Shown: in pieces, positions 1 through 64,000 of the stretch
Layout of the letters: every line of letters begins with the position of its first letter
Position numbering within the stretch: the first letter of the stretch is position 1
IMG/VR virus record: IMGVR_UViG_3300042898_002099
Length of the DNA: 64,000 nucleotides
Reading direction: 5' to 3' (one strand)
Source of the DNA: a virus
Made by a program: the position numbers and the translations under genes
Notes under the pieces: generated by a model
Database searches by the model: none
What the model was told of the DNA's origin: nothing
The model's input: the letters and a program-made list of their open reading frames with translations, nothing else

Positions 1-319
1 CAGGTTCAACTTCAACGATACCTTCTGCTATTCTATAACTTGTAGTTGTGTTTGCAGCATCTACATAGTAAATATATCTACCAACATTAATATTTGCTGT
101 ACTAGAATTACTCAATCCTATAGCAATTACACCATTTGATGCATCAATTACTGTAGTTATAAGTGCTGCTACAGCATTCGCAGTAGTATAAGATTTTTTA
201 ACGTAACCGTAGACATTAAACCCATTTAAATTTATGGGTTGTTTTTGATTGTCAACAAACGTTATTTGGTCCGAATACGTCGTACCTTGAATTACTGTAA
301 AATTAACAACTATTGACAT
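1..319 (-). CDS. Virion structural protein, partial (runs off window edge)
   Basis: Not in ORF track. ATG at 319 overlaps the upstream TAA (TAATG); reads MSIVVNFTVIQGTTYSDQITF...GRYIYYV...RIAEGIVEVEP, a common small phage structural family. Confidence 0.7.
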   Translation of the reverse strand, partial: MSIVVNFTVIQGTTYSDQITFVDNQKQPINLNGFNVYGYVKKSYTTANAVAALITTVIDASNGVIAIGLSNSSTANINVGRYIYYVDAANTTTSYRIAEGIVEVEP

Positions 320-513
320 TATAGACCGTTATTTTTTATTTCATTATCAACTAATGTCATCAAATCATCGTTTATTGTCGTGTGGATTCCTGATAAAATA
401 ACTCGTACTTTATCTTTAACTTTTTGTAATGACCCCACAGTTTCATAAATTTCTGCAGTAATAGTTGTAGTATCTGCAACATGATCTGCTGTAAGTTGTG
501 TAATATTGATCAT
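319..513 (-). CDS. Hypothetical protein
   Basis: 64 aa, translationally coupled on both sides. Confidence 0.6.
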   Translation of the reverse strand: MINITQLTADHVADTTTITAEIYETVGSLQKVKDKVRVILSGIHTTINDDLMTLVDNEIKNNGL

Positions 514-992
514 TTGAATCTTCCGTAATAAATTCTATATGCTAAGTTAATAATCTCATCGCCTGTAATATTAGTAAATCCTTGTCTGTCAAACTTGTGC
601 TTGCATACTATTTTTAAAATTCCAGGTTCAACTATTGTTGTTATTATAGATGAACCAAGATACAACCCTGTACTAGGTTGTATAATTTCTCTGACCATAA
701 CTGAACCAGACCCACTAATTACAGAACTTCCCGAATCTGCAATACCGCCATTTATTTTATAAAATGGCATAACAAAATAGTCATCAGTATTTATTAAAGA
801 ATTATTAATCAGAATGAATTCGTCAGAACGATCTACATACTTAGCAGTTGGACTTAACGCTAATACTTTTGGAATACTAATAACACCAGGTGTGTTATAC
901 AATATGTGGGGCATTCTTTTATCTAAAGAAAACTTAGTATTTCCCGACCTATCGGTTATATTGAATGCGCCAGAATTTAAAGAAATACCCAT
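510..992 (-). CDS. Putative tail-associated structural protein
   Basis: 160 aa beta-rich ORF coupled within tail fibre cluster. Confidence 0.55.
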   Translation of the reverse strand: MGISLNSGAFNITDRSGNTKFSLDKRMPHILYNTPGVISIPKVLALSPTAKYVDRSDEFILINNSLINTDDYFVMPFYKINGGIADSGSSVISGSGSVMVREIIQPSTGLYLGSSIITTIVEPGILKIVCKHKFDRQGFTNITGDEIINLAYRIYYGRFK

Positions 993-2134
993 TATTGAAT
1001 TCCAAGATAAACTAAATTACCCGTTACCTCTACGCTTCCGTTTAGGAAATAATTAGTTGTATTATATTTGTATGTTAAAGACGAACCAAGACCAGCAAGA
1101 GTTTCTCCTTGAGGCCAAATGATACTGTCTGTCTGTAATGTAACTGCACCATTTCGTTCATCATATAAACCACCAGTTTGCGGATCTTCGCTACTAGCAT
1201 TTTCTATAGTTCTACCCTCATTATAACCAGTTGTTATATAGTGAATAGTTGCATTATAAGTATCATATCCATACAACGATCTAATATCTGCATATTTGTT
1301 TAAGTACGCAATAGGATCAAAGGTAATTGTGCGATCTCCCTTTTCATTTGCATAATGTAATTGGCCTTTATTATAATCTGACCCATACGCAAGTATTAAA
1401 TCTGCATAACTAGCAATATATCTTAATGCATCTGCGGGAGAAATATAAAATAAGTTTATTGGCAAAACACCGTTTGTTCCTTCGGGTTCTCCCGGAATAC
1501 TATTTAAATATGTGTTAGGATTTATAGTTGTCGGTATCGAAGTTATTTCCTCATTCCCCGTCAGTCTTCTTAAGAATAGATTTAATTGTGTTGGTATATA
1601 CTCATATACGCCATTTACTAAATTTGCAGTATACAATAAGTTTTTGCTAATTTCTATAGCATAACCTAAATCATTTGGTTGTTCTGTATAAACATACTTG
1701 GAACCAACTCTTTCCCAATTATAATAAGTATATTTTGTTTGTTTAGTAACTAATCCTGTAAATGTTTGACCACCTACAAAGAATTGAAAAAATCCTGTTC
1801 TAACAGGTGGCTTATCTAATAGTAAAAGATTGATAAATGTATTGGTATTCAAATCACCGTTAACAGAATAGTTTTCTATAAATGGACCTAATACTGGAAC
1901 ATCGGGTCCAATATTTTCTCTTTTAGATATTTGGCTGTAATCTGTAATCTTTATACCGTTTTGCGTTTCTTGATATAGTCTTAAATCATTAGACTGTAAA
2001 GTTTTAGTAAAAGCATAGTTTGCCGCAGATGAATATTGAGCAGTATTTTTGTAAAGATAACTTTTATCTGTACTAAATACATTACCCATAGACACAAAAT
2101 CTTGGGTTAAATTTAAAAGATAAACATTAGCCAT
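992..2134 (-). CDS. Putative virion protein with bacterial surface-protein-type YIASYxDL repeats
   Basis: Two related units ALRYIASYADLILAYG...HY and FDPIAYLNKYADIRSLYG...HYITTGYNEGR. Confidence 0.6.
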   Translation of the reverse strand: MANVYLLNLTQDFVSMGNVFSTDKSYLYKNTAQYSSAANYAFTKTLQSNDLRLYQETQNGIKITDYSQISKRENIGPDVPVLGPFIENYSVNGDLNTNTFINLLLLDKPPVRTGFFQFFVGGQTFTGLVTKQTKYTYYNWERVGSKYVYTEQPNDLGYAIEISKNLLYTANLVNGVYEYIPTQLNLFLRRLTGNEEITSIPTTINPNTYLNSIPGEPEGTNGVLPINLFYISPADALRYIASYADLILAYGSDYNKGQLHYANEKGDRTITFDPIAYLNKYADIRSLYGYDTYNATIHYITTGYNEGRTIENASSEDPQTGGLYDERNGAVTLQTDSIIWPQGETLAGLGSSLTYKYNTTNYFLNGSVEVTGNLVYLGIQ

Positions 2135-2135
2135 A

Positions 2136-2639
2136 TTAGAAAGATGGTACCGATGCTGTATTTTCGAATGTTAACAAAGTATATCTTCTTGTCAGTGTCG
2201 TCAATGAATCTGTGTTAACAATATTTCGTTCTTTGATGTAAAATTTAGTACTATCCATTGCCAATGATACAATTCTAAATGAATTATTATTTACAATTTG
2301 CGCATATGTGTGTCCTGCTATAATTTCTCTTGTGTCATAATCTATTAAAATTGCAGCTGGTACATATCCAAAATTATGTATTGATATGGTATATTCGTTG
2401 GTATTTTTAGTTGTAACACTTGGATCGGGATCCGCAGTAACTAAAGAATAATTTTGAACAAAATCTGTTTTCGATAAAATATTTAGATAATCAAATCTAG
2501 TATCAAAATATATTCTATTCAAATATGTTGTAGGATTTGTCAATGGTAAATTACTACCCTGTTGTCCCGTGGGGTTATTAAAGATAGATACTACCTTTTT
2601 GCCCCCAGTTGTGCCCGCCCACAAAACATTAGTTGTCAT
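2136..2639 (-). CDS. Putative tail-associated structural protein
   Basis: 167 aa, coupled to the fibre gene. Confidence 0.55.
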   Translation of the reverse strand: MTTNVLWAGTTGGKKVVSIFNNPTGQQGSNLPLTNPTTYLNRIYFDTRFDYLNILSKTDFVQNYSLVTADPDPSVTTKNTNEYTISIHNFGYVPAAILIDYDTREIIAGHTYAQIVNNNSFRIVSLAMDSTKFYIKERNIVNTDSLTTLTRRYTLLTFENTASVPSF

Positions 2640-4249
2640 AATTCAATTCTGATAAATTTACTGTTTAAATCAATAACCATTCTACCATCAGTTGATCTTA
2701 AAATTCCTGAAGTAATAGTACCAGCATTTTGAGAAACTTCTGATAATGCGTTTGCCGTTACTGTGATACCAGTAAAAATATTTGCAACCAATTGAGATCT
2801 AGTAATAGTACCACTTACAATTTTTGTTCCGCTAATAGAATTGCTAGCAATTTCTACCCCTGTTATTGAACCGGGTTGTATTTTACCTGTCGTAACAGCA
2901 TTTGCGCCTAATTTACTAGATGTTACCGCTCCGTTAAACAACTCTCTTGTTGTTATAGTATTACTTACTAATTTTTCTCCAGTAATAACATTTGCTGCAA
3001 TTTTAGATGTTATTATTGCATTAGATGCTATCTGTACATTACCTACTTGGCCTGCATTTAGAACAATATTTGTTACAGTGCCACTTACACCTGGAGAATA
3101 AAAATCCCAACTAGTTTTAGTTGTATTTAAAATATAGCTAGTACCACCTACAATAATTAAATCGCCCGGATTAAATAGTGTTACATCTGATGGCAATGAT
3201 GCCAATGTTCTAACTCTTGCGGTGCCAGTATTTGCTGTAAATTGTTGTATTGTATTCCATGTACCGGAATAGATATATAACCCTTGATCTATACCAGATG
3301 TTTTTCTAAACAACTCAAATGCATTTGCTGTTGCTGGTAAAGAACCACCCGAAGAAATTCCTCCGCCTGCACCAGAAGAACTAGAAACATAATCACTTAA
3401 ATTTTTCCATGCATTATTAATAAAGATATAAGCAATTGACCCTACAACAACTGTTCTACCTGAATAATTTCCTGCATCGCCTACTACAGGCAACGTAACT
3501 AATACTTCTAGACCCGACGGTGCGCTAGATGTTATAACACTTGATAATGTTTTCCATTGACCAGAAATAAACAAATACGGTATAGCATTTGCTGTTTCAT
3601 AAAAGACTGTGCCTTCTGGCGCTGTCTGCGGTTTAACCGCACCTATAGCAAATGCTGTATCGCCTCTAAATCTTACCCATCTAGAATCGGAACCAGCTAA
3701 TCTTGCAATTGCAGAATCTGCCGGTAATCCTGTACCATTGCCTACGGGGTATTTAGAGAATACCCAAACATCTCCAGAATTAAATACAATCCTGCCTTCA
3801 TAGTTACCCAATGTCGGTAAAGATGAAACTACAGGAATACCATTAACAGTTACATTTGCCGTACCTGAACCAGTGACAACAGTAATGTTTGCGCCGCTTA
3901 TACCGCCAGTAAATGCGGCTAATCTAGCTAACACATAATCTTGTGTTGCTAATTCATTTGTATACCATTTAATAGTGCCATTCTCATTCAATATTAAAGA
4001 ATCTGCGCCGTTTAAAGAAAAGCCAATAACACCCGAGGCTTGTCTGTACATTCCGGTGTCTTTATCACCTTGCCAAGCATATCCTGGTAATATTTTAGAA
4101 TCAGATCCATAGCTTACAACTTGCCCGCCAGTATAAAGCGAATTAAAATTGTCGTTTACTTTGATGAAGGCATCGCGAAGTAAATCGCCGTCTCCACTAT
4201 TCGGTGTTGTTCCTACAAGAACATTTGGTAGATTTTTTGGGGCAGCCAT
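2636..4249 (-). CDS. Tail fibre / baseplate-attached fibre with gp9/gp10-type N-terminus
   Basis: N-term VGTTPNSGDGDLLRDAFIKVNDNFNSLY; repeated SLP..GNYxGR units; C-terminal ITxxKI-type short repeats. Confidence 0.75.
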   Translation of the reverse strand: MAAPKNLPNVLVGTTPNSGDGDLLRDAFIKVNDNFNSLYTGGQVVSYGSDSKILPGYAWQGDKDTGMYRQASGVIGFSLNGADSLILNENGTIKWYTNELATQDYVLARLAAFTGGISGANITVVTGSGTANVTVNGIPVVSSLPTLGNYEGRIVFNSGDVWVFSKYPVGNGTGLPADSAIARLAGSDSRWVRFRGDTAFAIGAVKPQTAPEGTVFYETANAIPYLFISGQWKTLSSVITSSAPSGLEVLVTLPVVGDAGNYSGRTVVVGSIAYIFINNAWKNLSDYVSSSSGAGGGISSGGSLPATANAFELFRKTSGIDQGLYIYSGTWNTIQQFTANTGTARVRTLASLPSDVTLFNPGDLIIVGGTSYILNTTKTSWDFYSPGVSGTVTNIVLNAGQVGNVQIASNAIITSKIAANVITGEKLVSNTITTRELFNGAVTSSKLGANAVTTGKIQPGSITGVEIASNSISGTKIVSGTITRSQLVANIFTGITVTANALSEVSQNAGTITSGILRSTDGRMVIDLNSKFIRIEL

Positions 4250-4253
4250 ATGG

Positions 4254-4460
4254 TTAACTTAAATTTAGATGGTTTTTAATTTTATCAATTTCCGCTTTTA
4301 ACATATTTATTTCGTCTTTCATATCCTGAATTAGTTTAGTCTGTTTTCTTTTTTGCTTATACTCAATTAACGCATGAGTATTAGTATTAAGAATTGCAGA
4401 ACTTGCTGGGTCTATAACATACCCAGGATCGTTTTCTACGGGAATATATCTTGAATTCAT
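4254..4460 (-). CDS. Small conserved T4-like coiled-coil protein
   Basis: IPVENDPGYVID..S.AILNT plus C-terminal coiled coil; typically follows VrlC in T4-like phages. Confidence 0.65.
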   Translation of the reverse strand: MNSRYIPVENDPGYVIDPASSAILNTNTHALIEYKQKRKQTKLIQDMKDEINMLKAEIDKIKNHLNLS

Positions 4461-4461
4461 T

Positions 4462-6180
4462 TTATAATAATGAAGTTGCTACTAAGTTTTTAATCTTAGG
4501 TAAATAAACTGGATTGTTTGCGTAGAACACAATCTTAACTTGATAATTTGCAAAAGTTTCATATGTAGATGTTATTGCAACATTTGAAACTAAGTTTGCA
4601 GAGTTTGAATATGTCAAAGCAGGTTCTAATAGTCTGTATGTTTCCTCCGTGAATAAATCGTCATTTGTTCCTGCATAAGATTTACTCACAGGCGAAACTA
4701 ATGGAAGTTTAATAAAAGGTCTTGCTACTATACCATTGACAAAACTTTTATCGTTTCTAGATAATACTCTAACAAAAACTTCGATATCTGTACCAATTTT
4801 TCTATTGACATTTACTTTTACTTCCATGCCTGTAGAGTCAAATTGGTCTGCAAGCGATACAACTTTACTAATATATCTTGCCTTCGCTGTTCCGTGATTT
4901 GCAGCTAATTCAGATGTAGAAATATCTGCACTATAAGGCAATACGTTATTTCTAAATATTTGAGCTTTCATCAACTGTTTATCTAAAAATGGCGCAACAT
5001 CTTTAGATTTTGTTGTTAATGATACTTGTAATTTTAAATCGCCGTTTTCTCGTAAAGATTGTCTTCCTGTTAAATTCAATTCCGAACCAGGAACAATATC
5101 GGTAAATTTTGTTTTATCTCTAGAGTTAGTATCTTCAGTTGTTTGTATTTTATATGTAACTTGTGCGGTATCACCCAAAGCAACTTCTGTACTTAACAAA
5201 CGAATTCTATTATAATCTATTTCAGCAAGAGCAGGGGTTGTCATTTCAAAAGTTACTGTGCCAGGATCAAATTTTGCTTTACCTAACATAAAAGTTAAAT
5301 CCTCATTCTCATCACCCAGCCAATCTGTAGTATTCTGTGCTTTAAATAACCTACCAGCAAACGGTTGCTTAACTGTTTTACCATCGCCTGTTTTTGCGGA
5401 CAATAATTGATATTTGTCCGATTTAGTATATACACAGAATGCATATTCGCCAGGCTTCAAATATATTGGATTTGCGAATACAAATGTTGTTGCTTTTGCC
5501 CCTGCTGTTGCGTCATATACGTTTATATCTGTAGGTGTCTTTGTTGATACTGTACCAGACATATATTCTGTTGTAGACGGTTTGCTACCAGACATAGGTC
5601 TTAATTCTATACTTACAGGTAACTTATCGTCTTTAGTATAGAAGAATAAATTAATATAAGTTAAAACAATACCCAATGGATATGTCCCTGCATCTATTGT
5701 GAATGTTTGCGATAACGGATCCAATCTTTTCTGAGTATTATTTGCATCCGCGGAAGATCCTAACGGAGAAGTTCTAAATTTTTCCGTTGTTCTTAGCGCA
5801 ATTGTACCACCTTGTTCTGGATCTACGATATTTAACCCGTGATTCATTAAAGTGGTTTCAGAAATATACTTACATTTTTCTATACCATCTGCACTATCAC
5901 CAAATGTTAGACGAATTTCACCTGCATTAAATTTGTATTTGCCTTCGGTGCTAGGTATATACACAAAACCAAGTGCACTACCTAATTGATCTGTAGTAAT
6001 AGTATCACCTAATAATGCGCCAGTTGTTACCGGTGCTGTAAAAGGAGTTATATTAACACCATTTACATAAGTATAAATTTTTATACCAGGTGGCATTTGA
6101 GCCACCGTAAAAGACATAACCTCAGATCCCGCATAAATCGGTATTTCTGCATCTCTGGTTGATGTTATATTTGTCGCCAT
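4462..6180 (-). CDS. VrlC/DUF4815-family structural protein, C-terminal half
   Basis: DPLSQTF, F.NPIYL.PGEYAF, QPF.GRLFKAQN...W...EDL.F, ARYISK, P.IKNL motifs. Confidence 0.8.
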   Translation of the reverse strand: MATNITSTRDAEIPIYAGSEVMSFTVAQMPPGIKIYTYVNGVNITPFTAPVTTGALLGDTITTDQLGSALGFVYIPSTEGKYKFNAGEIRLTFGDSADGIEKCKYISETTLMNHGLNIVDPEQGGTIALRTTEKFRTSPLGSSADANNTQKRLDPLSQTFTIDAGTYPLGIVLTYINLFFYTKDDKLPVSIELRPMSGSKPSTTEYMSGTVSTKTPTDINVYDATAGAKATTFVFANPIYLKPGEYAFCVYTKSDKYQLLSAKTGDGKTVKQPFAGRLFKAQNTTDWLGDENEDLTFMLGKAKFDPGTVTFEMTTPALAEIDYNRIRLLSTEVALGDTAQVTYKIQTTEDTNSRDKTKFTDIVPGSELNLTGRQSLRENGDLKLQVSLTTKSKDVAPFLDKQLMKAQIFRNNVLPYSADISTSELAANHGTAKARYISKVVSLADQFDSTGMEVKVNVNRKIGTDIEVFVRVLSRNDKSFVNGIVARPFIKLPLVSPVSKSYAGTNDDLFTEETYRLLEPALTYSNSANLVSNVAITSTYETFANYQVKIVFYANNPVYLPKIKNLVATSLL

Positions 6181-6181
6181 A

Positions 6182-9100
6182 TTAAATTCCTACTAAAGAA
6201 TAGTTTACTGATTTATATCCGTTATTTTCAATTTGCACAGCTTTAGGATAACGCTTTTCAACTTCGTGAGCCATATATCCTTCAAACACGCCATGTCCTG
6301 CAATATCTTTAAATTCTTTTCTATATTCATATTGATATAGATTTAACCCGTTTGGCATTTTTCTAACAAACTTGACGTTTGTTTTCATTCTTTCATCTGA
6401 GAATAATTTTTTAAGACCCTTCCATACAACTTTTACTACTTTAACTGCAACATATGCAACAGCAACAACTGCCGCAACTTGAATAAGTACGGGTGCGGTA
6501 CTAATATATGCAGCAAATGTAGTAGCACCAGATGCAATTGCTGCGGTTGCAGCTCCTAAAATAGGCACGCCGGTGGTTGCTGCAGCTAATGCACTCGCCC
6601 CCTGTGCAATTCCAGCAAAGACAAATGTTGCAGACGCTGATACAAGTTGTGTTAATCCTGTTTGCAATCCTGATAATGTAGTACTAAAAGAATTTGAAAA
6701 GATGCCGCCCAATGTGTCTGTTAAACTGGTCAATGCTGTACTAAAATTGGCAGCTCCAGAAGTTAATAGTTGAGAATTTAATAAAGATAACTCAGTCGCA
6801 GTAGCCAATCCTGCAGTTGTGCTTGGTATTACGCTACTACTACCTGTTAACCAATCGGATACAAAACTTGTCATGTCTTTCAAAGTTGTAAAACCAGAAT
6901 TTACAAATTTAGATAGTCCATCTATAGAACTTATTGAATTATAAAAATTCAAACCAATATCTCGAACCGCTCCCCACGCTACAGATAATATACTTTCTCC
7001 ATAAAATGCTGCCGTATTTGCGAATCCCCCAATTCCGATGCCATCCGCAAGGGCAGCAATACTATATGCTGTAATTACTTTTGATGCAACTAACCCACCA
7101 AATAATAACAGGCCTCCGGTTAACCATATATTAATATTAAAGGAATTTTTCTTTGAAATTTCTGCTCTACCCACACCATCATTAATAGCACCAGGATTTA
7201 CATTAATAAAACTATTTGCTTCTAATTGTGATGCAAATACTTCATTTACATATTTCATAGTAATAAGATCATTTATTTCTAAAATGTCTATATCTGCTAC
7301 CACATTTAAATCTACATTATATACTGCAAAACCGGGGAAACATTCTTGTTCGTCAGTATCAACAGCAACACCAAAATAACCACTTGTAAGATCAGCTTTA
7401 TCTGTGTCGGTAAAATCTTCAACTAAAATGCCAGATTTCAACAATGTATCGCCGTTATCATTTGTTACAATGGATCTCAAATTTGCAATTTCAATACTTT
7501 GTAATTTTACTGCTTTATCTAAATTAATTGCAAGAGTTTCAATTTTGCCTATGTCTCGCATAGTGAAGCGTTTATTATCATCATATGTTATTTTAACATC
7601 AAAAGAACTTCTTGCATATGGTGGTATTTCTAAAACTGCAAGACTCAATTTGCTAATATCCGAGATATCGTTAATTTCTTTTGGGTTAGCGGATTCGATA
7701 CCTTGTTGTACATAGAATTTATTATACGGAGAATCATAATTTTGTAACGTATTAGTCACATAAATTCTATCTTTTCTGCCAAGATAATAAGTAACATCTG
7801 CTTCAGTGTTAACTGTAGATGTTGGTATGATTGAGGCCGCAAAATTATAATAAAGACTATCATCAATTCTTCTTGGTCTAAAATCTATTGCATCTCTCAA
7901 ATTAAATTCATTTGAATCTACAACCGATCTATAGGTTGGTATTCTAGAATAGTATGAAGCTGGATATGATTGTACTGTAGCTGGTCCTTCGCCCGTATGT
8001 GTAAAATAATCAAATAACACTAAAACATTTCCAGGAGGATTTGCTGCAGAAATAAATTTAACTGTTCCATGATCATAGAAAGTATCTCGTTGACCATTAT
8101 CTAAAATATAATTGGTGTTAGTCTCAGAAATCAACGACGTCCATGCATTGGCATTTACTGGCGAAATATTAGACGTTGGTGCAATTGCAATATATGCGGT
8201 ACTATCTAAAGTTACTATGTCATTATAATTATATGATGTTGTAGAAATCCAAGATCCAAGATATTTTCCAACATTTGATAATGCATATAAATTCTTAAAC
8301 GATGTAATATCGGATTTACCTAACGAATACGCATAATCAGCCAATGCAACATTTACAATTTTTGCATGATTCTCAACTAAAGTTTTTGTTCTTGGTTGTA
8401 AATCGTCGCTTTCAATTTTTAAAGATACATCAGCAATTCCGGTGAATGACGGATCATTCATATTAATAGTTAATGTAGCGGAATCACCGGCAATTGTTGT
8501 TGTGCCTCTTTCAAAATTATAAGCACCTAAATTTGTATTGCCTGTTGCTCCACTTTTTACCAACACAATAAAGTTTGTTCTTGCAGTACTTGCAGGAATT
8601 ATACCATCACCCAATGCAAATGTTTCTGGTGCAGATAATGTCTTTGAAAATACCCCAGAACTAAACACAGCATTATTAAAAACTCTTATATACTCACTTC
8701 TAATAGTATCAACATTTTTTACATATGTTTTATTAATAGGAAATAACAATCGTTCTGCTGGTCTATTAGAATCAAATATTGTAGTTACGCCAGATGTAGC
8801 AATACCATCACTTGCAATATCTGCATAGAAGAAAGGTGAAGAATATGTAGCCGCAGTACCATGTGATGTAAGACCATTTGATACACCGACTACACTTCGT
8901 ATTTGTTTTACGTTAATTAAACCATCATAGAATGGACTACCGTTTACAACTTCTAAATATGCTTTAACATTAGTTAATGATCTAGCTTTATCAGTTGGAT
9001 CCGCGGTGGCCGAAGATACTGCCGCAACTACCTCAGCCCTGACTTTTTCAATGTCTTTATTATTATTGATCCAAGTGTTGTACCAAAAATATACGCCTTC

Positions 9101-10816
9101 AACATCAGGCTCTCTGAATAATCCATAATATGGAGTATTTGCTGGACCATATCGCCCCCAAAGCTCATTTGATGTATAAATTACGTTTGCAATATATTGC
9201 CCATCGGCAACTGAAACTCCATATTTCGTGGACCAATCTGCCCACGATGCTGGCACTTCTTTTACTGGGGAATATAAGTGATAGAATAATTTATATTGAG
9301 GTGCAACGTTGACTCCTCCAATATAACTATCATATTCAATGTTTTTATATGCAAGTGTACCAACTAATGTATTTGCACCTGTTGGATTTTTTACACTATG
9401 TAATTCCAAAAACAACGAGCTTGCAGTTAGTTCTGTAGGTGAAATAATCTTATACTGCAAATTAGCTAATTTAAAATAATTACCCTGTGTAGTATTAATA
9501 TTATAACCAGTCTTTGTTTCTGTCAAAGTAGACTTAGGAACAGAAACTTCTGTAGCACCTACCGTTCTTACTGGCAATCCCCCGACATATGCTTTACCCT
9601 CAGACAAAGAGAATTTTAAATCTGCATCAGTTTCTAGCCCAACAATTGGCGAAATCTTAAATTGATTTACTACATAGCTTCCAGATTCATCGTATGTTCT
9701 TTCTGCTAATTTTTTATCTAAATCGGCATCTGCAGTTAACTCTGCAAGGAATTCAATTTGCCCTTTATTGTAATTTAATAAAGGAATTACATCGCCGGCA
9801 ACGGTACCTTCAACTTTACCATCGTCATTGACATCTAAACTTACGAGGTTTAGATCTACTTTTAATCTATCAGCACCCGTTGCAAAATAATTTGAACTAC
9901 CAAACGCAGGATCTAAAAGTGTATTATCATCCTCACTTGTAATAATTTGTTGATCACTTAAATAACCAACCAATTTTGTTGGGTAAGCTGTGTTTTTATC
10001 CGGTACAATTCTTTGTAATGATGCTTTAACAAAAAACCCATATTTGTAAAAGATTGCATCATCCTGTGATACTATAGTTGTTGGATTTGTTGGTTTGGTA
10101 ACATAAGCAACATTTTGCCCACCAATAACAACATCCGGTGCATCACTAATTTCTATTTCTAAAGTATTTACAATTTTAGTGACATACAGTTTCTTTGTTA
10201 TAGAAGGATGTACTAATAAATCACCCACTTTAATAATTGTACTTGGGTTTGTTAGGACAACCGTTTTAGAAAATTGTTTAAGTGTAGATATTGCATTTTT
10301 TGTAATATCGGTTGTTGCAATTGCAGTGTAGCTAGGTGTTGCTTTGTTTAATGCATCTGTATAATCAGTATAAAAATACAGTTCATCGTTTTCTGTAAAC
10401 ATACCATCATTTTCTATATTGTATTTCTTTAAAGAAATAACAATACTAATAGGGTCACCTAATTCAGGATCATCTGCTTCATATACAAACTCTACATAAC
10501 CTAAAACTTCTGATGTTGCTGTAGTAACATACGTGTTCAATAAATTTGAAACAGTAATAGGTGTGCCGCGCGAATCTGTATTTTTTAAACGAATTGTTCT
10601 TGCATCAAGATTAACTGACGGGGCAGGGCCTGAAACTTTACTACCATCTTTGAATAGAAAATTACCTACAGACTTAATTTGATTTTGTAATATTGTCTGC
10701 GATTGAGTTAGTTCTCTTGCTTGTACCGCTACACCGGGTTTGAATAACACTCGAACGAAGTTTTTATCTTCATCGAAGTCATCAAAATATGGTGAAACAT
10801 TTGTTAGTACAGTCAT
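6182..10816 (-). CDS. VrlC/DUF4815-family structural protein, N-terminal half, ending in a hydrophobic segment and peptidase S74 chaperone domain
   Basis: SPYFDDFDEDKNF.RVLFKPG.AVQARELTQ.Q, A.RTYDESG.Y, LDNGQRD.FYD, RFTMRDIGK; C-term FSDERMKTN...GLNLYQYEY...GYMAHEVE..YP.AV...GYKSVNY. Confidence 0.85.
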   Translation of the reverse strand: MTVLTNVSPYFDDFDEDKNFVRVLFKPGVAVQARELTQSQTILQNQIKSVGNFLFKDGSKVSGPAPSVNLDARTIRLKNTDSRGTPITVSNLLNTYVTTATSEVLGYVEFVYEADDPELGDPISIVISLKKYNIENDGMFTENDELYFYTDYTDALNKATPSYTAIATTDITKNAISTLKQFSKTVVLTNPSTIIKVGDLLVHPSITKKLYVTKIVNTLEIEISDAPDVVIGGQNVAYVTKPTNPTTIVSQDDAIFYKYGFFVKASLQRIVPDKNTAYPTKLVGYLSDQQIITSEDDNTLLDPAFGSSNYFATGADRLKVDLNLVSLDVNDDGKVEGTVAGDVIPLLNYNKGQIEFLAELTADADLDKKLAERTYDESGSYVVNQFKISPIVGLETDADLKFSLSEGKAYVGGLPVRTVGATEVSVPKSTLTETKTGYNINTTQGNYFKLANLQYKIISPTELTASSLFLELHSVKNPTGANTLVGTLAYKNIEYDSYIGGVNVAPQYKLFYHLYSPVKEVPASWADWSTKYGVSVADGQYIANVIYTSNELWGRYGPANTPYYGLFREPDVEGVYFWYNTWINNNKDIEKVRAEVVAAVSSATADPTDKARSLTNVKAYLEVVNGSPFYDGLINVKQIRSVVGVSNGLTSHGTAATYSSPFFYADIASDGIATSGVTTIFDSNRPAERLLFPINKTYVKNVDTIRSEYIRVFNNAVFSSGVFSKTLSAPETFALGDGIIPASTARTNFIVLVKSGATGNTNLGAYNFERGTTTIAGDSATLTINMNDPSFTGIADVSLKIESDDLQPRTKTLVENHAKIVNVALADYAYSLGKSDITSFKNLYALSNVGKYLGSWISTTSYNYNDIVTLDSTAYIAIAPTSNISPVNANAWTSLISETNTNYILDNGQRDTFYDHGTVKFISAANPPGNVLVLFDYFTHTGEGPATVQSYPASYYSRIPTYRSVVDSNEFNLRDAIDFRPRRIDDSLYYNFAASIIPTSTVNTEADVTYYLGRKDRIYVTNTLQNYDSPYNKFYVQQGIESANPKEINDISDISKLSLAVLEIPPYARSSFDVKITYDDNKRFTMRDIGKIETLAINLDKAVKLQSIEIANLRSIVTNDNGDTLLKSGILVEDFTDTDKADLTSGYFGVAVDTDEQECFPGFAVYNVDLNVVADIDILEINDLITMKYVNEVFASQLEANSFINVNPGAINDGVGRAEISKKNSFNINIWLTGGLLLFGGLVASKVITAYSIAALADGIGIGGFANTAAFYGESILSVAWGAVRDIGLNFYNSISSIDGLSKFVNSGFTTLKDMTSFVSDWLTGSSSVIPSTTAGLATATELSLLNSQLLTSGAANFSTALTSLTDTLGGIFSNSFSTTLSGLQTGLTQLVSASATFVFAGIAQGASALAAATTGVPILGAATAAIASGATTFAAYISTAPVLIQVAAVVAVAYVAVKVVKVVWKGLKKLFSDERMKTNVKFVRKMPNGLNLYQYEYRKEFKDIAGHGVFEGYMAHEVEKRYPKAVQIENNGYKSVNYSLVGI

Positions 10817-10825
10817 ATCTTTTCC

Positions 10826-12124
10826 TTAAAATTCTATTACAAGATGTAAATTATCTGTTTGATCTATTGTTCTAGTTACAGGTTCTCTATTTTCCAAATA
10901 AAGTATTTCACCGGTGTCTTGCATTACTTCTGATAATAAAGATTGTGTAACTATTGCTGTTGCTCCGGAAGTCCTGCCTATCACAGACTCTCCGATTGTA
11001 AATGGTTTATAATTTTCTGTTGTTCCAAATGATTGAATATATCTAATATATCCGTTTCCTGAAACCACATTTGATGTTACTGCATAAGCATTTGCTTTAC
11101 TAGTAATACCAACAAGGTATTCGTTGTTTATAAATGTGCCATTTACGTTACTTACATTTATACCAACCAATCCAGATAATGTTGCAGCATTTGCCAAAAC
11201 ATTGCCTGTCTGCATTGGATTTTTAACTATACCCACTTTTCTAAAAGAAAATCCTGTAGGGAAATCTCCGTATCCTTCATTGTATTCGGCTTTTACATTT
11301 AACATAACATAATACGCACCTAATTCCGATACAGGATCATATCCATGCCCATTAACAGGACTCAATATTGCTTTAATGTTTGCTAACCTGCCTGTGCCTT
11401 GATTGTCTGAAATATATGCATTTGCAAATCTATATTTTGAACCAGCATTGGTATATACAAAATCATAGATAACGCCTAAATTTTGTTTGGCTGAAATATT
11501 TGCATTTATGCCGTCGCCCTCTATTGTAACTTTTGAGAATACTGAATAATCTAAACCGCCATTATAAATTTTAATATTTTCTATAGCACCATCTTTTGCA
11601 ACAGTTGCAACATCTGTATTTGTTCTTACGGGCATCCAATTGTCTGTTAAGAACTTTAATTTGTCTGATGTAGATACAGTATATAAGTATTTCCACTTAT
11701 AACTATCAGAAGTAGTAAATATATTTAAACTTTTTCCCGTTGGTTCTACTGTAGATGCAGATCCACCTACATTGTCGATACACTTATATACATCAAAATC
11801 TCTATTGATTACATAGAAATTTTTTGTCAATAATTCTGTGTCCTCGTGGTCATATTCAGCATATATTGTTTGAGCCTCCCAATTTATACGCTTAATAACA
11901 TTAACCATATTAGTAGGCACTATGCGTTTTAAACTAACAATTTCATCCCATGTTTTAGAATAATTTTGTTGTGAATCTTTAGGGTCTGGCGGAAAATCGC
12001 CCTCACCCCAGGGGTCGGGTTTTGCTAAGAACATATATAATGTGTTTTCTCCGGAAACAGTATAACTGTCCAAGAAACTCTTAGCATTACTGATTTTAAA
12101 TTTGTTAGTTACTATGTTAGGCAT
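10826..12124 (-). CDS. gp8: Baseplate wedge subunit gp8
   Basis: FYVIN.DFDVYKCIDN, EPTG, D.YKWKYLYT, GEILYLENR.P..R..DQTD. Confidence 0.9.
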   Translation of the reverse strand: MPNIVTNKFKISNAKSFLDSYTVSGENTLYMFLAKPDPWGEGDFPPDPKDSQQNYSKTWDEIVSLKRIVPTNMVNVIKRINWEAQTIYAEYDHEDTELLTKNFYVINRDFDVYKCIDNVGGSASTVEPTGKSLNIFTTSDSYKWKYLYTVSTSDKLKFLTDNWMPVRTNTDVATVAKDGAIENIKIYNGGLDYSVFSKVTIEGDGINANISAKQNLGVIYDFVYTNAGSKYRFANAYISDNQGTGRLANIKAILSPVNGHGYDPVSELGAYYVMLNVKAEYNEGYGDFPTGFSFRKVGIVKNPMQTGNVLANAATLSGLVGINVSNVNGTFINNEYLVGITSKANAYAVTSNVVSGNGYIRYIQSFGTTENYKPFTIGESVIGRTSGATAIVTQSLLSEVMQDTGEILYLENREPVTRTIDQTDNLHLVIEF

Positions 12125-12128
12125 CTAT

Positions 12129-12136
12129 TATTTATT
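12129..12136 (-). promoter_or_regulatory. T4-type late promoter (AATAAATA) upstream of gp8
   Basis: 7/8 match to TATAAATA just upstream of the start codon. Confidence 0.5.
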
Positions 12137-15100
12137 ATAAGTTAAATAGCGATGTTACGGAATCGGCTGTCAAACTATTGGATGCATTGCTTGCACGCAA
12201 TGCAGGATTATCTATAGTAATTGCCGAGAACGTATCTATTTCTGTATCGTTTGTTACTTTCACTTCTAACGACTTTGCATTATATGGCATTGTTTCATTA
12301 TTTATTTCGCTAAAAACACTCAATCCTGCAGGATGTAGTACAGAGCGAATACTGCTACCCCATTCTTCTATAGACTTAGATGAACGTATAACATACGAAA
12401 ATGGTTGATAAAATGCAATCGAATCTTCTGTTGCATATTGGGTCTTGCCTTGCAGATACATATTTTCTGATAGCTGTCCCGATGTATCTTTCCAATATGA
12501 TTTTGCAATAGCCATACCACCTATGTTGGCACGCAATGTTGCAGTATCTAAAAAGCGAAGGACTATATTTCCAGTATGCGTAGCAGCCGAAGATAAATAT
12601 GTGTTTCCAGAATCTATAATTTCAATTAAAGGTGATGATGTATTCCTATTTGGTATTTCTATATAGAAAAATTCAGCTTGCTCAAACAAATAATCGTCTC
12701 TAATTTCAAGAGTTATATTTGCAATGTTTGAACTAATTGCAGGAAAATACCCGTCTAAAGAACTTATTCTATCAAAATCACCTAAAGTAATATCACCCTT
12801 TTGACCTATAATTCTCCAAGGAATTATAGTACCGTCAGGTATATTTGAAGTGACTAATGATAAAGTAACATTGCTACCTTCAACTACCCTGGTCCTATTT
12901 GCGTTAATAACAAAATCGGGTCTGGTTGTAACTGAAGTATCTAATACTGTTATTGTACTTGATACTTGTAAAGAATATGGAAAAGTAGGATCTAATAATA
13001 AAACTATTGTTTCAAGCCCTTCAGATTTTTTATCATCTAAAACAGTTAACGTAAGATTTGCTTGTGTTTGGTTTGCTGTTCCTGTAGGTAAAAATGTAAG
13101 AACTCCGGTAAGAACACCTTCTGCAATATCATCTGCTTGTATACCAAATATTCTATATGGCACAACTGTACCAGGAGTTAGATCTACTGCCTTTATAAAG
13201 AAGTTAGCATAACTACCTTCATATATTGCAGAAGAAACAGATGTTATACTAAATTTAACTACTATATTTGACGTTGTAGTTGAAGTATCTTTTACGATGA
13301 CGCCTATGTTTTGATTTGCGCCCGTACCTGTTAAAGTTAAATAAAATGTTTCATCAAATTCTGTTTTTAAATCTTTTTTAAGATCCAGTGTTATTCTGCC
13401 TTGATTGCTACGAACATTAAAATTTCCAGACAACGAAGTTAATCCGGTAAAATCATCTGTACCAATACCAGTTCCCGTAATTGTAAATGGCACCAATGTG
13501 TTATTAGGTATACCGCTGGTATCCAATATAATCGTTACATTGGAGCCTTCGTTTACCGTAGATGAAGTTGTTGATAGGGTATACGTTGGCACCACAATAG
13601 GATCTACAGATTTAAGTTTCACAGAAATATCATCATTGCCAGTATTAATATACAACGTGTCTATTAATGTAAGATAACGATTGGGCGACCCCTGCAAACT
13701 AAAAAGGTCATTAGCACCTCCAGCAGTGTCTGGAATTTGATTTAATTTAGCATTTGCTATTATAAGATTTCGAGCAGCACTATGAGATAATGTCGGCGAT
13801 GCTTCTAACGCACATGCCAACATGCCGGTGACCTGCGGCGCAGCCATACTCGTCCCACTAAGTTTTGCTATATAATAAGCGCTGTTTCTTGGATCAGGTA
13901 CAGGAGTAGTACCTGTCGTGGCGCCGGTAGTTGTAAGCCACGCACTGGCAATAAGTGCTCCGGGTGCATACAAATCAACTCTTGGACCACAAGAGCTCGT
14001 GTCTTGTTTTCTGTCTGCACCTGGACTTGAAATTGAAGATGATATATTACCTACACATATGACAGTCGATGTGGAACCCGGTGAAGAACCTTGGTTAAAA
14101 TATATAGGATTACCCGAATTAATTCCCGATGCTGTCACAGTATTGTTATAATCAATATCGGTGGGATCGGTTGTTATTTTAACACTATCATTACCAGCGC
14201 AGGCTACCATAATAATGCCAGCATCAATACAAGCTTGTATATCAGCATCCATCGCAGCATTTCTTAGTCCAATAAGAACATTATTGCTGGAGTTAACAAT
14301 AATGCCATACGTTGCCAGCTGATTAATAGTAAATGGGCCAGACACAGTTGAGCCACGATATGTCAGAGAAGTGATATTACCATATGGGATTGTGTAGCGA
14401 GAATACCAACTACTGTTTACGATTGTTGGCGTCATGTTGCCAACTGAACGTTTTTGGTTGTGCCACTCTAATATGTATTTGTACAAATAGGTATATTGTA
14501 CGCCACCTGTTACATATTGAGGACTTATGTTATAGATGTTAGCATTAGGCGCCCAACCTTGCGTATTTCCCGCAGCAATACCTGCCACGTGTGCTGCATG
14601 TCTGCTATCATCAGAAGAAGAAGTACGATTAGTTGTTATTGGAGGATTATATACACTGCCATATGCGGCATCACCGGGTATGTTTAGATTATACCAATTA
14701 AAATACTTTACTCTACTGCCGCCAGTGCCATCTGAATTCACAGCAAATTCAGGATGAGATGGATCTAAGACCCCATCTACGATAACTATATCAACGTTTT
14801 TACCACTGGCTTTAAGCGCAACTGTACCAGACAAGTTTGAAGTTGCAGTGGCTGGCGAAGATCCCCAATTGTTATTAGGATTAGACCCATACCAAGACCT
14901 ATATAATCCCCAATTGCGGTCTAAATTAGTCACAGTAAATGACTTGCTCCAACTGCCAGATGTTCTAGACCAAGAAATCAAATTAGTTGAGTCAATCAAA
15001 AGCCCACCTGCAACGCCAGATAGTCTCAATACAAATGTTTCATCTGATTCTGTTTTTAAATCGTTCTTAATATTTAAAGTTATTCTACCTTGATTATTGA

Positions 15101-15281
15101 GAATAATAAAGTTACCAGACAACGAAGCTAAACCTACAAAATCGTCTGTATCAATACCTGTACCAGTAATTGTATATGGCACAAGTGTATTATTCGGTAT
15201 ACCTACAGTATCCAATGTAATTGTTACAGCGGAACCTTCGTTTACTGTAGATGATGTTGCTGATAGAGTATACGTTGCCAT
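12135..15281 (-). CDS. gp7-type baseplate wedge C-terminal protein with Calx-beta-like repeats and an S8 subtilisin domain
   Basis: Catalytic motifs VDIVIVDG, HAAHVAGIAAG, GTSMAAPQVTG; four S..V.EG...E.DETF-type repeats; C-term FYQPFSYVIRS...W...LHPAG..VFSE as at the gp7 C-terminus. Confidence 0.8.
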   Translation of the reverse strand: MATYTLSATSSTVNEGSAVTITLDTVGIPNNTLVPYTITGTGIDTDDFVGLASLSGNFIILNNQGRITLNIKNDLKTESDETFVLRLSGVAGGLLIDSTNLISWSRTSGSWSKSFTVTNLDRNWGLYRSWYGSNPNNNWGSSPATATSNLSGTVALKASGKNVDIVIVDGVLDPSHPEFAVNSDGTGGSRVKYFNWYNLNIPGDAAYGSVYNPPITTNRTSSSDDSRHAAHVAGIAAGNTQGWAPNANIYNISPQYVTGGVQYTYLYKYILEWHNQKRSVGNMTPTIVNSSWYSRYTIPYGNITSLTYRGSTVSGPFTINQLATYGIIVNSSNNVLIGLRNAAMDADIQACIDAGIIMVACAGNDSVKITTDPTDIDYNNTVTASGINSGNPIYFNQGSSPGSTSTVICVGNISSSISSPGADRKQDTSSCGPRVDLYAPGALIASAWLTTTGATTGTTPVPDPRNSAYYIAKLSGTSMAAPQVTGMLACALEASPTLSHSAARNLIIANAKLNQIPDTAGGANDLFSLQGSPNRYLTLIDTLYINTGNDDISVKLKSVDPIVVPTYTLSTTSSTVNEGSNVTIILDTSGIPNNTLVPFTITGTGIGTDDFTGLTSLSGNFNVRSNQGRITLDLKKDLKTEFDETFYLTLTGTGANQNIGVIVKDTSTTTSNIVVKFSITSVSSAIYEGSYANFFIKAVDLTPGTVVPYRIFGIQADDIAEGVLTGVLTFLPTGTANQTQANLTLTVLDDKKSEGLETIVLLLDPTFPYSLQVSSTITVLDTSVTTRPDFVINANRTRVVEGSNVTLSLVTSNIPDGTIIPWRIIGQKGDITLGDFDRISSLDGYFPAISSNIANITLEIRDDYLFEQAEFFYIEIPNRNTSSPLIEIIDSGNTYLSSAATHTGNIVLRFLDTATLRANIGGMAIAKSYWKDTSGQLSENMYLQGKTQYATEDSIAFYQPFSYVIRSSKSIEEWGSSIRSVLHPAGLSVFSEINNETMPYNAKSLEVKVTNDTEIDTFSAITIDNPALRASNASNSLTADSVTSLFNL
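13326..13589 (-). repeat. Second copy of the ~88-aa N-terminal Calx-beta-like domain (first copy ~15015-15278)
   Basis: TYTLSxTSSTVNEGSxVTIxLDTxGIPNNTLVPxTITGTGIxTDDFxGLxSLSGNF...QGRITL...DLKTExDETF occurs twice, flanking the protease. Confidence 0.9.
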
Positions 15282-16658
15282 TTAAAATCCAGGATATTTG
15301 TATCTAATTGATCTTACATTTGGAATAGATGTAATTGTAGCATTATGTGAGGTATTGTCAATTGGACTAAACACATTTCCAGTATAATATGCGTTTATAT
15401 TTTTACCTCTGACTAAACCGTGTTGTATTGGAAATGTTAAGGTAACTTGTCCATTTTTAACAATATAAGTTCCTGTTAAAGATTCAGTTGGTAATCCGGG
15501 ATCAATTATTGTCTTTGCGCTATAATTTAATCCGGGTTCAATAATTTCTATATTTGTGATTGCGCCAAATCTATTCACACTATTAATTTTTGCTCTTCCA
15601 AGAATACCCGCCTCGTCAGTAATATTTATTGCATTATTCTTTTTATATCCTAACCCACCGTCGACGATATCTATTCTGCTAACAACTGAATATAGTCTTG
15701 CTGTTAATTTGGTTGTTGTAAAATTTTCACCTGTGAGTAATATAGTTTTTGTTGCAGATATTTGTTCGTCTGCTAAAAATTCTCCAGTAATACTAGTTGT
15801 ATCTAACATTAATTCATATACATCAAATCCGTTCAAATCAATTTTAATTACTTTATTAACAATTGCTTTTGCTTTTGACGTTATACCAACTATTTCAGTA
15901 TTTTCAAAATCAAAAATGTTTTGTCTACCGGTAATTTGCTTAACTCTTAGAGCTCTAGGAGTAACCAATTTTCCATCAGATGATTTTAAAACAATATCAT
16001 ACGGATAGAAGAAATCAATAGATTCTCTGTAAAGAACATTGAACAATAATCTATATGCGGGCTCAGTGCCTTTTTTACTATAGATTTCTCTTATTTTCTT
16101 TATCAGCAACCTATTATTTGCGCTGCTAGAAACAGTTAAATCGCTTGCATAATTTTGAATAAATCTAGTAACTAAATTTTCTGTTGTCTCATCGATGTCT
16201 GCATATTTAGAAATATCCTGTAATATCTCTTGTGCTTGATTATTTTGTTCTAAAAATTCATAGTATGCTTTTATGAATGTGACAAACATACCATAATCAG
16301 ATTGTATGAAATCTGGTAACTGATCCTCAACTAAAATTGATAATCTATTTTGTATTCTTTTAAAAGGATTCTCTGCACCATTACCGTTATGCAAGGTATA
16401 AATTAAAGGATCTCTTAATTGTGCTAAATTCTTAAAACTATCTGGTATATAAAATTCACCCGTTCTACCATAAAATGTTAGTGTCTGATAAATGCCTTTG
16501 CCGGCTCTATCTATATCTGCTTGTATTGCTTCTTTACGTGTAGTGTATAACGGATAAAACCATCCTTCTAGATAACCAGCAAAAGATTCGGGTCTAGATG
16601 TTCCGTATAATTTTAAAGGACCCAATAAAGTATCGGGCGCAAAAATATTTTCTGCCAT
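15282..16658 (-). CDS. gp7: Baseplate wedge initiator gp7, N-terminal half
   Basis: LVEDQLPDFIQSDY.MFVTFIKAYYEFLE, IKKIREIYSKKGT..AYRLLF.VLY, LKSSDGK; located after gp6. Confidence 0.75.
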   Translation of the reverse strand: MAENIFAPDTLLGPLKLYGTSRPESFAGYLEGWFYPLYTTRKEAIQADIDRAGKGIYQTLTFYGRTGEFYIPDSFKNLAQLRDPLIYTLHNGNGAENPFKRIQNRLSILVEDQLPDFIQSDYGMFVTFIKAYYEFLEQNNQAQEILQDISKYADIDETTENLVTRFIQNYASDLTVSSSANNRLLIKKIREIYSKKGTEPAYRLLFNVLYRESIDFFYPYDIVLKSSDGKLVTPRALRVKQITGRQNIFDFENTEIVGITSKAKAIVNKVIKIDLNGFDVYELMLDTTSITGEFLADEQISATKTILLTGENFTTTKLTARLYSVVSRIDIVDGGLGYKKNNAINITDEAGILGRAKINSVNRFGAITNIEIIEPGLNYSAKTIIDPGLPTESLTGTYIVKNGQVTLTFPIQHGLVRGKNINAYYTGNVFSPIDNTSHNATITSIPNVRSIRYKYPGF

Positions 16659-16659
16659 T

Positions 16660-18504
16660 TTATTGTGCGGTTACTGTTACTGTTAACCCAGCTAAACGCT
16701 TGGATGTTGTATCTAATGTGCCATCATCTATAATAAGTATTAAATCTTTTGTTGCGTTAATATCTAATTCTTCAATTTTAGCATAAAATCGAATGTCACT
16801 TGTGTTTTCAATATATCCTGCAGGATTTAAACTTGCTATAGATATTGTTCCATTGACATAATCAACGGTTCCTAGTGATGATACTAATAAACTATCTGTA
16901 TAAAGATCATATAAATTTAAACTACTAGTACCGTTTGTTGTTAAAATATCTTTAATGTATACTGCTTTTATATCATCATTTATTTTATAAAAAAATCCTG
17001 TAGACTGTATGCTTCCTGATAATAATTTATTTGCAAATTTTATAGTTGTTGCGCCGGTATAACTATTTGATATATTAACTACAGGCGTTATTCTTTTATG
17101 AATTCTAAAATTTGTTACGTTACCAACAATGGATGAGTTAATTGAATCTATTGTCTTAGATAATTTAGAATATACAAAATCCTTATCAAATTGTTGTAGT
17201 TCTGTAGAAAAATATTCTTCAATTTTTGCTTTAGCTAAGATTTGTATTTCGGGTGTGGTATATCTTGAATTTGCTGGATCAAATTTTACTTTTGTTTCCA
17301 AAGTAATATGTAAGTAATTTGGATCAACAAATTCAGGTATAATAGACATTATTTTTTTATCTTGTAAAATGTCTTGCAATATTTTATTTTTAAGTTCTGT
17401 ATTAATAGTGTAGCCAAAATATGGCTTCAATGAAATAATAACCTTACCATATTTTGGTGGAATGTTTTCTTCTCCTCCCCAAACAGATACAGATTCCACT
17501 AACGGATAATTGGATTCAATAATTGCTTTATAATCTTTTGCTGTCACTGCTCTATTAAATGAAGATAAGAAACGAGGAGCTTTAAATTTAATGTCTTCTA
17601 ATGTGTCTGGTTCAGCACCACCCGTTGAGTTTGTTGCCGCTATTATAGTAGACCCTAAATTAACACCGCCTACAAGTGCGCCCAACGAAAATCTTTGTTC
17701 TATCTCCCCAGACACATTGCAAACGGAACCATTACTAATTAAGTATTCAATTTTTACTAAATTACCAGATACTAATTTTTTGCCCAAAATATTGTCACCA
17801 AAAAATATTTCATAAAATCCAGAAGGATTTTCTTCTAAGAAAAACACTTTTGATTCGGCTGTCAATGCTTCTAAATTGTCTGTTAGACTATAACTTTGTG
17901 TTGTTAGATCAGTGTACGAATTTTGAACCGTTACCCTAATTGTGGTTGTATCTATATTTTTATTTGGTATTGTATATTTTTCTTCAGGTCCAGAAACATC
18001 AACTCTATAAACATAACTTAATGATTCACCCTCTACTATGTCAATATCTGTGAATGTATAGACACCATTTGTTGGTTTAATTGTTACTGAATCTAAGTTT
18101 GAAAACGTATACTGAGTATTATTAATTGTTGTGGTAAAGGGTGAAAACTTAGGTAGTGTTAAAGTGGGCGGCGTATCTACCGGATCATTAATTGTGAATG
18201 AAACTTTTGCTATAGCGCTTCTATAAGACAATGGTCGATATCCCAAATGTTTTGCAATTGATACCGCAGATTCTCTTTTAACGACAGAATCTAAAAACAT
18301 TTCATTCGCAACCATATTTGCTAAGTAAGCATTATAGTGTGTATTGTATGATAACAAATCTATTAGTATAGATAAACTAGATGCTTCAAAATCATAATCT
18401 TTAAAAATAAGATTATTATCTTTATCTCTATAGTTTGTTAAAAATTGTTTGAGATTGACTTTAATATCATCAAAGTCTAATTCTGCTAATCTGTAATTTG
18501 CCAT
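16660..18504 (-). CDS. gp6: Baseplate wedge subunit gp6
   Basis: LDFDDIK.NL, DYDFE.S.LS.LIDLL.YNTHYNAY.ANM..NEMFLDS, RAVTA.DY, VWGGE...PP.YGKV. Confidence 0.95.
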   Translation of the reverse strand: MANYRLAELDFDDIKVNLKQFLTNYRDKDNNLIFKDYDFEASSLSILIDLLSYNTHYNAYLANMVANEMFLDSVVKRESAVSIAKHLGYRPLSYRSAIAKVSFTINDPVDTPPTLTLPKFSPFTTTINNTQYTFSNLDSVTIKPTNGVYTFTDIDIVEGESLSYVYRVDVSGPEEKYTIPNKNIDTTTIRVTVQNSYTDLTTQSYSLTDNLEALTAESKVFFLEENPSGFYEIFFGDNILGKKLVSGNLVKIEYLISNGSVCNVSGEIEQRFSLGALVGGVNLGSTIIAATNSTGGAEPDTLEDIKFKAPRFLSSFNRAVTAKDYKAIIESNYPLVESVSVWGGEENIPPKYGKVIISLKPYFGYTINTELKNKILQDILQDKKIMSIIPEFVDPNYLHITLETKVKFDPANSRYTTPEIQILAKAKIEEYFSTELQQFDKDFVYSKLSKTIDSINSSIVGNVTNFRIHKRITPVVNISNSYTGATTIKFANKLLSGSIQSTGFFYKINDDIKAVYIKDILTTNGTSSLNLYDLYTDSLLVSSLGTVDYVNGTISIASLNPAGYIENTSDIRFYAKIEELDINATKDLILIIDDGTLDTTSKRLAGLTVTVTAQ

Positions 18505-18903
18505 TTATCGTACTCTACTTAGTAAAGTTGTAATTGTTATTGGATTGTCTGTATTCTTTAAAGCAAATACTATATTCACAAGTAAATCGTTATCCTCAAC
18601 TGTTTCCGAAACATTTACCTCTATTAATCTAACTCTTGTTTCAAATTTTGTTATTGATTGCTGTATAGTTCTTTCCATTGCAAGTTTTACTGCTGGCGAA
18701 AAGTTTTCAAAAAGCAATGAATGTACTTGTGTACCTATTTCGGGATGAAAAGGTCTTTCAAAATTTCGTGTTTGTATTAGATGTTTTAAAGCTGTTTTAA
18801 CTGCTTCCTCATCTGTTTTTAAATACAGGTCTTTCGTAAAAGGGTTAACCTTAAAAGAAAGATCTAAATCTACAAACTTTTTTATCGATTTTTGTGTTGC
18901 CAT
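18505..18903 (-). CDS. gp25: Baseplate wedge subunit gp25
   Basis: DLDLSF..NP, ERPFHPEIG, LLFEN, FE.RV. Confidence 0.93.
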   Translation of the reverse strand: MATQKSIKKFVDLDLSFKVNPFTKDLYLKTDEEAVKTALKHLIQTRNFERPFHPEIGTQVHSLLFENFSPAVKLAMERTIQQSITKFETRVRLIEVNVSETVEDNDLLVNIVFALKNTDNPITITTLLSRVR

Positions 18904-18909
18904 AATTGA

Positions 18910-18917
18910 TATTTATT
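18910..18917 (-). promoter_or_regulatory. T4-type late promoter (AATAAATA) upstream of gp25
   Basis: 7/8 match to TATAAATA. Confidence 0.5.
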
Positions 18918-21447
18918 AACCTAGATTTACCAATTTATTGTATTTAGATTGATGGTTCACAAATGTTTGAACACTTGCGCCCCTTGATTGTACCAATGCG
19001 CCTTTGTCAGATAAGAACGCAACGTGTATCCATGCAACTCTAATTTTATCTGTGCCGGCATATGTTTCATATTCTAAAAGAACTTGTCTGTGAGGAACAT
19101 TTGCTGTAATCCATGCGGCAATATCTTTAATATCGCTAATTTTTCTATTTGGCCAAACTAAATCTGCAGCAGCACCTATTCCATGATCACTACCATTTGT
19201 GCCAATTCTAAAACCGCTACTAATAATCATACCTGGATATTTTGCATTAATCGGCTCTAAAACATTTTCCGCCAACTGTATTAGATTACAAACAATATCT
19301 TGCTCCTGTAATCCTCGTTGTGCTTGTAAGGCTGGTCCAAATTTCCCAACTAACAAATTACCAAGTGTAAACGATTTTGATAATTTAAATGATCGAGGAA
19401 AACTGTTATTAAACTTAGTGCATATCTCACAATCTGCTTGTAATATTTTTGCGTTTGATACTACACCAATGCTTCTAGCAAACAAGTCTCCTGCTTTAGG
19501 AGTTAGTTGAATATTATTTGATATTTCACCTGCCGCTTCTCTTTGTTTATTATATGCATCTGCTTCTGGCTCGCCGGAATCTAATAAGAATGAATCATCA
19601 TTTAAAGCTTTTCTTTGTAATACTGGTATTTGTGTAGTGTTGGGTGTCTTCTTTGTTGGTGGTGTTAATACACTTAATGCAATTGCTTTTATAATATTTG
19701 CACCCATTTTTGTTTTTACTATTGCAGCATCAATTAATACTGTTAATCCACCCTTCAAACTTAATGTGCCAGTAGAACTAGACTGAAGATTTAAATCTGA
19801 ACTAGATTTAATATTAATTGCTCCACCACTAGATCTCATACTTATGCTTTTGCCTTGTATGTTGATAGCTCCTTCTGATGCAATATCTAAACCTTTTTTT
19901 GCAGTTACAATTGCTGTATCTGCAACTACAGCTATGTTGCCTGCGGATTGAACTAAAGTATCGCCGCGCCCTGTTACTGACAAATCACCTTCTACTTCTA
20001 TAACAGCATTGTCCTTAACTAATATACTTGTTTTGCCTTCCACGGTTAAACAATGCGCACCCTTAACATAAACAAAATTATTACGATCCATTATCTCATA
20101 ATTTTCGCCTACTGTTTTCCTGACCATTGACCCATTTACATCTATTTCAATATAGGTTCCTTTTTTGTGGAATACCTGTATTCTTTCAGCGTTAGGTGTA
20201 CTATCTATTTCTATAACATGACCAGCTTCTGTTTCTATTACTTGATTATATGGGTAATTGCCCGCAAATGCTGGATCAGGCTCATCCCAAGTTTGAGATG
20301 TTCTAGCCAATTGTATATTTTCTATCTTATTATTTTCTTTTACCTGAAAAGATAAATGAGACCTATCACCTACTGCAAGTTTATTAACATCGGATAACCC
20401 GGCATACTCAAATTTTGGATATTTTTTATTGGGATCTTCAAACCCCTTTGCCTTAGCTAAATCTTCATTATTTAATGTAGATGTATTTGGTAAATAGTTA
20501 CCCGCTTCTTCATATGTTCTAAAAAACTCTGTAGAGTCACCGCCCAATATAGAATTGCCAACGATAAAAAAGTCTCTTGCCTTTGTACCAGCATATGTTT
20601 TTTTATCTAACTTGTCAGAATTTTTTGCTCCCATTACGTGAGCAGATGCTAACAACCCACCTACAACTTGATAGTTATCTGTTTCTTTTACCTTGCCCAA
20701 TCTGACTAACGTATCATAGTTACTTTTCGTATAATCAAACATTGCTGTTTCTTGAACACTTGTACTAGCTAAAAAATCACTTTTAGATTTTATGCCGCCT
20801 TTGTTTGTCCAATTTAAATTGTTGTCTGCTATATCACTAGTGATAATTCCCCCAGGCGGTCTTCGTAAATATCCAAGATCAATTAGCGTAGATAGTGATA
20901 ACTGATATTTTCCCAATTCTCCACTATCACCAACTTTAGTGTAAACACCCGCTGATAAAGTATCGCCTATTGCTTTAGTTAATTTTGTTAAGTCTTGAGA
21001 CTTTAAAGGTAATAAAGTTTCCGTGGCATCTAATTGTACTGCATCATTCTTAATAGCATTGCCCAATGGATCATATACTATATTATTTCTACTGTCTTTT
21101 AGTGTGTTTGTTTCTATACTTGCTTGAACCTGTTTTGCTTTTGTTTCTGCATTTGACGATGGTTTGCCTGCAATCGTTCCCATCATTACAGGTTGTTGTG
21201 CCTCCTCACCATCTAAAAACCAACCCACAACCCAAGAGCCAGTTACTATTCCTATCGGTGTTGTTCCAACTCCTGATGCTGCCGCCGAAGTTATTGGTTG
21301 TATAGGTATAGCCCATGGCAAGTCTTTTGTCGGTAATATTGTTATGTCATCAGTGTGGTATCCAAATATTCTAACTCGGCAACGACCAAGTTTTTCGGGA
21401 TCGTCTCTACTCTCAACAACACCTGACCACCAAACCATTTCTTTCAT
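18916..21447 (-). CDS. gp5: Baseplate hub/spike gp5 with lysozyme-like insert and C-terminal peptidase M15 domain
   Basis: OB-fold WW.GVVE.R.DP.KLGRCRVRIFGYH...LPWA; YPYN.V.ETE.GH..EID.TP..ERI...H..GT; insert GKYQ...QE.AM...LASAH.MG; C-term SGFR...SDH..G.AAD...WIHV. Confidence 0.9.
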   Translation of the reverse strand: MKEMVWWSGVVESRDDPEKLGRCRVRIFGYHTDDITILPTKDLPWAIPIQPITSAAASGVGTTPIGIVTGSWVVGWFLDGEEAQQPVMMGTIAGKPSSNAETKAKQVQASIETNTLKDSRNNIVYDPLGNAIKNDAVQLDATETLLPLKSQDLTKLTKAIGDTLSAGVYTKVGDSGELGKYQLSLSTLIDLGYLRRPPGGIITSDIADNNLNWTNKGGIKSKSDFLASTSVQETAMFDYTKSNYDTLVRLGKVKETDNYQVVGGLLASAHVMGAKNSDKLDKKTYAGTKARDFFIVGNSILGGDSTEFFRTYEEAGNYLPNTSTLNNEDLAKAKGFEDPNKKYPKFEYAGLSDVNKLAVGDRSHLSFQVKENNKIENIQLARTSQTWDEPDPAFAGNYPYNQVIETEAGHVIEIDSTPNAERIQVFHKKGTYIEIDVNGSMVRKTVGENYEIMDRNNFVYVKGAHCLTVEGKTSILVKDNAVIEVEGDLSVTGRGDTLVQSAGNIAVVADTAIVTAKKGLDIASEGAINIQGKSISMRSSGGAINIKSSSDLNLQSSSTGTLSLKGGLTVLIDAAIVKTKMGANIIKAIALSVLTPPTKKTPNTTQIPVLQRKALNDDSFLLDSGEPEADAYNKQREAAGEISNNIQLTPKAGDLFARSIGVVSNAKILQADCEICTKFNNSFPRSFKLSKSFTLGNLLVGKFGPALQAQRGLQEQDIVCNLIQLAENVLEPINAKYPGMIISSGFRIGTNGSDHGIGAAADLVWPNRKISDIKDIAAWITANVPHRQVLLEYETYAGTDKIRVAWIHVAFLSDKGALVQSRGASVQTFVNHQSKYNKLVNLG

Positions 21448-22790
21448 TTCTGCACCTCTTTACTTAGAAAAGAATTTCTAGTAACATCCATTGTAATATA
21501 ATGCGTTCTAAGATTGATTTTATGTGATAAACTTGTAATCAAATAGTAACCTGAATACAACAGATCATCTACATATTCAGTTTTATCTTCTTCAGTTAAG
21601 GCTCCGCCTTTTTTCTTTGGCACTCTAACTTGTATAATGTTACCTGCTTCTACATCTGTTCTTCCGGGTATTACCAGTTCCATTTTTAAATTATCCAGTT
21701 CTACCAAATTTGATCGTCTATTACCAAAGATATTTTTATATTTTACATCAAAATTTTCTGGATTATCATTGTGTAGTTTTGAATAACTAAAATTTATATC
21801 GACATATGATAATGCGTTTCTTACAATTGCTGGATCAAATATTGGTGTAGATTTTGTCCCATCCATATGATTGTATTTTGAGAATTCTGTGCCGTGATCG
21901 TAATCAACATTTGTAAATTTTTTATTATATAAATCCACATCGATTATTCTATTGGACAAATAACCAGACATAGAATTATCTAACTGATCAAATGATTTAC
22001 TAACACTTAAATTTTTAATTGCGTACATAGATTTATGCCGCTCATCAGTTGTAAGTGAATTAATAAAAGACTGAGAGTAAATATATTCGCCTATACTTAA
22101 TTCTGCGGGGTTTTTAAATAACGCGCCAATGTTACCAAAATAAAATCCTTTGGTAGTTTCCCAAAATAAGTAATTTGCTGGTTCATTATTCTTAGGAAAA
22201 GTTTTGCTCGCAATCCAATTGATACATTCTACGGGTGTCCATCCTGGACTTACAAATTTTATAGTATTTGATGACTCACCAAATATTACTAAAGGTGTTT
22301 TTACCTTACCAAGTTCAGAAGTATCTAACGCAACATTTCTATCAGCTTGCATATAATCTAGATATATTCTCGCAACCAATTCTTCAGGTGTACCTTCAAA
22401 TCCTTTAAAGATTGGATTGAGTACATCATTAAATGTTTCTATAGATGCAAAATTTAATTGGTATACCAAAGTACTACCATCATTATAATATTTTTTGTCT
22501 TCTAATCCATATACTTTAAATGCTTTAGATATTGCATCTTTATCATCTAGACTAGGAGTTTTTACTGTTATAATTAAATACTCTTCACCCAACAACGCAA
22601 ATTCTTCTGCAAGATTTCTGCTGTCAGATAAAGTTAACGTACCAGATACACCTGGTGCAAATATACTTTCGTAAATATTTAATTCAATCAAGTAATCTGT
22701 GAGATTGACATACTTACCTTGTGTAATAGATACTAGAACAAGATTTTGTATTAATACTTCACCAGGTGTTTGTAGAACTTCTTCAAGCAT
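21444..22790 (-). CDS. Putative baseplate hub / tail protein (gp27-like)
   Basis: LNIYESIF, YLFWET.KGF.F, PGR.D..AG, YSG.YLIT...H; lies between gp53 and gp5. Confidence 0.6.
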   Translation of the reverse strand: MLEEVLQTPGEVLIQNLVLVSITQGKYVNLTDYLIELNIYESIFAPGVSGTLTLSDSRNLAEEFALLGEEYLIITVKTPSLDDKDAISKAFKVYGLEDKKYYNDGSTLVYQLNFASIETFNDVLNPIFKGFEGTPEELVARIYLDYMQADRNVALDTSELGKVKTPLVIFGESSNTIKFVSPGWTPVECINWIASKTFPKNNEPANYLFWETTKGFYFGNIGALFKNPAELSIGEYIYSQSFINSLTTDERHKSMYAIKNLSVSKSFDQLDNSMSGYLSNRIIDVDLYNKKFTNVDYDHGTEFSKYNHMDGTKSTPIFDPAIVRNALSYVDINFSYSKLHNDNPENFDVKYKNIFGNRRSNLVELDNLKMELVIPGRTDVEAGNIIQVRVPKKKGGALTEEDKTEYVDDLLYSGYYLITSLSHKINLRTHYITMDVTRNSFLSKEVQK

Positions 22791-23398
22791 TATGTTTGTA
22801 TTAATTTCTTATAGTTAGTTAAAACTTCTTGCACAATTTCCGGTTTTAATATTTTAATATTTCTATAACCTTCATTTTTATTTTGTTCAATTTCAAAATT
22901 ACTTTCAAATTGAACTATTGTATTTGAGGTTTGATATGATATTGGTGTATTAATTGCATCAGGATCTGTATCTTCAAATAGTATTCTAATTGGGTCTTTA
23001 TGTGTAGATTCTTCATCAAGAACAAAAAATGTTTCTACCTGATATCCTTTTGCATTTACCGCTCTATTAATAGTAAAAACATTTTGATCTGATCCATATT
23101 TGTCGGAAACAACTTTAAATAAATTTTCTTCAGACAACGGCCATTCAAATCTAGGATCAATTACATTATTAACCATTAATATTAGCCAATGTAAATTTTG
23201 TGTACCATAAAATCTATATGAAATATCTTCGGGAGTTTCGCCGTGAAGAACTTCATAAGTTTCATAGAACGAAGAGTTTTCTTGATATTCTTTAGATAGT
23301 ATAACTCTTTTAAAAATGTCTACTACAACCTGTTCGCTGTCATAATCATCTAGTGTATATGATATCCTTGGGAAGCTTTCGAAAAAATTAGTAGCCAT
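22790..23398 (-). CDS. gp53: Baseplate wedge subunit gp53
   Basis: FF..FP.I.Y, GETPE.IS..FYG...HWLIL..N..IDP..EWP, NE..R.IK.LKP. Confidence 0.9.
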   Translation of the reverse strand: MATNFFESFPRISYTLDDYDSEQVVVDIFKRVILSKEYQENSSFYETYEVLHGETPEDISYRFYGTQNLHWLILMVNNVIDPRFEWPLSEENLFKVVSDKYGSDQNVFTINRAVNAKGYQVETFFVLDEESTHKDPIRILFEDTDPDAINTPISYQTSNTIVQFESNFEIEQNKNEGYRNIKILKPEIVQEVLTNYKKLIQT

Positions 23399-24530
23399 TT
23401 TCTTCTATTCCTTCAGAAGTCATTTGTTCTAGTTCTTTGAATGTTAAATTAATACCAACTTCAACAGGAGACCCATCTTCAAATGTTGCAAATTGATCGC
23501 CGCCATACTCTACCGACATATCTGTTAATGCACATTTGGCAAATTTATTAATATAATTATTTTCTTTGTCTTTAAAATAATATTGAATATCAAATTCCGA
23601 TGGATAAATGTAGAATAATTTTCCGCTAGTCAATTCCGGATGCATATGTATTTTAAGCATCTCAATTATTTTAAATACTTTTTGACTTTCACTTTTATTC
23701 TTTGGGAAAAATTTATATCTAAAGTTAAATGTTCTATAATCTACAGATTCAAAAAGAACTTCTCTAAAAGGATTTGTTTTTGTTCTTGAAGATAACTCTC
23801 TCAAATCATTTAAAGTTCCACCAGCACGATTACCTAATTGTGGTAGTTTAACTAATTCGCTCAAGAACCTTGCTTGTATTTCTTTTGACATATCGCCAAG
23901 AGCACCCCTTGTTGCTGCAGCAGACCCTTCGACTAACATACCTGTTAAGGCGCCCATATCCATATCACCATAATTTACACCATATTTTACAGATGGTCTT
24001 TCTTCAACGTGTAATGTAATTACTTCTTTTAGCCTTAGTGTTGATCCAGATGAAAATGGTTCATAATTCATTTTATCTATCATATTAGTAATAAGCCTTG
24101 CACCGCCACCTGCAATTGCCGATCTTTTTAGTGTGTCAAATATTTTAGATCTCATACCAACACTTGCCAAAAAGGCACCTGCAGCCGCAATCTTACCCGC
24201 GTTGTCTTTTACTGTTGTTACCCCTGCCTCTGCCGCAGATTGCGTTATTCTAGAAGTATTTTCATTTAACGCATCTATTCTTTTTTGTTCGTCTATACTT
24301 ACAAGATGATCGGAAAACTGTGCTCTTTTTCCCTGGGTGCTTTTTTCACGTACATTAATGTAAAATGCAACATAATGCTGTAAATCCGGTTTTACTCGCA
24401 ACCCTTCCGGATATTCAAAGGTACCAATATTGTACCCTCGTATTTGATCTTGATTCTTATACGGTGCTTCATTTTGTTTTCTACCCTCAGATACTACATC
24501 AGAAGGGGGAGTAAATTGAGATTGGGCCAT
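23388..24530 (-). CDS. gp48: Baseplate tail tube cap gp48 (start revised to ATG 24530)
   Basis: NPFREVLFESVD.RTF.F.YKFFPKN..ES, YP.EF.I.Y, C.LT.MSV.Y, L.F.ELE; a late promoter lies between 24530 and the track's start. Confidence 0.85.
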   Translation of the reverse strand: MAQSQFTPPSDVVSEGRKQNEAPYKNQDQIRGYNIGTFEYPEGLRVKPDLQHYVAFYINVREKSTQGKRAQFSDHLVSIDEQKRIDALNENTSRITQSAAEAGVTTVKDNAGKIAAAGAFLASVGMRSKIFDTLKRSAIAGGGARLITNMIDKMNYEPFSSGSTLRLKEVITLHVEERPSVKYGVNYGDMDMGALTGMLVEGSAAATRGALGDMSKEIQARFLSELVKLPQLGNRAGGTLNDLRELSSRTKTNPFREVLFESVDYRTFNFRYKFFPKNKSESQKVFKIIEMLKIHMHPELTSGKLFYIYPSEFDIQYYFKDKENNYINKFAKCALTDMSVEYGGDQFATFEDGSPVEVGINLTFKELEQMTSEGIEENGY

Positions 24531-24539
24531 GTCTGTGGT

Positions 24540-24547
24540 AATAAATA
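24540..24547 (+). promoter_or_regulatory. T4-type late promoter (AATAAATA) for gp4 operon
   Basis: 26 nt upstream of gp4 ATG. Confidence 0.55.
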
Positions 24548-24562
24548 TTGTTGGATCATAAT

Positions 24563-24570
24563 TATTTATA
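24563..24570 (-). promoter_or_regulatory. T4-type late promoter TATAAATA for gp48 operon
   Basis: Exact consensus 32 nt upstream of revised gp48 ATG. Confidence 0.75.
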
Positions 24571-24573
24571 TAG

Positions 24574-25029
24574 ATGACGTATACCAAAACCTACAAGGGC
24601 AAATTTAGAGTCGATAATCCCGGCAAATATAAGGGCGATATAAGCAATATTGTTTATAGATCTCTATGGGAATTGCGATTTATGAAATGGTGCGATAAGA
24701 ACCAATCTGTAGAGGAATGGGGCTCTGAGACCGTGATTGTGCCCTACATATCGCCGATTGATAGGAAAGCACATAGATATTTTGTTGACTTTTATGTTAA
24801 AGTTAGGAACAAAAATGGTGCTCTTCAGAAGTATCTAATAGAAATTAAGCCCGAGAGGTTCACAAAACCTCCGGCAATACCAAAGAAAAAGACTAAAAGA
24901 TTTATAGACGAAGTCTTTCAATATAGCGTAAATGACGCAAAATGGAAAGCTGCTTTTGAATTTTGTAAAGATAGAAACATGACTTTTATGATATTAACAG
25001 AAAAAGACCTAGGGATAATTAATGGCTGA
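24574..25029 (+). CDS. gp4: Head completion nuclease gp4
   Basis: YKG...NIVYRSLWE..FM.WCD, W.SE...PY.SP.D...HRYF.DF, EIKP, N.AKW.AA. Confidence 0.95.
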   Translation: MTYTKTYKGKFRVDNPGKYKGDISNIVYRSLWELRFMKWCDKNQSVEEWGSETVIVPYISPIDRKAHRYFVDFYVKVRNKNGALQKYLIEIKPERFTKPPAIPKKKTKRFIDEVFQYSVNDAKWKAAFEFCKDRNMTFMILTEKDLGIING

Positions 25030-25597
25030 TAACATTTTTAAAACAGTTAATATGAAAGCTGGCGATGCCCAGAAATCATACACTTGGTATAGAAATCAGG
25101 TCAGAAACTTAGGTTCTGGCGTGTCGGGTTTACAGTTAATACGTAACGAAACTTTAACTAATAGAATAAAACCGGGTGAAATGTACTTGTTTATGTATGA
25201 TCCAAAGCATAAAGATACGTTGCCATACTATGACACAATGCCATTGGTACTTCCTTTTAAACAATTACCCGATGGTTTTTTAGGTATTAATTTACACTAT
25301 TTGCCTTATCTAGCTAGATTTAATTTATTGGGCGCACTCAGTAAATTAGCAACAGATAAGAACATGGATGAAAAAACACGAATACAAATTTCGTGGCAAA
25401 TATTAAACAGTTCTACAAAATATCTAGCCGCAACTGCGTGCGTGAAGCATTATCTAAACGATCATTTAAGAACAAGATTTTTAAAAATAGATTATCGCGA
25501 TTGGGTAACAGCGGCAATGTTGCCAGTTGAAAACTTCAAGAAAGCAAAGAAAGAAGTTGTATGGCAAGAAACAAAAAACAAATTCAAGTGGTATTAA
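25022..25597 (+). CDS. gp2: DNA end protector gp2
   Basis: GEMY.F.YDPKHK.TLPYYD..PL, GF.GINLHYLP. Confidence 0.93.
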   Translation: MADNIFKTVNMKAGDAQKSYTWYRNQVRNLGSGVSGLQLIRNETLTNRIKPGEMYLFMYDPKHKDTLPYYDTMPLVLPFKQLPDGFLGINLHYLPYLARFNLLGALSKLATDKNMDEKTRIQISWQILNSSTKYLAATACVKHYLNDHLRTRFLKIDYRDWVTAAMLPVENFKKAKKEVVWQETKNKFKWY

Positions 25598-26305
25598 ATG
25601 GCTAATTTTTCTCTAAAACGATTTCAAGCGGAAGTAAGACAACGAGGTCTTGCTAAACAAAACAGATTTGAAATACTGTTTCCTATACCTGCAGGATTAC
25701 AAAGAGTATTTAAAGATATTCAAATTGTAAATATGTTCTGCGAATCTACAAGTTTACCGCCTCAAAATATAAGCGTTAAAACTCAAAGAATTTACGGGCC
25801 GGTTTATCAGAGGCCTGTTAGTGCGGACTACGGCGGAGAAGGTATAACTATGACCTTCTTATTAGATCAGCAAATGGATATTAAAGCATTATTTGACGCT
25901 TGGCTGGGAATCGTTGTTGATCCAAAACAATACTTTGTGCACTATCAAAGCGATTATGTTGTACCTATTGAAATTATGCAACTTAACGAAAAAGATGAAA
26001 TAACATATTCTGCATTGTTAGAAGATGCTTTTCCTAGAAACTATACGTTACTCGAATTGAATCAAAGTTCAACAAATAGCTTTCATAAACTAAGTGTAAC
26101 CTTTGTTTATAGAAGATGGTCGCCTAACCACAGAATAACAAATGGTATAACATATTCTGATATTATGGCTTCAATCACACCTACAGTAATTGGATCTGTA
26201 CCAAATCCTGCATATGGTTTAGAGAAAGAACAGGGATGGTATTCAAGCTCAAGAGTAACTGCACCTAAACCGCAAACTGAAGATATGATAAATGGACTTT
26301 TATAA
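25598..26305 (+). CDS. gp54: Baseplate tail tube initiator gp54-like (tail tube fold)
   Basis: GLA..NRF, C....LP, F..W, AFP, L.V.F.YR.W. Confidence 0.7.
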   Translation: MANFSLKRFQAEVRQRGLAKQNRFEILFPIPAGLQRVFKDIQIVNMFCESTSLPPQNISVKTQRIYGPVYQRPVSADYGGEGITMTFLLDQQMDIKALFDAWLGIVVDPKQYFVHYQSDYVVPIEIMQLNEKDEITYSALLEDAFPRNYTLLELNQSSTNSFHKLSVTFVYRRWSPNHRITNGITYSDIMASITPTVIGSVPNPAYGLEKEQGWYSSSRVTAPKPQTEDMINGLL

Positions 26306-26321
26306 TTAAACTGGAGAAATT

Positions 26322-27014
26322 ATGGCATTACCTAAATTAGAAACCCCAACATATGAATTGATTTTACCCTCTAGCGGAGAAAAAATTAAATACAGACCAT
26401 TCTTAGTTAAAGAATATAAAATACTTCTTACGGCTTTAGAATCAGATGGTGAGGAGATACACAGGATTATAACAGAGTTGGTTGATGTTTGCACATTCAA
26501 TAAACTAAAGATAGACACACTACCAAATTTTGATATTGAATATATTTTCTTAAATTTAAGAGCTAAGTCTGTAGGTGAAAATACTAATCTAACATTACAA
26601 TGTAATAATTGCGAAAACAAAATAAATTTTGAATTGGATATTACCAAAGCAGAAGTTAAAAAAGATCCAGCACATACTACAAAGATATTGATATCGGATA
26701 AAATTGGATTGGAAATGCGATATCCAAAATTTGACGAAATGATTATAATATATCAAAATTTTAAATCTGAAAGTGTTGTTGAGCTTCTTTGCTCTTGTAT
26801 TAAGTCTGTTTATACTGACGAACAATTATACGATGATTATACTAAAGAAGAATTAATAGAATTTGTTAACTCTTTTTCAAAGAATCAATTTTCAATGCTA
26901 GAACAATTCTTTATCACTATGCCAAAAGTAGTACAACATATTGAACAAGATTGTCCAGCATGCGGTGCCCACAACGAATTAAATCTGGAGGGCCTGCAGA
27001 ATTTTTTCGTCTAA
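26322..27014 (+). CDS. gp26: Baseplate hub assembly chaperone gp26
   Basis: MALPKL.TPTYEL.LPS...IKYRPFLVKE.K.LL, FDIEY.FL.LRAKSVGE, CxxC pairs, LEGL..FF. Confidence 0.93.
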   Translation: MALPKLETPTYELILPSSGEKIKYRPFLVKEYKILLTALESDGEEIHRIITELVDVCTFNKLKIDTLPNFDIEYIFLNLRAKSVGENTNLTLQCNNCENKINFELDITKAEVKKDPAHTTKILISDKIGLEMRYPKFDEMIIIYQNFKSESVVELLCSCIKSVYTDEQLYDDYTKEELIEFVNSFSKNQFSMLEQFFITMPKVVQHIEQDCPACGAHNELNLEGLQNFFV

Positions 27015-27193
27015 CTCTTTCACACGAAGGTCTGGTTAACTATTATCAATTAAATTTTTCGCTTATCAATAATCACAATTATTCGTTATCCGAATTAGAA
27101 AATATGATTCCGTGGGAAAGAGATATTTACGTTACTATGTTAATAAATTATGTCAATGAACAAAATGAGAAACTTAAACACAAAAAAATCTAG
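27002..27193 (+). CDS. gp51: Baseplate hub assembly protein gp51 (no ATG before the conserved region; possibly reached by -1 frameshift from gp26)
   Basis: SHE.L.NYY..NF.L...H.YSL.ELENMIPWERDIYV..L. Confidence 0.85.
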   Translation, partial: FFRLTLSHEGLVNYYQLNFSLINNHNYSLSELENMIPWERDIYVTMLINYVNEQNEKLKHKKI

Positions 27194-27201
27194 GCAAATA
27201 A

Positions 27202-28755
27202 ATGTTACCTCAAAACTCGTTAAGCAATTCTGATAGACAAATATTAGATACAATAAAATCTCAGAATACGCATCTTGATGCTCAGACTAGAGTGTTGCAT
27301 ACTTTGTCTGATTCTATAATGAGCTTTAAACGAGATCAAAAGAAAGATTATAATTCTTTGCGTAATGATATAAAAACTATGCAAAGAGAGTTCTTTACTG
27401 GCAATGCAAAGGGAATGACTGATATTAAGAAATATTTTGAAAAGACTAAGAATACCAGACCAGAAACATCATTCAATAAAGAAAAAGATACTGATAAAGG
27501 TTTCTTCAAATCTGCAATAAACAAGTTATTTGGACCATCTAAGTATCAACAAAAGATGATGGATGAAATTTCAATGGTTAGAGAAATTTCTGAAATACAA
27601 GCAACAGACATTGGTTTTATTAAAAAACAATATGAAGAAGGTCCTCGCGCGCGAGAAAGAGAATTGTTGGCACAAGCTATTGCTAGTAAATTAGATTTAA
27701 ATGGTGGCGACAGCAGTAAGGGTATGTTGGGAATGTTAGGCGCTGGTATTATAAGTGCTCTTGGTGGTATTTTAGGAAGTCTTGGTGGTATCATTACGGC
27801 AGCAATTGCAGCAGGTTTTGCAATACTAAAAGGATTAATTGAAGCATTATTAGGATCTAAAGGATTGCCTGGAGGGTTGCCCGACGACGCTGATCGTAAT
27901 AAAAAGGGAAAAGATGGCAGAGGCCCAATACCCACGGAAGAACCTGGTAAAGTGCCTACACCTGGCGGCCCTATACCTTCACCTACACCTGGTGGTGGTT
28001 CTTCTTCTCCTAGATTACCTGGCCCTAACGTTCCTCAATTACCTGGGCCAGAAAAAACCGGTAACCCAATAGAAGACAGAATGCGAGAACGTGCACAGCA
28101 AAGAGCAGGTGGAGTCACGGACGTAAAACAAAAAATGCCGGGTATGCCTGGTAAGGCCAAGTTAGCATTAGGTACAGGCATACTGTCAAGATTATTTGCG
28201 GGTTTGTATTCTGGCGATTTGAATGCAAATGATGAAGAAGAATTAAGAAAACGTCAAGAAAAAGGACCAACAATTGATCCAGCTAGCTTAGCTGCCACAG
28301 AAGATTTAACCGGTATACTACAAGCAAATACTGAAAAGACAGTTGAGAGTTCAGATAATATTAATGGCGCCCTAAAGACTGTCATCGAAGGTTTAATAAA
28401 TTTTGAACAGCAAGTAGAAGAAGTGGCTGAGGCTTTTGGTAAAGGTGTAATGGAAAAAGCAATACCTTTTTTGGATAAAGCTGGAGAAATTACTTTATCT
28501 AATGGTCAGTCTATAAATTTATTACCAAATTTAGGAACATCTGCTGCTGAAGTATTAGACCAAATGTATGAAGAAACAAAAGGCTATGCCAAGGCAGGTA
28601 TGGAGGCAACGGCACCCATTATCAATAATATAGTAAATCAAATGACGCCAACCAGCCCAGTATCAATGCCAATGGTTGCGGCAACAGCAGTCGCGGCAGG
28701 TGCAGGTATAACAGCTATATCTCGATATCGCAACCGCGGTGGCCGTATAAGATAG
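27202..28755 (+). CDS. Putative tape measure / gp29-like protein
   Basis: Follows gp26-gp51; coiled-coil N-term, Gly/Ala hydrophobic stretch, Pro-rich linker. Confidence 0.5.
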   Translation: MLPQNSLSNSDRQILDTIKSQNTHLDAQTRVLHTLSDSIMSFKRDQKKDYNSLRNDIKTMQREFFTGNAKGMTDIKKYFEKTKNTRPETSFNKEKDTDKGFFKSAINKLFGPSKYQQKMMDEISMVREISEIQATDIGFIKKQYEEGPRARERELLAQAIASKLDLNGGDSSKGMLGMLGAGIISALGGILGSLGGIITAAIAAGFAILKGLIEALLGSKGLPGGLPDDADRNKKGKDGRGPIPTEEPGKVPTPGGPIPSPTPGGGSSSPRLPGPNVPQLPGPEKTGNPIEDRMRERAQQRAGGVTDVKQKMPGMPGKAKLALGTGILSRLFAGLYSGDLNANDEEELRKRQEKGPTIDPASLAATEDLTGILQANTEKTVESSDNINGALKTVIEGLINFEQQVEEVAEAFGKGVMEKAIPFLDKAGEITLSNGQSINLLPNLGTSAAEVLDQMYEETKGYAKAGMEATAPIINNIVNQMTPTSPVSMPMVAATAVAAGAGITAISRYRNRGGRIR

Positions 28756-28756
28756 G

Positions 28757-28779
28757 AATAGGGCCATAAAGGCCCTATT
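28757..28779. terminator. Likely bidirectional terminator hairpin between convergent operons
   Basis: AATAGGGCC-ATAAA-GGCCCTATT 9-bp inverted repeat. Confidence 0.75.
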
Positions 28780-28798
28780 GGTAATTAGACTTAACTAA

Positions 28799-29728
28799 TT
28801 AATCTTCAGCTAATTTAGCGAAGTAGGATAAAGACTCGTCGTCATTATCAAAGTCGATATCTTTAGGAGGCGCTTTAACTGGCGCCTTTTCTACGACTGG
28901 TCGATTTGCTTTGGGTGCAGACTCAACTTGTTCGTTCAAGTCTGTTTCGTCAGCCCGCTTGCCTGGTGCAGTGCCACCTGCTAGTCCCATGACCATAACA
29001 AATTTCTTTTTCAATTCGTCATAAGATTTAAAGTGCTTCTCATCTAAGAACTGTGTCAAAGAATGTTGCTTGCCCCAAATGCTTTCGATGATGGAATCAT
29101 CTTCAGAGATGGCGCTTGCAGCTTCGAACTCAGACTTATCATAATTACGATAGCCTTCAACATTGCGAATCTTCAACTTGAAGTTTGCGCCTGTATCAAA
29201 GTCAAATACATTGACTGGCTTTTCGTCTTGAAACTGAGGCTCAGCCATATCTTTAATTTTATCAAAGATTTTCTTACCGAATTTATAAAGGAATACTTTA
29301 CCTTCATTTTCGGGATGTGCTGGGTCTTTAATTACTAAGATGTTAGTAATATAACTTAGCTTGCGCTTTTGTTTACGAGCAATTTCTTTATTTGCTTCTG
29401 AACCGGAATTCCAGAGTTCTGTGTTAAACTCAGAAACAGGATCTGCTTTACCTAATGTGGTCAAAGAATTCTCGATGTACCATTTACCACCTGGGCCTTG
29501 GAATCCATGATTCCAAACGCGAACCCAGGGTAGATCTTCGCCTTGAGGTGTTGGCAAGAATCGAATAACAGCATAGCCGTTACCTGCCTTGTCCACTTCC
29601 GGAGACCAGTAACGATCATCCGCGCCTCGAGATTCCGATTGGGGGTTTGCGATCTTTTCTACCTCTTTCATGAGGCTGTCAAATCCGCCGCGGGATTTTC
29701 TAAGATCAGATAGTGAGTTGATTGCCAT
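28799..29728 (-). CDS. gp32: Single-stranded DNA-binding protein gp32
   Basis: DDRYW.P..DKAGNGYAVIRFLP, H.FQGPGGKWYIENSLTT, GKVFLYKFGKKIFDK, acidic tail LSYF.KLA. Confidence 0.97.
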   Translation of the reverse strand: MAINSLSDLRKSRGGFDSLMKEVEKIANPQSESRGADDRYWSPEVDKAGNGYAVIRFLPTPQGEDLPWVRVWNHGFQGPGGKWYIENSLTTLGKADPVSEFNTELWNSGSEANKEIARKQKRKLSYITNILVIKDPAHPENEGKVFLYKFGKKIFDKIKDMAEPQFQDEKPVNVFDFDTGANFKLKIRNVEGYRNYDKSEFEAASAISEDDSIIESIWGKQHSLTQFLDEKHFKSYDELKKKFVMVMGLAGGTAPGKRADETDLNEQVESAPKANRPVVEKAPVKAPPKDIDFDNDDESLSYFAKLAED

Positions 29729-29772
29729 AATATTTCCTTTTCGTATTTACGGTGTATAAAAGTATGTTTGTA

Positions 29773-29967
29773 TTAACGTCGTTTAATTTTAATATAATTC
29801 GCATATTCATAATCAAAGTCATCTTCAGTATCATCCAATTTTTTAGATGATGCTATATTATATATAAGTTTTTTATGCTTGTCAATAGCAGTTTTCTTAG
29901 ATATATTCTTTATTTTGCCTTCTCGATAGTCATAATCGGAAGACAAATTTCGTTTTTTAATACTCAT
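29773..29967 (-). CDS. Hypothetical protein
   Basis: 64 aa basic ORF in operon. Confidence 0.55.
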   Translation of the reverse strand: MSIKKRNLSSDYDYREGKIKNISKKTAIDKHKKLIYNIASSKKLDDTEDDFDYEYANYIKIKRR

Positions 29968-29993
29968 ATTAAAAAGTGAGGTTCCTTTTACCT

Positions 29994-30215
29994 TTATGTT
30001 TCGTCATTCTTATTTGAATGCACTACAATGTACGGCCAATGTGAAATTTTCTTCGTTAATTCGGCTTGGTTGTACGCCATCTTCATTAAATATCTCTGTG
30101 TCTCTTTTAGGGACTCAATTGTATTACCTAGTAATTCTCGAGTAATCAATAATTCTTTTTCAAGAGTTTGAATCTTCTGTGTTGTTATGTCCAACTCTTC
30201 GTCTAAATATTGCAT
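29994..30215 (-). CDS. Hypothetical coiled-coil protein (start likely 30215)
   Basis: AAGGA SD before MQYLDEE. Confidence 0.55.
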   Translation of the reverse strand: MQYLDEELDITTQKIQTLEKELLITRELLGNTIESLKETQRYLMKMAYNQAELTKKISHWPYIVVHSNKNDET

Positions 30216-30789
30216 CGAATTTTTCCTTATCAAACTTTAAAAACGGTTTGTATTTTCTAATTAGTCTTGATATATCTGGCCACATAATTTTGTCTTGTAT
30301 TTCAGAATCAAATGTGTCTAGATACGGTCGTATTTTTTCAAGAATAACTAGAGTCTCTAAACTGATAGTTTTTCTAAGAAATGCTTTTATTATATATGGA
30401 TGGTATGCTTTTGTGATTTTAAAGGAATCGTCGAAAGTTAGCTTCTCTGAGTCTAATTCTTCAATCAACCTATCAATATCGTTAGTAAAGATGTATGACA
30501 AACTCTCTACTCGCTTTTTCCAATCTGTATATCTTTGATTTGCTTCTGAGTCAAACATCCCGCCCCATCGATCACCAGACACGAAGTTAGCTATTAAGAA
30601 ATTAGCTACTTCTTCGTCAGAGTAGGTTTTAGAAACTTTTTTAATAGAGAACAAATCTTTTCTCTTCGCAAAAGCCTGACGACTTGCTCTCACTCTTCCG
30701 CGCTGTTGAATCGCATCATAATTTTCTGTAGTGAAATGTAACTTTAATGCCAAGTACATTTTATACACTGAATATTCGTCCATAATCAC
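30160..30789 (-). CDS. gp59: Helicase loader gp59
   Basis: YKMYLALKLHFT..NYD, F.KRKD, ISLETLVIL, KY.PFL. Confidence 0.9.
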   Translation of the reverse strand: MIMDEYSVYKMYLALKLHFTTENYDAIQQRGRVRASRQAFAKRKDLFSIKKVSKTYSDEEVANFLIANFVSGDRWGGMFDSEANQRYTDWKKRVESLSYIFTNDIDRLIEELDSEKLTFDDSFKITKAYHPYIIKAFLRKTISLETLVILEKIRPYLDTFDSEIQDKIMWPDISRLIRKYKPFLKFDKEKFDAIFRRRVGHNNTEDSNS

Positions 30790-31052
30790 AATGGTAGTTT
30801 TCCCCGTTTTTTAAAATAATTTTGATCTTCTGCTTCTGATTGAATCTTATCTTTCAGAGACTGATTAATTAATTTAGACACAGACTCAATATCAATGTCT
30901 ACTTCATTACAATATTGTATAACAGCATCCATATAACCGATCTTTTCTCTAAACACTCGTTCTTCTATGTGTAGTGAAAATTCATTAGGTGATCTAAATT
31001 TTTTAGTAATAATCAAACTATCAGTTAAAATATATTGTACTTCTTCGTTCAT
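30786..31052 (-). CDS. gp33: Late transcription coactivator gp33
   Basis: FS..IE..V......YMDA...YC....ID.E.V.KLI...LK.KI..EA. Confidence 0.9.
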   Translation of the reverse strand: MNEEVQYILTDSLIITKKFRSPNEFSLHIEERVFREKIGYMDAVIQYCNEVDIDIESVSKLINQSLKDKIQSEAEDQNYFKKRGKLPL

Positions 31053-31720
31053 TGTGTTTCCGGGAAAAGAACCTCATCCATAAAATTCATAAACACATCT
31101 TTATCTACTCCGAAGTTAATCATCATCGCAGGTGTATGTGGATTTAATTTTTGGTTCTTACAGTAATTGTTATGTGCTTCTTTATAATTGTCTTTTGACT
31201 CTATACCTACATTATATAGGTAATAGTCTAGATTGTCAATAACCGTAGATGCTAGTTGATCAAATTCTTCTTGAGTTTGAATGTTTCCCGCCGCCAGCAT
31301 ATTTGGACTGAAAATGCGCTTAGCCCAATCTGGTAATTCTCTTGGTTTGTTCCAAGTAATTTTTGACATCTTATCCTGGTACCAATCATATGTTTTTGAG
31401 TCGCCAGTATGTGAGAAATCGTGGAATGCACCTGTAATTTTGTTTTGTCCGCATACTATGTCAAAACCAAAAATGGGGTCTGAGGAATTGTGATGCGGGA
31501 AGATACACATATGCATGACCCACATCTTTTTATGTTTCGTGGCATCTACAATCTCAATGTGTGCTCTACGAAATTTGTCAGAAGTCCAAATATAATTTTC
31601 CCACGTAAAATTATCAGACTCGTGTCTATATTCTGGCTTCAAATCTTCAGGTGTGTATGACTCTAATTTTTTAATAATATCTTTTGCAAGCTTGTTGGCC
31701 TGCGGCCACACTTCAATCAT
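31049..31720 (-). CDS. pcyX: Ferredoxin-dependent bilin reductase, PcyX type
   Basis: FRRAH.E.VD, WVMH.CIFP, PIFGFD.V.G.NKITG.FHDFS, RELP.WA..IFS..M.AAGN, YC.NQK.NPHT. Confidence 0.85.
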   Translation of the reverse strand: MIEVWPQANKLAKDIIKKLESYTPEDLKPEYRHESDNFTWENYIWTSDKFRRAHIEIVDATKHKKMWVMHMCIFPHHNSSDPIFGFDIVCGQNKITGAFHDFSHTGDSKTYDWYQDKMSKITWNKPRELPDWAKRIFSPNMLAAGNIQTQEEFDQLASTVIDNLDYYLYNVGIESKDNYKEAHNNYCKNQKLNPHTPAMMINFGVDKDVFMNFMDEVLFPETQ

Positions 31721-32246
31721 TATAATCTTTCAACATATTAATATTATGAGTAAATGCCACATTGGCTTCTTCGGCTAATGATACATTTAATTTCTGTCTC
31801 ACATTTGCAATTAGTTGTGGTAAATTTTCAAACTGAAACATTCTATTACTACCAGGTAATAATTTAGCTAACATTTGTCCGCCGAACATATCGCCCATAT
31901 GTCTTACATATACATGAGCTAACATTTTAGTTGTATCGTCTTTAATTGTTTCTAAATAATTAATATAATTAATTGTTGACGCATTTAACTTGCCACTGGA
32001 TGCCCCATCGCCTATTAATTCATTGTAGTCTAATTCGATTGCTTTTGCTCTTTTAATATTGTCTATACCTTTAAAAATACCTAGTCGTGAACCATGCCAC
32101 TCTAAATTTTGATACAGTACTAGCAATTGATACAAATAGTCAATATATTTGTCTCTGTCAACTTGACCTTTGAAAATTGATTTAATAAAAGGTTGCTCTT
32201 CAGCTTCCTTGTGTTTTTCCGAAGTTAATTCTTTTAATGTACTCAT
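31713..32246 (-). CDS. hemO: Heme oxygenase
   Basis: LKELT...H..AE, AHVYVRHMGDMFGGQ, EA..AF. Confidence 0.92.
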   Translation of the reverse strand: MSTLKELTSEKHKEAEEQPFIKSIFKGQVDRDKYIDYLYQLLVLYQNLEWHGSRLGIFKGIDNIKRAKAIELDYNELIGDGASSGKLNASTINYINYLETIKDDTTKMLAHVYVRHMGDMFGGQMLAKLLPGSNRMFQFENLPQLIANVRQKLNVSLAEEANVAFTHNINMLKDYND

Positions 32247-32851
32247 AAACCTCCCATTCCACCGCTAGGTGGCGGAAATCCCAAATATTGTCTGTGGTCA
32301 TATTTGTAATCTCTATACTTACCAAATTTATCTACATAATGTAGAAACGCTTGTGTTTGTCTTTCGCCTTTGTATTCATCTCGCCAATGTGGTAAGATAT
32401 CACCCTTGTAAACAATAAGATCTCCTGGTTCTAAAAAGATAGGAAAACGCTCACCTTTTAAATTATCAAACCAAATTTCCCAAGGTTCAGGATCTACAGA
32501 AATATTAACAGTGGTTGAAAATTCGCAACTTGGTCTATCAGTATGTTCTGTCATTACTGCACCTTTATAATATATCCTCGCATAGGTATAAGTATTATAA
32601 AGTTTTTTACCTGTTATATCTTCCATCATTGGTAACATTTGTACAGATAATGTTTCGAAACAAGCCGCAGAATAATAAGCAAAACTATTTGTTACTTGGG
32701 TATCACCAAACATAAATTTGTTTTCCTCACTTTGACCACCCTTCATATAAGTTACTCTTTTTAGTAACTCAAATTCCAAATCTAGATGTTCTACTAATTG
32801 AGGTTGAATTGCGCCTCTTACAACTTCATATAGATTGTCTTTAAATGACAT
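32243..32851 (-). CDS. 2OG-Fe(II) oxygenase family protein
   Basis: TY.YARIY, HTDRPSCE.S.T, GD..VYKG....HWR, Q.FLHY. Confidence 0.85.
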   Translation of the reverse strand: MSFKDNLYEVVRGAIQPQLVEHLDLEFELLKRVTYMKGGQSEENKFMFGDTQVTNSFAYYSAACFETLSVQMLPMMEDITGKKLYNTYTYARIYYKGAVMTEHTDRPSCEFSTTVNISVDPEPWEIWFDNLKGERFPIFLEPGDLIVYKGDILPHWRDEYKGERQTQAFLHYVDKFGKYRDYKYDHRQYLGFPPPSGGMGGL

Positions 32852-32864
32852 ATTATTCCTTAAT

Positions 32865-32900
32865 AAAAAAAGTAGGTTATTCTGTTACGAGGAAACCTAC
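32865..32900 (-). terminator. Hairpin + U-tract ending the tmRNA coding piece
   Basis: GTAGGTT...AACCTAC followed by T7. Confidence 0.65.
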
Positions 32901-33045
32901 CGAAACCCTAAGCAGCGTTTAGGCTGCTAAAGCGAACTGTTCGTCGTTTGCATTTACGTTTTTTGCTTCTTCGGCCGAGTTACCTCAACCCTGCGGGTTT
33001 CACATTCCCGAGCTGTCCACTCTGTTACTAATTGCCCTGTCGAAA

Positions 33046-33228
33046 CTATTCAGGCCCCTCAAAAAGATTTTTCCATCTGTCTAGTGCTTCGAAGTAGCTG
33101 ATCCAGACACATCCTTCACATCCTCTACCACAACACGTAGTTGGTTCTTGTGGCCTAGGATAAAAATCTTTTTGGTGGACCTGGGGGGATTCGCACCCCC
33201 GTCCAGAACACCGTTCTCTTTGCTTCAT
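33046..33228 (-). CDS. Small Cys-rich Oxidored-like (PF09791-type) protein overlapping the tmRNA
   Basis: [27 protein letters not shown] matches the PxEPxxCCGxGCxxCVWxxYxxxLxxW pattern; ATG 4 nt after upstream stop. Confidence 0.65.
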
Positions 33229-33232
33229 ACAG

Positions 33233-33442
33233 CTATAAAATATTAGTTAAATCTCCAACATGCACATATCCATCAACTTTTAGATTAGGATCGCTAATAC
33301 ACTCTAACAAGACATGCCTTTTATCAACATCGTCAGGATGAAAGTGTTTGACAACAAATTCATGTCCTCGATATTTGTCATAAAAAGGTTTGAATGGTGG
33401 TTTGTAAACCTTATCTAAAAATTTAACTTTTTGTGATAACAT
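33233..33442 (-). CDS. Hypothetical protein
   Basis: 69 aa. Confidence 0.55.
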
Positions 33443-33495
33443 ATTATATATTGTCTAGAATTGAAAATCTATTATATAGTTGATCTTTTATTATA

Positions 33496-34149
33496 CTAGA
33501 TCAACTTCCATTTCTTATATTCTGCTCGTAGCTCTTTAAATCCGTCGATCCATTTGTTTCGTTTTTCTACAAACACCAATGGCTTTTCATCATCTACTGC
33601 TATGAGCACTACTAATTGTGGTACTGGTATTTTAGTCATCTCTTCGAAAGCAACGGCATATGCTGCACATTGCATAAAATAATCATGAATATCATCATGA
33701 TGTTTTATACGTCTGGATGTTTTGAAATCTATTACTGACATTTTACCATTGTATTCACCTATACAATCTACAGTCCCTGCGACTTCTAGATGATCTGAAT
33801 ATAATGGTTGTTCTAAAGCGTGAATGTTGTCAATGCTATGAAGTACCGGTTTCATATTTTGCCACATCTCAACATCAAACATATTTGGAACAATTTCCTT
33901 GTTTAAAAGATATTGTTCACATAAGCTGTGAATGCGCGTTCCACGGCCAGCGGCCTTGCTAGATATTTTGTTTGCTTCTTCTTCGCCTACTCTCTTACGC
34001 CATTCTATAATTGCTTGTTTTTTAAGCAATCCAGTGACAGTAGTTACAGACGGGTATGCTTTACCCGATGGTGTTTCATAAACACGGCTACCATTATCAG
34101 CGGTAACTCGTTTTAGTTTAGGAAACTCAAGTTGTACATGATTAAACAT
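33496..34149 (-). CDS. PD-(D/E)XK exonuclease (T4-like phage family)
   Basis: YPSVTTV, WR.RVGEEEA, RGT..H, AG.VDCI, IDFKTS, Q..AYA. Confidence 0.88.
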   Translation of the reverse strand: MFNHVQLEFPKLKRVTADNGSRVYETPSGKAYPSVTTVTGLLKKQAIIEWRKRVGEEEANKISSKAAGRGTRIHSLCEQYLLNKEIVPNMFDVEMWQNMKPVLHSIDNIHALEQPLYSDHLEVAGTVDCIGEYNGKMSVIDFKTSRRIKHHDDIHDYFMQCAAYAVAFEEMTKIPVPQLVVLIAVDDEKPLVFVEKRNKWIDGFKELRAEYKKWKLI

Positions 34150-34492
34150 AAGGTTTTAGATTTGGAGGTTTCCATCCTTCGGGTTTTAATATTTTACCAT
34201 CTTCGCGACGAATTACTTTACCAGTTTTATAGTCAATTTTATGCAGATTACTATCAGCAACTTCTTTCCAAGCGCCTCTAACATCAAAGCCTTTCATATG
34301 ACAATAACCTAGAATAACCCAGATCATATCCATACAAGCATCTAATTGCTCTACATCGTCTCGCATAACCGTTGCTTGACGGAATTCATCATATTCTTCA
34401 GCAATCAAATCGCGATATAAATGAACATTTTCCTCACAAGGTTTTTGTTCGCACGCCTTCAAAAACACATCCACATCAAGTATCATTGACAT
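34142..34492 (-). CDS. MazG-like / PRA-PH nucleotide pyrophosphohydrolase
   Basis: LI.EE..E, DA..D..WV..G, EV..SN..K, REDGK.LKP.GW.PP. Confidence 0.85.
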   Translation of the reverse strand: MSMILDVDVFLKACEQKPCEENVHLYRDLIAEEYDEFRQATVMRDDVEQLDACMDMIWVILGYCHMKGFDVRGAWKEVADSNLHKIDYKTGKVIRREDGKILKPEGWKPPNLKPYV

Positions 34493-34504
34493 AATTTACC
34501 TTTA

Positions 34505-35131
34505 TTAGCCGGCCAAAATTTCTAAATTGTGCTCGTAATGTTTTTTACGATCTTCTAATCCTATTGTACCACCATTGATCTTCTTTGTCAATAGTAATAT
34601 ATCCTTATTATCTGCAATAGCATTTAATTTGTTTTTTGTCCAAAACCAACAAGCAGATTCAATAGCACCATCCATTGTTTCGCAATAATGAACAGCATCT
34701 TCTAATGTTAGCCCAATAGAGTTGGCAAATGCTTGATAATTTAATTTACCTGTAAGTTGGATAGCACCACGACCTCTGTGTGCATAACCATCACCGGAAG
34801 CTTCGGGTCCGTTACCCATTCTGTTTGCGTAAATTCTGTTTGCGATCTTTTCAGGTTTGCGCTCATATTCTTTTGCCAATGCTTCTGTTGCGAAATACTT
34901 TTTAAATAATCCCAACAATCCTTTGGCGCCATAATTTAAATTTTCTTGTAGTACAGTAAAGTCTAAAGACTCATGACCACATTGTGCTAAAAATGCAGCA
35001 ACTCTTTCGACAGTTGTTATCTCATACTTCGGCAACACATTTTCAAGTGCCTCAAATAAAACAGGGATGTTTTTATTTCTAGATAAACATTGCTGTAACT
35101 TTTCTTCAGTAAATTCAAACTCAAAACTCAT
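34505..35131 (-). CDS. Glycoside hydrolase family 19 endolysin
   Basis: AAFLAQCGHES, ENLNY, IANR.YANRMGNG...GDG..RGRG.IQLTG, INGG..GL.DR. Confidence 0.92.
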   Translation of the reverse strand: MSFEFEFTEEKLQQCLSRNKNIPVLFEALENVLPKYEITTVERVAAFLAQCGHESLDFTVLQENLNYGAKGLLGLFKKYFATEALAKEYERKPEKIANRIYANRMGNGPEASGDGYAHRGRGAIQLTGKLNYQAFANSIGLTLEDAVHYCETMDGAIESACWFWTKNKLNAIADNKDILLLTKKINGGTIGLEDRKKHYEHNLEILAG

Positions 35132-35141
35132 TTTATTCTCC

Positions 35142-35696
35142 TTATACTTCTATATAATTTCTATCTTTAGTAAACCAAATTGGCATTGTATATCTAGTAC
35201 CAACAACTGTACTAACACCGTGACTATATTCTATGCCTGCGGGATATAATGCCAATTTGCCCTTCATAGGTTTAATAAAATGTGGACCGTGTCCCGGAAA
35301 AAAGGTTTCGCCTCCGGCAAAATCATCGTTCAAATATAATACTCCGGAATAATTTCTCCAAGAACAGAAATTTGGTTCGCCTTCTTGATCGCAGTTGTCT
35401 GCGTGTAAAATCATCCCGGAGCCGCTTTCCCAAGAAACCAAATCTGTGTAATCTGGATACAGATATTCTTCATTGAATACTTTTTTTGCTACGGCTGTTG
35501 CATCAAACTTAAATGCATTAACCCAGCGTTTAATTGTGTAGTCTTGAATATTACTGTAATCTATAGTTTTACCGTTGAATAATCTATTGCGCCCACTTAC
35601 GTTCATCCTTGGTCTCGTACTAAACCAAGCAACGATTGTGTCGCATAAATCATCCGGTAAAAAGTTCTCAAATTCATAGATTTGATTATCTCTCAT
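35142..35696 (-). CDS. 2OG-Fe(II) oxygenase (prolyl-hydroxylase-like)
   Basis: HAD, YLNDDF.GGE..F, HGV..V..G.RY. Confidence 0.88.
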   Translation of the reverse strand: MRDNQIYEFENFLPDDLCDTIVAWFSTRPRMNVSGRNRLFNGKTIDYSNIQDYTIKRWVNAFKFDATAVAKKVFNEEYLYPDYTDLVSWESGSGMILHADNCDQEGEPNFCSWRNYSGVLYLNDDFAGGETFFPGHGPHFIKPMKGKLALYPAGIEYSHGVSTVVGTRYTMPIWFTKDRNYIEV

Positions 35697-35704
35697 TTTA
35701 ACTC

Positions 35705-36457
35705 CTAATTTGTTTCATATTTATTTTCATATTCTAGTCTCGCTAATATATATTCCTTAACTATAGAAGATCTTACAATGTCACCTGTGCCGAATTCAAA
35801 AGTCTTAAAACTTGGCATCATGTCTGCAATTGCCATAAACTTCTTTAATCCAGACATATCGGTTTTTTTGTATAAATCAGTTTGTCTAAAGTCTCCGCAA
35901 AATATGATCTTTGACCGTGGCCCTACTCTGGTCATTATAGAATTTAATTCCATGTCAGTCATATTTTGACACTCATCTACAATTATAATAGAATTACTCA
36001 AAGTAATTCCTCTAACAAAAGAGGTTATCATAAATTGTACTGCCTTTTGCTCTACAAGTCTTGTATATGCGTCTGGCCTATCAAATAAGTCTTGACAAAT
36101 TTCTACATATGGTGCGGTATATACTTCTGTTTTTTCTTTTTCGTCTCCAGGCAAATGCCCAATTTCTCTACTAGGCACTGCTGATCTAACTATTACTATC
36201 CTTTGATATTGATTTCGTTTATCTAAAACCTCATCTAATGCATGGTATAACGCTATGTATGTTTTTCCTGTTCCTGCAACTCCGTGTAACAAAGAAACTT
36301 TCGATTTCTCATATGCATCAAAAAACCCTTTCTGATTGTCAGTTAATGGCTTAATGGTCTTCATATCTGATAAACATAACTTCAACTTATTATTAGTTAT
36401 AGTAAGTTGGGGTGTTTGATTATTTTGAATCTGAAGGTTAGTTCTTGCTTTTGCCAT
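35705..36457 (-). CDS. phoH: PhoH-like ATPase
   Basis: G.AGTGKT, RS.VP.REIG.LPG, SF.RG.T, DE.QN, GD..Q.D, DIVRS. Confidence 0.95.
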   Translation of the reverse strand: MAKARTNLQIQNNQTPQLTITNNKLKLCLSDMKTIKPLTDNQKGFFDAYEKSKVSLLHGVAGTGKTYIALYHALDEVLDKRNQYQRIVIVRSAVPSREIGHLPGDEKEKTEVYTAPYVEICQDLFDRPDAYTRLVEQKAVQFMITSFVRGITLSNSIIIVDECQNMTDMELNSIMTRVGPRSKIIFCGDFRQTDLYKKTDMSGLKKFMAIADMMPSFKTFEFGTGDIVRSSIVKEYILARLEYENKYETN

Positions 36458-36484
36458 GTGCGTCCTCTTTGGATAGTACGAAAT

Positions 36485-36510
36485 GAGGACAATTTCTAAG
36501 GATTGTCCTC
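36485..36510. promoter_or_regulatory. Hairpin in phoH leader
   Basis: GAGGACAAT-8nt-ATTGTCCTC 9-bp stem. Confidence 0.5.
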
Positions 36511-36545
36511 CCGATTTTTAAAGTGGGATTTTAGCATCATATATT

Positions 36546-36806
36546 TTAGCGTCTGCTCAACTTATCTGAAAGATTAGCTTGACGACCGTTAGTCGAATTA
36601 ATCTTAGATAAAACTTCCCTAAATCCGTTGTCTATAGTTCGTACGCCTAAACGGACAGGGTCGCCGAAGGGAATCGGCGTTGTGTGGTGAGATTCGTATT
36701 TGGTAGAATTGCAGGTAGGGCAATGTTGATTTTCCCTTTCCGAAATTCGACACATAACTTCAAAAATGTTTGAGCACTCAGAACATTTGAAATCGTAAAA
36801 TGGCAT
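36546..36806 (-). CDS. FmdB-family zinc ribbon protein
   Basis: MP.YDF.C..C...FE...CP.C. Confidence 0.85.
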   Translation of the reverse strand: MPFYDFKCSECSNIFEVMCRISERENQHCPTCNSTKYESHHTTPIPFGDPVRLGVRTIDNGFREVLSKINSTNGRQANLSDKLSRR

Positions 36807-36846
36807 TAATTAGCTCCTAATACAATTATATATTAAATTGTAAGTT

Positions 36847-37860
36847 TTAATTTGGATGAGGAATAGAATCCACAATATTTGTCAATGATTGATCAAATGT
36901 GTACTTAGGTGTCCATCCAAGGTCGTTTCCTATATTATTTATGCTAGGAACACGACTTGTAACGTCTTGATACCCTGCACCGTAAAATTCTCCGCTAGAT
37001 TTAACACTAATTGTAGCTTTTTGTTTAGTTAATCCTGCATCTTCTAATTGATCAATTACTTTTAAAGCAACTTCTCTTACAGATAGATTATTCCATGGAT
37101 TGCCTACATTATAAATTTTACCATTAGATATTTCTTCATTTAGAAGAATTTCTTTTAACGCTCCAACGCCATCTCTAACATCTGTAAAGCATCGTTTCTG
37201 ATGACCACCATCGACCAATGTTACTTCACCCCTAAATAAAGCATCTCCGATTAATTGTGTAATTAATCTTGAAGAACCTTCTGATGTTGCTTCTAATGTA
37301 TCAAGATAAGGGCCTACCCAGTTAAATGGTCTAAATAATGTAAAGCGGAAACCGTCTCGTTGATTCATCGCAAAGATTACACGATCAAGCAATTGTTTGG
37401 AGCAAGCATAAATCCAACGAGAATACTTAATAGGACCATATACCAAATCTGTAGTCTCTTCGTCAAACGGTGCTTCACCTTTACCATACACTTCAGAAGT
37501 AGATGGGAATAAAACACGCTTACCTAATTTTTGTGCCAATTTAATTACACGAAGATTTTCTTCAAAGTCTAATTCAAACACGCGCATTGGTTGTTCAACA
37601 TATAGCTTAGGTGTAGCAATAGCAACAAATGGTAATAACACATCGCATTCTTCAATTAACTTATCAATAATATTATGATCTTCCATAATATTCAATTGAT
37701 GGAATTCAAAACGATCATCCTGTGGTAACATATCGGTGCGAGTCTTATACTTGTCGACACCTACAATTTTTACATCGCTAAAACGATCATCTGCTAAAAT
37801 CGAATTACTCAAGTGATATCCGATAAATCCATCAGATCCTAAAATTAAAATTTTCATCAT
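36847..37860 (-). CDS. arnA: UDP-glucuronic acid oxidase/decarboxylase (stand-alone ArnA C-terminal domain)
   Basis: G.DGFIG, LP.VAIATP..YV.QP.RVFELDFE.NL, FPSTSEVYG, RWIYACSKQL.DRVI, TLFRPFNW.GP, EGSSR, GYQDV..RVP. Confidence 0.88.
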   Translation of the reverse strand: MMKILILGSDGFIGYHLSNSILADDRFSDVKIVGVDKYKTRTDMLPQDDRFEFHQLNIMEDHNIIDKLIEECDVLLPFVAIATPKLYVEQPMRVFELDFEENLRVIKLAQKLGKRVLFPSTSEVYGKGEAPFDEETTDLVYGPIKYSRWIYACSKQLLDRVIFAMNQRDGFRFTLFRPFNWVGPYLDTLEATSEGSSRLITQLIGDALFRGEVTLVDGGHQKRCFTDVRDGVGALKEILLNEEISNGKIYNVGNPWNNLSVREVALKVIDQLEDAGLTKQKATISVKSSGEFYGAGYQDVTSRVPSINNIGNDLGWTPKYTFDQSLTNIVDSIPHPN

Positions 37861-38603
37861 AACCTTTCAAGTCTTATTTTCTTTTCATTAGAAACAATCT
37901 CATTAATCATTTTACTCACGGTGTCTTCACCTCTAGAGGACAAAATAATTTTTTGCTTGTCTCTTTTACTTTTCATTGTCATACTGTTCATAGCTTTAGT
38001 AATAATAAACTCGCCAGTATATAATTCTGTTTCTATTTGTATTTTCAATCTTCTTTGAAATTGCTTTGAAATGTTTACTGTAGAAATATCATCTATAATA
38101 TACTCACCGTATTCATTATGGTATATTTCAACATTTTTGTTTTTTAGATATGAATCTAAAGACGCAATGTGATACAGATATTCAGAAACAGTATTTCTTT
38201 CAATACCCCAATTATAAGTACATTTTATAACTTTGTCAACATCTAAACCAGATGTTAATTGGTCAAAAATTATAGAATATCTATGTTGTGATAAAATATA
38301 TGTAGGTATACCTTTAACAAGTGCAGATGCTTCTTGTTTTTCGGCACTACTTGAAAATCCTTTTTCTACATATATCTTAGTGGGCTGTAACTCTAAGCAA
38401 TCTTTAAGATCACTTAGATGTTTGTCTGTTGCAGATGCGATGTAAATAGGTAATCCCCGATATGAGGCTTTTTTAATGGCCTCTCGGGAATATGTATTTT
38501 CTGATTTTTTACTACCAACATAAATGGGTTTAATTCTGTGACTCAATAATTTAGAGCCTAAAACTCCTGCCCATTTACCGGTACCATAGATTATTGCATG
38601 CAG
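37857..38603 (-). CDS. Gfo/Idh/MocA-like NAD(P)-dependent oxidoreductase (start revised to CTG 38603)
   Basis: Extension restores the Rossmann motif AIIYGTGKWA; IASAT..H and YVEKG (EKP-like); GAGGAG SD 7 nt before CTG. Confidence 0.6.
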   Translation of the reverse strand: MHAIIYGTGKWAGVLGSKLLSHRIKPIYVGSKKSENTYSREAIKKASYRGLPIYIASATDKHLSDLKDCLELQPTKIYVEKGFSSSAEKQEASALVKGIPTYILSQHRYSIIFDQLTSGLDVDKVIKCTYNWGIERNTVSEYLYHIASLDSYLKNKNVEIYHNEYGEYIIDDISTVNISKQFQRRLKIQIETELYTGEFIITKAMNSMTMKSKRDKQKIILSSRGEDTVSKMINEIVSNEKKIRLERL

Positions 38604-39736
38604 AGTATTTCTCCTCGATGTCCTCTACTTACTAATTTAGCTTTAATGTCATCAAATACATTCCATGCTACAACAAAAACAAGTGCATCTTTATCTAAAT
38701 CTTCTGGGCTAGTAATTAACTTATCTGTCCCTGGGAAATAGTAGCCTTGTTTTAACTCATTGTCGTCAACAACACCTGTTAGTTTAGAATTAACTAAATG
38801 TAATGTATATAATGATGTTACTGCTTTTGCGGCCGCACCATAAGCAACAAAAGGTCTATCATTTAATAAAGCTTTCATTCGATCTTCACGATCAGAGTTA
38901 TATTGCTCTACATCTTTTTTAGTTTGTTCCCAATCTACATTAGGCTTAACAACATCAGAAACGCCGCTCAATTTTCTAGCATAGATCCTAAAACTAACAC
39001 CATGGGTGTTAATTGCGATATGTTTTTCTACAATTAATCCAGCGCGCTCTAAAAGTTTAGAGAATGAGTATGGGGAATAGTAATCAATGTGTTCGTGATA
39101 AACATTGTCTAAGAACTTTCCGCTTAGAATACCCGACTGGTCACCACACTCTACAACTAATACGCCACCTGGTTTTAACGCATTTGAAATAGCTTTAACA
39201 ACATCTAATGTGTCAGGAATATGTGCAAGTACATTGTTTGCCAGGATAAAATCAAAGTTGTTTTCCCATGCTTGTGTTTTAACTAAAGATGTAGTAAAGA
39301 AATCTGTAATTACAGGAATATTTTTACTTGTATGTTCTTCGATTAAATATTCGGATGGCTCAACCCCGACAACTTCCATGCCATATTCTTCTTTAAATTG
39401 TTGTAGCAAATAACCATCGTTGCTACCAATCTCAAGAACTTTATTTGCACTACCTGCCCCATACCGTGTACAAACATTTTCAGCATAGCTTTCAAAATGT
39501 TTTCTAAATGAAGCTGATACTCCAGATTTATACTTGTATGTTGAAAATACGTGGTCTGGGTCTGGAGCAGATGCCAATTGCATATGACCGCAATCAGAAC
39601 AACGATTTAGTTCTAATGGGTGTCTGTAAAAATCTGGTTCAGAGAAAAGAGCATTGGCTACCGGAGAATTCGGTAATGCTAGCCAGTGCTTTAGATCATT
39701 ACTGCCGCAACAACGGCAAACATCATACTTCAACAT
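38591..39736 (-). CDS. NDP-sugar C-methyltransferase (Zn-binding, SAM-dependent; start likely 39736)
   Basis: CRCC...CSDC..QL, VLEIGSNDG.LL, GVEPS, NVLAH, YHEH..Y, YGAAAK, VDDN..KQG...PG. Confidence 0.9.
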   Translation of the reverse strand: MLKYDVCRCCGSNDLKHWLALPNSPVANALFSEPDFYRHPLELNRCSDCGHMQLASAPDPDHVFSTYKYKSGVSASFRKHFESYAENVCTRYGAGSANKVLEIGSNDGYLLQQFKEEYGMEVVGVEPSEYLIEEHTSKNIPVITDFFTTSLVKTQAWENNFDFILANNVLAHIPDTLDVVKAISNALKPGGVLVVECGDQSGILSGKFLDNVYHEHIDYYSPYSFSKLLERAGLIVEKHIAINTHGVSFRIYARKLSGVSDVVKPNVDWEQTKKDVEQYNSDREDRMKALLNDRPFVAYGAAAKAVTSLYTLHLVNSKLTGVVDDNELKQGYYFPGTDKLITSPEDLDKDALVFVVAWNVFDDIKAKLVSRGHRGEILCMQ

Positions 39737-40118
39737 ATTGTTCGTGCAATGGTGCAATTTTTACAATATCTTCATCATATGTAGTTGCATCTCGCTTGTG
39801 TTCTGAGATAACTACCATGATAGAATCAGTTTCAAAAACCATCTCATGGTCAATCATAGGACCCGTCTTGAACATATCACCTTTGCTATAGTGCTCACGA
39901 TGGATCTTTGTTTCACCATGGTTGCGCCAGTAGAACATCATTTCACCTGATACTAGATAGCAGGTATGTGTGTCTGTTTTGTGATAGTGATTGGCACGAA
40001 GTGCGCCTGGCTTAGACCAAATCATTTGGACATTAGCGTCGCCATGTGTAAGGGGGAGAATTGTGCCGCGGTCGTCTGTGTAGCCTTGCTCAACCGGTAC
40101 TCGATGTGTTTCTGTCAT
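39723..40118 (-). CDS. Cupin, NDP-keto-sugar epimerase/isomerase-like
   Basis: D.RG.I, RANHYHK, H...F; adjacent to the C-methyltransferase. Confidence 0.75.
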   Translation of the reverse strand: MTETHRVPVEQGYTDDRGTILPLTHGDANVQMIWSKPGALRANHYHKTDTHTCYLVSGEMMFYWRNHGETKIHREHYSKGDMFKTGPMIDHEMVFETDSIMVVISEHKRDATTYDEDIVKIAPLHEQYVEV

Positions 40119-40127
40119 AATTGCCTT

Positions 40128-40670
40128 TCAATTAAATTCATACCAAGATGGTATAGTTCTTTTTTTCCAATTCGCTAAATGCTTTTTAGCACCTACATAA
40201 TAATTTATATACGATTGTATTGAGTTATTTTTAACTCTATATTCTTCTGGCATTGCAGGTGTAGGTTCAGTAAATCCTACACCTTTAGGAATATGTGTTG
40301 GTGGCGCGCGTAATGCATCTATTAGTCGAGCAGTCGCATGAATTTTACCATACCTATAAGTATATTCGTTTAATACTGCAATTAATAATTTATATAACCA
40401 TTCATAATTTTCATAAGAATGTCTTACCCAAATTGCTGAAGGATGATTGGCATGAGTAGAACGGTACAAAGTATATTCACGCTCATCGGAAAGAATGTAT
40501 TTGGTTTGTTTTCGATTAGTTTTACTGACACCCACAGATTGAGTACCATCAAGAATACGATGAGCAGTAGAAAGAAGTTGAGCATATTCTAAAATCATTT
40601 TAACGACATGCTTGTCGTTATGTAATTCAGCGCAAGTTTTAGGGTCATGATGTAAATAAAAAATATTCAT
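40128..40670 (-). CDS. Pyrimidine dimer DNA glycosylase (DenV)-like protein
   Basis: MNIFYL...P...A..H.DKHVVKM.LE.AQLLSTAH, H.NHP...W.R, EYTYRYGK.H, AMP. Confidence 0.75.
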   Translation of the reverse strand: MNIFYLHHDPKTCAELHNDKHVVKMILEYAQLLSTAHRILDGTQSVGVSKTNRKQTKYILSDEREYTLYRSTHANHPSAIWVRHSYENYEWLYKLLIAVLNEYTYRYGKIHATARLIDALRAPPTHIPKGVGFTEPTPAMPEEYRVKNNSIQSYINYYVGAKKHLANWKKRTIPSWYEFN

Positions 40671-40936
40671 AAAGTTTCTATAGATTTCAATATGTCTGCA
40701 ATAATTTGTTTAGACTTATTTGACAATAGACTTGAGGATTTTGCTTCAACCAAAGATTTAATAACTGTCACAGGATCATATGACTCTAAAGTTTTATCAG
40801 TAACTTTTTCGGGCAAGTTGCCAAAAATATTTAAAGCAATAACTGTCAAAACAATCTCATCCTCAGTATACAGGGGTATTTTATACCCTTTAAATAAAGT
40901 TCGTTTCTCTGGAAATCTATAAATCTTTGCGATCAT
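40667..40936 (-). CDS. Hypothetical protein
   Basis: 89 aa; CATAAATA late-type box at 40955-40962. Confidence 0.55.
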   Translation of the reverse strand: MIAKIYRFPEKRTLFKGYKIPLYTEDEIVLTVIALNIFGNLPEKVTDKTLESYDPVTVIKSLVEAKSSSLLSNKSKQIIADILKSIETL

Positions 40937-40963
40937 AAAAGCACCTTTGCTTTTTATTTATGC

Positions 40964-42289
40964 TTACTTTACAGATTTACTTGCCTCTGCCGTACTTTTA
41001 TCTTCACGTAATTCAATAAATCTAGGTAAGAACAAACTCTCACTTTCGCCAGATCGTTCTTTAATACGTGCATTATAACGTACAGTAATAATTTTTCCTA
41101 TTACTTTTTTGTCAAACTCTGCTCGTTGTTCATCCGAATAACCAGAGCCAACATTAACACGAATAACACCGTCACTTGTTTCGCATACTAGTGCGCCTAA
41201 GCGACCTTTGTTTTTACCAGTACCTTCTTCCCAGTCAACTACCATCAGATCACATTCAAGTTCTCCCTTGAACTTAATTTGATCTTTAGATCGGCGATCT
41301 TCCCAAATACCTGTTTTGGATTTTAGAATAGTACCTTCTTGACCTTCTGCCAAGAACTTCTCAAAGATTTTTTGTGCTTCATATAAAGTATCTACTTGCT
41401 TAGTCCACACTAAATCTACATAATGTCTAAATTGGTCAAAATTAGATTTAACGTGTGAAATACAATTATTGAGTTTGCCCAATCTAACATTGTAGGGCTC
41501 TTTGTCAATACCTTGTTTGAATGAAGCATATGGAATAGCATCCCACAATGTAGCTCGTACGTTTTCAGCTTCAGTATTACTCATTGTACCTTTAATTGCT
41601 TTAGATAAAATGCCGTTACCTGTTTGTCTATTAACTGGTTTACCTGCATAATCTGCAACTAACAATTCACCATCGAATACCATATCATCTTTATAGAATT
41701 CTGCCATCTTAATAAATGGTATTGGGAATGATGGATTAGGAATAGTTATTTCCTTACCATTGCGTGATCTAAATTCTACTACGCCGTCTTTGACGATTGC
41801 ATTGAATCGCATTCCGTCGAGCTTGAGCTGACAAAGCGCGGGGAGTGCGATTTTGTCGACAAGCTTTTGGTCGTATCCAGAAGCCAACATAACTGGGTAT
41901 GTCGAAATAATACCGGGCCAAATTTTATTTGCTGTGGCTTCGGAGACTCCGCAACGGAGGTCTTTTGCAATAACACGCTCAATGATTTTGGCATTTTCTT
42001 TACTCAAGTTAGATAGAACATTACGTAGATGTGAAATAGCATTGTTGCCTGTTACTGTTCGACTAGACAATAGTGATAAATCATCTAATGCCTGTTCCAA
42101 AGTTTTGCTCTCTGAAACAAAATCGTAACTTGGAATTTTTCTAATGTAGAATTGAATGAACGGGTCAAGTGCAAGATAGAAAACTTGTTTAAGTGTTTTG
42201 TTATCTTTGTTTTTAACAAGAATTGCTTCTTTAGCTAAACGGGAATTATCATTTGCTAATTGTTCAAATATATTATAGATCATACTCAT
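40964..42289 (-). CDS. gp30: ATP-dependent DNA ligase gp30
   Basis: KLDGMR, FDGEL, EG.ILK, W...RS....KFK, VGSG.SD..R, LFLPRF...R.DK. Confidence 0.95.
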   Translation of the reverse strand: MSMIYNIFEQLANDNSRLAKEAILVKNKDNKTLKQVFYLALDPFIQFYIRKIPSYDFVSESKTLEQALDDLSLLSSRTVTGNNAISHLRNVLSNLSKENAKIIERVIAKDLRCGVSEATANKIWPGIISTYPVMLASGYDQKLVDKIALPALCQLKLDGMRFNAIVKDGVVEFRSRNGKEITIPNPSFPIPFIKMAEFYKDDMVFDGELLVADYAGKPVNRQTGNGILSKAIKGTMSNTEAENVRATLWDAIPYASFKQGIDKEPYNVRLGKLNNCISHVKSNFDQFRHYVDLVWTKQVDTLYEAQKIFEKFLAEGQEGTILKSKTGIWEDRRSKDQIKFKGELECDLMVVDWEEGTGKNKGRLGALVCETSDGVIRVNVGSGYSDEQRAEFDKKVIGKIITVRYNARIKERSGESESLFLPRFIELREDKSTAEASKSVK

Positions 42290-42309
42290 TTTTTCTCCTT
42301 AACAATACT

Positions 42310-42338
42310 ATTATAACACCATATTAAAAAGGTGTCAA
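42310..42338 (-). promoter_or_regulatory. Sigma70 promoter upstream of ligase
   Basis: TTGACA-17-TATAAT. Confidence 0.85.
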
Positions 42339-42532
42339 GCATTATATGGGATAAATGGATTAAATTGTGGATTAATTGAAAAAGAAACCTTATATTTTGG
42401 TTCATTCGCAATTACCGTCTTTTTAATCTCTTCGATTTTCTCTAAACTAGCATAAACACCTATAATACCTTTTCGTTTTACACGATTAATATTATCCAAA
42501 TACTTAGCTTCGAGAATAAATTGGTTAAACAT
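42335..42532 (-). CDS. Hypothetical protein (start likely 42532)
   Basis: MFNQF directly follows the upstream stop. Confidence 0.5.
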   Translation of the reverse strand: MFNQFILEAKYLDNINRVKRKGIIGVYASLEKIEEIKKTVIANEPKYKVSFSINPQFNPFIPYNA

Positions 42533-42533
42533 A

Positions 42534-42812
42534 TTAAGCAGTTTCTTTAGCCATTGTAGTGGTATTAGTAATAGCTTGATACATTGATTCAAACTCTTCG
42601 TGTTCCTCTAGCTCAAGACTAAAGTTTTGCTTGTGATAAACTCGTGCCATACGACGGAATGTCTTTTTAGACAATAGTTGTTTCTCACAAATTTCGTTGA
42701 TAGCTTCTCGAATGAATTCACGTTCGCCTTCGATGCGTGTCATCGATGAACTAACTTCTTTCATGCAATCTAAAATTGCTTTACGATCTACTGGGCTGGA
42801 TGGGATTGTCAT
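42534..42812 (-). CDS. dsDNA-binding protein / transcriptional regulator (T4 DsbA-like)
   Basis: E.S.SMTR...E...I.E.......K..F.RMA.VYHKQNF. Confidence 0.65.
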   Translation of the reverse strand: MTIPSSPVDRKAILDCMKEVSSSMTRIEGEREFIREAINEICEKQLLSKKTFRRMARVYHKQNFSLELEEHEEFESMYQAITNTTTMAKETA

Positions 42813-42814
42813 AA

Positions 42815-43582
42815 TTAAGGTTTCCTTTCAATATCATCTTCAATACAATTATCGCCATACTGGATTTCGATAATCTTCAATGGGACTTCAGCTTCATTGC
42901 AAAGCTGATGCCACTCTGTTTTGCCAATATGTAGACTTTCAAATTTCTCATAAGTCCCTTTTAGCTCAACATCTGTGCTTCGATTTAAACTATAAACCGT
43001 AGCTGTTCCTTCTGCAACGAACCAATGTTCTCCACGATCTTTATGTCGTTGCATGCTTAAACATTTACCAGGATCAACAGTAAGTTCTTTTAACTTTACT
43101 TCCTTGTCTTGTTCGTGTAGTACTCGGTAATATCCCCAAACTCGATCTGTTTTTGGGGCTTTCCATTCTTGAAGAATCCAAGAACTAGAGTTCATTTTGT
43201 TTTCGCCACCTACACCGAATAAAAATTCTAGGTTATCATCTATAATATCCATTTCCGGGATATTCTCTTTTGTACGGTCTCCACCATTAGCAAAAATAAT
43301 TTTTTCGTTAGGATATATCTCTCTAACTTTACGTATAGCATCCTTAGCAGAGTTATCATTGTCATCGAAGTTGATAACTCTGCCTATATCTTGTAAGGAA
43401 GCAACAATAGTTGCACGCTCTTCCCAGGGCATAAACGGCGAACCTTTTTTACGAGTCAACCATGCATCAGAATTTACACCCACAACTAACAAATCGCCTA
43501 ATTTTTTAGCTGATTTAAAATATTCGATATGACCAGAATGAATTGGATCGAAACCACCTGTTACTAAAACTATTGTTCTCAT
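42815..43582 (-). CDS. Cytidylyltransferase-like domain fused to mannose-6-phosphate-isomerase-type cupin
   Basis: GGFDPIHSGH, NSD.WL.RKKG, FANGGDR, SSS; R.WG.Y, LS.Q.H..R.EHW.V..G, IIEIQYG..C.E.DI.R. Confidence 0.88.
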   Translation of the reverse strand: MRTIVLVTGGFDPIHSGHIEYFKSAKKLGDLLVVGVNSDAWLTRKKGSPFMPWEERATIVASLQDIGRVINFDDNDNSAKDAIRKVREIYPNEKIIFANGGDRTKENIPEMDIIDDNLEFLFGVGGENKMNSSSWILQEWKAPKTDRVWGYYRVLHEQDKEVKLKELTVDPGKCLSMQRHKDRGEHWFVAEGTATVYSLNRSTDVELKGTYEKFESLHIGKTEWHQLCNEAEVPLKIIEIQYGDNCIEDDIERKP

Positions 43583-43971
43583 TAGCGCCTCATACTTGAA
43601 ATAGATTTTGCCTCATCATCACTAAAGATAGGCACAGCATTGGATTTGTGCATAGTACCAATACCGATAATGTTAGTGCCAGTATACTGAGGAATACCCT
43701 TAGTACAAACTGCACCACTATGACCGGTGTCTAAACTCTTAATGTGATTGCTTGTTTGCCTGCCCGCAGGAGCAGATAAAGTATATGATAAAGACTCGAA
43801 TGTCTTTTCTACTTTTTTCTTTTGAATTGCTTGCCCGTGTTGAGCAAGTACTTGTTGCCAGCTGCCATCAAGGTCACGAGCACGCTTTGCTTCTTCAGCA
43901 GAACGATACTTGTGTTTGCCTTTTTTCTTACCGTTTGTAGATAACCAGGGTCCAACAATATGCATTGTCAT
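43582..43971 (-). CDS. Conserved T4-like hypothetical protein
   Basis: YTG...IGI.TMHKSNAVP.F...A..IS.MRR. Confidence 0.75.
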   Translation of the reverse strand: MTMHIVGPWLSTNGKKKGKHKYRSAEEAKRARDLDGSWQQVLAQHGQAIQKKKVEKTFESLSYTLSAPAGRQTSNHIKSLDTGHSGAVCTKGIPQYTGTNIIGIGTMHKSNAVPIFSDDEAKSISSMRR

Positions 43972-43994
43972 AAAAACTCCATTACGAATAATTA

Positions 43995-44023
43995 ATTATA
44001 ACATCTTTTGACGATGTTGTCAA
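43995..44023 (-). promoter_or_regulatory. Sigma70 promoter
   Basis: TTGACA-17-TATAAT. Confidence 0.85.
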
Positions 44024-44136
44024 GTCTTATCAAAAGCCCTAAATTTATGTTCAAGAAACATTCTACTATCGTGATTAGGATCGTCGGGAATCGTTCCTTG
44101 ATCTGACCATTGTTCTTTTGGCACAGAAACTGGTTT

Positions 44137-44196
44137 TTCTTTGAACCAGGTCAGGATGCGTTCAAAGAATCCGTCTTTTTTGCCTTCGGTTCTCCC
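44137..44196 (-). promoter_or_regulatory. dnaX-type programmed -1 frameshift signal
   Basis: GGGAG, 10 nt, in-frame A_AAA_AAG (44181-44175), 5 nt, 10-bp stem TTCTTTGAAC/GTTCAAAGAA. Confidence 0.75.
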
Positions 44197-44642
44197 AATG
44201 GCGGAATGATTGGCTTATTAGGCAATAGACCAGGAAAAGCTTCTCTTACCAAATCTTCTTTCAATGATTTGTATTTAGTTTGTAGTTTTCTATCTTTAGC
44301 TAGACACACTGCTTCAGCTTCTGTCCAATGAATGCCTTCAAGCAATTGAATAAACAACTGCTCTTTTCTAGCGCGAGTCAAATTAACATCATTTTGTAAC
44401 CAAATATAAAAACGTCTAAATTCTACATAAAGATTTGACTCAGAATAACCTGCAGGTATAGATGTATCCTTTTTGTAAGGAGGCTCACCTTCAGGTAAAC
44501 TCATTTTAACATTTGGATCAAAATTAATTTGCAACATCCCTTTTAGAATAGGATGGTCATATGCTCTTAATGTTTTAATCTTGGCTTCTTTGGAGCCAGC
44601 CTTTTCAACTTCATCAAAAATCTGTGGGATAGATGTTTTCAC
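44151..44642 (-). CDS. Conserved T4-like hypothetical protein (163 aa; 207-aa frameshift form would end at 44020)
   Basis: FDP.V...LPEG.PPY, E.LFIQLLEG.H..EA......KD; follows RNase H as in T4-like phages. Confidence 0.8.
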   Translation of the reverse strand: MKTSIPQIFDEVEKAGSKEAKIKTLRAYDHPILKGMLQINFDPNVKMSLPEGEPPYKKDTSIPAGYSESNLYVEFRRFYIWLQNDVNLTRARKEQLFIQLLEGIHWTEAEAVCLAKDRKLQTKYKSLKEDLVREAFPGLLPNKPIIPPLGEPKAKKTDSLNAS

Positions 44643-44643
44643 T

Positions 44644-45525
44644 TTAAAATTCCTCTATAACTTCTAGCATGTTCTTCATTTTATGTTCAACAAAGAAAGT
44701 TAATAATTTACTTTTATCTTTTGTCGGCTTATCGGTATAAGTATTTATAATAGATTCTTTAATTGAAGTTGGGATGCAATCAAAACTAACTAGTTTGCGA
44801 TTACGCTCATAATTTGTTTTGAACTCAGCATCCTGTGGCATAGCATCAAAATCTTTATACCATATATCCAATTTATCTTGTCTAATAGCTTTTTGTCTTG
44901 TACCGGTTACAATACTATCATCTGCAGAAAGAACATTGGGGATACCATCACCCTTGTCACCTCGAATAATATGTTCAAACAAATATTTTTCTGGGCTAAT
45001 ATCTGATTTTACATATTTCTTTTGAATAGGTGAAAATTGTTTAACATTCTCATATTTTTGCAATTGAATAAAGTCATGATCGCCTGATAATACTAAGAAT
45101 GGTTTTGGTTCTGAAAACAATACATTACTAGTATCATTTGTCTGAGACCATTCTGCCAATACTGCAATCACGTCATCTGCTTCTGCGCCATCGACATTAA
45201 TTACTTTATATGGGAAGAATACATCAATCTCACTCCTAATAAGATTCAATGCTTCGAAAATTTGTTTCCAATCCAAGCCAGATGCTTCACGAGCCTTTTT
45301 CCTGCCCGCCTTATAGAACTTAAATGCTTCTCTGCGCCAATAATTTTGATTGTCGCAAGCAATCACAATCTCGCCAAATTCTTTACCGAATTTTTGTTTA
45401 TAGCTTCTAATAGAATTTAGAATCATATGACGTAGAAGTGGTACTTGCACCTCGATGTCATTACGGCTGCCAATCTCCATCATAAGATTAGAGATGGCTG
45501 TTTGATTAAAGTCAACTACGATCAT
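44644..45525 (-). CDS. rnh: T4-type RNase H (5'-3' exonuclease)
   Basis: VD.NQ, LRHMILNS, YWR...F..YKA.RK, EADD.I, SGD.DF.QL, GD.GDGIPN. Confidence 0.95.
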   Translation of the reverse strand: MIVVDFNQTAISNLMMEIGSRNDIEVQVPLLRHMILNSIRSYKQKFGKEFGEIVIACDNQNYWRREAFKFYKAGRKKAREASGLDWKQIFEALNLIRSEIDVFFPYKVINVDGAEADDVIAVLAEWSQTNDTSNVLFSEPKPFLVLSGDHDFIQLQKYENVKQFSPIQKKYVKSDISPEKYLFEHIIRGDKGDGIPNVLSADDSIVTGTRQKAIRQDKLDIWYKDFDAMPQDAEFKTNYERNRKLVSFDCIPTSIKESIINTYTDKPTKDKSKLLTFFVEHKMKNMLEVIEEF

Positions 45526-45536
45526 GATATATTTTC

Positions 45537-46484
45537 TTAAGTTAGTTTTACTGTTACACTATTTGTTGGCGGCGTTACTTCAGTACTGACAGATGCAATG
45601 ACATTACCGTAAATATCATAATATGCTGCACCCGATTCATTTTGTTGTTGAATCGCTGCCGCATAAACTGACAATGTTTGTTTAACATTTGATTTTAATG
45701 TCAGATCAAATACTTGATTACCGCAACCTGATAACAAATTATAAACAATCTGTGTAATTTGAGAAGTTACTGCACTTCTAATTGCTGCCTTGTTTACTAT
45801 TGTATTGAAGTTTAAATTAAATCCGTCGATTGTTGTTTTAAATGTTGCCAAAGCAGTAACTACATCAGCAATACCCAATCCACTTGTTAATTTTGCGGTA
45901 ATAGCATCAATTAAGTCTTTGGTTTTTAATGATTCTGTTAATGCTTTAAGGTCAATATCAGGAACGTCACCGTTAGGTGTACATCCACTGCCCAATAAAT
46001 CTTGTAAAGAACAACCACCGGCATTAGCTGACCCTGAAGCTGGTCCTACTCCCGACAATCTATCAGTATTTGTTTTAAAATCTTGTAATGCCGTTTTATT
46101 AGCAACAAGAGCCGCTTTTTGAGCAGTTAGTGTTGCATCGCCTGGACTTGAAACAAGACCATCATCAACAGTCGCTATCCTAGCATCAATGCCTGCAATA
46201 GCAGCGGTGATAGATGTACCAACTGGATTTTGGTATAGTTGCCCGCCAATTTTTTCCATGACATCTGAAAAATCACTAGCAGCCGCCTGCGCCGCATTTA
46301 TAGTTGCGGTTACTTGATCAATTAGTTGTTTAATTTCCAATAACCCAGTTGGTATCAAACCACCTTGAGCGGCCTGTGCTTTGCCTTGGCTCAACTGAGA
46401 ATAAAGTTGTTGTAATGGATTGCCGCCTATCTGAGATAAAATAATCTTGATAAGCGAGCAATATGTTAATTTTAACACTGACAT
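45537..46484 (-). CDS. Hypothetical Ala/Thr-rich helical protein, possibly late/virion
   Basis: 315 aa; GATAAATA late-type box at 46521-46528. Confidence 0.6.
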   Translation of the reverse strand: MSVLKLTYCSLIKIILSQIGGNPLQQLYSQLSQGKAQAAQGGLIPTGLLEIKQLIDQVTATINAAQAAASDFSDVMEKIGGQLYQNPVGTSITAAIAGIDARIATVDDGLVSSPGDATLTAQKAALVANKTALQDFKTNTDRLSGVGPASGSANAGGCSLQDLLGSGCTPNGDVPDIDLKALTESLKTKDLIDAITAKLTSGLGIADVVTALATFKTTIDGFNLNFNTIVNKAAIRSAVTSQITQIVYNLLSGCGNQVFDLTLKSNVKQTLSVYAAAIQQQNESGAAYYDIYGNVIASVSTEVTPPTNSVTVKLT

Positions 46485-46488
46485 ATAG

Positions 46489-47613
46489 TTACCTCATAAT
46501 TCGTAAAATGATTGTATCTATATTTATCCTACCATTAACCGCTTGTTCTTTAGCCTTAATATCATTGATGTATGTTCGCAACTTAACTTTGCCTGCACCC
46601 ATTAGATCTTTAATTTGTTCTGCAGGTTTACGTAGTGTCTTTTGCTTAGATTTATCTGGTGACCAATTTTGCAAAGCCGACCCCTTAACAGTCATACCTT
46701 TTGTAGACTCAGACGTATAAACTGCTAGCTTACGAGTTTTAGTATTAAATAACCAGACTTGTTCTGCACCTACAAGATCAATTGCTTTTGCAGATGTCAA
46801 CCCAAGTTCTTCATCTTTAACTTTATACTTAAGAGATTTAATCTGTGTGACTGCAGGCTTTTCTCTTACTGCTCGAGGTTTGCGATTTGCTTTCTTAAAT
46901 TGTGAGTATTTCTCGCAATCAGCAATAAATGCCTCAAATAGCTTAACTAAGTTCTTTAGTTTGCGTTTATTGATATTAGAATAACCCTCAATCGTTTGAG
47001 AATCTTTAGTATCAACGACTGCATTATATTGATCTAATTTTTTCTGTGCCCATTCTTTAATGTCTGAAACATATGGTCCAGGAATTTGATTAGATTTTAA
47101 ATTATTGTATAAATTAATCTCAACATCATTCTTAATGAAGTCATCAATCAATCCTTCGACTTCGCCAATATACTCAGAAGTCTTTTCCTTCATTACATCT
47201 TGAATAGAAGGTTTTTTAACTGTGCCAATAGGCGTTACAACCTTAGCAACAGACTTTTTATTGTAGAATCTGTTTTTGCCTAACCGAATCAATTCATCAA
47301 GTGCATTATTAAAACCTTGCATATGAGTAGGTGATAATTTTGCGCCTTGAAGAACTAGTCTAGCAACCCAACCATACGTAATATGAACATCTTTCTCTTC
47401 AATTTCAGAAAAATATTTCGCATCTTCTGGTCTATTATGTTTAATATAATATTCGTAATACTTGTAAGAGTCAGCACGAGTCTTTTCTGCAGAATACCAA
47501 TTATTAATACGCATCAAGTCTGCGTTATAGTTTACAGAAATAGGATCAAGGTGCGAAACCGTAGGTTCCGAACCATATGTGCGACTCAAATCATGTTCAC
47601 GTTTAGATGCCAA
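46489..47613 (-). CDS. Conserved T4-like hypothetical protein
   Basis: GA..VW.FNTKTRKL..Y, KG, KTLRKP, NGRIN...I.L. Confidence 0.75.
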   Translation of the reverse strand: MASKREHDLSRTYGSEPTVSHLDPISVNYNADLMRINNWYSAEKTRADSYKYYEYYIKHNRPEDAKYFSEIEEKDVHITYGWVARLVLQGAKLSPTHMQGFNNALDELIRLGKNRFYNKKSVAKVVTPIGTVKKPSIQDVMKEKTSEYIGEVEGLIDDFIKNDVEINLYNNLKSNQIPGPYVSDIKEWAQKKLDQYNAVVDTKDSQTIEGYSNINKRKLKNLVKLFEAFIADCEKYSQFKKANRKPRAVREKPAVTQIKSLKYKVKDEELGLTSAKAIDLVGAEQVWLFNTKTRKLAVYTSESTKGMTVKGSALQNWSPDKSKQKTLRKPAEQIKDLMGAGKVKLRTYINDIKAKEQAVNGRINIDTIILRIMR

Positions 47614-47920
47614 TTTTATCCCCTATTGTAAATTTAATTTCTCTGATAGAATCATACCTACACGATCGCCATTCGTTTTTCTCTAAATCAAAAACAGAAA
47701 GCACGTCGTCATTTTCTTTTCTGACGCGATCTGTTTTCTTTTCTAGAATCGGTAACGATGATTCGATAAGAGTACACTTCATTTTTCTTATTGTATCATC
47801 TTTCTTCAAGAAAGTCAAATTCACAATGTCCGTTCTAAGAACGCCTTGTAACCATTCCCTAAATAACTTCTGTTCTTTCGAATCGGCTTCTTTATACCAA
47901 GTTGGGGATTCTAAATTCAT
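47603..47920 (-). CDS. SH3/WYL-like small protein
   Basis: F.K.D...R.M.CTL, VFD.EK..WRS.R.D. Confidence 0.7.
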   Translation of the reverse strand: MNLESPTWYKEADSKEQKLFREWLQGVLRTDIVNLTFLKKDDTIRKMKCTLIESSLPILEKKTDRVRKENDDVLSVFDLEKNEWRSCRYDSIREIKFTIGDKIGI

Positions 47921-48998
47921 TTTGTACGGCTTTCAAAATAGTTTCCACGCGATTATCGACATGGTAATTGTTCATAATTAAATTGTGACGAGCTAAAATG
48001 CCGTCTTTACCGGTTTCATCAAATATTTTATTTGCTTTTTCAGTAATTGGTAATGGATTTTGAATATCTTCATAATCATAGAATAAAATATAATCATGCA
48101 TATTAACAATATCTCTATGATATTTTAATGAGCGAGGAACGATTGGAATTCCTCCAGTAATTAAAGCATCGTATATTCGAATTGGCGCATCATTCAATAC
48201 TGGAACAATCCAATGTGCTTTATGACTGCACCATTCGGTAAATCGATCCAACATATCTCGGCTATGATAAGAACCATCTACTAATTTTACATTTGGCAAT
48301 GTTTTATGTAGTGTGGTTAAATTCTTTTGACGTAATGGGAATTGCGGATATTCAATGTGTGTTCCTAATGGATCATTGCTACGATCTGTGTCTGTAATAA
48401 GATTTAAATGTTCTTTTAAATATTCTTTAGACCATTGAATAGTACCAGACCCAACCGGGCCTGCCATGATATTATTAAATCTTGATAATGGTTCAAGATT
48501 ATCAGAGTGTGTTGGTACGTAAAGATCACATGACGCAGCTAGCATACCTGACAGAGCAAACCAGTGGTGGTTATCAAAATCCCAAATAACGAATGCAGAT
48601 GTAGGTGAATTTAAATACAATTCGATAAAACGATTTAAATTATTATCAGTCATCACATTGTTATTACTTAAAATAACAACTGAGTTCTCAAATACCTTTG
48701 GTGCCGAATTCATATTAAAGAAGTGCATATTTGCACCTTTTGGTTTATATGTAACAGCATGGAAAATATGGTCAGTTAAGTAAACTTGTCCTGAAAAGTT
48801 TTTGCTTAAATTTTCAGCAAGGTTTCTTACTCGAATATTTTTCAAGCGAACCATATCATAAATTAAATCTTGTTGAGATTGAGCACTAGTTCCAGCAATT
48901 GACTGGGCAATGTTATTTGCAATGCCATTGGTAGAGCTAATGTAATCAACTAGATTTGTTGGTGGCGGCGGTGTATCCATATTATAAAATACTGACAT
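47892..48998 (-). CDS. Putative glycosyltransferase (GT-B-like)
   Basis: IWDFDNHH, D.Y.P.H, C-terminal R.YDAL..G.IP.V. Confidence 0.5.
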   Translation of the reverse strand: MSVFYNMDTPPPPTNLVDYISSTNGIANNIAQSIAGTSAQSQQDLIYDMVRLKNIRVRNLAENLSKNFSGQVYLTDHIFHAVTYKPKGANMHFFNMNSAPKVFENSVVILSNNNVMTDNNLNRFIELYLNSPTSAFVIWDFDNHHWFALSGMLAASCDLYVPTHSDNLEPLSRFNNIMAGPVGSGTIQWSKEYLKEHLNLITDTDRSNDPLGTHIEYPQFPLRQKNLTTLHKTLPNVKLVDGSYHSRDMLDRFTEWCSHKAHWIVPVLNDAPIRIYDALITGGIPIVPRSLKYHRDIVNMHDYILFYDYEDIQNPLPITEKANKIFDETGKDGILARHNLIMNNYHVDNRVETILKAVQNEFRIPNLV

Positions 48999-49246
48999 TA
49001 TTCGTAATCCTCTTCGTCATCTAAATTTCTATTATTTGCCAGATTTCTAATTCTATTTTGTAAATGATCTAAAATAAGAACATGACATTTATCTGGGCCT
49101 ACAGTTTGATCAAATACCTCAAACACTCTTTGTAACATTGCGCAATTAAACATTAATAAATCTTCATCATTGTCGCACATCATCAGTTGGCGATCTACGG
49201 GTTTCATTAGATCTCGCATACGGTTTTCTACTTTTGAATCTTTCAA
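48998..49246 (-). CDS. Hypothetical protein
   Basis: RM..LM.P.D.Q.MMCD..EDLLM...AML. Confidence 0.6.
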   Translation of the reverse strand: MKDSKVENRMRDLMKPVDRQLMMCDNDEDLLMFNCAMLQRVFEVFDQTVGPDKCHVLILDHLQNRIRNLANNRNLDDEEDYE

Positions 49247-49411
49247 TTAACGACCTCTGCCGACTTTCTTTTGAATGGCTTTATTCAGTATAGGAAGATT
49301 TTTTGGTCTTACTGTGTTTGCTAATGCCTGCAAGTCTGCTAAAGGTTTCGAATGTAATTTTGGTTTTCCTGATTTCGTTGTATTGGTATCAAGCTCTTTA
49401 TTGTTTGCCAT
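49247..49411 (-). CDS. Small basic hypothetical protein (54 aa, not in track)
   Basis: GGAG SD; MANNKELDTNTTKSGKPKL...KKVGRGR; fills the gap exactly. Confidence 0.6.
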   Translation of the reverse strand: MANNKELDTNTTKSGKPKLHSKPLADLQALANTVRPKNLPILNKAIQKKVGRGR

Positions 49412-49423
49412 AATGTCTCCATT

Positions 49424-50122
49424 TTAAAATGCTTTTAGTTTTTGCCAAGTATCCATCCAATTAAGTACATTATAACACCCACCTATATTGTTGTCAATAA
49501 TAACTTTACCTAAAGGATAATCATTACCCACCTTATCCATACGGTCTCCGAAGAAATGAACTTCTTTTTCGTCTGGTAAATATTTGAGTATTTGAGATTT
49601 GTCGGCGCCTTTGGCAAATATGTCAATGCCCGTTTCGCCCCCGACAACGGCCTGTACAGTAGACCATTTGTTGTTGATTTCGTTTGCAATATGCTCTCGC
49701 TCAAGATGAATTCTATCCCATTGATAGTATTCGTCTCTTTCAATACCTATAGCATTACGACCAACTATTGAAAAGTTTAACATCCCGATTCTTTCTTCGA
49801 AATGTTTACCATATTTAAAATTATATCTAGAATAATACAGTTTGTTTTCAAGAAATAGCCATAAATCATCAGGACATTTCCAATCGCTTTTGTAGATTAA
49901 TTTACCTTGTTGATAAATTGCATTACCTGAGCAATTGAAAGAAAACCTGGCTTTGTTGACCAGGTCTTCTCCAAGCTGTTCTATAGTTTTTTCAAGATCA
50001 GATCCTGTCACAAATGCAACAGGATGTTGATCCATAAAATTATTAAACCAAACTTTAAATTCATTATCTATAACGCCACGACTCGGTGTGAGTGTGCCAT
50101 CCACATCAAATATAAAATACAT
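49424..50122 (-). CDS. Phosphomannomutase-like HAD-IIB hydrolase
   Basis: FDVDGTLT, VTGSD..K..EQL, E.R.GM.NFS..GR, GG..GIDI...G.DK, FFGD.....GNDY. Confidence 0.88.
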   Translation of the reverse strand: MYFIFDVDGTLTPSRGVIDNEFKVWFNNFMDQHPVAFVTGSDLEKTIEQLGEDLVNKARFSFNCSGNAIYQQGKLIYKSDWKCPDDLWLFLENKLYYSRYNFKYGKHFEERIGMLNFSIVGRNAIGIERDEYYQWDRIHLEREHIANEINNKWSTVQAVVGGETGIDIFAKGADKSQILKYLPDEKEVHFFGDRMDKVGNDYPLGKVIIDNNIGGCYNVLNWMDTWQKLKAF

Positions 50123-50133
50123 AATAAATTACC

Positions 50134-50550
50134 TTATGCTTTACCTTCTACTTTTTCTTTTGTACGGCCATAAGCAGCGATACCAAGAACGGCACCCATT
50201 GCAATATGATATAGCCCAGCACCTTGAAGTGTTAAAGGTTGCCATTGGCTCGTAACTTGACCTGCGGACATTGCTTGAAGCAATGACCATAAGATTGGAA
50301 ATACAACAAAGTCTGCTGTACAGGTCATCATGTAGACCCAACCCATAACAGGCCGCCATTTTTTGTTGATCCAATCTGTACTATCTTTATCATGTGCAAC
50401 TAGTACATCTGCACCGGAGTGCATTGCACCACCGGGGCTTTTTAACATCTCAGGATTACCAGATTGGTATCCTGTAGGTGGGGTTGCGTTAGTATTAAAA
50501 GGCGTTGGATTTCTTTTTTCTTCTTCAGCGTGATCGTCCCAATTTGCCAT
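50134..50550 (-). CDS. Holin-like membrane protein (GTA 3TM holin family)
   Basis: W....WRP.MGW.Y, W.PLTLQG.GL.H.AMGAVLG..AYGRT.EK. Confidence 0.7.
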   Translation of the reverse strand: MANWDDHAEEEKRNPTPFNTNATPPTGYQSGNPEMLKSPGGAMHSGADVLVAHDKDSTDWINKKWRPVMGWVYMMTCTADFVVFPILWSLLQAMSAGQVTSQWQPLTLQGAGLYHIAMGAVLGIAAYGRTKEKVEGKA

Positions 50551-50565
50551 TTTTATCCCTTTTTT

Positions 50566-50871
50566 TTATTTTTTTATCTTTTTTGCTCTTGGAGCCTTTG
50601 ATGCAGCTGTTTTTCTAGCTCTTGTAGCCACTGGTGCAGTTACAGCTGCTACTACGACAGGGTCTGCCGGTGTAGCAATTAGTTCGGCTGGTGCTTGACC
50701 TTGTGCCTCGACCACAACATCTGCAGGAGCAGGTGCTGGAGCAGTTGGCGCTTCGGCAGCGGCGGCAATAGCAGGTGATGCATTGATTTTTTCTTGTCTT
50801 GCTGCAAGATCAAGAGTTGGTTCTTCTGTTTTCTTTGGTTCTAACCCAAACAATCTTCTTAAAATACTCAT
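50566..50871 (-). CDS. Ala/Pro-rich hypothetical protein with amphipathic N-terminus and basic tail
   Basis: MSILRRLFG; AAGGA SD. Confidence 0.6.
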   Translation of the reverse strand: MSILRRLFGLEPKKTEEPTLDLAARQEKINASPAIAAAAEAPTAPAPAPADVVVEAQGQAPAELIATPADPVVVAAVTAPVATRARKTAASKAPRAKKIKK

Positions 50872-50958
50872 TTCAGTATCCTTTTATAGTTAATATTAAA
50901 AGTCACGGCAAGAACCGCAACAGCATTATATATTTAACACAATTCACACCTCACTATT

Positions 50959-51402
50959 TTATGAAATTGTGTCTTCAAATAATGGAAATGTGGTTACTTT
51001 GAATCTTTTTGGTAATTCTTCGAATAATCCATATTCTTCACTGGTCCCATCCAAAATAATTGAAGGTAAGCCTTCAAGATCACCTACCCAGACAATACTT
51101 AGGGTGCAGTAATCGGTTTTCTTGCTAAATGAGTTGGATGTATAGCGATCTTCGTAAAATCCGATTGGATAAAGTTCGCCTTTGAAATCTATACCGATTT
51201 CTTCTTTGATTTTTCGCCTGGCAGCATCGATTGCTCGCTCACCTTTGTGAATTCTGCCACCAATAGGCCAGAAAACCCCTTTGCAGGGTTCCTCGGTTCT
51301 TTTAATTAACAATAATTTGTCATTATAACGTAAACAAACATCAACGCACAAATTTACAGTATTTTTAATTATCTCTTTATATTGTTTTTCAGGAATAAAC
51401 AT
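50959..51402 (-). CDS. Nudix hydrolase, GDP-mannose mannosyl hydrolase-like
   Basis: VD......LL..R..EP.KG..W..GGR..KGE....A.R...EE.G. Confidence 0.8.
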   Translation of the reverse strand: MFIPEKQYKEIIKNTVNLCVDVCLRYNDKLLLIKRTEEPCKGVFWPIGGRIHKGERAIDAARRKIKEEIGIDFKGELYPIGFYEDRYTSNSFSKKTDYCTLSIVWVGDLEGLPSIILDGTSEEYGLFEELPKRFKVTTFPLFEDTIS

Positions 51403-51420
51403 TATTTCTTTTCATAATAA

Positions 51421-51612
51421 TCACACTTCAATATCTATGTACCTACCAAGTTTCAAATCAACACTACGTTTTGGGTCAATTTTTTCTATTCTTTGCTTTT
51501 CTATTGCTTTGCGATCAGTTTCAATTCTAGTTTGTCTAGAAGTTTCTTGCATGCGTAGAATATTTGCCTGATGTGCGGCATAGTAATCTAATGATACTTT
51601 TGAAATCTTCAT
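51421..51612 (-). CDS. Hypothetical protein
   Basis: C-term G..IDI.V. Confidence 0.55.
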   Translation of the reverse strand: MKISKVSLDYYAAHQANILRMQETSRQTRIETDRKAIEKQRIEKIDPKRSVDLKLGRYIDIEV

Positions 51613-51616
51613 ATTG

Positions 51617-51862
51617 TTATTTATTATCTAAAAAATGTTGTTTAATTTCTGCTATGCAATCTACACGAAACGCATTTTCAATTTGATCTCGATAATCTTT
51701 ATATCCAGGAGATAAATTTTCAATTACAGTAATACATTCGTTAATAAGCATATCTGCGAATCTTTCGGGATCTATTAAAAGAACCGATTGCATTTGTCCA
51801 TCAACTAAAATTGTTTTATACTGCTTGGACAATTCGGCAAATTGCTTAATTTTTTCATTCAT
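51617..51862 (-). CDS. Small early protein, MNE.I..LA / E.FA.LI..EC family
   Basis: MNEKIKQFAE...ERFADMLINECI...IKQHF. Confidence 0.65.
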   Translation of the reverse strand: MNEKIKQFAELSKQYKTILVDGQMQSVLLIDPERFADMLINECITVIENLSPGYKDYRDQIENAFRVDCIAEIKQHFLDNK

Positions 51863-51996
51863 AATAAGTAACTCCAAAGTCTAAGTATCCAGTATATAAA
51901 CCAATATACAATAACAAGCAGTACCAGGCCCCAAAAGGTTAACACTGCTGTCATGAACGCAGTTCCCAATAGTTTTATAATAAGGTCAAATATCAC
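51859..51996 (-). CDS. Small membrane protein (45 aa, not in track)
   Basis: GTG start, hydrophobic, stop overlaps next ATG. Confidence 0.45.
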   Translation of the reverse strand: MIFDLIIKLLGTAFMTAVLTFWGLVLLVIVYWFIYWILRLWSYLL

Positions 51997-52003
51997 TGTT
52001 AAC

Positions 52004-52255
52004 TTACTCTTTAACTCCAAAATGTTCTTGATATTTATTTAGCAATCTTTCAAATGCATTAAATGAAAGTTCTTGTTTATTAATTTCAATGCATTCTTTC
52101 ACGATCAACTCGCCAAATTTTTCAATAGCTTCTTTATCATAAGAATCCATCTGATCCCAGCAACCGCTAGCTGTTAGACCAGACTTATACATCAAATCGT
52201 CAATTTTAGAATCCATATAATTTCCTGCGGTAGTAAATTTTAAATCGTTCATCAT
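52004..52255 (-). CDS. Small early protein, same family
   Basis: EKFGELIVKECI...HFGVKE. Confidence 0.65.
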   Translation of the reverse strand: MMNDLKFTTAGNYMDSKIDDLMYKSGLTASGCWDQMDSYDKEAIEKFGELIVKECIEINKQELSFNAFERLLNKYQEHFGVKE

Positions 52256-52513
52256 TTAACCACCAAAATTTTTAATAATTAGATTGAGGGCATTGATAGC
52301 GGCGCCATTACCAACAACATCCTCGGGATGAAGCCAGTATCCTGTGGGATTATCATCAGTACGAGGATTCTTACGCCATTCGGTCAATTCTTTTTTTAGA
52401 TAGTTTCGATGTTCTTTTAAATTTAGTAAAGTAATGCGATCGGCTGCTTCGCCGTCTAATGTAATAGGTCCAAATCTTTTATTCATATTATTTCCAAGCG
52501 TTATATAATCCAA
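52256..52513 (-). CDS. Hypothetical protein
   Basis: GEAADRIT...L, WLHPEDV. Confidence 0.6.
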   Translation of the reverse strand: MDYITLGNNMNKRFGPITLDGEAADRITLLNLKEHRNYLKKELTEWRKNPRTDDNPTGYWLHPEDVVGNGAAINALNLIIKNFGG

Positions 52514-52709
52514 TTAAACAAGTAACGATTGCTACAATATTTACCGTCATCTGAGGCTTATTCATTACTCGTATAGTCCATGTCAAGAACATAACGGTAC
52601 CTAATGTAAATGCAACAATATTATATGGATAAGCATCTGGCCCAACGGCATTGCAAACGTGTCCAATGATGATGAATACTGCGCCAACCCATTGAATGAT
52701 GTTATTCAT
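52488..52709 (-). CDS. Small membrane protein
   Basis: Three hydrophobic segments, YPYN. Confidence 0.65.
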   Translation of the reverse strand: MNNIIQWVGAVFIIIGHVCNAVGPDAYPYNIVAFTLGTVMFLTWTIRVMNKPQMTVNIVAIVTCLIGLYNAWK

Positions 52710-53110
52710 TATTCGACTCCGTATTCTTTCTTAATATCGGCAGAACCACACCAGCCGGACTTATTATAGGCAATACGAGCACAATCGGCGGCAACCAAAC
52801 GGGCAAAGTTCTTATTAAACAGATCACCCCAATACTCTTCGGACTTTTCGTATTCGTAATCGGTAAAGGTCTCTGCGATATCAGCAAGCTTTTTAATCCG
52901 ACTCTCACTATCCCCATCTCCGGTTTTTCCAACGCCAGTTTTGCTACTCTCCGAATCCACACCTTCACGACCAGCGTCGAAAGCGGCTATGAGCCATAAC
53001 ACCATGTCATTACGGGGCGCACCTTGATCTAAGACCTCAAAGAATCGTTCCGATCGAAGGGAGAAAGACTCAAGTTCGTCGAACCAGTCTTCAAAGATAT
53101 CGTATGTCAT
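52709..53110 (-). CDS. Hypothetical two-module early protein
   Basis: WF.E.E.F.LR.ERF module plus C-terminal NFARLVAADC...IKKEYGVE family module. Confidence 0.6.
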   Translation of the reverse strand: MTYDIFEDWFDELESFSLRSERFFEVLDQGAPRNDMVLWLIAAFDAGREGVDSESSKTGVGKTGDGDSESRIKKLADIAETFTDYEYEKSEEYWGDLFNKNFARLVAADCARIAYNKSGWCGSADIKKEYGVE

Positions 53111-53361
53111 AGATATTCCGCAGCGTCATCAAAGCCATTATCAATTAGAGTTTGCTTATGTTCCGCGGTTAACAGTTTCACAAAATCCCAGATCTCTCTG
53201 TCATAGTCGTTAGACCAATCGACTCGGCCAGGACCAGGTCCCCAGGGTTCGTTTTGCCAGAACACAAAGCCAGCTTCTTTAAGTAATTCAAGAATACGAT
53301 TATTCATTATCATCTTTAATCTCCGGAAAGTTATATCGCTGCCAATCAGACTTGATACCAT
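53107..53361 (-). CDS. Small early protein (true start likely MNNRILEL)
   Basis: EAGFVFW..E.WGP...VDWS..YD. Confidence 0.6.
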   Translation of the reverse strand: MVSSLIGSDITFRRLKMIMNNRILELLKEAGFVFWQNEPWGPGPGRVDWSNDYDREIWDFVKLLTAEHKQTLIDNGFDDAAEYL

Positions 53362-53542
53362 ACATCTCTCGGATCTTCTTCACAGTAAGATTAGCGGGAT
53401 ACATGGGTTCAAGAGAACGCATTAAGTCACAAGCGTCATCTATCAGTAGCTCAGCAAAGCGCTGAAAGTTATCCCCAAGCATGAGTATTTCCCTATCAGT
53501 GAACTCTGCCTCTTTTACGTATTTTAGTACTCGTTCATTCAT
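53300..53542 (-). CDS. Small early protein, same family
   Basis: MNERV...QRFAELLIDDAC. Confidence 0.6.
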   Translation of the reverse strand: MNERVLKYVKEAEFTDREILMLGDNFQRFAELLIDDACDLMRSLEPMYPANLTVKKIREMYGIKSDWQRYNFPEIKDDNE

Positions 53543-53928
53543 GTAGTCTGTCCTTGTAATCTGATATATGCTGATATCGTGTAGTCATTATAATTGATTT
53601 TCCAATAAGTGTAAAGTCTCAATTTGTCCATTGCTTTATCAATACGCTCTGTAATCTCTGAAACGGGTAAATTGTTATCTACTGTAAAAGGAATACGCCA
53701 TTCTTGCTCTGTCACCTCATCGAACGTATTCGGGTCTACTCGCTTAATATTTTGTTTATGCACTCTCTTATTGTAGTATATCTTATTGAGGACTAGGAGT
53801 GTAGTATTGACATAGCCGTTTAGGGTGTCTGCAGGGCCATTTGCCCGTGTAGAGATAGTAGATGGAAAGTCGGGCATATCGGAGAAAAATGAGTCTTTGA
53901 GTTGTGAGTGTGGGATAATGGAAGTCAT
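53539..53928 (-). CDS. Hypothetical protein
   Basis: 129 aa, coupled to next gene. Confidence 0.5.
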   Translation of the reverse strand: MTSIIPHSQLKDSFFSDMPDFPSTISTRANGPADTLNGYVNTTLLVLNKIYYNKRVHKQNIKRVDPNTFDEVTEQEWRIPFTVDNNLPVSEITERIDKAMDKLRLYTYWKINYNDYTISAYIRLQGQTT

Positions 53929-54113
53929 AGTAGAATGGTATATAGAATGTTTTTGTAGCGCAAAATTTTCTGGGGGATTTTTTCTGGAGAATTTCTTTGA
54001 GGAATACTGTGTAGGAAATTGTGTAGACAGAAAGGGTTTGGATTGATAATATTAGACGGTCGCTATATGCTATATAAGCATACGCTGATTCTTGCTGTGC
54101 TAATTAGGGGGGT

Positions 54114-54275
54114 CTATCTGTCGGGGCTATTCACCTTGTCTAGGTCATCGGCGATTATGGTTGCTATTCTAGCGCCAGCAGCATCTAGGGCCTTATACGC
54201 TATTAAGAAGGACTCTCGACCGGATGCCGTAAAGGCCACCCAGCCTAGCACGAAGCCTATAAGCATATTAGACAT
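54114..54275 (-). CDS. Small membrane protein (53 aa, not in track)
   Basis: TAATG coupling; MSNMLIGFVLGWVAF. Confidence 0.5.
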   Translation of the reverse strand: MSNMLIGFVLGWVAFTASGRESFLIAYKALDAAGARIATIIADDLDKVNSPDR

Positions 54276-55177
54276 TATGCACCCTGTGTGAGCACATACT
54301 TAGCGAGCTGTTTCCAATCGCCACCCTCTGCTCTGATCTTTGTGGTTGCTATGAGTGATCGCAAGCTAAGGTTGCTGACCTTGTTCATGTTCTCTCTGAT
54401 GAACGCAATCGCATCTTTCTTTAACTGCATGTGATAGTCGCTGAGGAACTCGGGGTCTGCTACGAGTGTTTCCATGCGCTCGACCTTCTGCTCTTGCGTC
54501 ATGCTCAAGTCTACGCACATAGCCCTGCTCTTGACTGCTTGGTCTACACGATCAAGATCCATATTGCTGATGAACACGATTGTGCCTGTGAATTTGAATG
54601 TCTTTGGCAGATCGTCATCTTTGAAGTCTGCGTTCCAGGAGATCCAACGATCACCGTATGAGTCTAATGCACCCTTGAGCAAGTTCAACGCTACGGGGTC
54701 TTTCAACACGCTATCGCAGTCGTCGAATACTAAGACTTGACCGTTACCCTCGAACAGCGTTCTGTAGAGACCTTTTGCTGTAGAGAAGCCTTTGATTAAG
54801 CGAAATGCTTTCGGGGTGTTGATTCTGGCACCGATCTCGAACTGACCCAAGTCAGTGGTGTCTTGCATGCCGTGACTCTTAAGAGCTTTCAACACTGTGT
54901 GCGTCTTACCCAGACCGCCTTGGCCTGTGATAATTGCACTTGCGATCGTCTTCTTAGCCACCATGTTGACCATTTGCTCTACGAATGCGAAGCGCTCGTT
55001 GATACCAAATTCGGAAGCCTTGGGAGTGACATCGTTGCTTTGTGAGCCGATTACGAAACCCATCTTTGCAATGGTCTCTTTGACATAACCTTCATGCTTT
55101 GAACGAGCCACCATCTTACCGTCTACGAAACCTTCGAAACGGGCCTTTTGCTTGTTGAACTTTACGATCGCTTCCAT
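54275..55177 (-). CDS. AAA+ ATPase (SD-led start 55177)
   Basis: Walker A GQGGLGKT, Walker B VLVFDDCD, sensor FISN, SR. Confidence 0.85.
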   Translation of the reverse strand: MEAIVKFNKQKARFEGFVDGKMVARSKHEGYVKETIAKMGFVIGSQSNDVTPKASEFGINERFAFVEQMVNMVAKKTIASAIITGQGGLGKTHTVLKALKSHGMQDTTDLGQFEIGARINTPKAFRLIKGFSTAKGLYRTLFEGNGQVLVFDDCDSVLKDPVALNLLKGALDSYGDRWISWNADFKDDDLPKTFKFTGTIVFISNMDLDRVDQAVKSRAMCVDLSMTQEQKVERMETLVADPEFLSDYHMQLKKDAIAFIRENMNKVSNLSLRSLIATTKIRAEGGDWKQLAKYVLTQGA

Positions 55178-55207
55178 TTTGTTTCCTTTTTGCTGTATCA
55201 TGTCTAT

Positions 55208-55248
55208 ATTATAACACCTTTTAGTACCCTTGTCAAATAAAGGGTTAC
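55208..55248 (-). promoter_or_regulatory. Early sigma70 promoter with ACCCTT/AAGGGT inverted repeat around -35
   Basis: TTGACA-17-TATAAT. Confidence 0.85.
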
Positions 55249-55344
55249 TTAGGGTTTCATTGTGTAGAAGTAATAAAAGAAGGGGCCAAATGCAATCGAT
55301 ACAAATAGCGCGGCTTGTGCTAGTTCTTTAAGCAAATTAATCAT
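55249..55344 (-). CDS. Small hydrophobic peptide (31 aa, not in track)
   Basis: ATGA coupling; MINLLKELAQAALFVSIAFGPFFYYFYTMKP. Confidence 0.45.
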   Translation of the reverse strand: MINLLKELAQAALFVSIAFGPFFYYFYTMKP

Positions 55345-55517
55345 GCTACCTTGTCCCATGCTTTCTTGCTCTCCATTGCGAAGATTGCATAAGCCTCAAT
55401 AGTCTTTTGAGTCTGGGCCATGGGGTTTGCTTTGACAAAAGCCACGAAGTCATGAAACTCCATGCCCAAGAAGTCTGCATCTGCTTCCAAATGCTTGATC
55501 GCTGTCTCTATTCTCAT
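55341..55517 (-). CDS. Hypothetical protein (SD-led start 55517)
   Basis: AAGGA SD; MRIETAIK. Confidence 0.6.
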   Translation of the reverse strand: MRIETAIKHLEADADFLGMEFHDFVAFVKANPMAQTQKTIEAYAIFAMESKKAWDKVA

Positions 55518-55546
55518 TCCAAGTCCTTTTGTGCTGTTCATGTCTT

Positions 55547-55605
55547 ATTATAGCACATTTTGGACATCTTGTCAAATAGTACCCAATCGCCCTAAAGGGT
55601 TACTA
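55547..55605 (-). promoter_or_regulatory. Early sigma70 promoter with upstream TAGTAACCC...GGGTACTA repeat
   Basis: TTGACA-17-TATAAT. Confidence 0.85.
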
Positions 55606-55637
55606 CCGGAGCTAGAGTAATAATAAAATATTAATCG

Positions 55638-55781
55638 TTAATCTAATATAGATAACCTCTCTGTGATAATCGCTATTAGCGTAGAGATAATAGATACTCC
55701 CAGCATAGCAGGCATAGAGATAATAAGAGATAATATCCCAGCAATAAAAGAAATAATATAAAAGATAACCGTCTTGTCCAT
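55638..55781 (-). CDS. Small membrane protein (47 aa, not in track)
   Basis: GGGAG SD; MDKTVIFYIISFIAGILSLIISMPAMLGVSIISTLIAII. Confidence 0.5.
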   Translation of the reverse strand: MDKTVIFYIISFIAGILSLIISMPAMLGVSIISTLIAIITERLSILD

Positions 55782-55857
55782 TTTGTTTCTATCTCCCTGA
55801 TTCTAACTGATTCACACACTTTTAGCCAACATAAATAGCCTTTTGTTTAGGCTCGAT

Positions 55858-55877
55858 TTATCCACAGGTTATCCACT
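55858..55877 (+). promoter_or_regulatory. Two tandem DnaA-box-like 9-mers
   Basis: TTATCCACA and TTATCCACT separated by 2 nt. Confidence 0.35.
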
Positions 55878-56294
55878 GAATAATCTATTTACTCTATAAT
55901 CTATTACATGATTGTTATCTAATTGCTTTACTGGCTCTACGATATAACCCGATACATTACCATATACTGAATCCTCTGCGGGCTTATACATCTCTACGCT
56001 ATATTCGTTCGTATAACTAATCTCTTTTTCAGCATTAATTCGTTCTGCTAGCTGATTAATCTCTATATCATTAGCCATTATACGCTTTGATATTGCTATT
56101 CTCTCTCGAATATCATCTATATCTGGTCGTTTAAAATACGTTCCTATATAGTATCCTTCTATATTAGATAATCCTACTAATTGCGTTGCGTGCTGTACAT
56201 AAACATATGATGTATTAACCTCATTTCTACGCTTATATACGAACTCATTATATTCTTCGTAAGTACCCGATACGATGTATTTCTTTTTAATCAT
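55869..56294 (-). CDS. Hypothetical protein
   Basis: 141 aa. Confidence 0.55.
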   Translation of the reverse strand: MIKKKYIVSGTYEEYNEFVYKRRNEVNTSYVYVQHATQLVGLSNIEGYYIGTYFKRPDIDDIRERIAISKRIMANDIEINQLAERINAEKEISYTNEYSVEMYKPAEDSVYGNVSGYIVEPVKQLDNNHVIDYRVNRLFSG

Positions 56295-56364
56295 GTGGAC
56301 CTTTATCTGTGATAACTATTACTACGAGTAATGCTATGAGTAAGAGAATTGCGAAGCCTGGCAT
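56287..56364 (-). CDS. Small hydrophobic peptide (25 aa, not in track)
   Basis: MPGFAILLLIALLVVIVITDKGPHD, abuts neighbours. Confidence 0.4.
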   Translation of the reverse strand: MPGFAILLLIALLVVIVITDKGPHD

Positions 56365-56490
56365 TTAGTCTTTACTTACGTTTATTCCAATTATTGATGC
56401 TATTATACCCAGGATTAGGTAATACACATCTTGCGTAGCTAGGGAGGTTATTGCGAAGATTATTGCTGTGGTATATGCTACTATATGCAT
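56365..56490 (-). CDS. Small membrane protein (41 aa, not in track)
   Basis: AGGA SD; hydrophobic; abuts neighbours. Confidence 0.45.
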   Translation of the reverse strand: MHIVAYTTAIIFAITSLATQDVYYLILGIIASIIGINVSKD

Positions 56491-56493
56491 GCT

Positions 56494-56763
56494 TTATCCT
56501 GAGATTAAATCGTTGATATTATCAGCAATATTGAATCCCCATTCCAGGTTATTCTTGTTGCATTCGTTAAATTCTTCCTCTGATTCAGCGTCGATATAAC
56601 CCTCGATTGCATATGCAAACCACGATGAAAATGTATCTGGATTTACTACACCATTAACAACTACACCAGGTTTATGCAGAATCTCCCAGAGTAAATCGAT
56701 ATTGGTAGTACCATCTACACAGGATTCTAGGTCTTCGTCTGATAGTTTAAAAACTGATTTCAT
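56494..56763 (-). CDS. Hypothetical protein
   Basis: 89 aa acidic. Confidence 0.55.
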   Translation of the reverse strand: MKSVFKLSDEDLESCVDGTTNIDLLWEILHKPGVVVNGVVNPDTFSSWFAYAIEGYIDAESEEEFNECNKNNLEWGFNIADNINDLISG

Positions 56764-57031
56764 AATCTTTTTTCTCCCTAGTATTATCTTCTTTATCGTC
56801 AGGGTTAATCTTTTTGAGCCATTTGGCCGGTGAATCCATTACGTGACCTTTACCCCCAAACTCCGATACTAATTCGTTCTGGGCTCTAACTGTCCATATT
56901 GTGCCATATTCTGAATGATTACCCTTGATTCGAATACATTGCACAATCTGACCTACCGACTGTCCAAATACTGATTCAATGATAATCGCCAGGCAACCCG
57001 GCTCTAACTCGTTACTCACGCTGTTATCCAA
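56747..57031 (-). CDS. Hypothetical protein
   Basis: PG.LA.I, WL.KI.P. Confidence 0.6.
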   Translation of the reverse strand: MDNSVSNELEPGCLAIIIESVFGQSVGQIVQCIRIKGNHSEYGTIWTVRAQNELVSEFGGKGHVMDSPAKWLKKINPDDKEDNTREKKDYEISF

Positions 57032-57327
57032 GTCTCTAAATCTTTAATCTCTAAGGTTTCAAAGCCATCATATTCATTAACTTTAAACTCTGTGCCTACT
57101 GGTAACCATTTTACTTCAAGATTATCTGCACCACCGAAATAATGCTCTGGATATTTGGCATCACAATATAACTGAATCGTCACTGAATCTGTACCATCCT
57201 CAACCATTTTCACCACTTCAGGGTCGAATAATATCTCGGGTAAATCGAAATTCCAAGTAGACCAACCAGCACCATATTCTGGTGATATTAGTACTGCTAC
57301 CTTACCCGCTCTAATTAGTTTATTCAT
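57016..57327 (-). CDS. Conserved phage hypothetical protein
   Basis: VAVL.SP.YGAGWSTWN, L.V.W.P.GT.F...EYDG.E. Confidence 0.75.
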   Translation of the reverse strand: MNKLIRAGKVAVLISPEYGAGWSTWNFDLPEILFDPEVVKMVEDGTDSVTIQLYCDAKYPEHYFGGADNLEVKWLPVGTEFKVNEYDGFETLEIKDLETWITA

Positions 57328-57532
57328 ATTTTAATTCTTCCCAAACTCGTTCTTTAACTACTGTATCTGTGGCTTCTTCGAAACCCGATTCCGTAGATAA
57401 TTGCGTCAATAATCCTGATACCTGATGCCAGGTTAATTTAGCACGCTTTGCTAAATCGACGATTCGATATACCTCATAATCGCCTTCTTCTGTGAACATC
57501 CCAAATTCTGGGACTACTATATTAATAGACAT
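57320..57532 (-). CDS. Hypothetical protein
   Basis: FGMFT.EG...V..IV, EATDT.V.E. Confidence 0.65.
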   Translation of the reverse strand: MSINIVVPEFGMFTEEGDYEVYRIVDLAKRAKLTWHQVSGLLTQLSTESGFEEATDTVVKERVWEELKYE

Positions 57533-57541
57533 ATTAAATCC

Positions 57542-57742
57542 TTATTCTAAATTAGAAATTGCAGTATCAACTTGATTAATGAAATAATCATTTTCAGCAT
57601 CTTCTAAAATAGTTTCAGTTTCAGCAAAAACTTCAGCATCCTCAGGGATAATTAGATCACGATATTTAATTTCGAACAAGCAACCTAAAAGCACTTGAAG
57701 TTGAGAGTAAGATAATTCGATTTTGATTGTTTCTTTTTGCAT
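57542..57742 (-). CDS. Hypothetical protein
   Basis: AAGGA SD, promoter upstream. Confidence 0.6.
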   Translation of the reverse strand: MQKETIKIELSYSQLQVLLGCLFEIKYRDLIIPEDAEVFAETETILEDAENDYFINQVDTAISNLE

Positions 57743-57767
57743 TTTGTTTCCTTCTTAATATGCCTCT

Positions 57768-57796
57768 ATTATAGCACATTTCGACGGTCTTGTCAA
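57768..57796 (-). promoter_or_regulatory. Early sigma70 promoter
   Basis: TTGACA-17-TATAAT. Confidence 0.85.
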
Positions 57797-57831
57797 CCGA
57801 AAGTATAGTAACCCTTTAGGGAGCCAGGGTA

Positions 57832-57860
57832 TTGACAAAACACTTGAAAGATGTTAAAAT
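57832..57860 (+). promoter_or_regulatory. Divergent (antisense) sigma70 promoter
   Basis: TTGACA-17-TAAAAT preceded by TAGTAACCCTTTAGGG. Confidence 0.65.
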
Positions 57861-58414
57861 CACTCTTCTTCAGTGTTGTCAGCTTCCCATTGGTACATGC
57901 TATCGCTGATACCAAACTCTGCATCAAGTTCTTCAGGAATCTTTTGCTCAACATCTTCTGCTGACATTCCAGACAACTCGTAGTAGTCATCGCAACCTTC
58001 TGAGTACATTCCAGCAAAGCCCATGCCTGGCTCATAGTATTTTGCCTCAACCTGAAAACCCATACGCTCTAGCTTTTCATAAAACGGAACAGGCGGTGCC
58101 CATGCTGTATCAAATACTGCCTCGAGTGTGTCCGGATGCTCTTCATAGATGTCTACGCTATGGCATTCCGTATCCCATTTCGTTCCCCATTCATTTACGC
58201 AAAAATCATACCAAGAGGCATAGCCAAACTTCTCAATGTTTGCTTTTGTCAATTCTTCGTCTGTCTGCGATGATGCTACTGTCTCAACTAACTGTTTTGG
58301 TACTGGGACAAACTCCGAAAAGAATTTACCTTCAGTCAAAGCCACGTGCGCTCGAATAATCATAGCGGGGTCTTCATGAGTGAGACGAACTGTATTACTG
58401 CACCAATTAGGCAT
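57860..58414 (-). CDS. DUF1281/YubB ferredoxin-like-domain protein
   Basis: MPNWCSN, WYD.....WGTKWD, FDTAW.PP, Y.EPG..F.G. Confidence 0.8.
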   Translation of the reverse strand: MPNWCSNTVRLTHEDPAMIIRAHVALTEGKFFSEFVPVPKQLVETVASSQTDEELTKANIEKFGYASWYDFCVNEWGTKWDTECHSVDIYEEHPDTLEAVFDTAWAPPVPFYEKLERMGFQVEAKYYEPGMGFAGMYSEGCDDYYELSGMSAEDVEQKIPEELDAEFGISDSMYQWEADNTEEE

Positions 58415-58423
58415 ATCTATTCC

Positions 58424-58699
58424 TTAAATCAAATCAATTTGTACTTGCTTACCAATCTGAGTGGTATTGTAACTTGTCATTCCAATGCCAGTTGGTATCT
58501 CTTTGTTTGCTCTTTTGGCAAAATAGCGATCACTACTCAAACGCAACAACCCATCCCATGCTGCTTGCTTTAAGCTGTGATGAGCATACACATTGAATAT
58601 ATTGCCGACCGTAGTATATATCCCAAACCCATCTATGATCACTCTGATCTTTTGCGAATTCTTCAAACCATCAACCAATGTCTTAGTACGCATTACCAC
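58424..58699 (-). CDS. Hypothetical protein
   Basis: MRTKT...GLK.SQK.RVI. Confidence 0.6.
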   Translation of the reverse strand: MVMRTKTLVDGLKNSQKIRVIIDGFGIYTTVGNIFNVYAHHSLKQAAWDGLLRLSSDRYFAKRANKEIPTGIGMTSYNTTQIGKQVQIDLI

Positions 58700-58914
58700 T
58701 CCTTTTTGTTGCCATTGGCTTCGTTGGTTTTATATCCTGCAGTGTATGCTTCGAGTTCTGATGGTTTCATCTGCTCCATATCAACACGACGTGTTCTGTA
58801 AGTATCGCCTACGAAATAATGTGGCCAATAGTCACGACCGTAGTATGAATCCGCCGTACCACGATCATATGGTCCACCATGTCGTTCATCGTATTTAATT
58901 TTTTCTTTAATCAT
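58693..58914 (-). CDS. Conserved phage hypothetical protein
   Basis: RHGGPYDRG.ADSYY.R...PHY, Y.AGY. Confidence 0.75.
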   Translation of the reverse strand: MIKEKIKYDERHGGPYDRGTADSYYGRDYWPHYFVGDTYRTRRVDMEQMKPSELEAYTAGYKTNEANGNKKEW

Positions 58915-58923
58915 ATTTTCTCC

Positions 58924-59238
58924 TTACCAAGCCAACTCTTTTGCTGGGAAACGAATCTGACCTTCGTAGTCTAACTGAGACTGCTCGAACTCTGTCAAGT
59001 AATCGTTGCCTACAATATTCCAGCTAATAATATTCTCACGAATATACTCGTTATCGCTTTCGATCTGATTACGTAAACAAAAGATTGCTTTGATCGCACC
59101 CTCATCGCCACCTTTAAAATTCTTGATAACGTAATCGCTACCACCCTTAGCTTTCCAATACTGGGGACACTCGCCGGTGCCGTCCCAGTCATGTGCGCCG
59201 TAATTTTCGTATACTTGAGTTTCGATGACTAATTTCAT
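58924..59238 (-). CDS. Conserved phage hypothetical protein
   Basis: TQ..ENYGAHDWDG.GECPQYWK.KGG. Confidence 0.75.
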   Translation of the reverse strand: MKLVIETQVYENYGAHDWDGTGECPQYWKAKGGSDYVIKNFKGGDEGAIKAIFCLRNQIESDNEYIRENIISWNIVGNDYLTEFEQSQLDYEGQIRFPAKELAW

Positions 59239-59265
59239 TTTGTTTCCTTTTTCTTACTATGTCTT

Positions 59266-59320
59266 ATTATAACACCGTTTGGACAAAAAGTCAAATACCC
59301 TTTTGTCAATAAGGGTACTA
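59266..59320 (-). promoter_or_regulatory. Early sigma70 promoter with TACCCTT/AAGGGTA inverted repeat
   Basis: TTGACT-17-TATAAT. Confidence 0.8.
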
Positions 59321-59321
59321 T

Positions 59322-59507
59322 TCATGCCCCGTAGTATTCGCCGTAGCCTTCGATTAGATCATTCTGCATCTGTTCTGTCTCAATGTCGTGTGCCAAAACC
59401 GCTACGGCTTCTTTGGGGAGACCTGTGATCTTAGCGATCGACTCGTTGCTAAGTCCCATTGCTACGCACTCTACGAGTTCTGCGTATAGATTTTTCATAT
59501 GGCTCAT
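59322..59507 (-). CDS. Small HTH-like protein
   Basis: G.S...IA..TG.P...V. Confidence 0.55.
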   Translation of the reverse strand: MSHMKNLYAELVECVAMGLSNESIAKITGLPKEAVAVLAHDIETEQMQNDLIEGYGEYYGA

Positions 59508-59806
59508 ACTGTCTCCTTTTGATCCATCATTTCAAAGATAATAAATTTTGCTACATTCAATTGCTTACGAATAAGTTCTTTTGTAGCTTTGCTGTTAACA
59601 CTAGCGGCATGCTGATATGCTGTGAGTTCTTGCACATCTGACAAGATGCCTGCTACGACCATTTCTAAACCTGCCGTTTTAGCAGTAATGCTTTCCATAT
59701 ACTGCGAACGAATGTCATCTGTGGTCATACCGTACATCTCGATTTCACGCTTGTAGGTTTCGTTGCTTGTAATCATATCGCCCATTGCTTTGTAATTAAG
59801 AGTCAT
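59504..59806 (-). CDS. Hypothetical protein (SD-led start 59806)
   Basis: MYG....I, ILSD.QE, RK.LN.AK. Confidence 0.65.
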   Translation of the reverse strand: MTLNYKAMGDMITSNETYKREIEMYGMTTDDIRSQYMESITAKTAGLEMVVAGILSDVQELTAYQHAASVNSKATKELIRKQLNVAKFIIFEMMDQKETV

Positions 59807-59838
59807 TTTATAAGTCCTTTTTGTGCTGTTCATGCTAT

Positions 59839-59867
59839 ATTATAACTCCTTATGGAAAAAAAGTCAA
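59839..59867 (-). promoter_or_regulatory. Early sigma70 promoter
   Basis: TTGACT-17-TATAAT. Confidence 0.8.
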
Positions 59868-59880
59868 AGCAAAGACCCGG

Positions 59881-59900
59881 CAAAGTACTCGGGTACTTTG
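59881..59900. repeat. Palindrome between divergent promoters
   Basis: CAAAGTAC-TCGG-GTACTTTG. Confidence 0.7.
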
Positions 59901-59907
59901 GCAGGCC

Positions 59908-59936
59908 TTGACAGAATACTAGAAAGATGTTATAAT
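59908..59936 (+). promoter_or_regulatory. Divergent (antisense) sigma70 promoter
   Basis: Perfect TTGACA-17-TATAAT. Confidence 0.75.
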
Positions 59937-59948
59937 CGCACCTCAGGA

Positions 59949-60062
59949 TTATGTTAACCATCCTTTTAGGGAAATATACGTTCCATCAGTATATTCGGCT
60001 TCTATTGAAAATGCGCAAAGACATAATAGATAAACCATTACCCACATTAAAGATTTAAGCAT
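59949..60062 (-). CDS. Small signal-peptide-like protein (37 aa, not in track)
   Basis: TAATG coupling; MLKSLMWVMVYLLCLCAFSIEA. Confidence 0.5.
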   Translation of the reverse strand: MLKSLMWVMVYLLCLCAFSIEAEYTDGTYISLKGWLT

Positions 60063-60271
60063 TAGATATTACCTGATTGAATATCAATTTGATATTGATT
60101 ATATAATCGATAATATATTTCTCTAATCTCATTAGGTAATTTGGTTGCGTCCCAAGGGTGTTTACCTGGATTATCTTCTTTATCAATTTGTTTAGCAATG
60201 GCATTAGCTAATTCTCGAGATAATTTAATCTCATTAGCAGTACCAATTGGATGTACTTCAAAATCGTTCAT
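60062..60271 (-). CDS. Hypothetical protein
   Basis: DFEVH..GT..EI..SR.LA. Confidence 0.6.
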   Translation of the reverse strand: MNDFEVHPIGTANEIKLSRELANAIAKQIDKEDNPGKHPWDATKLPNEIREIYYRLYNQYQIDIQSGNI

Positions 60272-60492
60272 TCAATTACTCCTAATTGTCGTTGAATAAC
60301 TTCTACAATTTCTTTACGCATACCTTCAGTCATTTCCAAATATGCCCATGCAGGTAGATATTCATCTAATCGATTTTCATCTAATGGTTGAGGCATAATT
60401 TTTTTAGCAAACTCTTCAAGTCTATCTACTGCCATCCATTTGCCGCTAATGTCTGTACCTACTTCTTTGATAACATCATGTATATTAATCAT
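60268..60492 (-). CDS. Hypothetical protein
   Basis: TD.SGKW. Confidence 0.6.
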   Translation of the reverse strand: MINIHDVIKEVGTDISGKWMAVDRLEEFAKKIMPQPLDENRLDEYLPAWAYLEMTEGMRKEIVEVIQRQLGVIE

Positions 60493-60770
60493 TAATTTTC
60501 TCCGTGATGAATAACTAAGTATTCGACATTTTTTATGTCCCTGATTGGTCGATATATTTGCTGTTCACCATCCCAGCCATCTTCACAAAACAAAGGATCA
60601 CCTGGTTGAACTGGTCTAAACTGTACCGTCTCTTCAGTATGATGAGATGTTACCGATAAAGATGCAGGTATCCTGCCGCTAAAATTCTTAGACGGAGATG
60701 TCAAGCATTTGCGCTCAGGTAAGTATTCGAACACTCTAAGAGAAACTTGAACAGCTGTATTCATTGTCAT
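60492..60770 (-). CDS. Hypothetical protein
   Basis: V.SHHT, EDGWDGE...YRP. Confidence 0.6.
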   Translation of the reverse strand: MTMNTAVQVSLRVFEYLPERKCLTSPSKNFSGRIPASLSVTSHHTEETVQFRPVQPGDPLFCEDGWDGEQQIYRPIRDIKNVEYLVIHHGEN

Positions 60771-60937
60771 TTTATAGTTGCTGGCTTATAATAATTACTT
60801 TGACCCAAGTCATTGATCGTTGCTTGAATTACTTTATTCGCAAATTCAAGTAAGATAACGTCAGTTGATTCCGAATGATCCAAGGGATCTCGATCCAGTA
60901 TTGTGACATATTCGTCGATCAGGTTATCAAGATTCAT
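60767..60937 (-). CDS. Hypothetical protein (56 aa, not in track)
   Basis: GAGG SD; overlaps neighbours. Confidence 0.5.
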   Translation of the reverse strand: MNLDNLIDEYVTILDRDPLDHSESTDVILLEFANKVIQATINDLGQSNYYKPATIK

Positions 60938-61097
60938 ATTCTTCCTCTTCTAGCATCGAGCAATAATCATTAAACATTATATTGAATCGGATTGGATCCA
61001 ATTCTTTGAGAGCATAACCAAAAGAATACTCAATGCCAGCTAGATCAACCGGCGGGTACTCATCGTTTAGCATATCCATAAATTCTTGTTCACTCAT
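60927..61097 (-). CDS. Hypothetical protein (56 aa, not in track)
   Basis: ML.D.YP.V...G..Y....ALK..DP..F. Confidence 0.55.
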   Translation of the reverse strand: MSEQEFMDMLNDEYPPVDLAGIEYSFGYALKELDPIRFNIMFNDYCSMLEEEEYES

Positions 61098-61098
61098 A

Positions 61099-61308
61099 TC
61101 AATCTTTCTTTGGGAATCGTGCTGTAGGATCTGAGCGAATCTTCATACCTGAATTTGATTTGCCCTTTGCTGATACTGGCTTAGGATTCTTTTTACCTTT
61201 GAGCACTTGTACTTCGCCACCTGCTGACATAAACTTAGCAAATGCTTCTTCAGACAAACGACGAGCTTCATCTCTTGAAACGGGCGGTAGTTCTTTTTCT
61301 TTCATCAT
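61099..61308 (-). CDS. Hypothetical protein
   Basis: F...GG.V. Confidence 0.6.
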   Translation of the reverse strand: MMKEKELPPVSRDEARRLSEEAFAKFMSAGGEVQVLKGKKNPKPVSAKGKSNSGMKIRSDPTARFPKKD

Positions 61309-61466
61309 ACGAATTCTCCTTGATTTGCCATGTAAACATCTGTAACTTCGACTGAGGGGTCATCTTCAAGCTCGAATGACAATGCCCAAGCTTTACCTAA
61401 TGATTCAGCTTCGACAGATCGAGTGAGTTCAAGACCATCTCTTATATATTCTATTGTCCAGTACAT
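61305..61466 (-). CDS. Hypothetical protein (53 aa, not in track)
   Basis: AAGGAG SD; ATGA coupling. Confidence 0.55.
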   Translation of the reverse strand: MYWTIEYIRDGLELTRSVEAESLGKAWALSFELEDDPSVEVTDVYMANQGEFV

Positions 61467-61475
61467 ACTAGCTCC

Positions 61476-61709
61476 TTAAAATATTGTGCCTACAAATTGC
61501 TCGTAATCATAAAACGCTACGAGTTTATCATCTTTGAAGTAAACTGTCAAGCCACCGAGATCATCTCGCTCGTCATACTTACCAGCAACGATGACGTCAA
61601 AGCGTTCTTCGAGTTCTTCTTCATCTACTTCATCAGCTAAGTCTGAATAATCTACAGTATACTCAGAGTTGTTAATCAGTTCAGATTCTGCTTCAGTTAA
61701 ATTACGCAT
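61476..61709 (-). CDS. Acidic hypothetical protein
   Basis: 77 aa, very D/E rich; VA.YDYE. Confidence 0.65.
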   Translation of the reverse strand: MRNLTEAESELINNSEYTVDYSDLADEVDEEELEERFDVIVAGKYDERDDLGGLTVYFKDDKLVAFYDYEQFVGTIF

Positions 61710-61739
61710 TTTATAGACCTTTCTGTGTTAATATGTCTT

Positions 61740-61794
61740 ATTATAGCACATTTTGGATAGCTTGTCAAGACAAAACCCTTTACAAGAAAGGGTT
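61740..61794 (-). promoter_or_regulatory. Early sigma70 promoter with AACCCTTT/AAAGGGTT inverted repeat
   Basis: TTGACA-17-TATAAT. Confidence 0.85.
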
Positions 61795-62098
61795 ATTGTG
61801 TGTTCAATGTTGGTAAGCACTCACCAATTAATTGACGCTCTAGATTGTGAGCGTTGACTTTACCTCGAACGATGGCAAGTTCCTGTGCAACGAATGATTC
61901 CGCCCCGTAGGACCTGATAGCGTCGCATAATAGCCAGGCTTTGCCTTCAGTCAATGCTCTACGAATGTGCTTTTGCACACGCACTCGCAGATCACGCTTA
62001 CGGAAACCCTGAGTAATACCAATATAGAAATCGCCAGTAACAACGTTGGTCAGGCAATATACTATGTGCTTGCGGTCAGATCGTTTTTTCCTTATCAT
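61793..62098 (-). CDS. GIY-YIG nuclease-family protein (start likely 62098)
   Basis: IVYCLTN..TG..YIG.T, R..KH, AIR.YG...F, E..LI....P.LN. Confidence 0.8.
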   Translation of the reverse strand: MIRKKRSDRKHIVYCLTNVVTGDFYIGITQGFRKRDLRVRVQKHIRRALTEGKAWLLCDAIRSYGAESFVAQELAIVRGKVNAHNLERQLIGECLPTLNTQ

Positions 62099-62104
62099 GT
62101 CATA

Positions 62105-62133
62105 ATTATATATGCTTTTGGACAAGGTGTCAA
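62105..62133 (-). promoter_or_regulatory. Sigma70 promoter, probably giving a leaderless mRNA
   Basis: TTGACA-17-TATAAT, ATG 6 nt downstream. Confidence 0.8.
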
Positions 62134-62140
62134 GCACTTT

Positions 62141-62353
62141 TTATTGATTATCTTTATTGAACCAATCTTTTTTCATCTGTTCCCAGACTTTATTAGGATT
62201 CATAATCATCCAAGGGATTATAATAAATGGTGTGATTATTATAAAGCATATTACTTTTAAATGTGCTTTGATATTATCTAGGTTCATTTGTTTTATCAAT
62301 ATACGGAGGATAATCAAATGATGTAAATTTGATTGGTTTCCAATATGCTGCAA
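62141..62353 (-). CDS. Small membrane protein (start uncertain, likely MNLDN)
   Basis: One hydrophobic segment. Confidence 0.45.
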   Translation of the reverse strand: MQHIGNQSNLHHLIILRILIKQMNLDNIKAHLKVICFIIITPFIIIPWMIMNPNKVWEQMKKDWFNKDNQ

Positions 62354-62459
62354 ATATATTATTCAAAAACAATATAGCAACGGATGCAATAACAATACCT
62401 ACACTTATTAGTATAGTGGCCATTACAAATACAATATAATTATCTAATCCCATAATCAA
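62274..62459 (-). CDS. Small membrane protein
   Basis: Long TM segment then NN....YWKP. Confidence 0.55.
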   Translation of the reverse strand: MIMGLDNYIVFVMATILISVGIVIASVAILFLNNIFAAYWKPIKFTSFDYPPYIDKTNEPR

Positions 62460-62668
62460 TCCTTACTCTTACCGCCCATTAACTTATTATATTCTTTTTC
62501 GGTTATTTCTTTAAAAGAATATTTCTCAACATAAAGCAGGGTCTTTTGAAAATCTAATAAAGATTTGAGTCCATGACCTTTTGTGGGAATTTTAAACTTA
62601 AATCCACCTTGCATCTTTACATCAATTTGAAAGAAGGCATCTTTGTTTACTTTAGTTGCCATTGCCAA
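62456..62668 (-). CDS. Hypothetical protein
   Basis: 70 aa coupled ORF. Confidence 0.55.
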   Translation of the reverse strand: MAMATKVNKDAFFQIDVKMQGGFKFKIPTKGHGLKSLLDFQKTLLYVEKYSFKEITEKEYNKLMGGKSKD

Positions 62669-62924
62669 ATGTCTTTTTAATTGTCTGAATACTAAGACCT
62701 ATTGTGCCTTCGGCCATTGCAACATCGTGGCTAGTATGGCAATTATCAGTTGGTGTATTCTTAACTGCTTCAATACAAGCATCGACCACAGACATAATCA
62801 TTTTTTCTAATATGACATGATCTGCGGGATTTAGTATTCCTGCGGCTTGAATAAACTCTTGAGGTGAACGTCTAACAAGATATTCTCCCCTACCCATTAC
62901 CTTAAAATTTACAGTGGTAATCAC
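62652..62924 (-). CDS. Small early protein (related to the E.FA.LI..EC family)
   Basis: AAG...EK....VV..CI.AV...IK..FG. Confidence 0.55.
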   Translation of the reverse strand: MITTVNFKVMGRGEYLVRRSPQEFIQAAGILNPADHVILEKMIMSVVDACIEAVKNTPTDNCHTSHDVAMAEGTIGLSIQTIKKTFGNGN

Positions 62925-63190
62925 ACTAATTCCTCAACAACACCTAGTATTTCTGCTAGAATCAACAATCCGCCTGCAATGATAAACTCGCCATTTATTA
63001 GAGCAACACCTGCTAAAATTCGAATTGCACTCTTTACAAGGCTAACATAGAAGTGTCCCTTACTTGTATCTTTAGGCTGGATTTCAATCATTGGAGGGAG
63101 ATGAGGACAACGACCTTGCTTCCAGTCGCAGTTTGGGTCTATTGCTTTAAGGCAGACCGCACACCTTTTGGGTTTTTCTCTTGTAGTCAT
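62921..63190 (-). CDS. Small membrane protein with Cys-rich N-terminus
   Basis: CxxC, CDWKQGRCPH; HFY.SL.KS..RI, AE.LG..EELV. Confidence 0.65.
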   Translation of the reverse strand: MTTREKPKRCAVCLKAIDPNCDWKQGRCPHLPPMIEIQPKDTSKGHFYVSLVKSAIRILAGVALINGEFIIAGGLLILAEILGVVEELV

Positions 63191-63202
63191 TGTATTCTTT
63201 AT

Positions 63203-63430
63203 TCAAAATTTTGATAATAGTGCTTTTACTTCAGGGAATTCTTTTTGATCTGCTAATACTTGATCGAGACTTTCAATCAGTACTAGGCGCATCAATTGTT
63301 CGCTCATACGACGCTCTCGTGAGCTTAGAGTGGATTGCCATTCTTCAAGTTCATCTAGCATTTCAAAAGACCACATGATGTCTAGCATTTCAACTTGTTC
63401 TTCTGTTAAATTATCAATACGAATACTCAT
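63203..63430 (-). CDS. Hypothetical protein
   Basis: LT.EQV.MLD.MW. Confidence 0.65.
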   Translation of the reverse strand: MSIRIDNLTEEQVEMLDIMWSFEMLDELEEWQSTLSSRERRMSEQLMRLVLIESLDQVLADQKEFPEVKALLSKF

Positions 63431-63447
63431 AACAATCCTAAAATTAT

Positions 63448-63476
63448 ATTATATAAACTAATTGTCTCTGTGTCAA
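63448..63476 (-). promoter_or_regulatory. Sigma70 promoter
   Basis: TTGACA-17-TATAAT. Confidence 0.8.
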
Positions 63477-63489
63477 CAGAAACGGCATA

Positions 63490-64000
63490 CTACAATGGGA
63501 ATTCAAACACTATTGGCGCAGGCGGTTGTTCTTTTTCCATTGCCTTTGCTGTAATTAAATCATTTGCAATTTGTGATCTGTCTTTCACATTAGTTTGACC
63601 TAGTATTACTATGCCATGTAATGATTTATTCTTTTCAACTAGCATAATGACACACCGCCCTGCGGCATTAGTAAATCCTGTTTTAGATATTAAAATATTA
63701 TCAAAGACAAACAAACTAGGATTTGTATTCTTTAGATTTACAGTAATAGTCTTTTTACCTTTGGGTACAGATATATGATCATTACGTTCTTTTGCTATAT
63801 TACGAATTACTTCATTGTTCCTAATCTTCCACAAGAATGTAATTAAATCTGCGGCTGTACTAACATTGCCTGCCAATAGACCAGAACTATCTACAATCTT
63901 AGTATTGATTAGTCCCATGCCTCTGGCATATTCGTTTGTATCTAATATGAACTTATCAAACCCACCAGGGTAAGTATGAGCCAATGTTTCTGCGGCTAAA
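63490..64000 (-). CDS. Peptidase S11 (D-Ala-D-Ala carboxy/endopeptidase, PBP7-like), 5' part outside window
   Basis: G..NT...D.SGL...NVSTA.DL, NTN, SKTGFT.AAG.C. Confidence 0.85.
   Translation of the reverse strand, partial: LAAETLAHTYPGGFDKFILDTNEYARGMGLINTKIVDSSGLLAGNVSTAADLITFLWKIRNNEVIRNIAKERNDHISVPKGKKTITVNLKNTNPSLFVFDNILISKTGFTNAAGRCVIMLVEKNKSLHGIVILGQTNVKDRSQIANDLITAKAMEKEQPPAPIVFEFPL

Follow-up and report, generated by a model that had tools for sequence, protein, structure and literature searches.

A PF09791-domain reading frame running through a permuted two-piece tmRNA gene in a T4-like phage genome

The window analysed here, the whole 64,000-nucleotide stretch of IMG/VR virus record IMGVR_UViG_3300042898_002099, derives from an uncultured T4-like phage (35% G+C, with matches to gp32, gp59, gp33 and PhoH). 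On its minus strand ARAGORN called a permuted tmRNA gene (33265-32828, tag ANDEQFALAA), which was also recognized by two Rfam models (RF04321, 121 bits against a cut-off of 47; RF01850, 101.5 bits against a cut-off of 84). The gene belongs to the circularly permuted, two-piece class of the beta type, with a tRNA-like domain, CCA and G3-U70. A 60-codon open reading frame overlaps both of its pieces, and the features of the locus are the following.

33442..33233, minus strand: upstream 69-aa ORF, its TAG at 33235-33233, 4 nt ahead of the ATG of the 60-codon ORF
33234..33173, minus strand: core of the tmRNA acceptor piece (the ARAGORN start at 33265 is a predicted boundary only)
33234..33229, minus strand: acceptor-piece strand of the inter-piece helix
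33228..33046, minus strand: 60-codon ORF plus TAG, overlapping the permuted tmRNA gene
33228..33226, minus strand: likely start ATG, 56 nt ahead of the CCA end, no Shine-Dalgarno sequence
33200..33184, minus strand: T-arm
33183..33173, minus strand: acceptor 3' strand and ACCA
33172..33058, minus strand: intervening segment (IVS), 115 nt, encoding a CC-x3-C-x2-C domain and a helix
33172..33162, minus strand: 5' arm of the IVS closing stem (also coding)
33072..33062, minus strand: 3' arm of the IVS closing stem (also coding)
33057..32828, minus strand: tmRNA coding piece, with G1 at 33057 the predicted RNase P site
32951..32919, minus strand: tag frame ANDEQFALAA plus stop
32851..31049, minus strand: downstream cassette of a 202-aa gene (PHROG 2954), a heme oxygenase (PF01126) and a bilin reductase (PF05996)

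The initial annotation of this locus had described a frame that starts 4 nt past the stop of the 69-aa gene, crosses the acceptor piece, its ACCA and the IVS, and ends in the coding piece. The frame was recovered and every coordinate holds. Nineteen leader codons lie in the acceptor piece, the PF09791 domain lies in the IVS, and three codons and the stop (33048-33046, 9-11 nt past G1) lie in the coding piece. The ACCA itself (33176-33173) is read as CAC CAA (His-Gln). The perfect 11-bp stem described as closing the IVS is also there, pairing 33172-33162 with 33072-33062; it is lengthened by A76-U and C75-G and stacks on the acceptor stem, and folding of the IVS gave a z of -4.6. The acceptor 5' strand in the coding piece is GGGCCUG, whose G3 pairs with U70, and the ATG adjoins the 3' side of the helix that joins both tmRNA pieces. 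A promoter scan of the window found no minus-strand site near the ATG, cultured phage records contained no close relative, and PHROGs has no family for the ORF.

The proposed identity of the product was borne out by a PF09791 match over residues 24-54 (E 1e-11, 44.8 bits against a gathering cut-off of 24). In the phage alignment four cysteines and the final tryptophan are invariant, although the search motifs favoured these cysteines. The structure model (mean pLDDT 72) combines a disordered leader with a helix predicted confidently at residues 37-56, and its best shape match in the atlas was again PF09791 (TM 0.53); fold searches against solved structures gave generic helical matches only, none above Z 3.6, which speak neither for nor against a particular fold. 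The only sequence match in the PDB was 7zm7_o, a chain of Chaetomium complex I, and the paper on PDB 7ZM7 contains nothing on a cofactor of the PF09791 domain. The human PF09791 protein OXLD1 affects complexes I and V (PMC12413873). Our literature search on the family found no cofactor or activity given for the domain, and no paper using the term PF09791. The four conserved cysteines make it reasonably likely that the protein is a small metal-binding (Fe-S or zinc) accessory. It is most likely related to Burkholderiales genes: the nearest bacterial copies are mostly in this order and, together with the beta-type tmRNA, they suggest a betaproteobacterial host. Many bacterial copies (L340, L343, L348 and other Burkholderiales genomes) are fused behind a DUF1653-like domain.

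Relatives were gathered with the full peptide, with the domain alone, with the tmRNA T-arm DNA, with a domain DNA motif in metagenomes and, as a fifth route, with a frame-blind pattern (CCA followed by the Cys motif). Along a spanning tree of 45 IVS haplotypes there were 145 synonymous versus 52 non-synonymous changes (dN/dS ~0.10). The ratios within three IVS subgroups were 0.05, 0.04 and 0.17, so selection acts within every one of them. The seven sequences recovered through tmRNA T-arm DNA alone gave 0.17 (p 6e-12), and ten helix codons outside the search and Cys motifs gave 0.18. Variable columns amounted to 23/31 at third codon positions versus 12 and 12 at the other positions, the other five reading frames of the IVS contain stops, and IVSs are either 115 or 109 nt long, a 6-nt difference equal to two codons. 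Stops or frameshifts in relatives, proposed at the outset as signs of a decaying captured fragment, were found in none of them except for one possible dead copy, the database protein P0012, which looks frameshifted; among the tmRNA loci sampled by DNA there was no degenerate domain copy. These comparisons indicate that the IVS codons are under strong purifying selection, and the usual description of the IVS as a non-coding spacer does not fit here (dN/dS ~0.1).

The tmRNA is equally well preserved in these relatives. None of the seven acceptor pairs, G3-U70 included, varies across the 46 loci that bear the domain; the T-stem is fully paired throughout, by pairs of several types, and compensatory (A-U/U-A swap) and wobble changes preserve the IVS closing stem. 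Tag reading frames are intact as well; that of the window ends in AA and a stop. Given intact tRNA-like stems and selected IVS codons, both layers are maintained on the same DNA. Cleavage by RNase P and a 3' nuclease is the presumed processing route of permuted tmRNA precursors (PMC3985003), and this, with the conserved stems, predicts excision of the IVS to leave two mature pieces.

As to where translation might start, all 42 true IVS copies returned by the frame-blind scan were in frame with an ATG 56 nt ahead of the CCA end; six further matches, located outside tmRNA, were discarded as chance. A canonical in-frame start within the IVS itself was seen at just one of 38 distinct 5' ends (L299, a TTG with no Shine-Dalgarno sequence). 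Near-cognate starts in the IVS are nowhere conserved in frame, and the triplet at IVS position 11 is out of frame and variable. Among haplotypes with the domain, 24/24 have no stop in the acceptor-piece frame, versus 28/40 among haplotypes of this family lacking the domain (p 0.002); counting only distinct versions of the variable 24 nt gives 17/17 versus 24/34 (p 0.02). An ATG plus open frame is present in 22/24 versus 21/40 (p 0.001); these are Fisher tests on loci found without reference to the leader, they count related haplotypes as independent, and the 81 loci include the same contigs more than once. The ATG taken alone proves nothing, because it is part of conserved tmRNA sequence adjoining a covarying helix and also occurs in 34 of 65 haplotypes without the domain. 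In the ACG-type loci (L014, L272, L423) an in-frame ATG lies 21 codons upstream and the stretch is open; this upstream ATG is also present in L147, a locus without the domain.

The amino acids of the leader are near neutral (dN/dS 0.81), position Cys7 is a cysteine in 9 of 24 haplotypes, and the same leader peptide is found in loci without the domain. Since the leader is kept open yet its amino acids drift nearly freely, we regard it as a passenger. The T-arm had initially been read as a second, similar Cys motif (CSGRGCES). The letters are there, but they appear to be a meaningless by-product of the RNA sequence, and the idea that this peptide forms a second metal site was rejected given the near-neutral leader and the inconstant Cys7.

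Initiation is the weak point of a threaded gene. The acceptor ATG is almost never preceded by a Shine-Dalgarno sequence, and in most relatives promoter-like boxes end 12-17 nt ahead of it, suggesting leaders of ~6-11 nt; in Caulobacter, leaders this short support translation poorly (PMC8459731). Computed folding of nascent lengths left the AUG partly open until its pairing strand appears, ~140 nt past the CCA, which suggests a co-transcriptional window for ribosome loading. For the window genome and its close kin only, translational coupling to the 69-aa ORF is possible.

The IVS of related tmRNA genes holds a variety of other contents. Among 101 distinct related IVSs, seven carry the PF09791 domain, 23 carry unrelated small ORFs with their own start and a Shine-Dalgarno sequence, and 71 are of other kinds. 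The own-start ORFs (loci L081-L200), many of them hydrophobic mini-proteins, begin at IVS position 11 in 13 of the 23 cases and terminate within the IVS in 17 of the 23; the PF09791 cassette in the IVS lacks such a combination of its own Shine-Dalgarno sequence and in-frame start. The remaining 71 range from 13 to 342 nt and include types that recur (e.g. 86-88 nt), possibly structured RNAs; the IVS of L068 had no match in Rfam. In L066 a tRNA-like element fills the slot (~3069-3140; ARAGORN tRNA-Val(aac) at a relaxed threshold, weak Rfam match to the tRNA clan). The ~284-nt IVSs of L056, L096 and L129 contain an 86-aa Cys-rich ORF with its own Shine-Dalgarno sequence, by eye like YkgJ/CxxCxxCC proteins. 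As four acceptor haplotypes are found both with the domain and with different cargo, the cassette has moved from one tmRNA scaffold to another. Unusually long tags (26-27 aa) on otherwise similar tmRNAs in L008, L013, L048 and L236 suggest that the tag region has been swapped as well.

The same domain gene is also found beside the tmRNA. The sister phage L335 shares 86.6% identity with the window across 2.2 kb (87% nucleotide identity in the domain), and there the gene lies upstream of the tmRNA with its own ATG, behind a thioredoxin-like gene, together with remnants of both closing-stem arms. Upstream genes may have a stop that overlaps the tmRNA 5' end (L041, L334, L335), may read on through the acceptor piece, either in the frame used by the window, as a C-terminal tail (L234, L236, L261), or in another frame (L042, L260, L469), or may end within the tmRNA promoter (L464); other copies have no tmRNA nearby (L043, L230, L337, L467). 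The tmRNA-derived peptide can thus be N-terminal, C-terminal or absent, from which it follows that only the domain matters. In L469 (801-1183) a single tmRNA carries two genes: the domain gene extends across the acceptor piece, and immediately past the CCA, in the IVS position, an ORF of 61 aa begins with its own start. In L239, L240, L315, L318 and L466 the domain gene, in its upstream form, is kept and continues into an acceptor piece that is truncated; the remaining tmRNA is apparently deleted. A group of 102-aa proteins that clustered with the ORF turned out to be unrelated neighbours of tmRNA genes. An 84-column tree, weakly supported, leaves most of the upstream and free copies outside a single IVS group; the exceptions, which fall within it, are L335 and the L234 group. 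Read together, these layouts indicate that the gene is a long-term neighbour of the tmRNA that moved into the slot and probably also moved out of it, with which the weak tree is compatible.

The stop codon lies 9-57 nt past G1, always beyond the predicted RNase P site (46/46 loci), and the excised IVS would have no start and no stop codon (the one 5' end with a TTG aside). As start and stop sit in different mature pieces, only the uncut precursor could serve as messenger. We consider the following account likely. The IVS of the permuted tmRNA gene would act as a recombinational cargo slot, occupied here by a four-Cys PF09791 gene that has no start of its own and would borrow the AUG already present at the acceptor piece's 5' end. 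Ribosome loading would take place while the precursor is still nascent and uncut and its coding-piece strand, which later pairs beside the AUG, has yet to be made; in the window genome it would probably rely on coupling to the upstream gene. The ribosomes would translate the 19 passenger codons and then the IVS domain, terminating just inside the coding piece. On folded precursors, host RNase P would cut at G1 and trimming to the CCA would yield the mature tmRNA, destroying the message. The arrangement itself is real, while translation, its timing and the processing sites are deduced from sequence, translation from the evidence of selection.

Other readings of the locus have to be weighed against this account. 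That the IVS is a recently captured, untranslated or decaying fragment, or is conserved as RNA structure only, might be argued from the missing Shine-Dalgarno sequence, the apparently frameshifted P0012 and the good fold of the IVS. However, low dN/dS inside each of the three subgroups, variation mostly at third codon positions and the lack of degenerate copies in DNA-sampled tmRNA loci largely refute it, and we give it hardly any weight. Alternatively, translation of the domain might begin at a non-canonical start within the IVS or close to it, the template being the excised spacer or a transcript of its own, and the acceptor frame would be incidental. Other cargo genes do begin at IVS position 11, behind an AAGGA box, where the group of the window has similar letters, L299 has its in-frame TTG, and a frame with a one-in-three chance of agreement could descend from a single insertion. 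Against this, the near-cognate starts are not conserved in frame, the position-11 triplet is out of frame and variable, the excised IVS would offer no stop codon and stops are under-represented in the leader, all of which makes an internal start improbable.

Threaded translation from the acceptor AUG, our preferred reading, also admits a regulated version, in which the rate of processing sets the output: a cut at G1 would turn the transcript into a non-stop message with a tagged product, and the protein would be made only if processing is slow. The stop beyond G1 in every locus, set against own-start cargo ORFs that mostly end inside the IVS, would favour such an either/or switch, but the stop position is an automatic consequence of the frame and varies from +9 to +57, and the same gene has several layouts upstream of or apart from the tmRNA, which means that threading is unnecessary for its function. 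We consider such a switch unlikely, and are just as doubtful that a race between ribosomes and RNase P sets the fate of a dual-use transcript, with uncut molecules giving the Cys mini-protein and those cut first becoming non-stop messages that the phage tmRNA would tag for destruction; translation first and processing after, on the same molecule, could equally well occur as competition.

The initial annotation had also placed the heme oxygenase and bilin reductase genes (HemO/PcyX) directly downstream and speculated that the product serves them. A 202-aa gene (32851-32243; PHROG 2954, labelled 'ferrochelatase') intervenes. The whole PHROG 2954/heme oxygenase/bilin reductase cassette sits between the tmRNA and gp33, and only some relatives have it. 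Both enzymes need a ferredoxin-type donor, and they lie near 10/27 domain loci versus 5/81 others, an enrichment confounded by kinship, which could be read as pointing to the product as their electron donor or cofactor partner. Yet both are missing from a complete 346.9-kb genome with a threaded gene, and so are not required partners; they are missing too from a 98%-complete genome with a free domain copy, and they are not near 17/27 of the domain loci. Sequence and fold searches with the domain gave no ferredoxin-like match. Such a partnership seems very improbable. What stands of the original threaded-gene interpretation is the PF09791 gene within an intact tmRNA, while the T-arm Cys motif and the service to HemO/PcyX fall away.

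If the threaded reading is correct, the 'throw-away' spacer of a stable RNA can house a selected protein gene, and a functional tmRNA can have its T-arm and CCA end crossed by a reading frame, with the precursor alone as the message. Transcripts cleaved at G1 ahead of translation would become non-stop messages, themselves tmRNA substrates, and, should the race be real, tmRNA maturation would gate the expression of a redox or metal-binding protein. The locus would thus be a compact test case for competition between translation and tRNA-type processing. Genes of this kind would escape annotation pipelines in which an ORF is discarded once it overlaps an RNA gene. The phage protein, as a naturally minimal form of PF09791, offers a handle on the cofactor of a family that extends from bacteria to human OXLD1.

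Two-piece tmRNAs are already known in phages, e.g. the OM43 phage Melnitz, and the locus resembles them in its aquatic T4-like phage source (PMC9004378). It has the hallmarks of permuted beta-type tmRNAs, namely the order acceptor piece, IVS and coding piece, G3-U70, CCA and an ANDE...AA tag, but it differs from known permuted tmRNAs, whose mature RNA is described as lacking the IVS, in that the IVS here is protein-coding. A 2025 survey of 97,179 sequences reported one tRNA and one repeat as IVS contents and homing endonucleases in introns, and mentions neither an IVS protein gene nor a frame through both pieces (PMC11915505). The homing-endonuclease genes in tmRNA group I introns are likewise protein genes within a tmRNA precursor (PMC11915505), but they are selfish genes in a self-splicing intron of a one-piece tmRNA, whereas the phage locus has no intron and a host-like mini-protein as cargo. 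In the literature checked, which was incomplete for key primary papers, we found no description of an IVS-encoded protein for tmRNA, nor of a selected frame with its start and its stop in different mature pieces of a stable RNA. The nearest analogue appears to be the S23-like ORF in the 23S rRNA IVS of Coxiella, also located in a spacer excised from a stable-RNA precursor, although that ORF is self-contained, lying wholly in the spacer, is decaying and is apparently not made in vivo (PMC4990558); the phage ORF, in contrast, is strongly selected and has its start and stop in the mature RNA pieces. As a protein it shares CC-x3-C-x2-C followed by a helix with the rest of the PF09791 family (OXLD1, 7zm7_o, and the stand-alone and DUF1653-fused copies of Burkholderiales), and it differs from them in being reduced to the minimal domain and in having a leader derived from tmRNA. 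In SgrS/SgrT, RNAIII and other dual-function bacterial RNAs, one transcript likewise combines a functional RNA and a message, but there the mature RNA is the message, whereas maturation of the phage tmRNA would destroy the reading frame.

Follow-up and report, generated by a model that had tools for sequence, protein, structure and literature searches.

A predicted programmed −1 ribosomal frameshift at the 3′ end of the DUF6433 gene in T4-like phages

In this study, we found that the 3′ end of a DUF6433 gene, located in the replication-gene block of an uncultured freshwater T4-like phage, most likely carries a programmed −1 ribosomal frameshift, by which two isoforms of 163 and 207 amino acids are predicted to be made; we put the probability of this reading at roughly 0.85. 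The DNA analyzed was a stretch of 64,000 nucleotides from the IMG/VR virus record IMGVR_UViG_3300042898_002099, hereafter called the window. Sequence comparison establishes where the site lies and in which frame, that the C-terminal extension (hereafter the tail) is under coding constraint, and that the RNA structure is conserved. Both isoforms had been proposed in an earlier note on this DNA, and the in-phase slippery heptamer, the coding signature of the −1 frame and the covariation in a downstream hairpin all speak for them. The mechanism of −1 frameshifting is well known, and the DUF6433 family is a new place for it: for the block of DNA-replication genes in T4-like phages, no frameshift has been described in the literature searched, in Pfam or in PHROGs. 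A deeply conserved recoding site is thereby added to this block, together with a predicted 207-residue isoform that is missed by automatic annotation in hundreds of environmental phage contigs.

The zero-frame DUF6433 ORF (163 codons, minus strand, 44151..44642) directly follows the gene for a T4-type RNase H/5′-3′ exonuclease (293 residues, minus strand, 44644..45525; Pfam 5_3_exonuc_N and RNaseH_C, phrog_107), an order that was observed in every case in the window and the relatives examined. Genes for dsbA and ligase lie within about 2.5 kb of it, and gp33, gp59 and gp32 are found farther away; the full DNA ligase of the window is a separate 441-residue protein with its own N-terminal DNA-binding domain (40964-42289). 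The 163-residue ORF consists of a body (residues 1-141), a hypervariable linker rich in Pro, Lys and Glu, a Lys-Lys pair at the slip site and seven further codons before TGA.

On the minus strand, the cassette begins with a Shine-Dalgarno (SD)-like GGGAG (44196-44192), followed by the 10-nt spacer AACCGAAGGC, the slippery heptamer A_AAA_AAG (44181-44175) and the 5-nt spacer ACGGA. Behind the latter lies a hairpin (44137..44169) with a 10-bp stem, whose arms TTCTTTGAAC (44169-44160) and GTTCAAAGAA (44146-44137) enclose a 13-nt loop. The heptamer matches the X_XXY_YYZ phase of the zero frame (GCA AAA AAG), and the zero-frame stop (TGA, 44153-44151) is reached seven codons past it, inside the hairpin loop. 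When read in the −1 frame from the final base of the heptamer, the sequence encodes 51 residues and ends with TGA at 44022-44020 (minus strand, 44020..44175), which would give a shifted product of 156 + 51 = 207 residues. This second stop falls within the −35 hexamer of a sigma-70-type consensus promoter (TTGACA-17-TATAAT, minus strand, 43995..44023; 12/12 match, TG before the −10 element) that is kept in close relatives and serves the next gene (129 residues, 43971-43582), so that the tail occupies the entire gap up to this promoter. The anatomy drawn in the earlier note was borne out element by element and coordinate by coordinate on the minus strand, as were its 51 residues on re-reading and its remark that the tail fills an otherwise empty gap. 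No second copy of the tail was found elsewhere in the window. When cultured phage genomes were searched with the DNA of the locus, nothing matched, and 50,697 phage records queried with the tail by tblastn returned a single spurious match (E = 6); thus, no cultured phage in this collection carries the tail.

Conservation was examined in two sets of loci. The close set comprised the 80 closest IMG/VR loci (protein identity 66-98%), and the distant set, found through short stand-alone tail ORF calls and a further scan, comprised 32 readable loci whose bodies are 51-63% identical to the query, L097. Alignment of orthologous gene ends, the check suggested in the earlier note, revealed that the heptamer and the −1 ORF are both kept in close relatives and that the hairpin is conserved. 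All 80 close loci have an in-phase A_AAA_AAG or A_AAA_AAA that precedes the stop by 7-9 codons (by 18 in a single locus), and the heptamer is retained despite the hypervariable Pro/Lys/Glu/Ala linker in the preceding 10-25 residues. A complete −1 ORF of 50-53 codons is present in 79 of them, the remaining one (L044) leaving its contig after 14 codons, and the +1 frame is shut after 0-4 codons in most. Similarly, the tail lies in the −1 frame in 32 out of 32 distant loci, each with an in-phase heptamer. Over both sets, the length of the −1 extension ranges from 49 to 63 codons. Among 46 distinct DNA variants, 30 contain A_AAA_AAG and 16 contain A_AAA_AAA; the codon ahead of AAA is GCA, GTA, CCA, TCA or ACA, so that the amino acid varies and the wobble base is always A. 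In two loci (L190 and L191), G_GGA_AAC stands in place of the A-run and the two frames overlap by just 16 nt (CGTATTGGGAAACTCTTAA); therefore, the frame change in these loci must occur at G_GGA_AAC.

The tail itself appears to be a genuine coding sequence. Nine residues are invariant in 39 distinct aligned tails (F4, K12, W23, G27, D36, R38, A47, F48 and D49), the consensus being xGFFERILTWFK..P..E.KE.WSD.G..PPDP.YD.R.F.E..YRAFDK. and consisting of an aromatic-basic amphipathic segment (FFERILTWFK) followed by a C-terminal module (C-module; KE.WSD.G..P.DP..D.R......[YF]RAFDK.). The pN/pS ratio of the tail alignment is 0.53 when read in the −1 frame, and the remaining two frames give 0.90 and 1.37. 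In the nearest relatives of the window, 11 of the 17 variable sites occupy the third position of a −1-frame codon, and four relatives differ from the window solely by changes that are synonymous in this frame.

When 1.84 billion representative proteins were searched exhaustively by profile, no in-frame fusion of body and tail came up, and the best 120 of 582 body homologues are 148-179 residues long. The tail profile gave eight matches in the same collection, seven of which are short tail ORF calls (37-93 residues); the eighth, a weak partial match in a 564-residue repeat protein, was regarded as spurious. Used by itself, the tail matched no family or relative in Pfam, PHROGs, the ESM Atlas or a word-indexed search of longer proteins, its best match to PDB sequences was not significant (E 0.28), and it had no detectable relative of known function; for the C-module, no relative was found in Pfam, PHROGs, PDB sequences, the Atlas or the 1.84 billion proteins. 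In 80 cyanophage-type homologues, the protein terminates with the body (...EAFPxIQWGGRS), and linker, heptamer and tail are all missing. We also considered the ORFs downstream of the cyanophage genes as tail homologues or frameshift products, and the small overlapping ORFs that follow DUF6433 in phages of the phiN3 type as tail homologues; the former were rejected for having neither heptamer nor similarity, the latter for giving no significant profile match.

It might be argued that the tail is an independent small protein, translated from an internal start or, past the zero-frame stop, through reinitiation or coupling, and that the heptamer is simply a Lys-Lys pair. Gene callers indeed list the tail as ORFs of 37-46 residues, and in two loci (L100 and L101) the heptamer is absent and the tail is a separate 46-residue ORF whose own ATG overlaps the stop codon (TAATG). 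In this lineage, the tail may be functional unfused, or the ribosome may shift at A_AAG beside the stop by slippage of a single tRNA. However, the 39 distinct tails share no −1-frame start codon; the first candidate in the window, GTG at 44124, lacks an SD and is positioned past the invariant F4 and K12. Moreover, the −1 frame opens merely 1-3 codons ahead of the heptamer in several lineages, the heptamer and the A at the wobble position of the preceding codon are invariant while neighboring residues vary, and the alternative heptamer G_GGA_AAC could hardly be called a coincidence. As a general account of the cassette, separate translation of the tail thus appears highly improbable.

The RNA elements around the heptamer could also be followed across lineages. 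The window hairpin was predicted by RNAfold at −13.7 kcal/mol for the folded 55 nt, which include outer pairs flanking the 10-bp stem; over the 46 variants, the energies range from −7 to −17 kcal/mol, and the hairpin begins 4-7 nt past the heptamer in most of them (11 nt in one lineage). In a 33-sequence alignment, 90% of the cells of the 10-bp stem are paired, compared with 29-61% after displacement of the partner by 1-3 columns; both sides changed in four of the pairs, and none of 500 shuffles matched the observed score. Divergent stems are built from other sequence, for example CCCTTcGAAAG/CTTTCtAAGGG in L077, and outward extensions of the stem (GGCTTC.../...GAAGCC) occur in L074, L075 and L079. 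It should be noted that the majority of stem pairs are invariant across the alignment, and that constraints on RNA and on peptide are not fully separable here because the hairpin arms encode F-F-E and F-K-E, TTCTTTGAA being the reverse complement of TTCAAAGAA. In addition, since the window stem is A/U-rich (3 of its 10 pairs are G-C) and much weaker than that of dnaX, the efficiency of frameshifting may be low. An alternative hairpin at 44149-44130 was considered as a terminator and discarded, as the count of such hairpins does not exceed that in shuffles and no T-run follows the hairpin in the relatives examined.

The upstream element is less constant. GGGAG in the window has a predicted anti-SD duplex of −7.3 kcal/mol, which is the strongest of the whole gene, and in L184 and L185 AAGGAGG stands exactly 10 nt 5′ of A_AAA_AAG. 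An SD-like element is kept in the clade of the window and several others, it is absent or weak in about one-third of lineages, and the anti-SD duplex reaches −4 kcal/mol in only 29 of the 46 variants. Hence the internal SD of the earlier note holds at the proposed distance of 10 nt for the clade of the window but not for the family as a whole, and this distribution identifies the element as an optional enhancer rather than a fixed part of the cassette. With regard to decoding, a complete 190-kb relative encodes 26 tRNAs, among which tRNA-Lys(UUU) is present and tRNA-Lys(CUU) is absent, so that the phage itself appears to supply the shift-prone tRNA; the phage-borne tRNA-Lys(UUU) might raise the level of frameshifting.

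On the basis of these elements, the following course of translation could be proposed. Most ribosomes would read GCA AAA AAG and seven further codons, reach the stop and release the 163-residue protein. The hairpin 5 nt downstream would make some of them pause on A_AAA_AAG, and in the clade of the window pairing of GGGAG with 16S rRNA 10 nt upstream would give added help. The two tRNA-Lys would then re-pair one base back, and the ribosome would read 51 more codons, producing a 207-residue isoform with the same body and a linker that now carries the conserved tail.

The same 207-residue protein could in principle arise by transcriptional slippage, in which RNA polymerase adds one A within the A6/A7 run and no ribosome slips. 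One added A would indeed yield an identical product, the run is A7 in 16 of the 46 variants, and the constant NNA codon ahead of the run lengthens it. On the other hand, the A-run is 6 nt in the other 30 variants and 7 nt at most, and efficient slippage by bacterial RNA polymerase requires a run of about 8-9 or more. G_GGA_AAC in L190 and L191 provides no long homopolymer within the 16-nt overlap, the phase of the heptamer is strictly retained, and the conserved hairpin (at 4-7 nt) and SD-like element (at about 10 nt) are features that matter to ribosomes and not to RNA polymerase. We therefore consider an origin of the longer product during transcription to be very unlikely. Finally, the idea of an unselected open frame with a chance motif and no second product, for which one could quote only that A-rich Lys codons are generally frequent in AT-rich phage genes, is practically excluded by the presence of the −1 ORF in 112 loci with residue conservation and codon-position bias, in bodies down to 51-63% identity to L097.

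The predicted ribosomal frameshift resembles that of E. coli dnaX (tau/gamma) in several respects. In both, an SD-like element (GGGAG here, AGGGAG in dnaX) precedes the heptamer by 10 nt, the heptamer is an identical A_AAA_AAG read by tRNA-Lys(UUU), and a hairpin follows within a few nucleotides. The outcome is also alike, in that dnaX yields, and the DUF6433 gene is predicted to yield, a pair of isoforms of a replication-associated protein whose C-terminal interaction regions differ. The dnaX-style architecture put forward in the earlier note has thereby gained comparative support from the heptamer, the −1 coding signal, the hairpin covariation and, in the clade of the window, the SD-like element. 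However, the genes are unrelated (a DUF6433 protein with a ligase DNA-binding-domain fold versus a clamp-loader ATPase). The shifted frame of dnaX stops after one codon and gives the shorter product, whereas the shift in DUF6433 adds 51 residues and gives the longer one; moreover, the DUF6433 stem is A/U-rich and weaker, and its SD-like element is not universal in the clade. With the tail assembly chaperones G/GT, IS3 OrfA/OrfAB and T7 10A/10B, the cassette shares a −1 shift near the end of the short ORF, a minor C-terminally extended fusion, an extension that exists (almost) only within the fusion, and an arrangement kept across many phages despite sequence divergence; the difference is that the gene belongs to a replication block and is neither a virion nor a transposase gene. 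The cassette is a member of none of the dnaX, G/GT, IS3 OrfAB and T7 10A/10B gene families. The tail chaperone pair of the window's phage is distinct from the DUF6433 cassette. The natural series of variants, which includes A_AAA_AAG, A_AAA_AAA and G_GGA_AAC, cassettes with or without the SD-like element and one lineage with a separate tail ORF, offers a data set on which of the frameshift stimulators are essential.

The body of the protein matches PF20025 (DUF6433) with E 1.1e-28 and 100 bits (cut-off 38.9), and 32 of 32 aligned relatives match as well. Pfam describes the family as DUF6433 only, PHROGs assigns it to phrog_461 (function unknown), and no mention of DUF6433 was found in the literature searched. 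Among cultured phages, 487 DUF6433 matches were collected; they come from cyanophages, pelagiphages and phages of Methylophilales, rhizobia and Caulobacter, and there is no Escherichia phage among them. The description of the gene product as a T4-like core protein, made in the earlier note, should therefore be abandoned: DUF6433 is not a universal T4 core gene and occurs in aquatic and rhizobial T4-like phages.

Body profiles gave no significant match to PDB sequences, and we turned to structure models, all of which cover the body. A first AlphaFold2 (AF2) model, from a shallow alignment of close relatives, had a pLDDT of 62 and showed weak matches to ligase DNA-binding domains. The replacement alignment of 42 sequences, to which cyanophage, rhizobiophage and intermediate homologs had been added, yielded a body model with pLDDT 90.6 and pTM 0.85. 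Its top Foldseek match was T4 DNA ligase (6dt1; E 8e-4, TM 0.69), and the isolated DNA-binding domain of this ligase (5wfy) gave TM 0.68/0.72. A Foldseek-independent search of 48,161 chains with VIA-align ranked 5wfy (Z 14.1; 129 of 132 residues, rmsd 3.5 Å), 6dt1 (Z 13.8), the Prochlorococcus ligase (6rce, Z 13.8) and the Rhizobium-phage ligase (Z 11.0), with human LIG3, LIG4 and LIG1 and archaeal ligases at lower ranks down to Z 5.9; the next unrelated chain had Z 2.8. The 12 best PDB matches of the body model were all ligase DNA-binding domains. On the strength of this model, the DUF6433 body very probably adopts the fold of a ligase DNA-binding domain that stands alone.

T4 ligase has a compact all-helical 'minimal' DNA-binding domain that is common to the Prochlorococcus and Rhizobium-phage ligases (PMC6212786). 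The DUF6433 model superposes over the whole of the T4 domain (PDB 5WFY, 6DT1), whereas sequence identity is only 15-18% and no match to Pfam DNA_ligase_A_N is obtained even at E ≤ 10. No match to PF01068 or PF14743 and no nucleotidyltransferase (NTase) or OB domain was present in the 163 or 207 residues; without NTase and OB domains, the DUF6433 protein cannot ligate. DUF6433 occurs in nearly all marine cyanomyoviruses, and the model gives this family its first fold assignment, which would extend to cyanophage genomes without a ligase of their own and would make the function of the gene testable. In three complete cyanophage genomes carrying DUF6433, no ATP-dependent ligase was found. A DUF6433 homolog is annotated as 'DNA ligase' in two cyanophage records.

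What the tail does could be addressed by comparison, and confidence in any specific function is low. First, the tail might bind a partner in the replisome, which we regard as a tentative proposal worth considering. The C-module may well be a small protein-binding module, and the tail as a whole may act as an interaction module on a flexible tether, in which case frameshifting would fix, at the replication fork, the proportions in which the nick- or DNA-binding protein is free and tethered. As for the sliding clamp, T4 gp33 and gp55 have clamp-binding motifs that are attached through a linker (PMC7892883), and T4 ligase carries its motif on the loop KKEPEGLDFLFDA (PMC6212786). The tail shares with these and with gp43 a common plan of a body, a basic/proline linker and a short hydrophobic amphipathic helix, and FERIL follows the pattern hydrophobic-acidic-x-hydrophobic-hydrophobic seen in LDFLF (T4) and LEGLF (gp43 of the clade). 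However, the clamp motif of the clade, [ST]xLExLF[GA], is located at the extreme C-terminus, the gp43 of two relatives (G001 and G002) ending with ATLEGLFG and two G001 proteins adjacent to gp43 with SLEDLFA and NLESLFA, whereas FFERIL in the tail is internal and variable between lineages, its acidic residue is not conserved, and the tail ends with YRAFDKT. With the clade's own gp43 motif being C-terminal and only the pattern shared, this reading of the tail helix was downgraded, and clamp binding by the tail is possible but not supported. One of the two G001 proteins adjacent to gp43 is weakly glycosyltransferase-like (below Pfam cut-offs), and the other has no Pfam match.

Second, the tail might be a membrane anchor, as suggested in the earlier note by likeness to a MinD-type helix; this possibility is rather doubtful. 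The segment GFFERILTWFK has a hydrophobic moment of 0.58 and a mean hydrophobicity of 0.23, with KK before it and K after it. Across lineages, the first tail segment reads FFERILTWFK, LLKWFFKPK, NFFSFFGKFFTK, IKLFFRFFQRDK or FMQYLLSFFMKK, composition being kept and sequence not. Such conservation is typical of in-plane membrane helices and lends the idea some support, and a short Phe/Trp/Leu-rich amphipathic helix flanked by Lys is common to the tail and the targeting helices of MinD and FtsA. The amphipathic, aromatic-basic character claimed in the earlier note was thus upheld, but a terminal position was not: the helices of MinD and FtsA are C-terminal, whereas the segment here is internal and is followed by a module of 38 residues that includes most of the invariant positions and is the best conserved part of the tail. 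In addition, the Phe and Lys/Glu codons of the segment also make up the arms of the hairpin. Third, the tail may do something else altogether, which seems unlikely.

Taken further, the DUF6433 protein might be a catalytically dead nick-binding factor of the phage replication fork, and frameshifting might decide how much of it stays free and how much is tethered by the tail to the replisome, the clamp or the membrane. We consider this full scheme to be quite unlikely and mention it for what would follow from it. If true, the balance between the two forms would decide the fate of nicks: sealing, processing by the adjacent RNase H, or persistence as open sites at which, for example, clamps are loaded for late transcription, as happens in T4. 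The cassette would then represent a translational rheostat for the maturation of Okazaki fragments, and its product would belong to a novel class of accessory factors in replication. Under this scheme, the first 13 tail codons would be triple-coded, specifying the tail peptide, the zero-frame end of the shorter isoform and the stimulatory hairpin.

Other arrangements were observed among relatives in place of the slippery heptamer A_AAA_AAG (window 44181-44175), through which the −1 frame tail of the DUF6433 gene is very probably reached. In one lineage (L190:865-1014 and L191), the slip site was G_GGA_AAC instead of the A-run, and the two frames overlapped by only 16 nt. In another lineage, represented by L100:2013-2641 and by L101 at the same coordinates, the DUF6433 gene had no slippery heptamer, and the tail homologue was encoded apart from it, by a 46-aa ORF with its ATG overlapping the stop codon (GTA AAG TAATGG). 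Such an arrangement points to termination-reinitiation or, alternatively, to slippage of a single tRNA at the A_AAG adjoining the stop. With regard to tRNA supply, the complete relative genome G001 (190 kb) encodes 26 tRNAs (162308-170590, L240), which include tRNA-Lys(UUU) and among which tRNA-Lys(CUU) is absent. Thus, the phage itself provides the tRNA slipping on A_AAA_AAG.

Downstream of the heptamer on the − strand, the sequence contains a second, small hairpin (CTGGTT-8 nt-AACCAG, then TTTCTGTG; window 44149-44130), which shares nucleotides with the frameshift hairpin's 3′ arm (44146-44137); therefore, the two are mutually exclusive. The terminator-like look of the small hairpin was limited to the window's clade, and no excess over shuffled expectation could be observed for it. 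At the end of the tail, the stop codon falls within the −35 hexamer of a promoter that matches the consensus perfectly, TTGACA-17-TATAAT (window 44023-43995, − strand), in which the spacer is AAAAGATGT and TG precedes the −10 hexamer.

A small ORF in the same position as the tail was also found in rhizobiophage-type relatives (L217:1988-2176, which is Sinorhizobium phage phiN3 gp198, and L220-L227), overlapping and following a DUF6433 gene that again lies directly 3′ of rnh. The products are highly charged proteins of 60-70 aa (for example, ...EYEYEEFDAEEY...SRYAFD...), and their profile match to the tail was not significant. In cyanomyovirus genomes KU686210.1, OR003938.1 and G003 (IMG/VR), the ligase-DNA-binding-domain gene (DUF6433) stands alone, and no ATP-dependent ligase catalytic domain could be identified genome-wide in any of them; 'DNA ligase', as DUF6433 is labelled in some cyanophage records, is a wrong annotation.

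Separately, two adjoining genes of G001 (L238:1820-3187 and L238:3184-4473) encode proteins of 455 and 429 aa ending in SLEDLFA and NLESLFA, respectively, the same C-terminal motif as in the clade's DNA polymerase gp43 (ATLEGLFG), where it occupies the position that in T4 binds the sliding clamp. The 429-aa protein had no match in Pfam, and the 455-aa protein showed weak glycosyltransferase matches (GT1/GT4) under the Pfam cut-offs. These two proteins are possibly clamp-riding sugar transferases that modify DNA.
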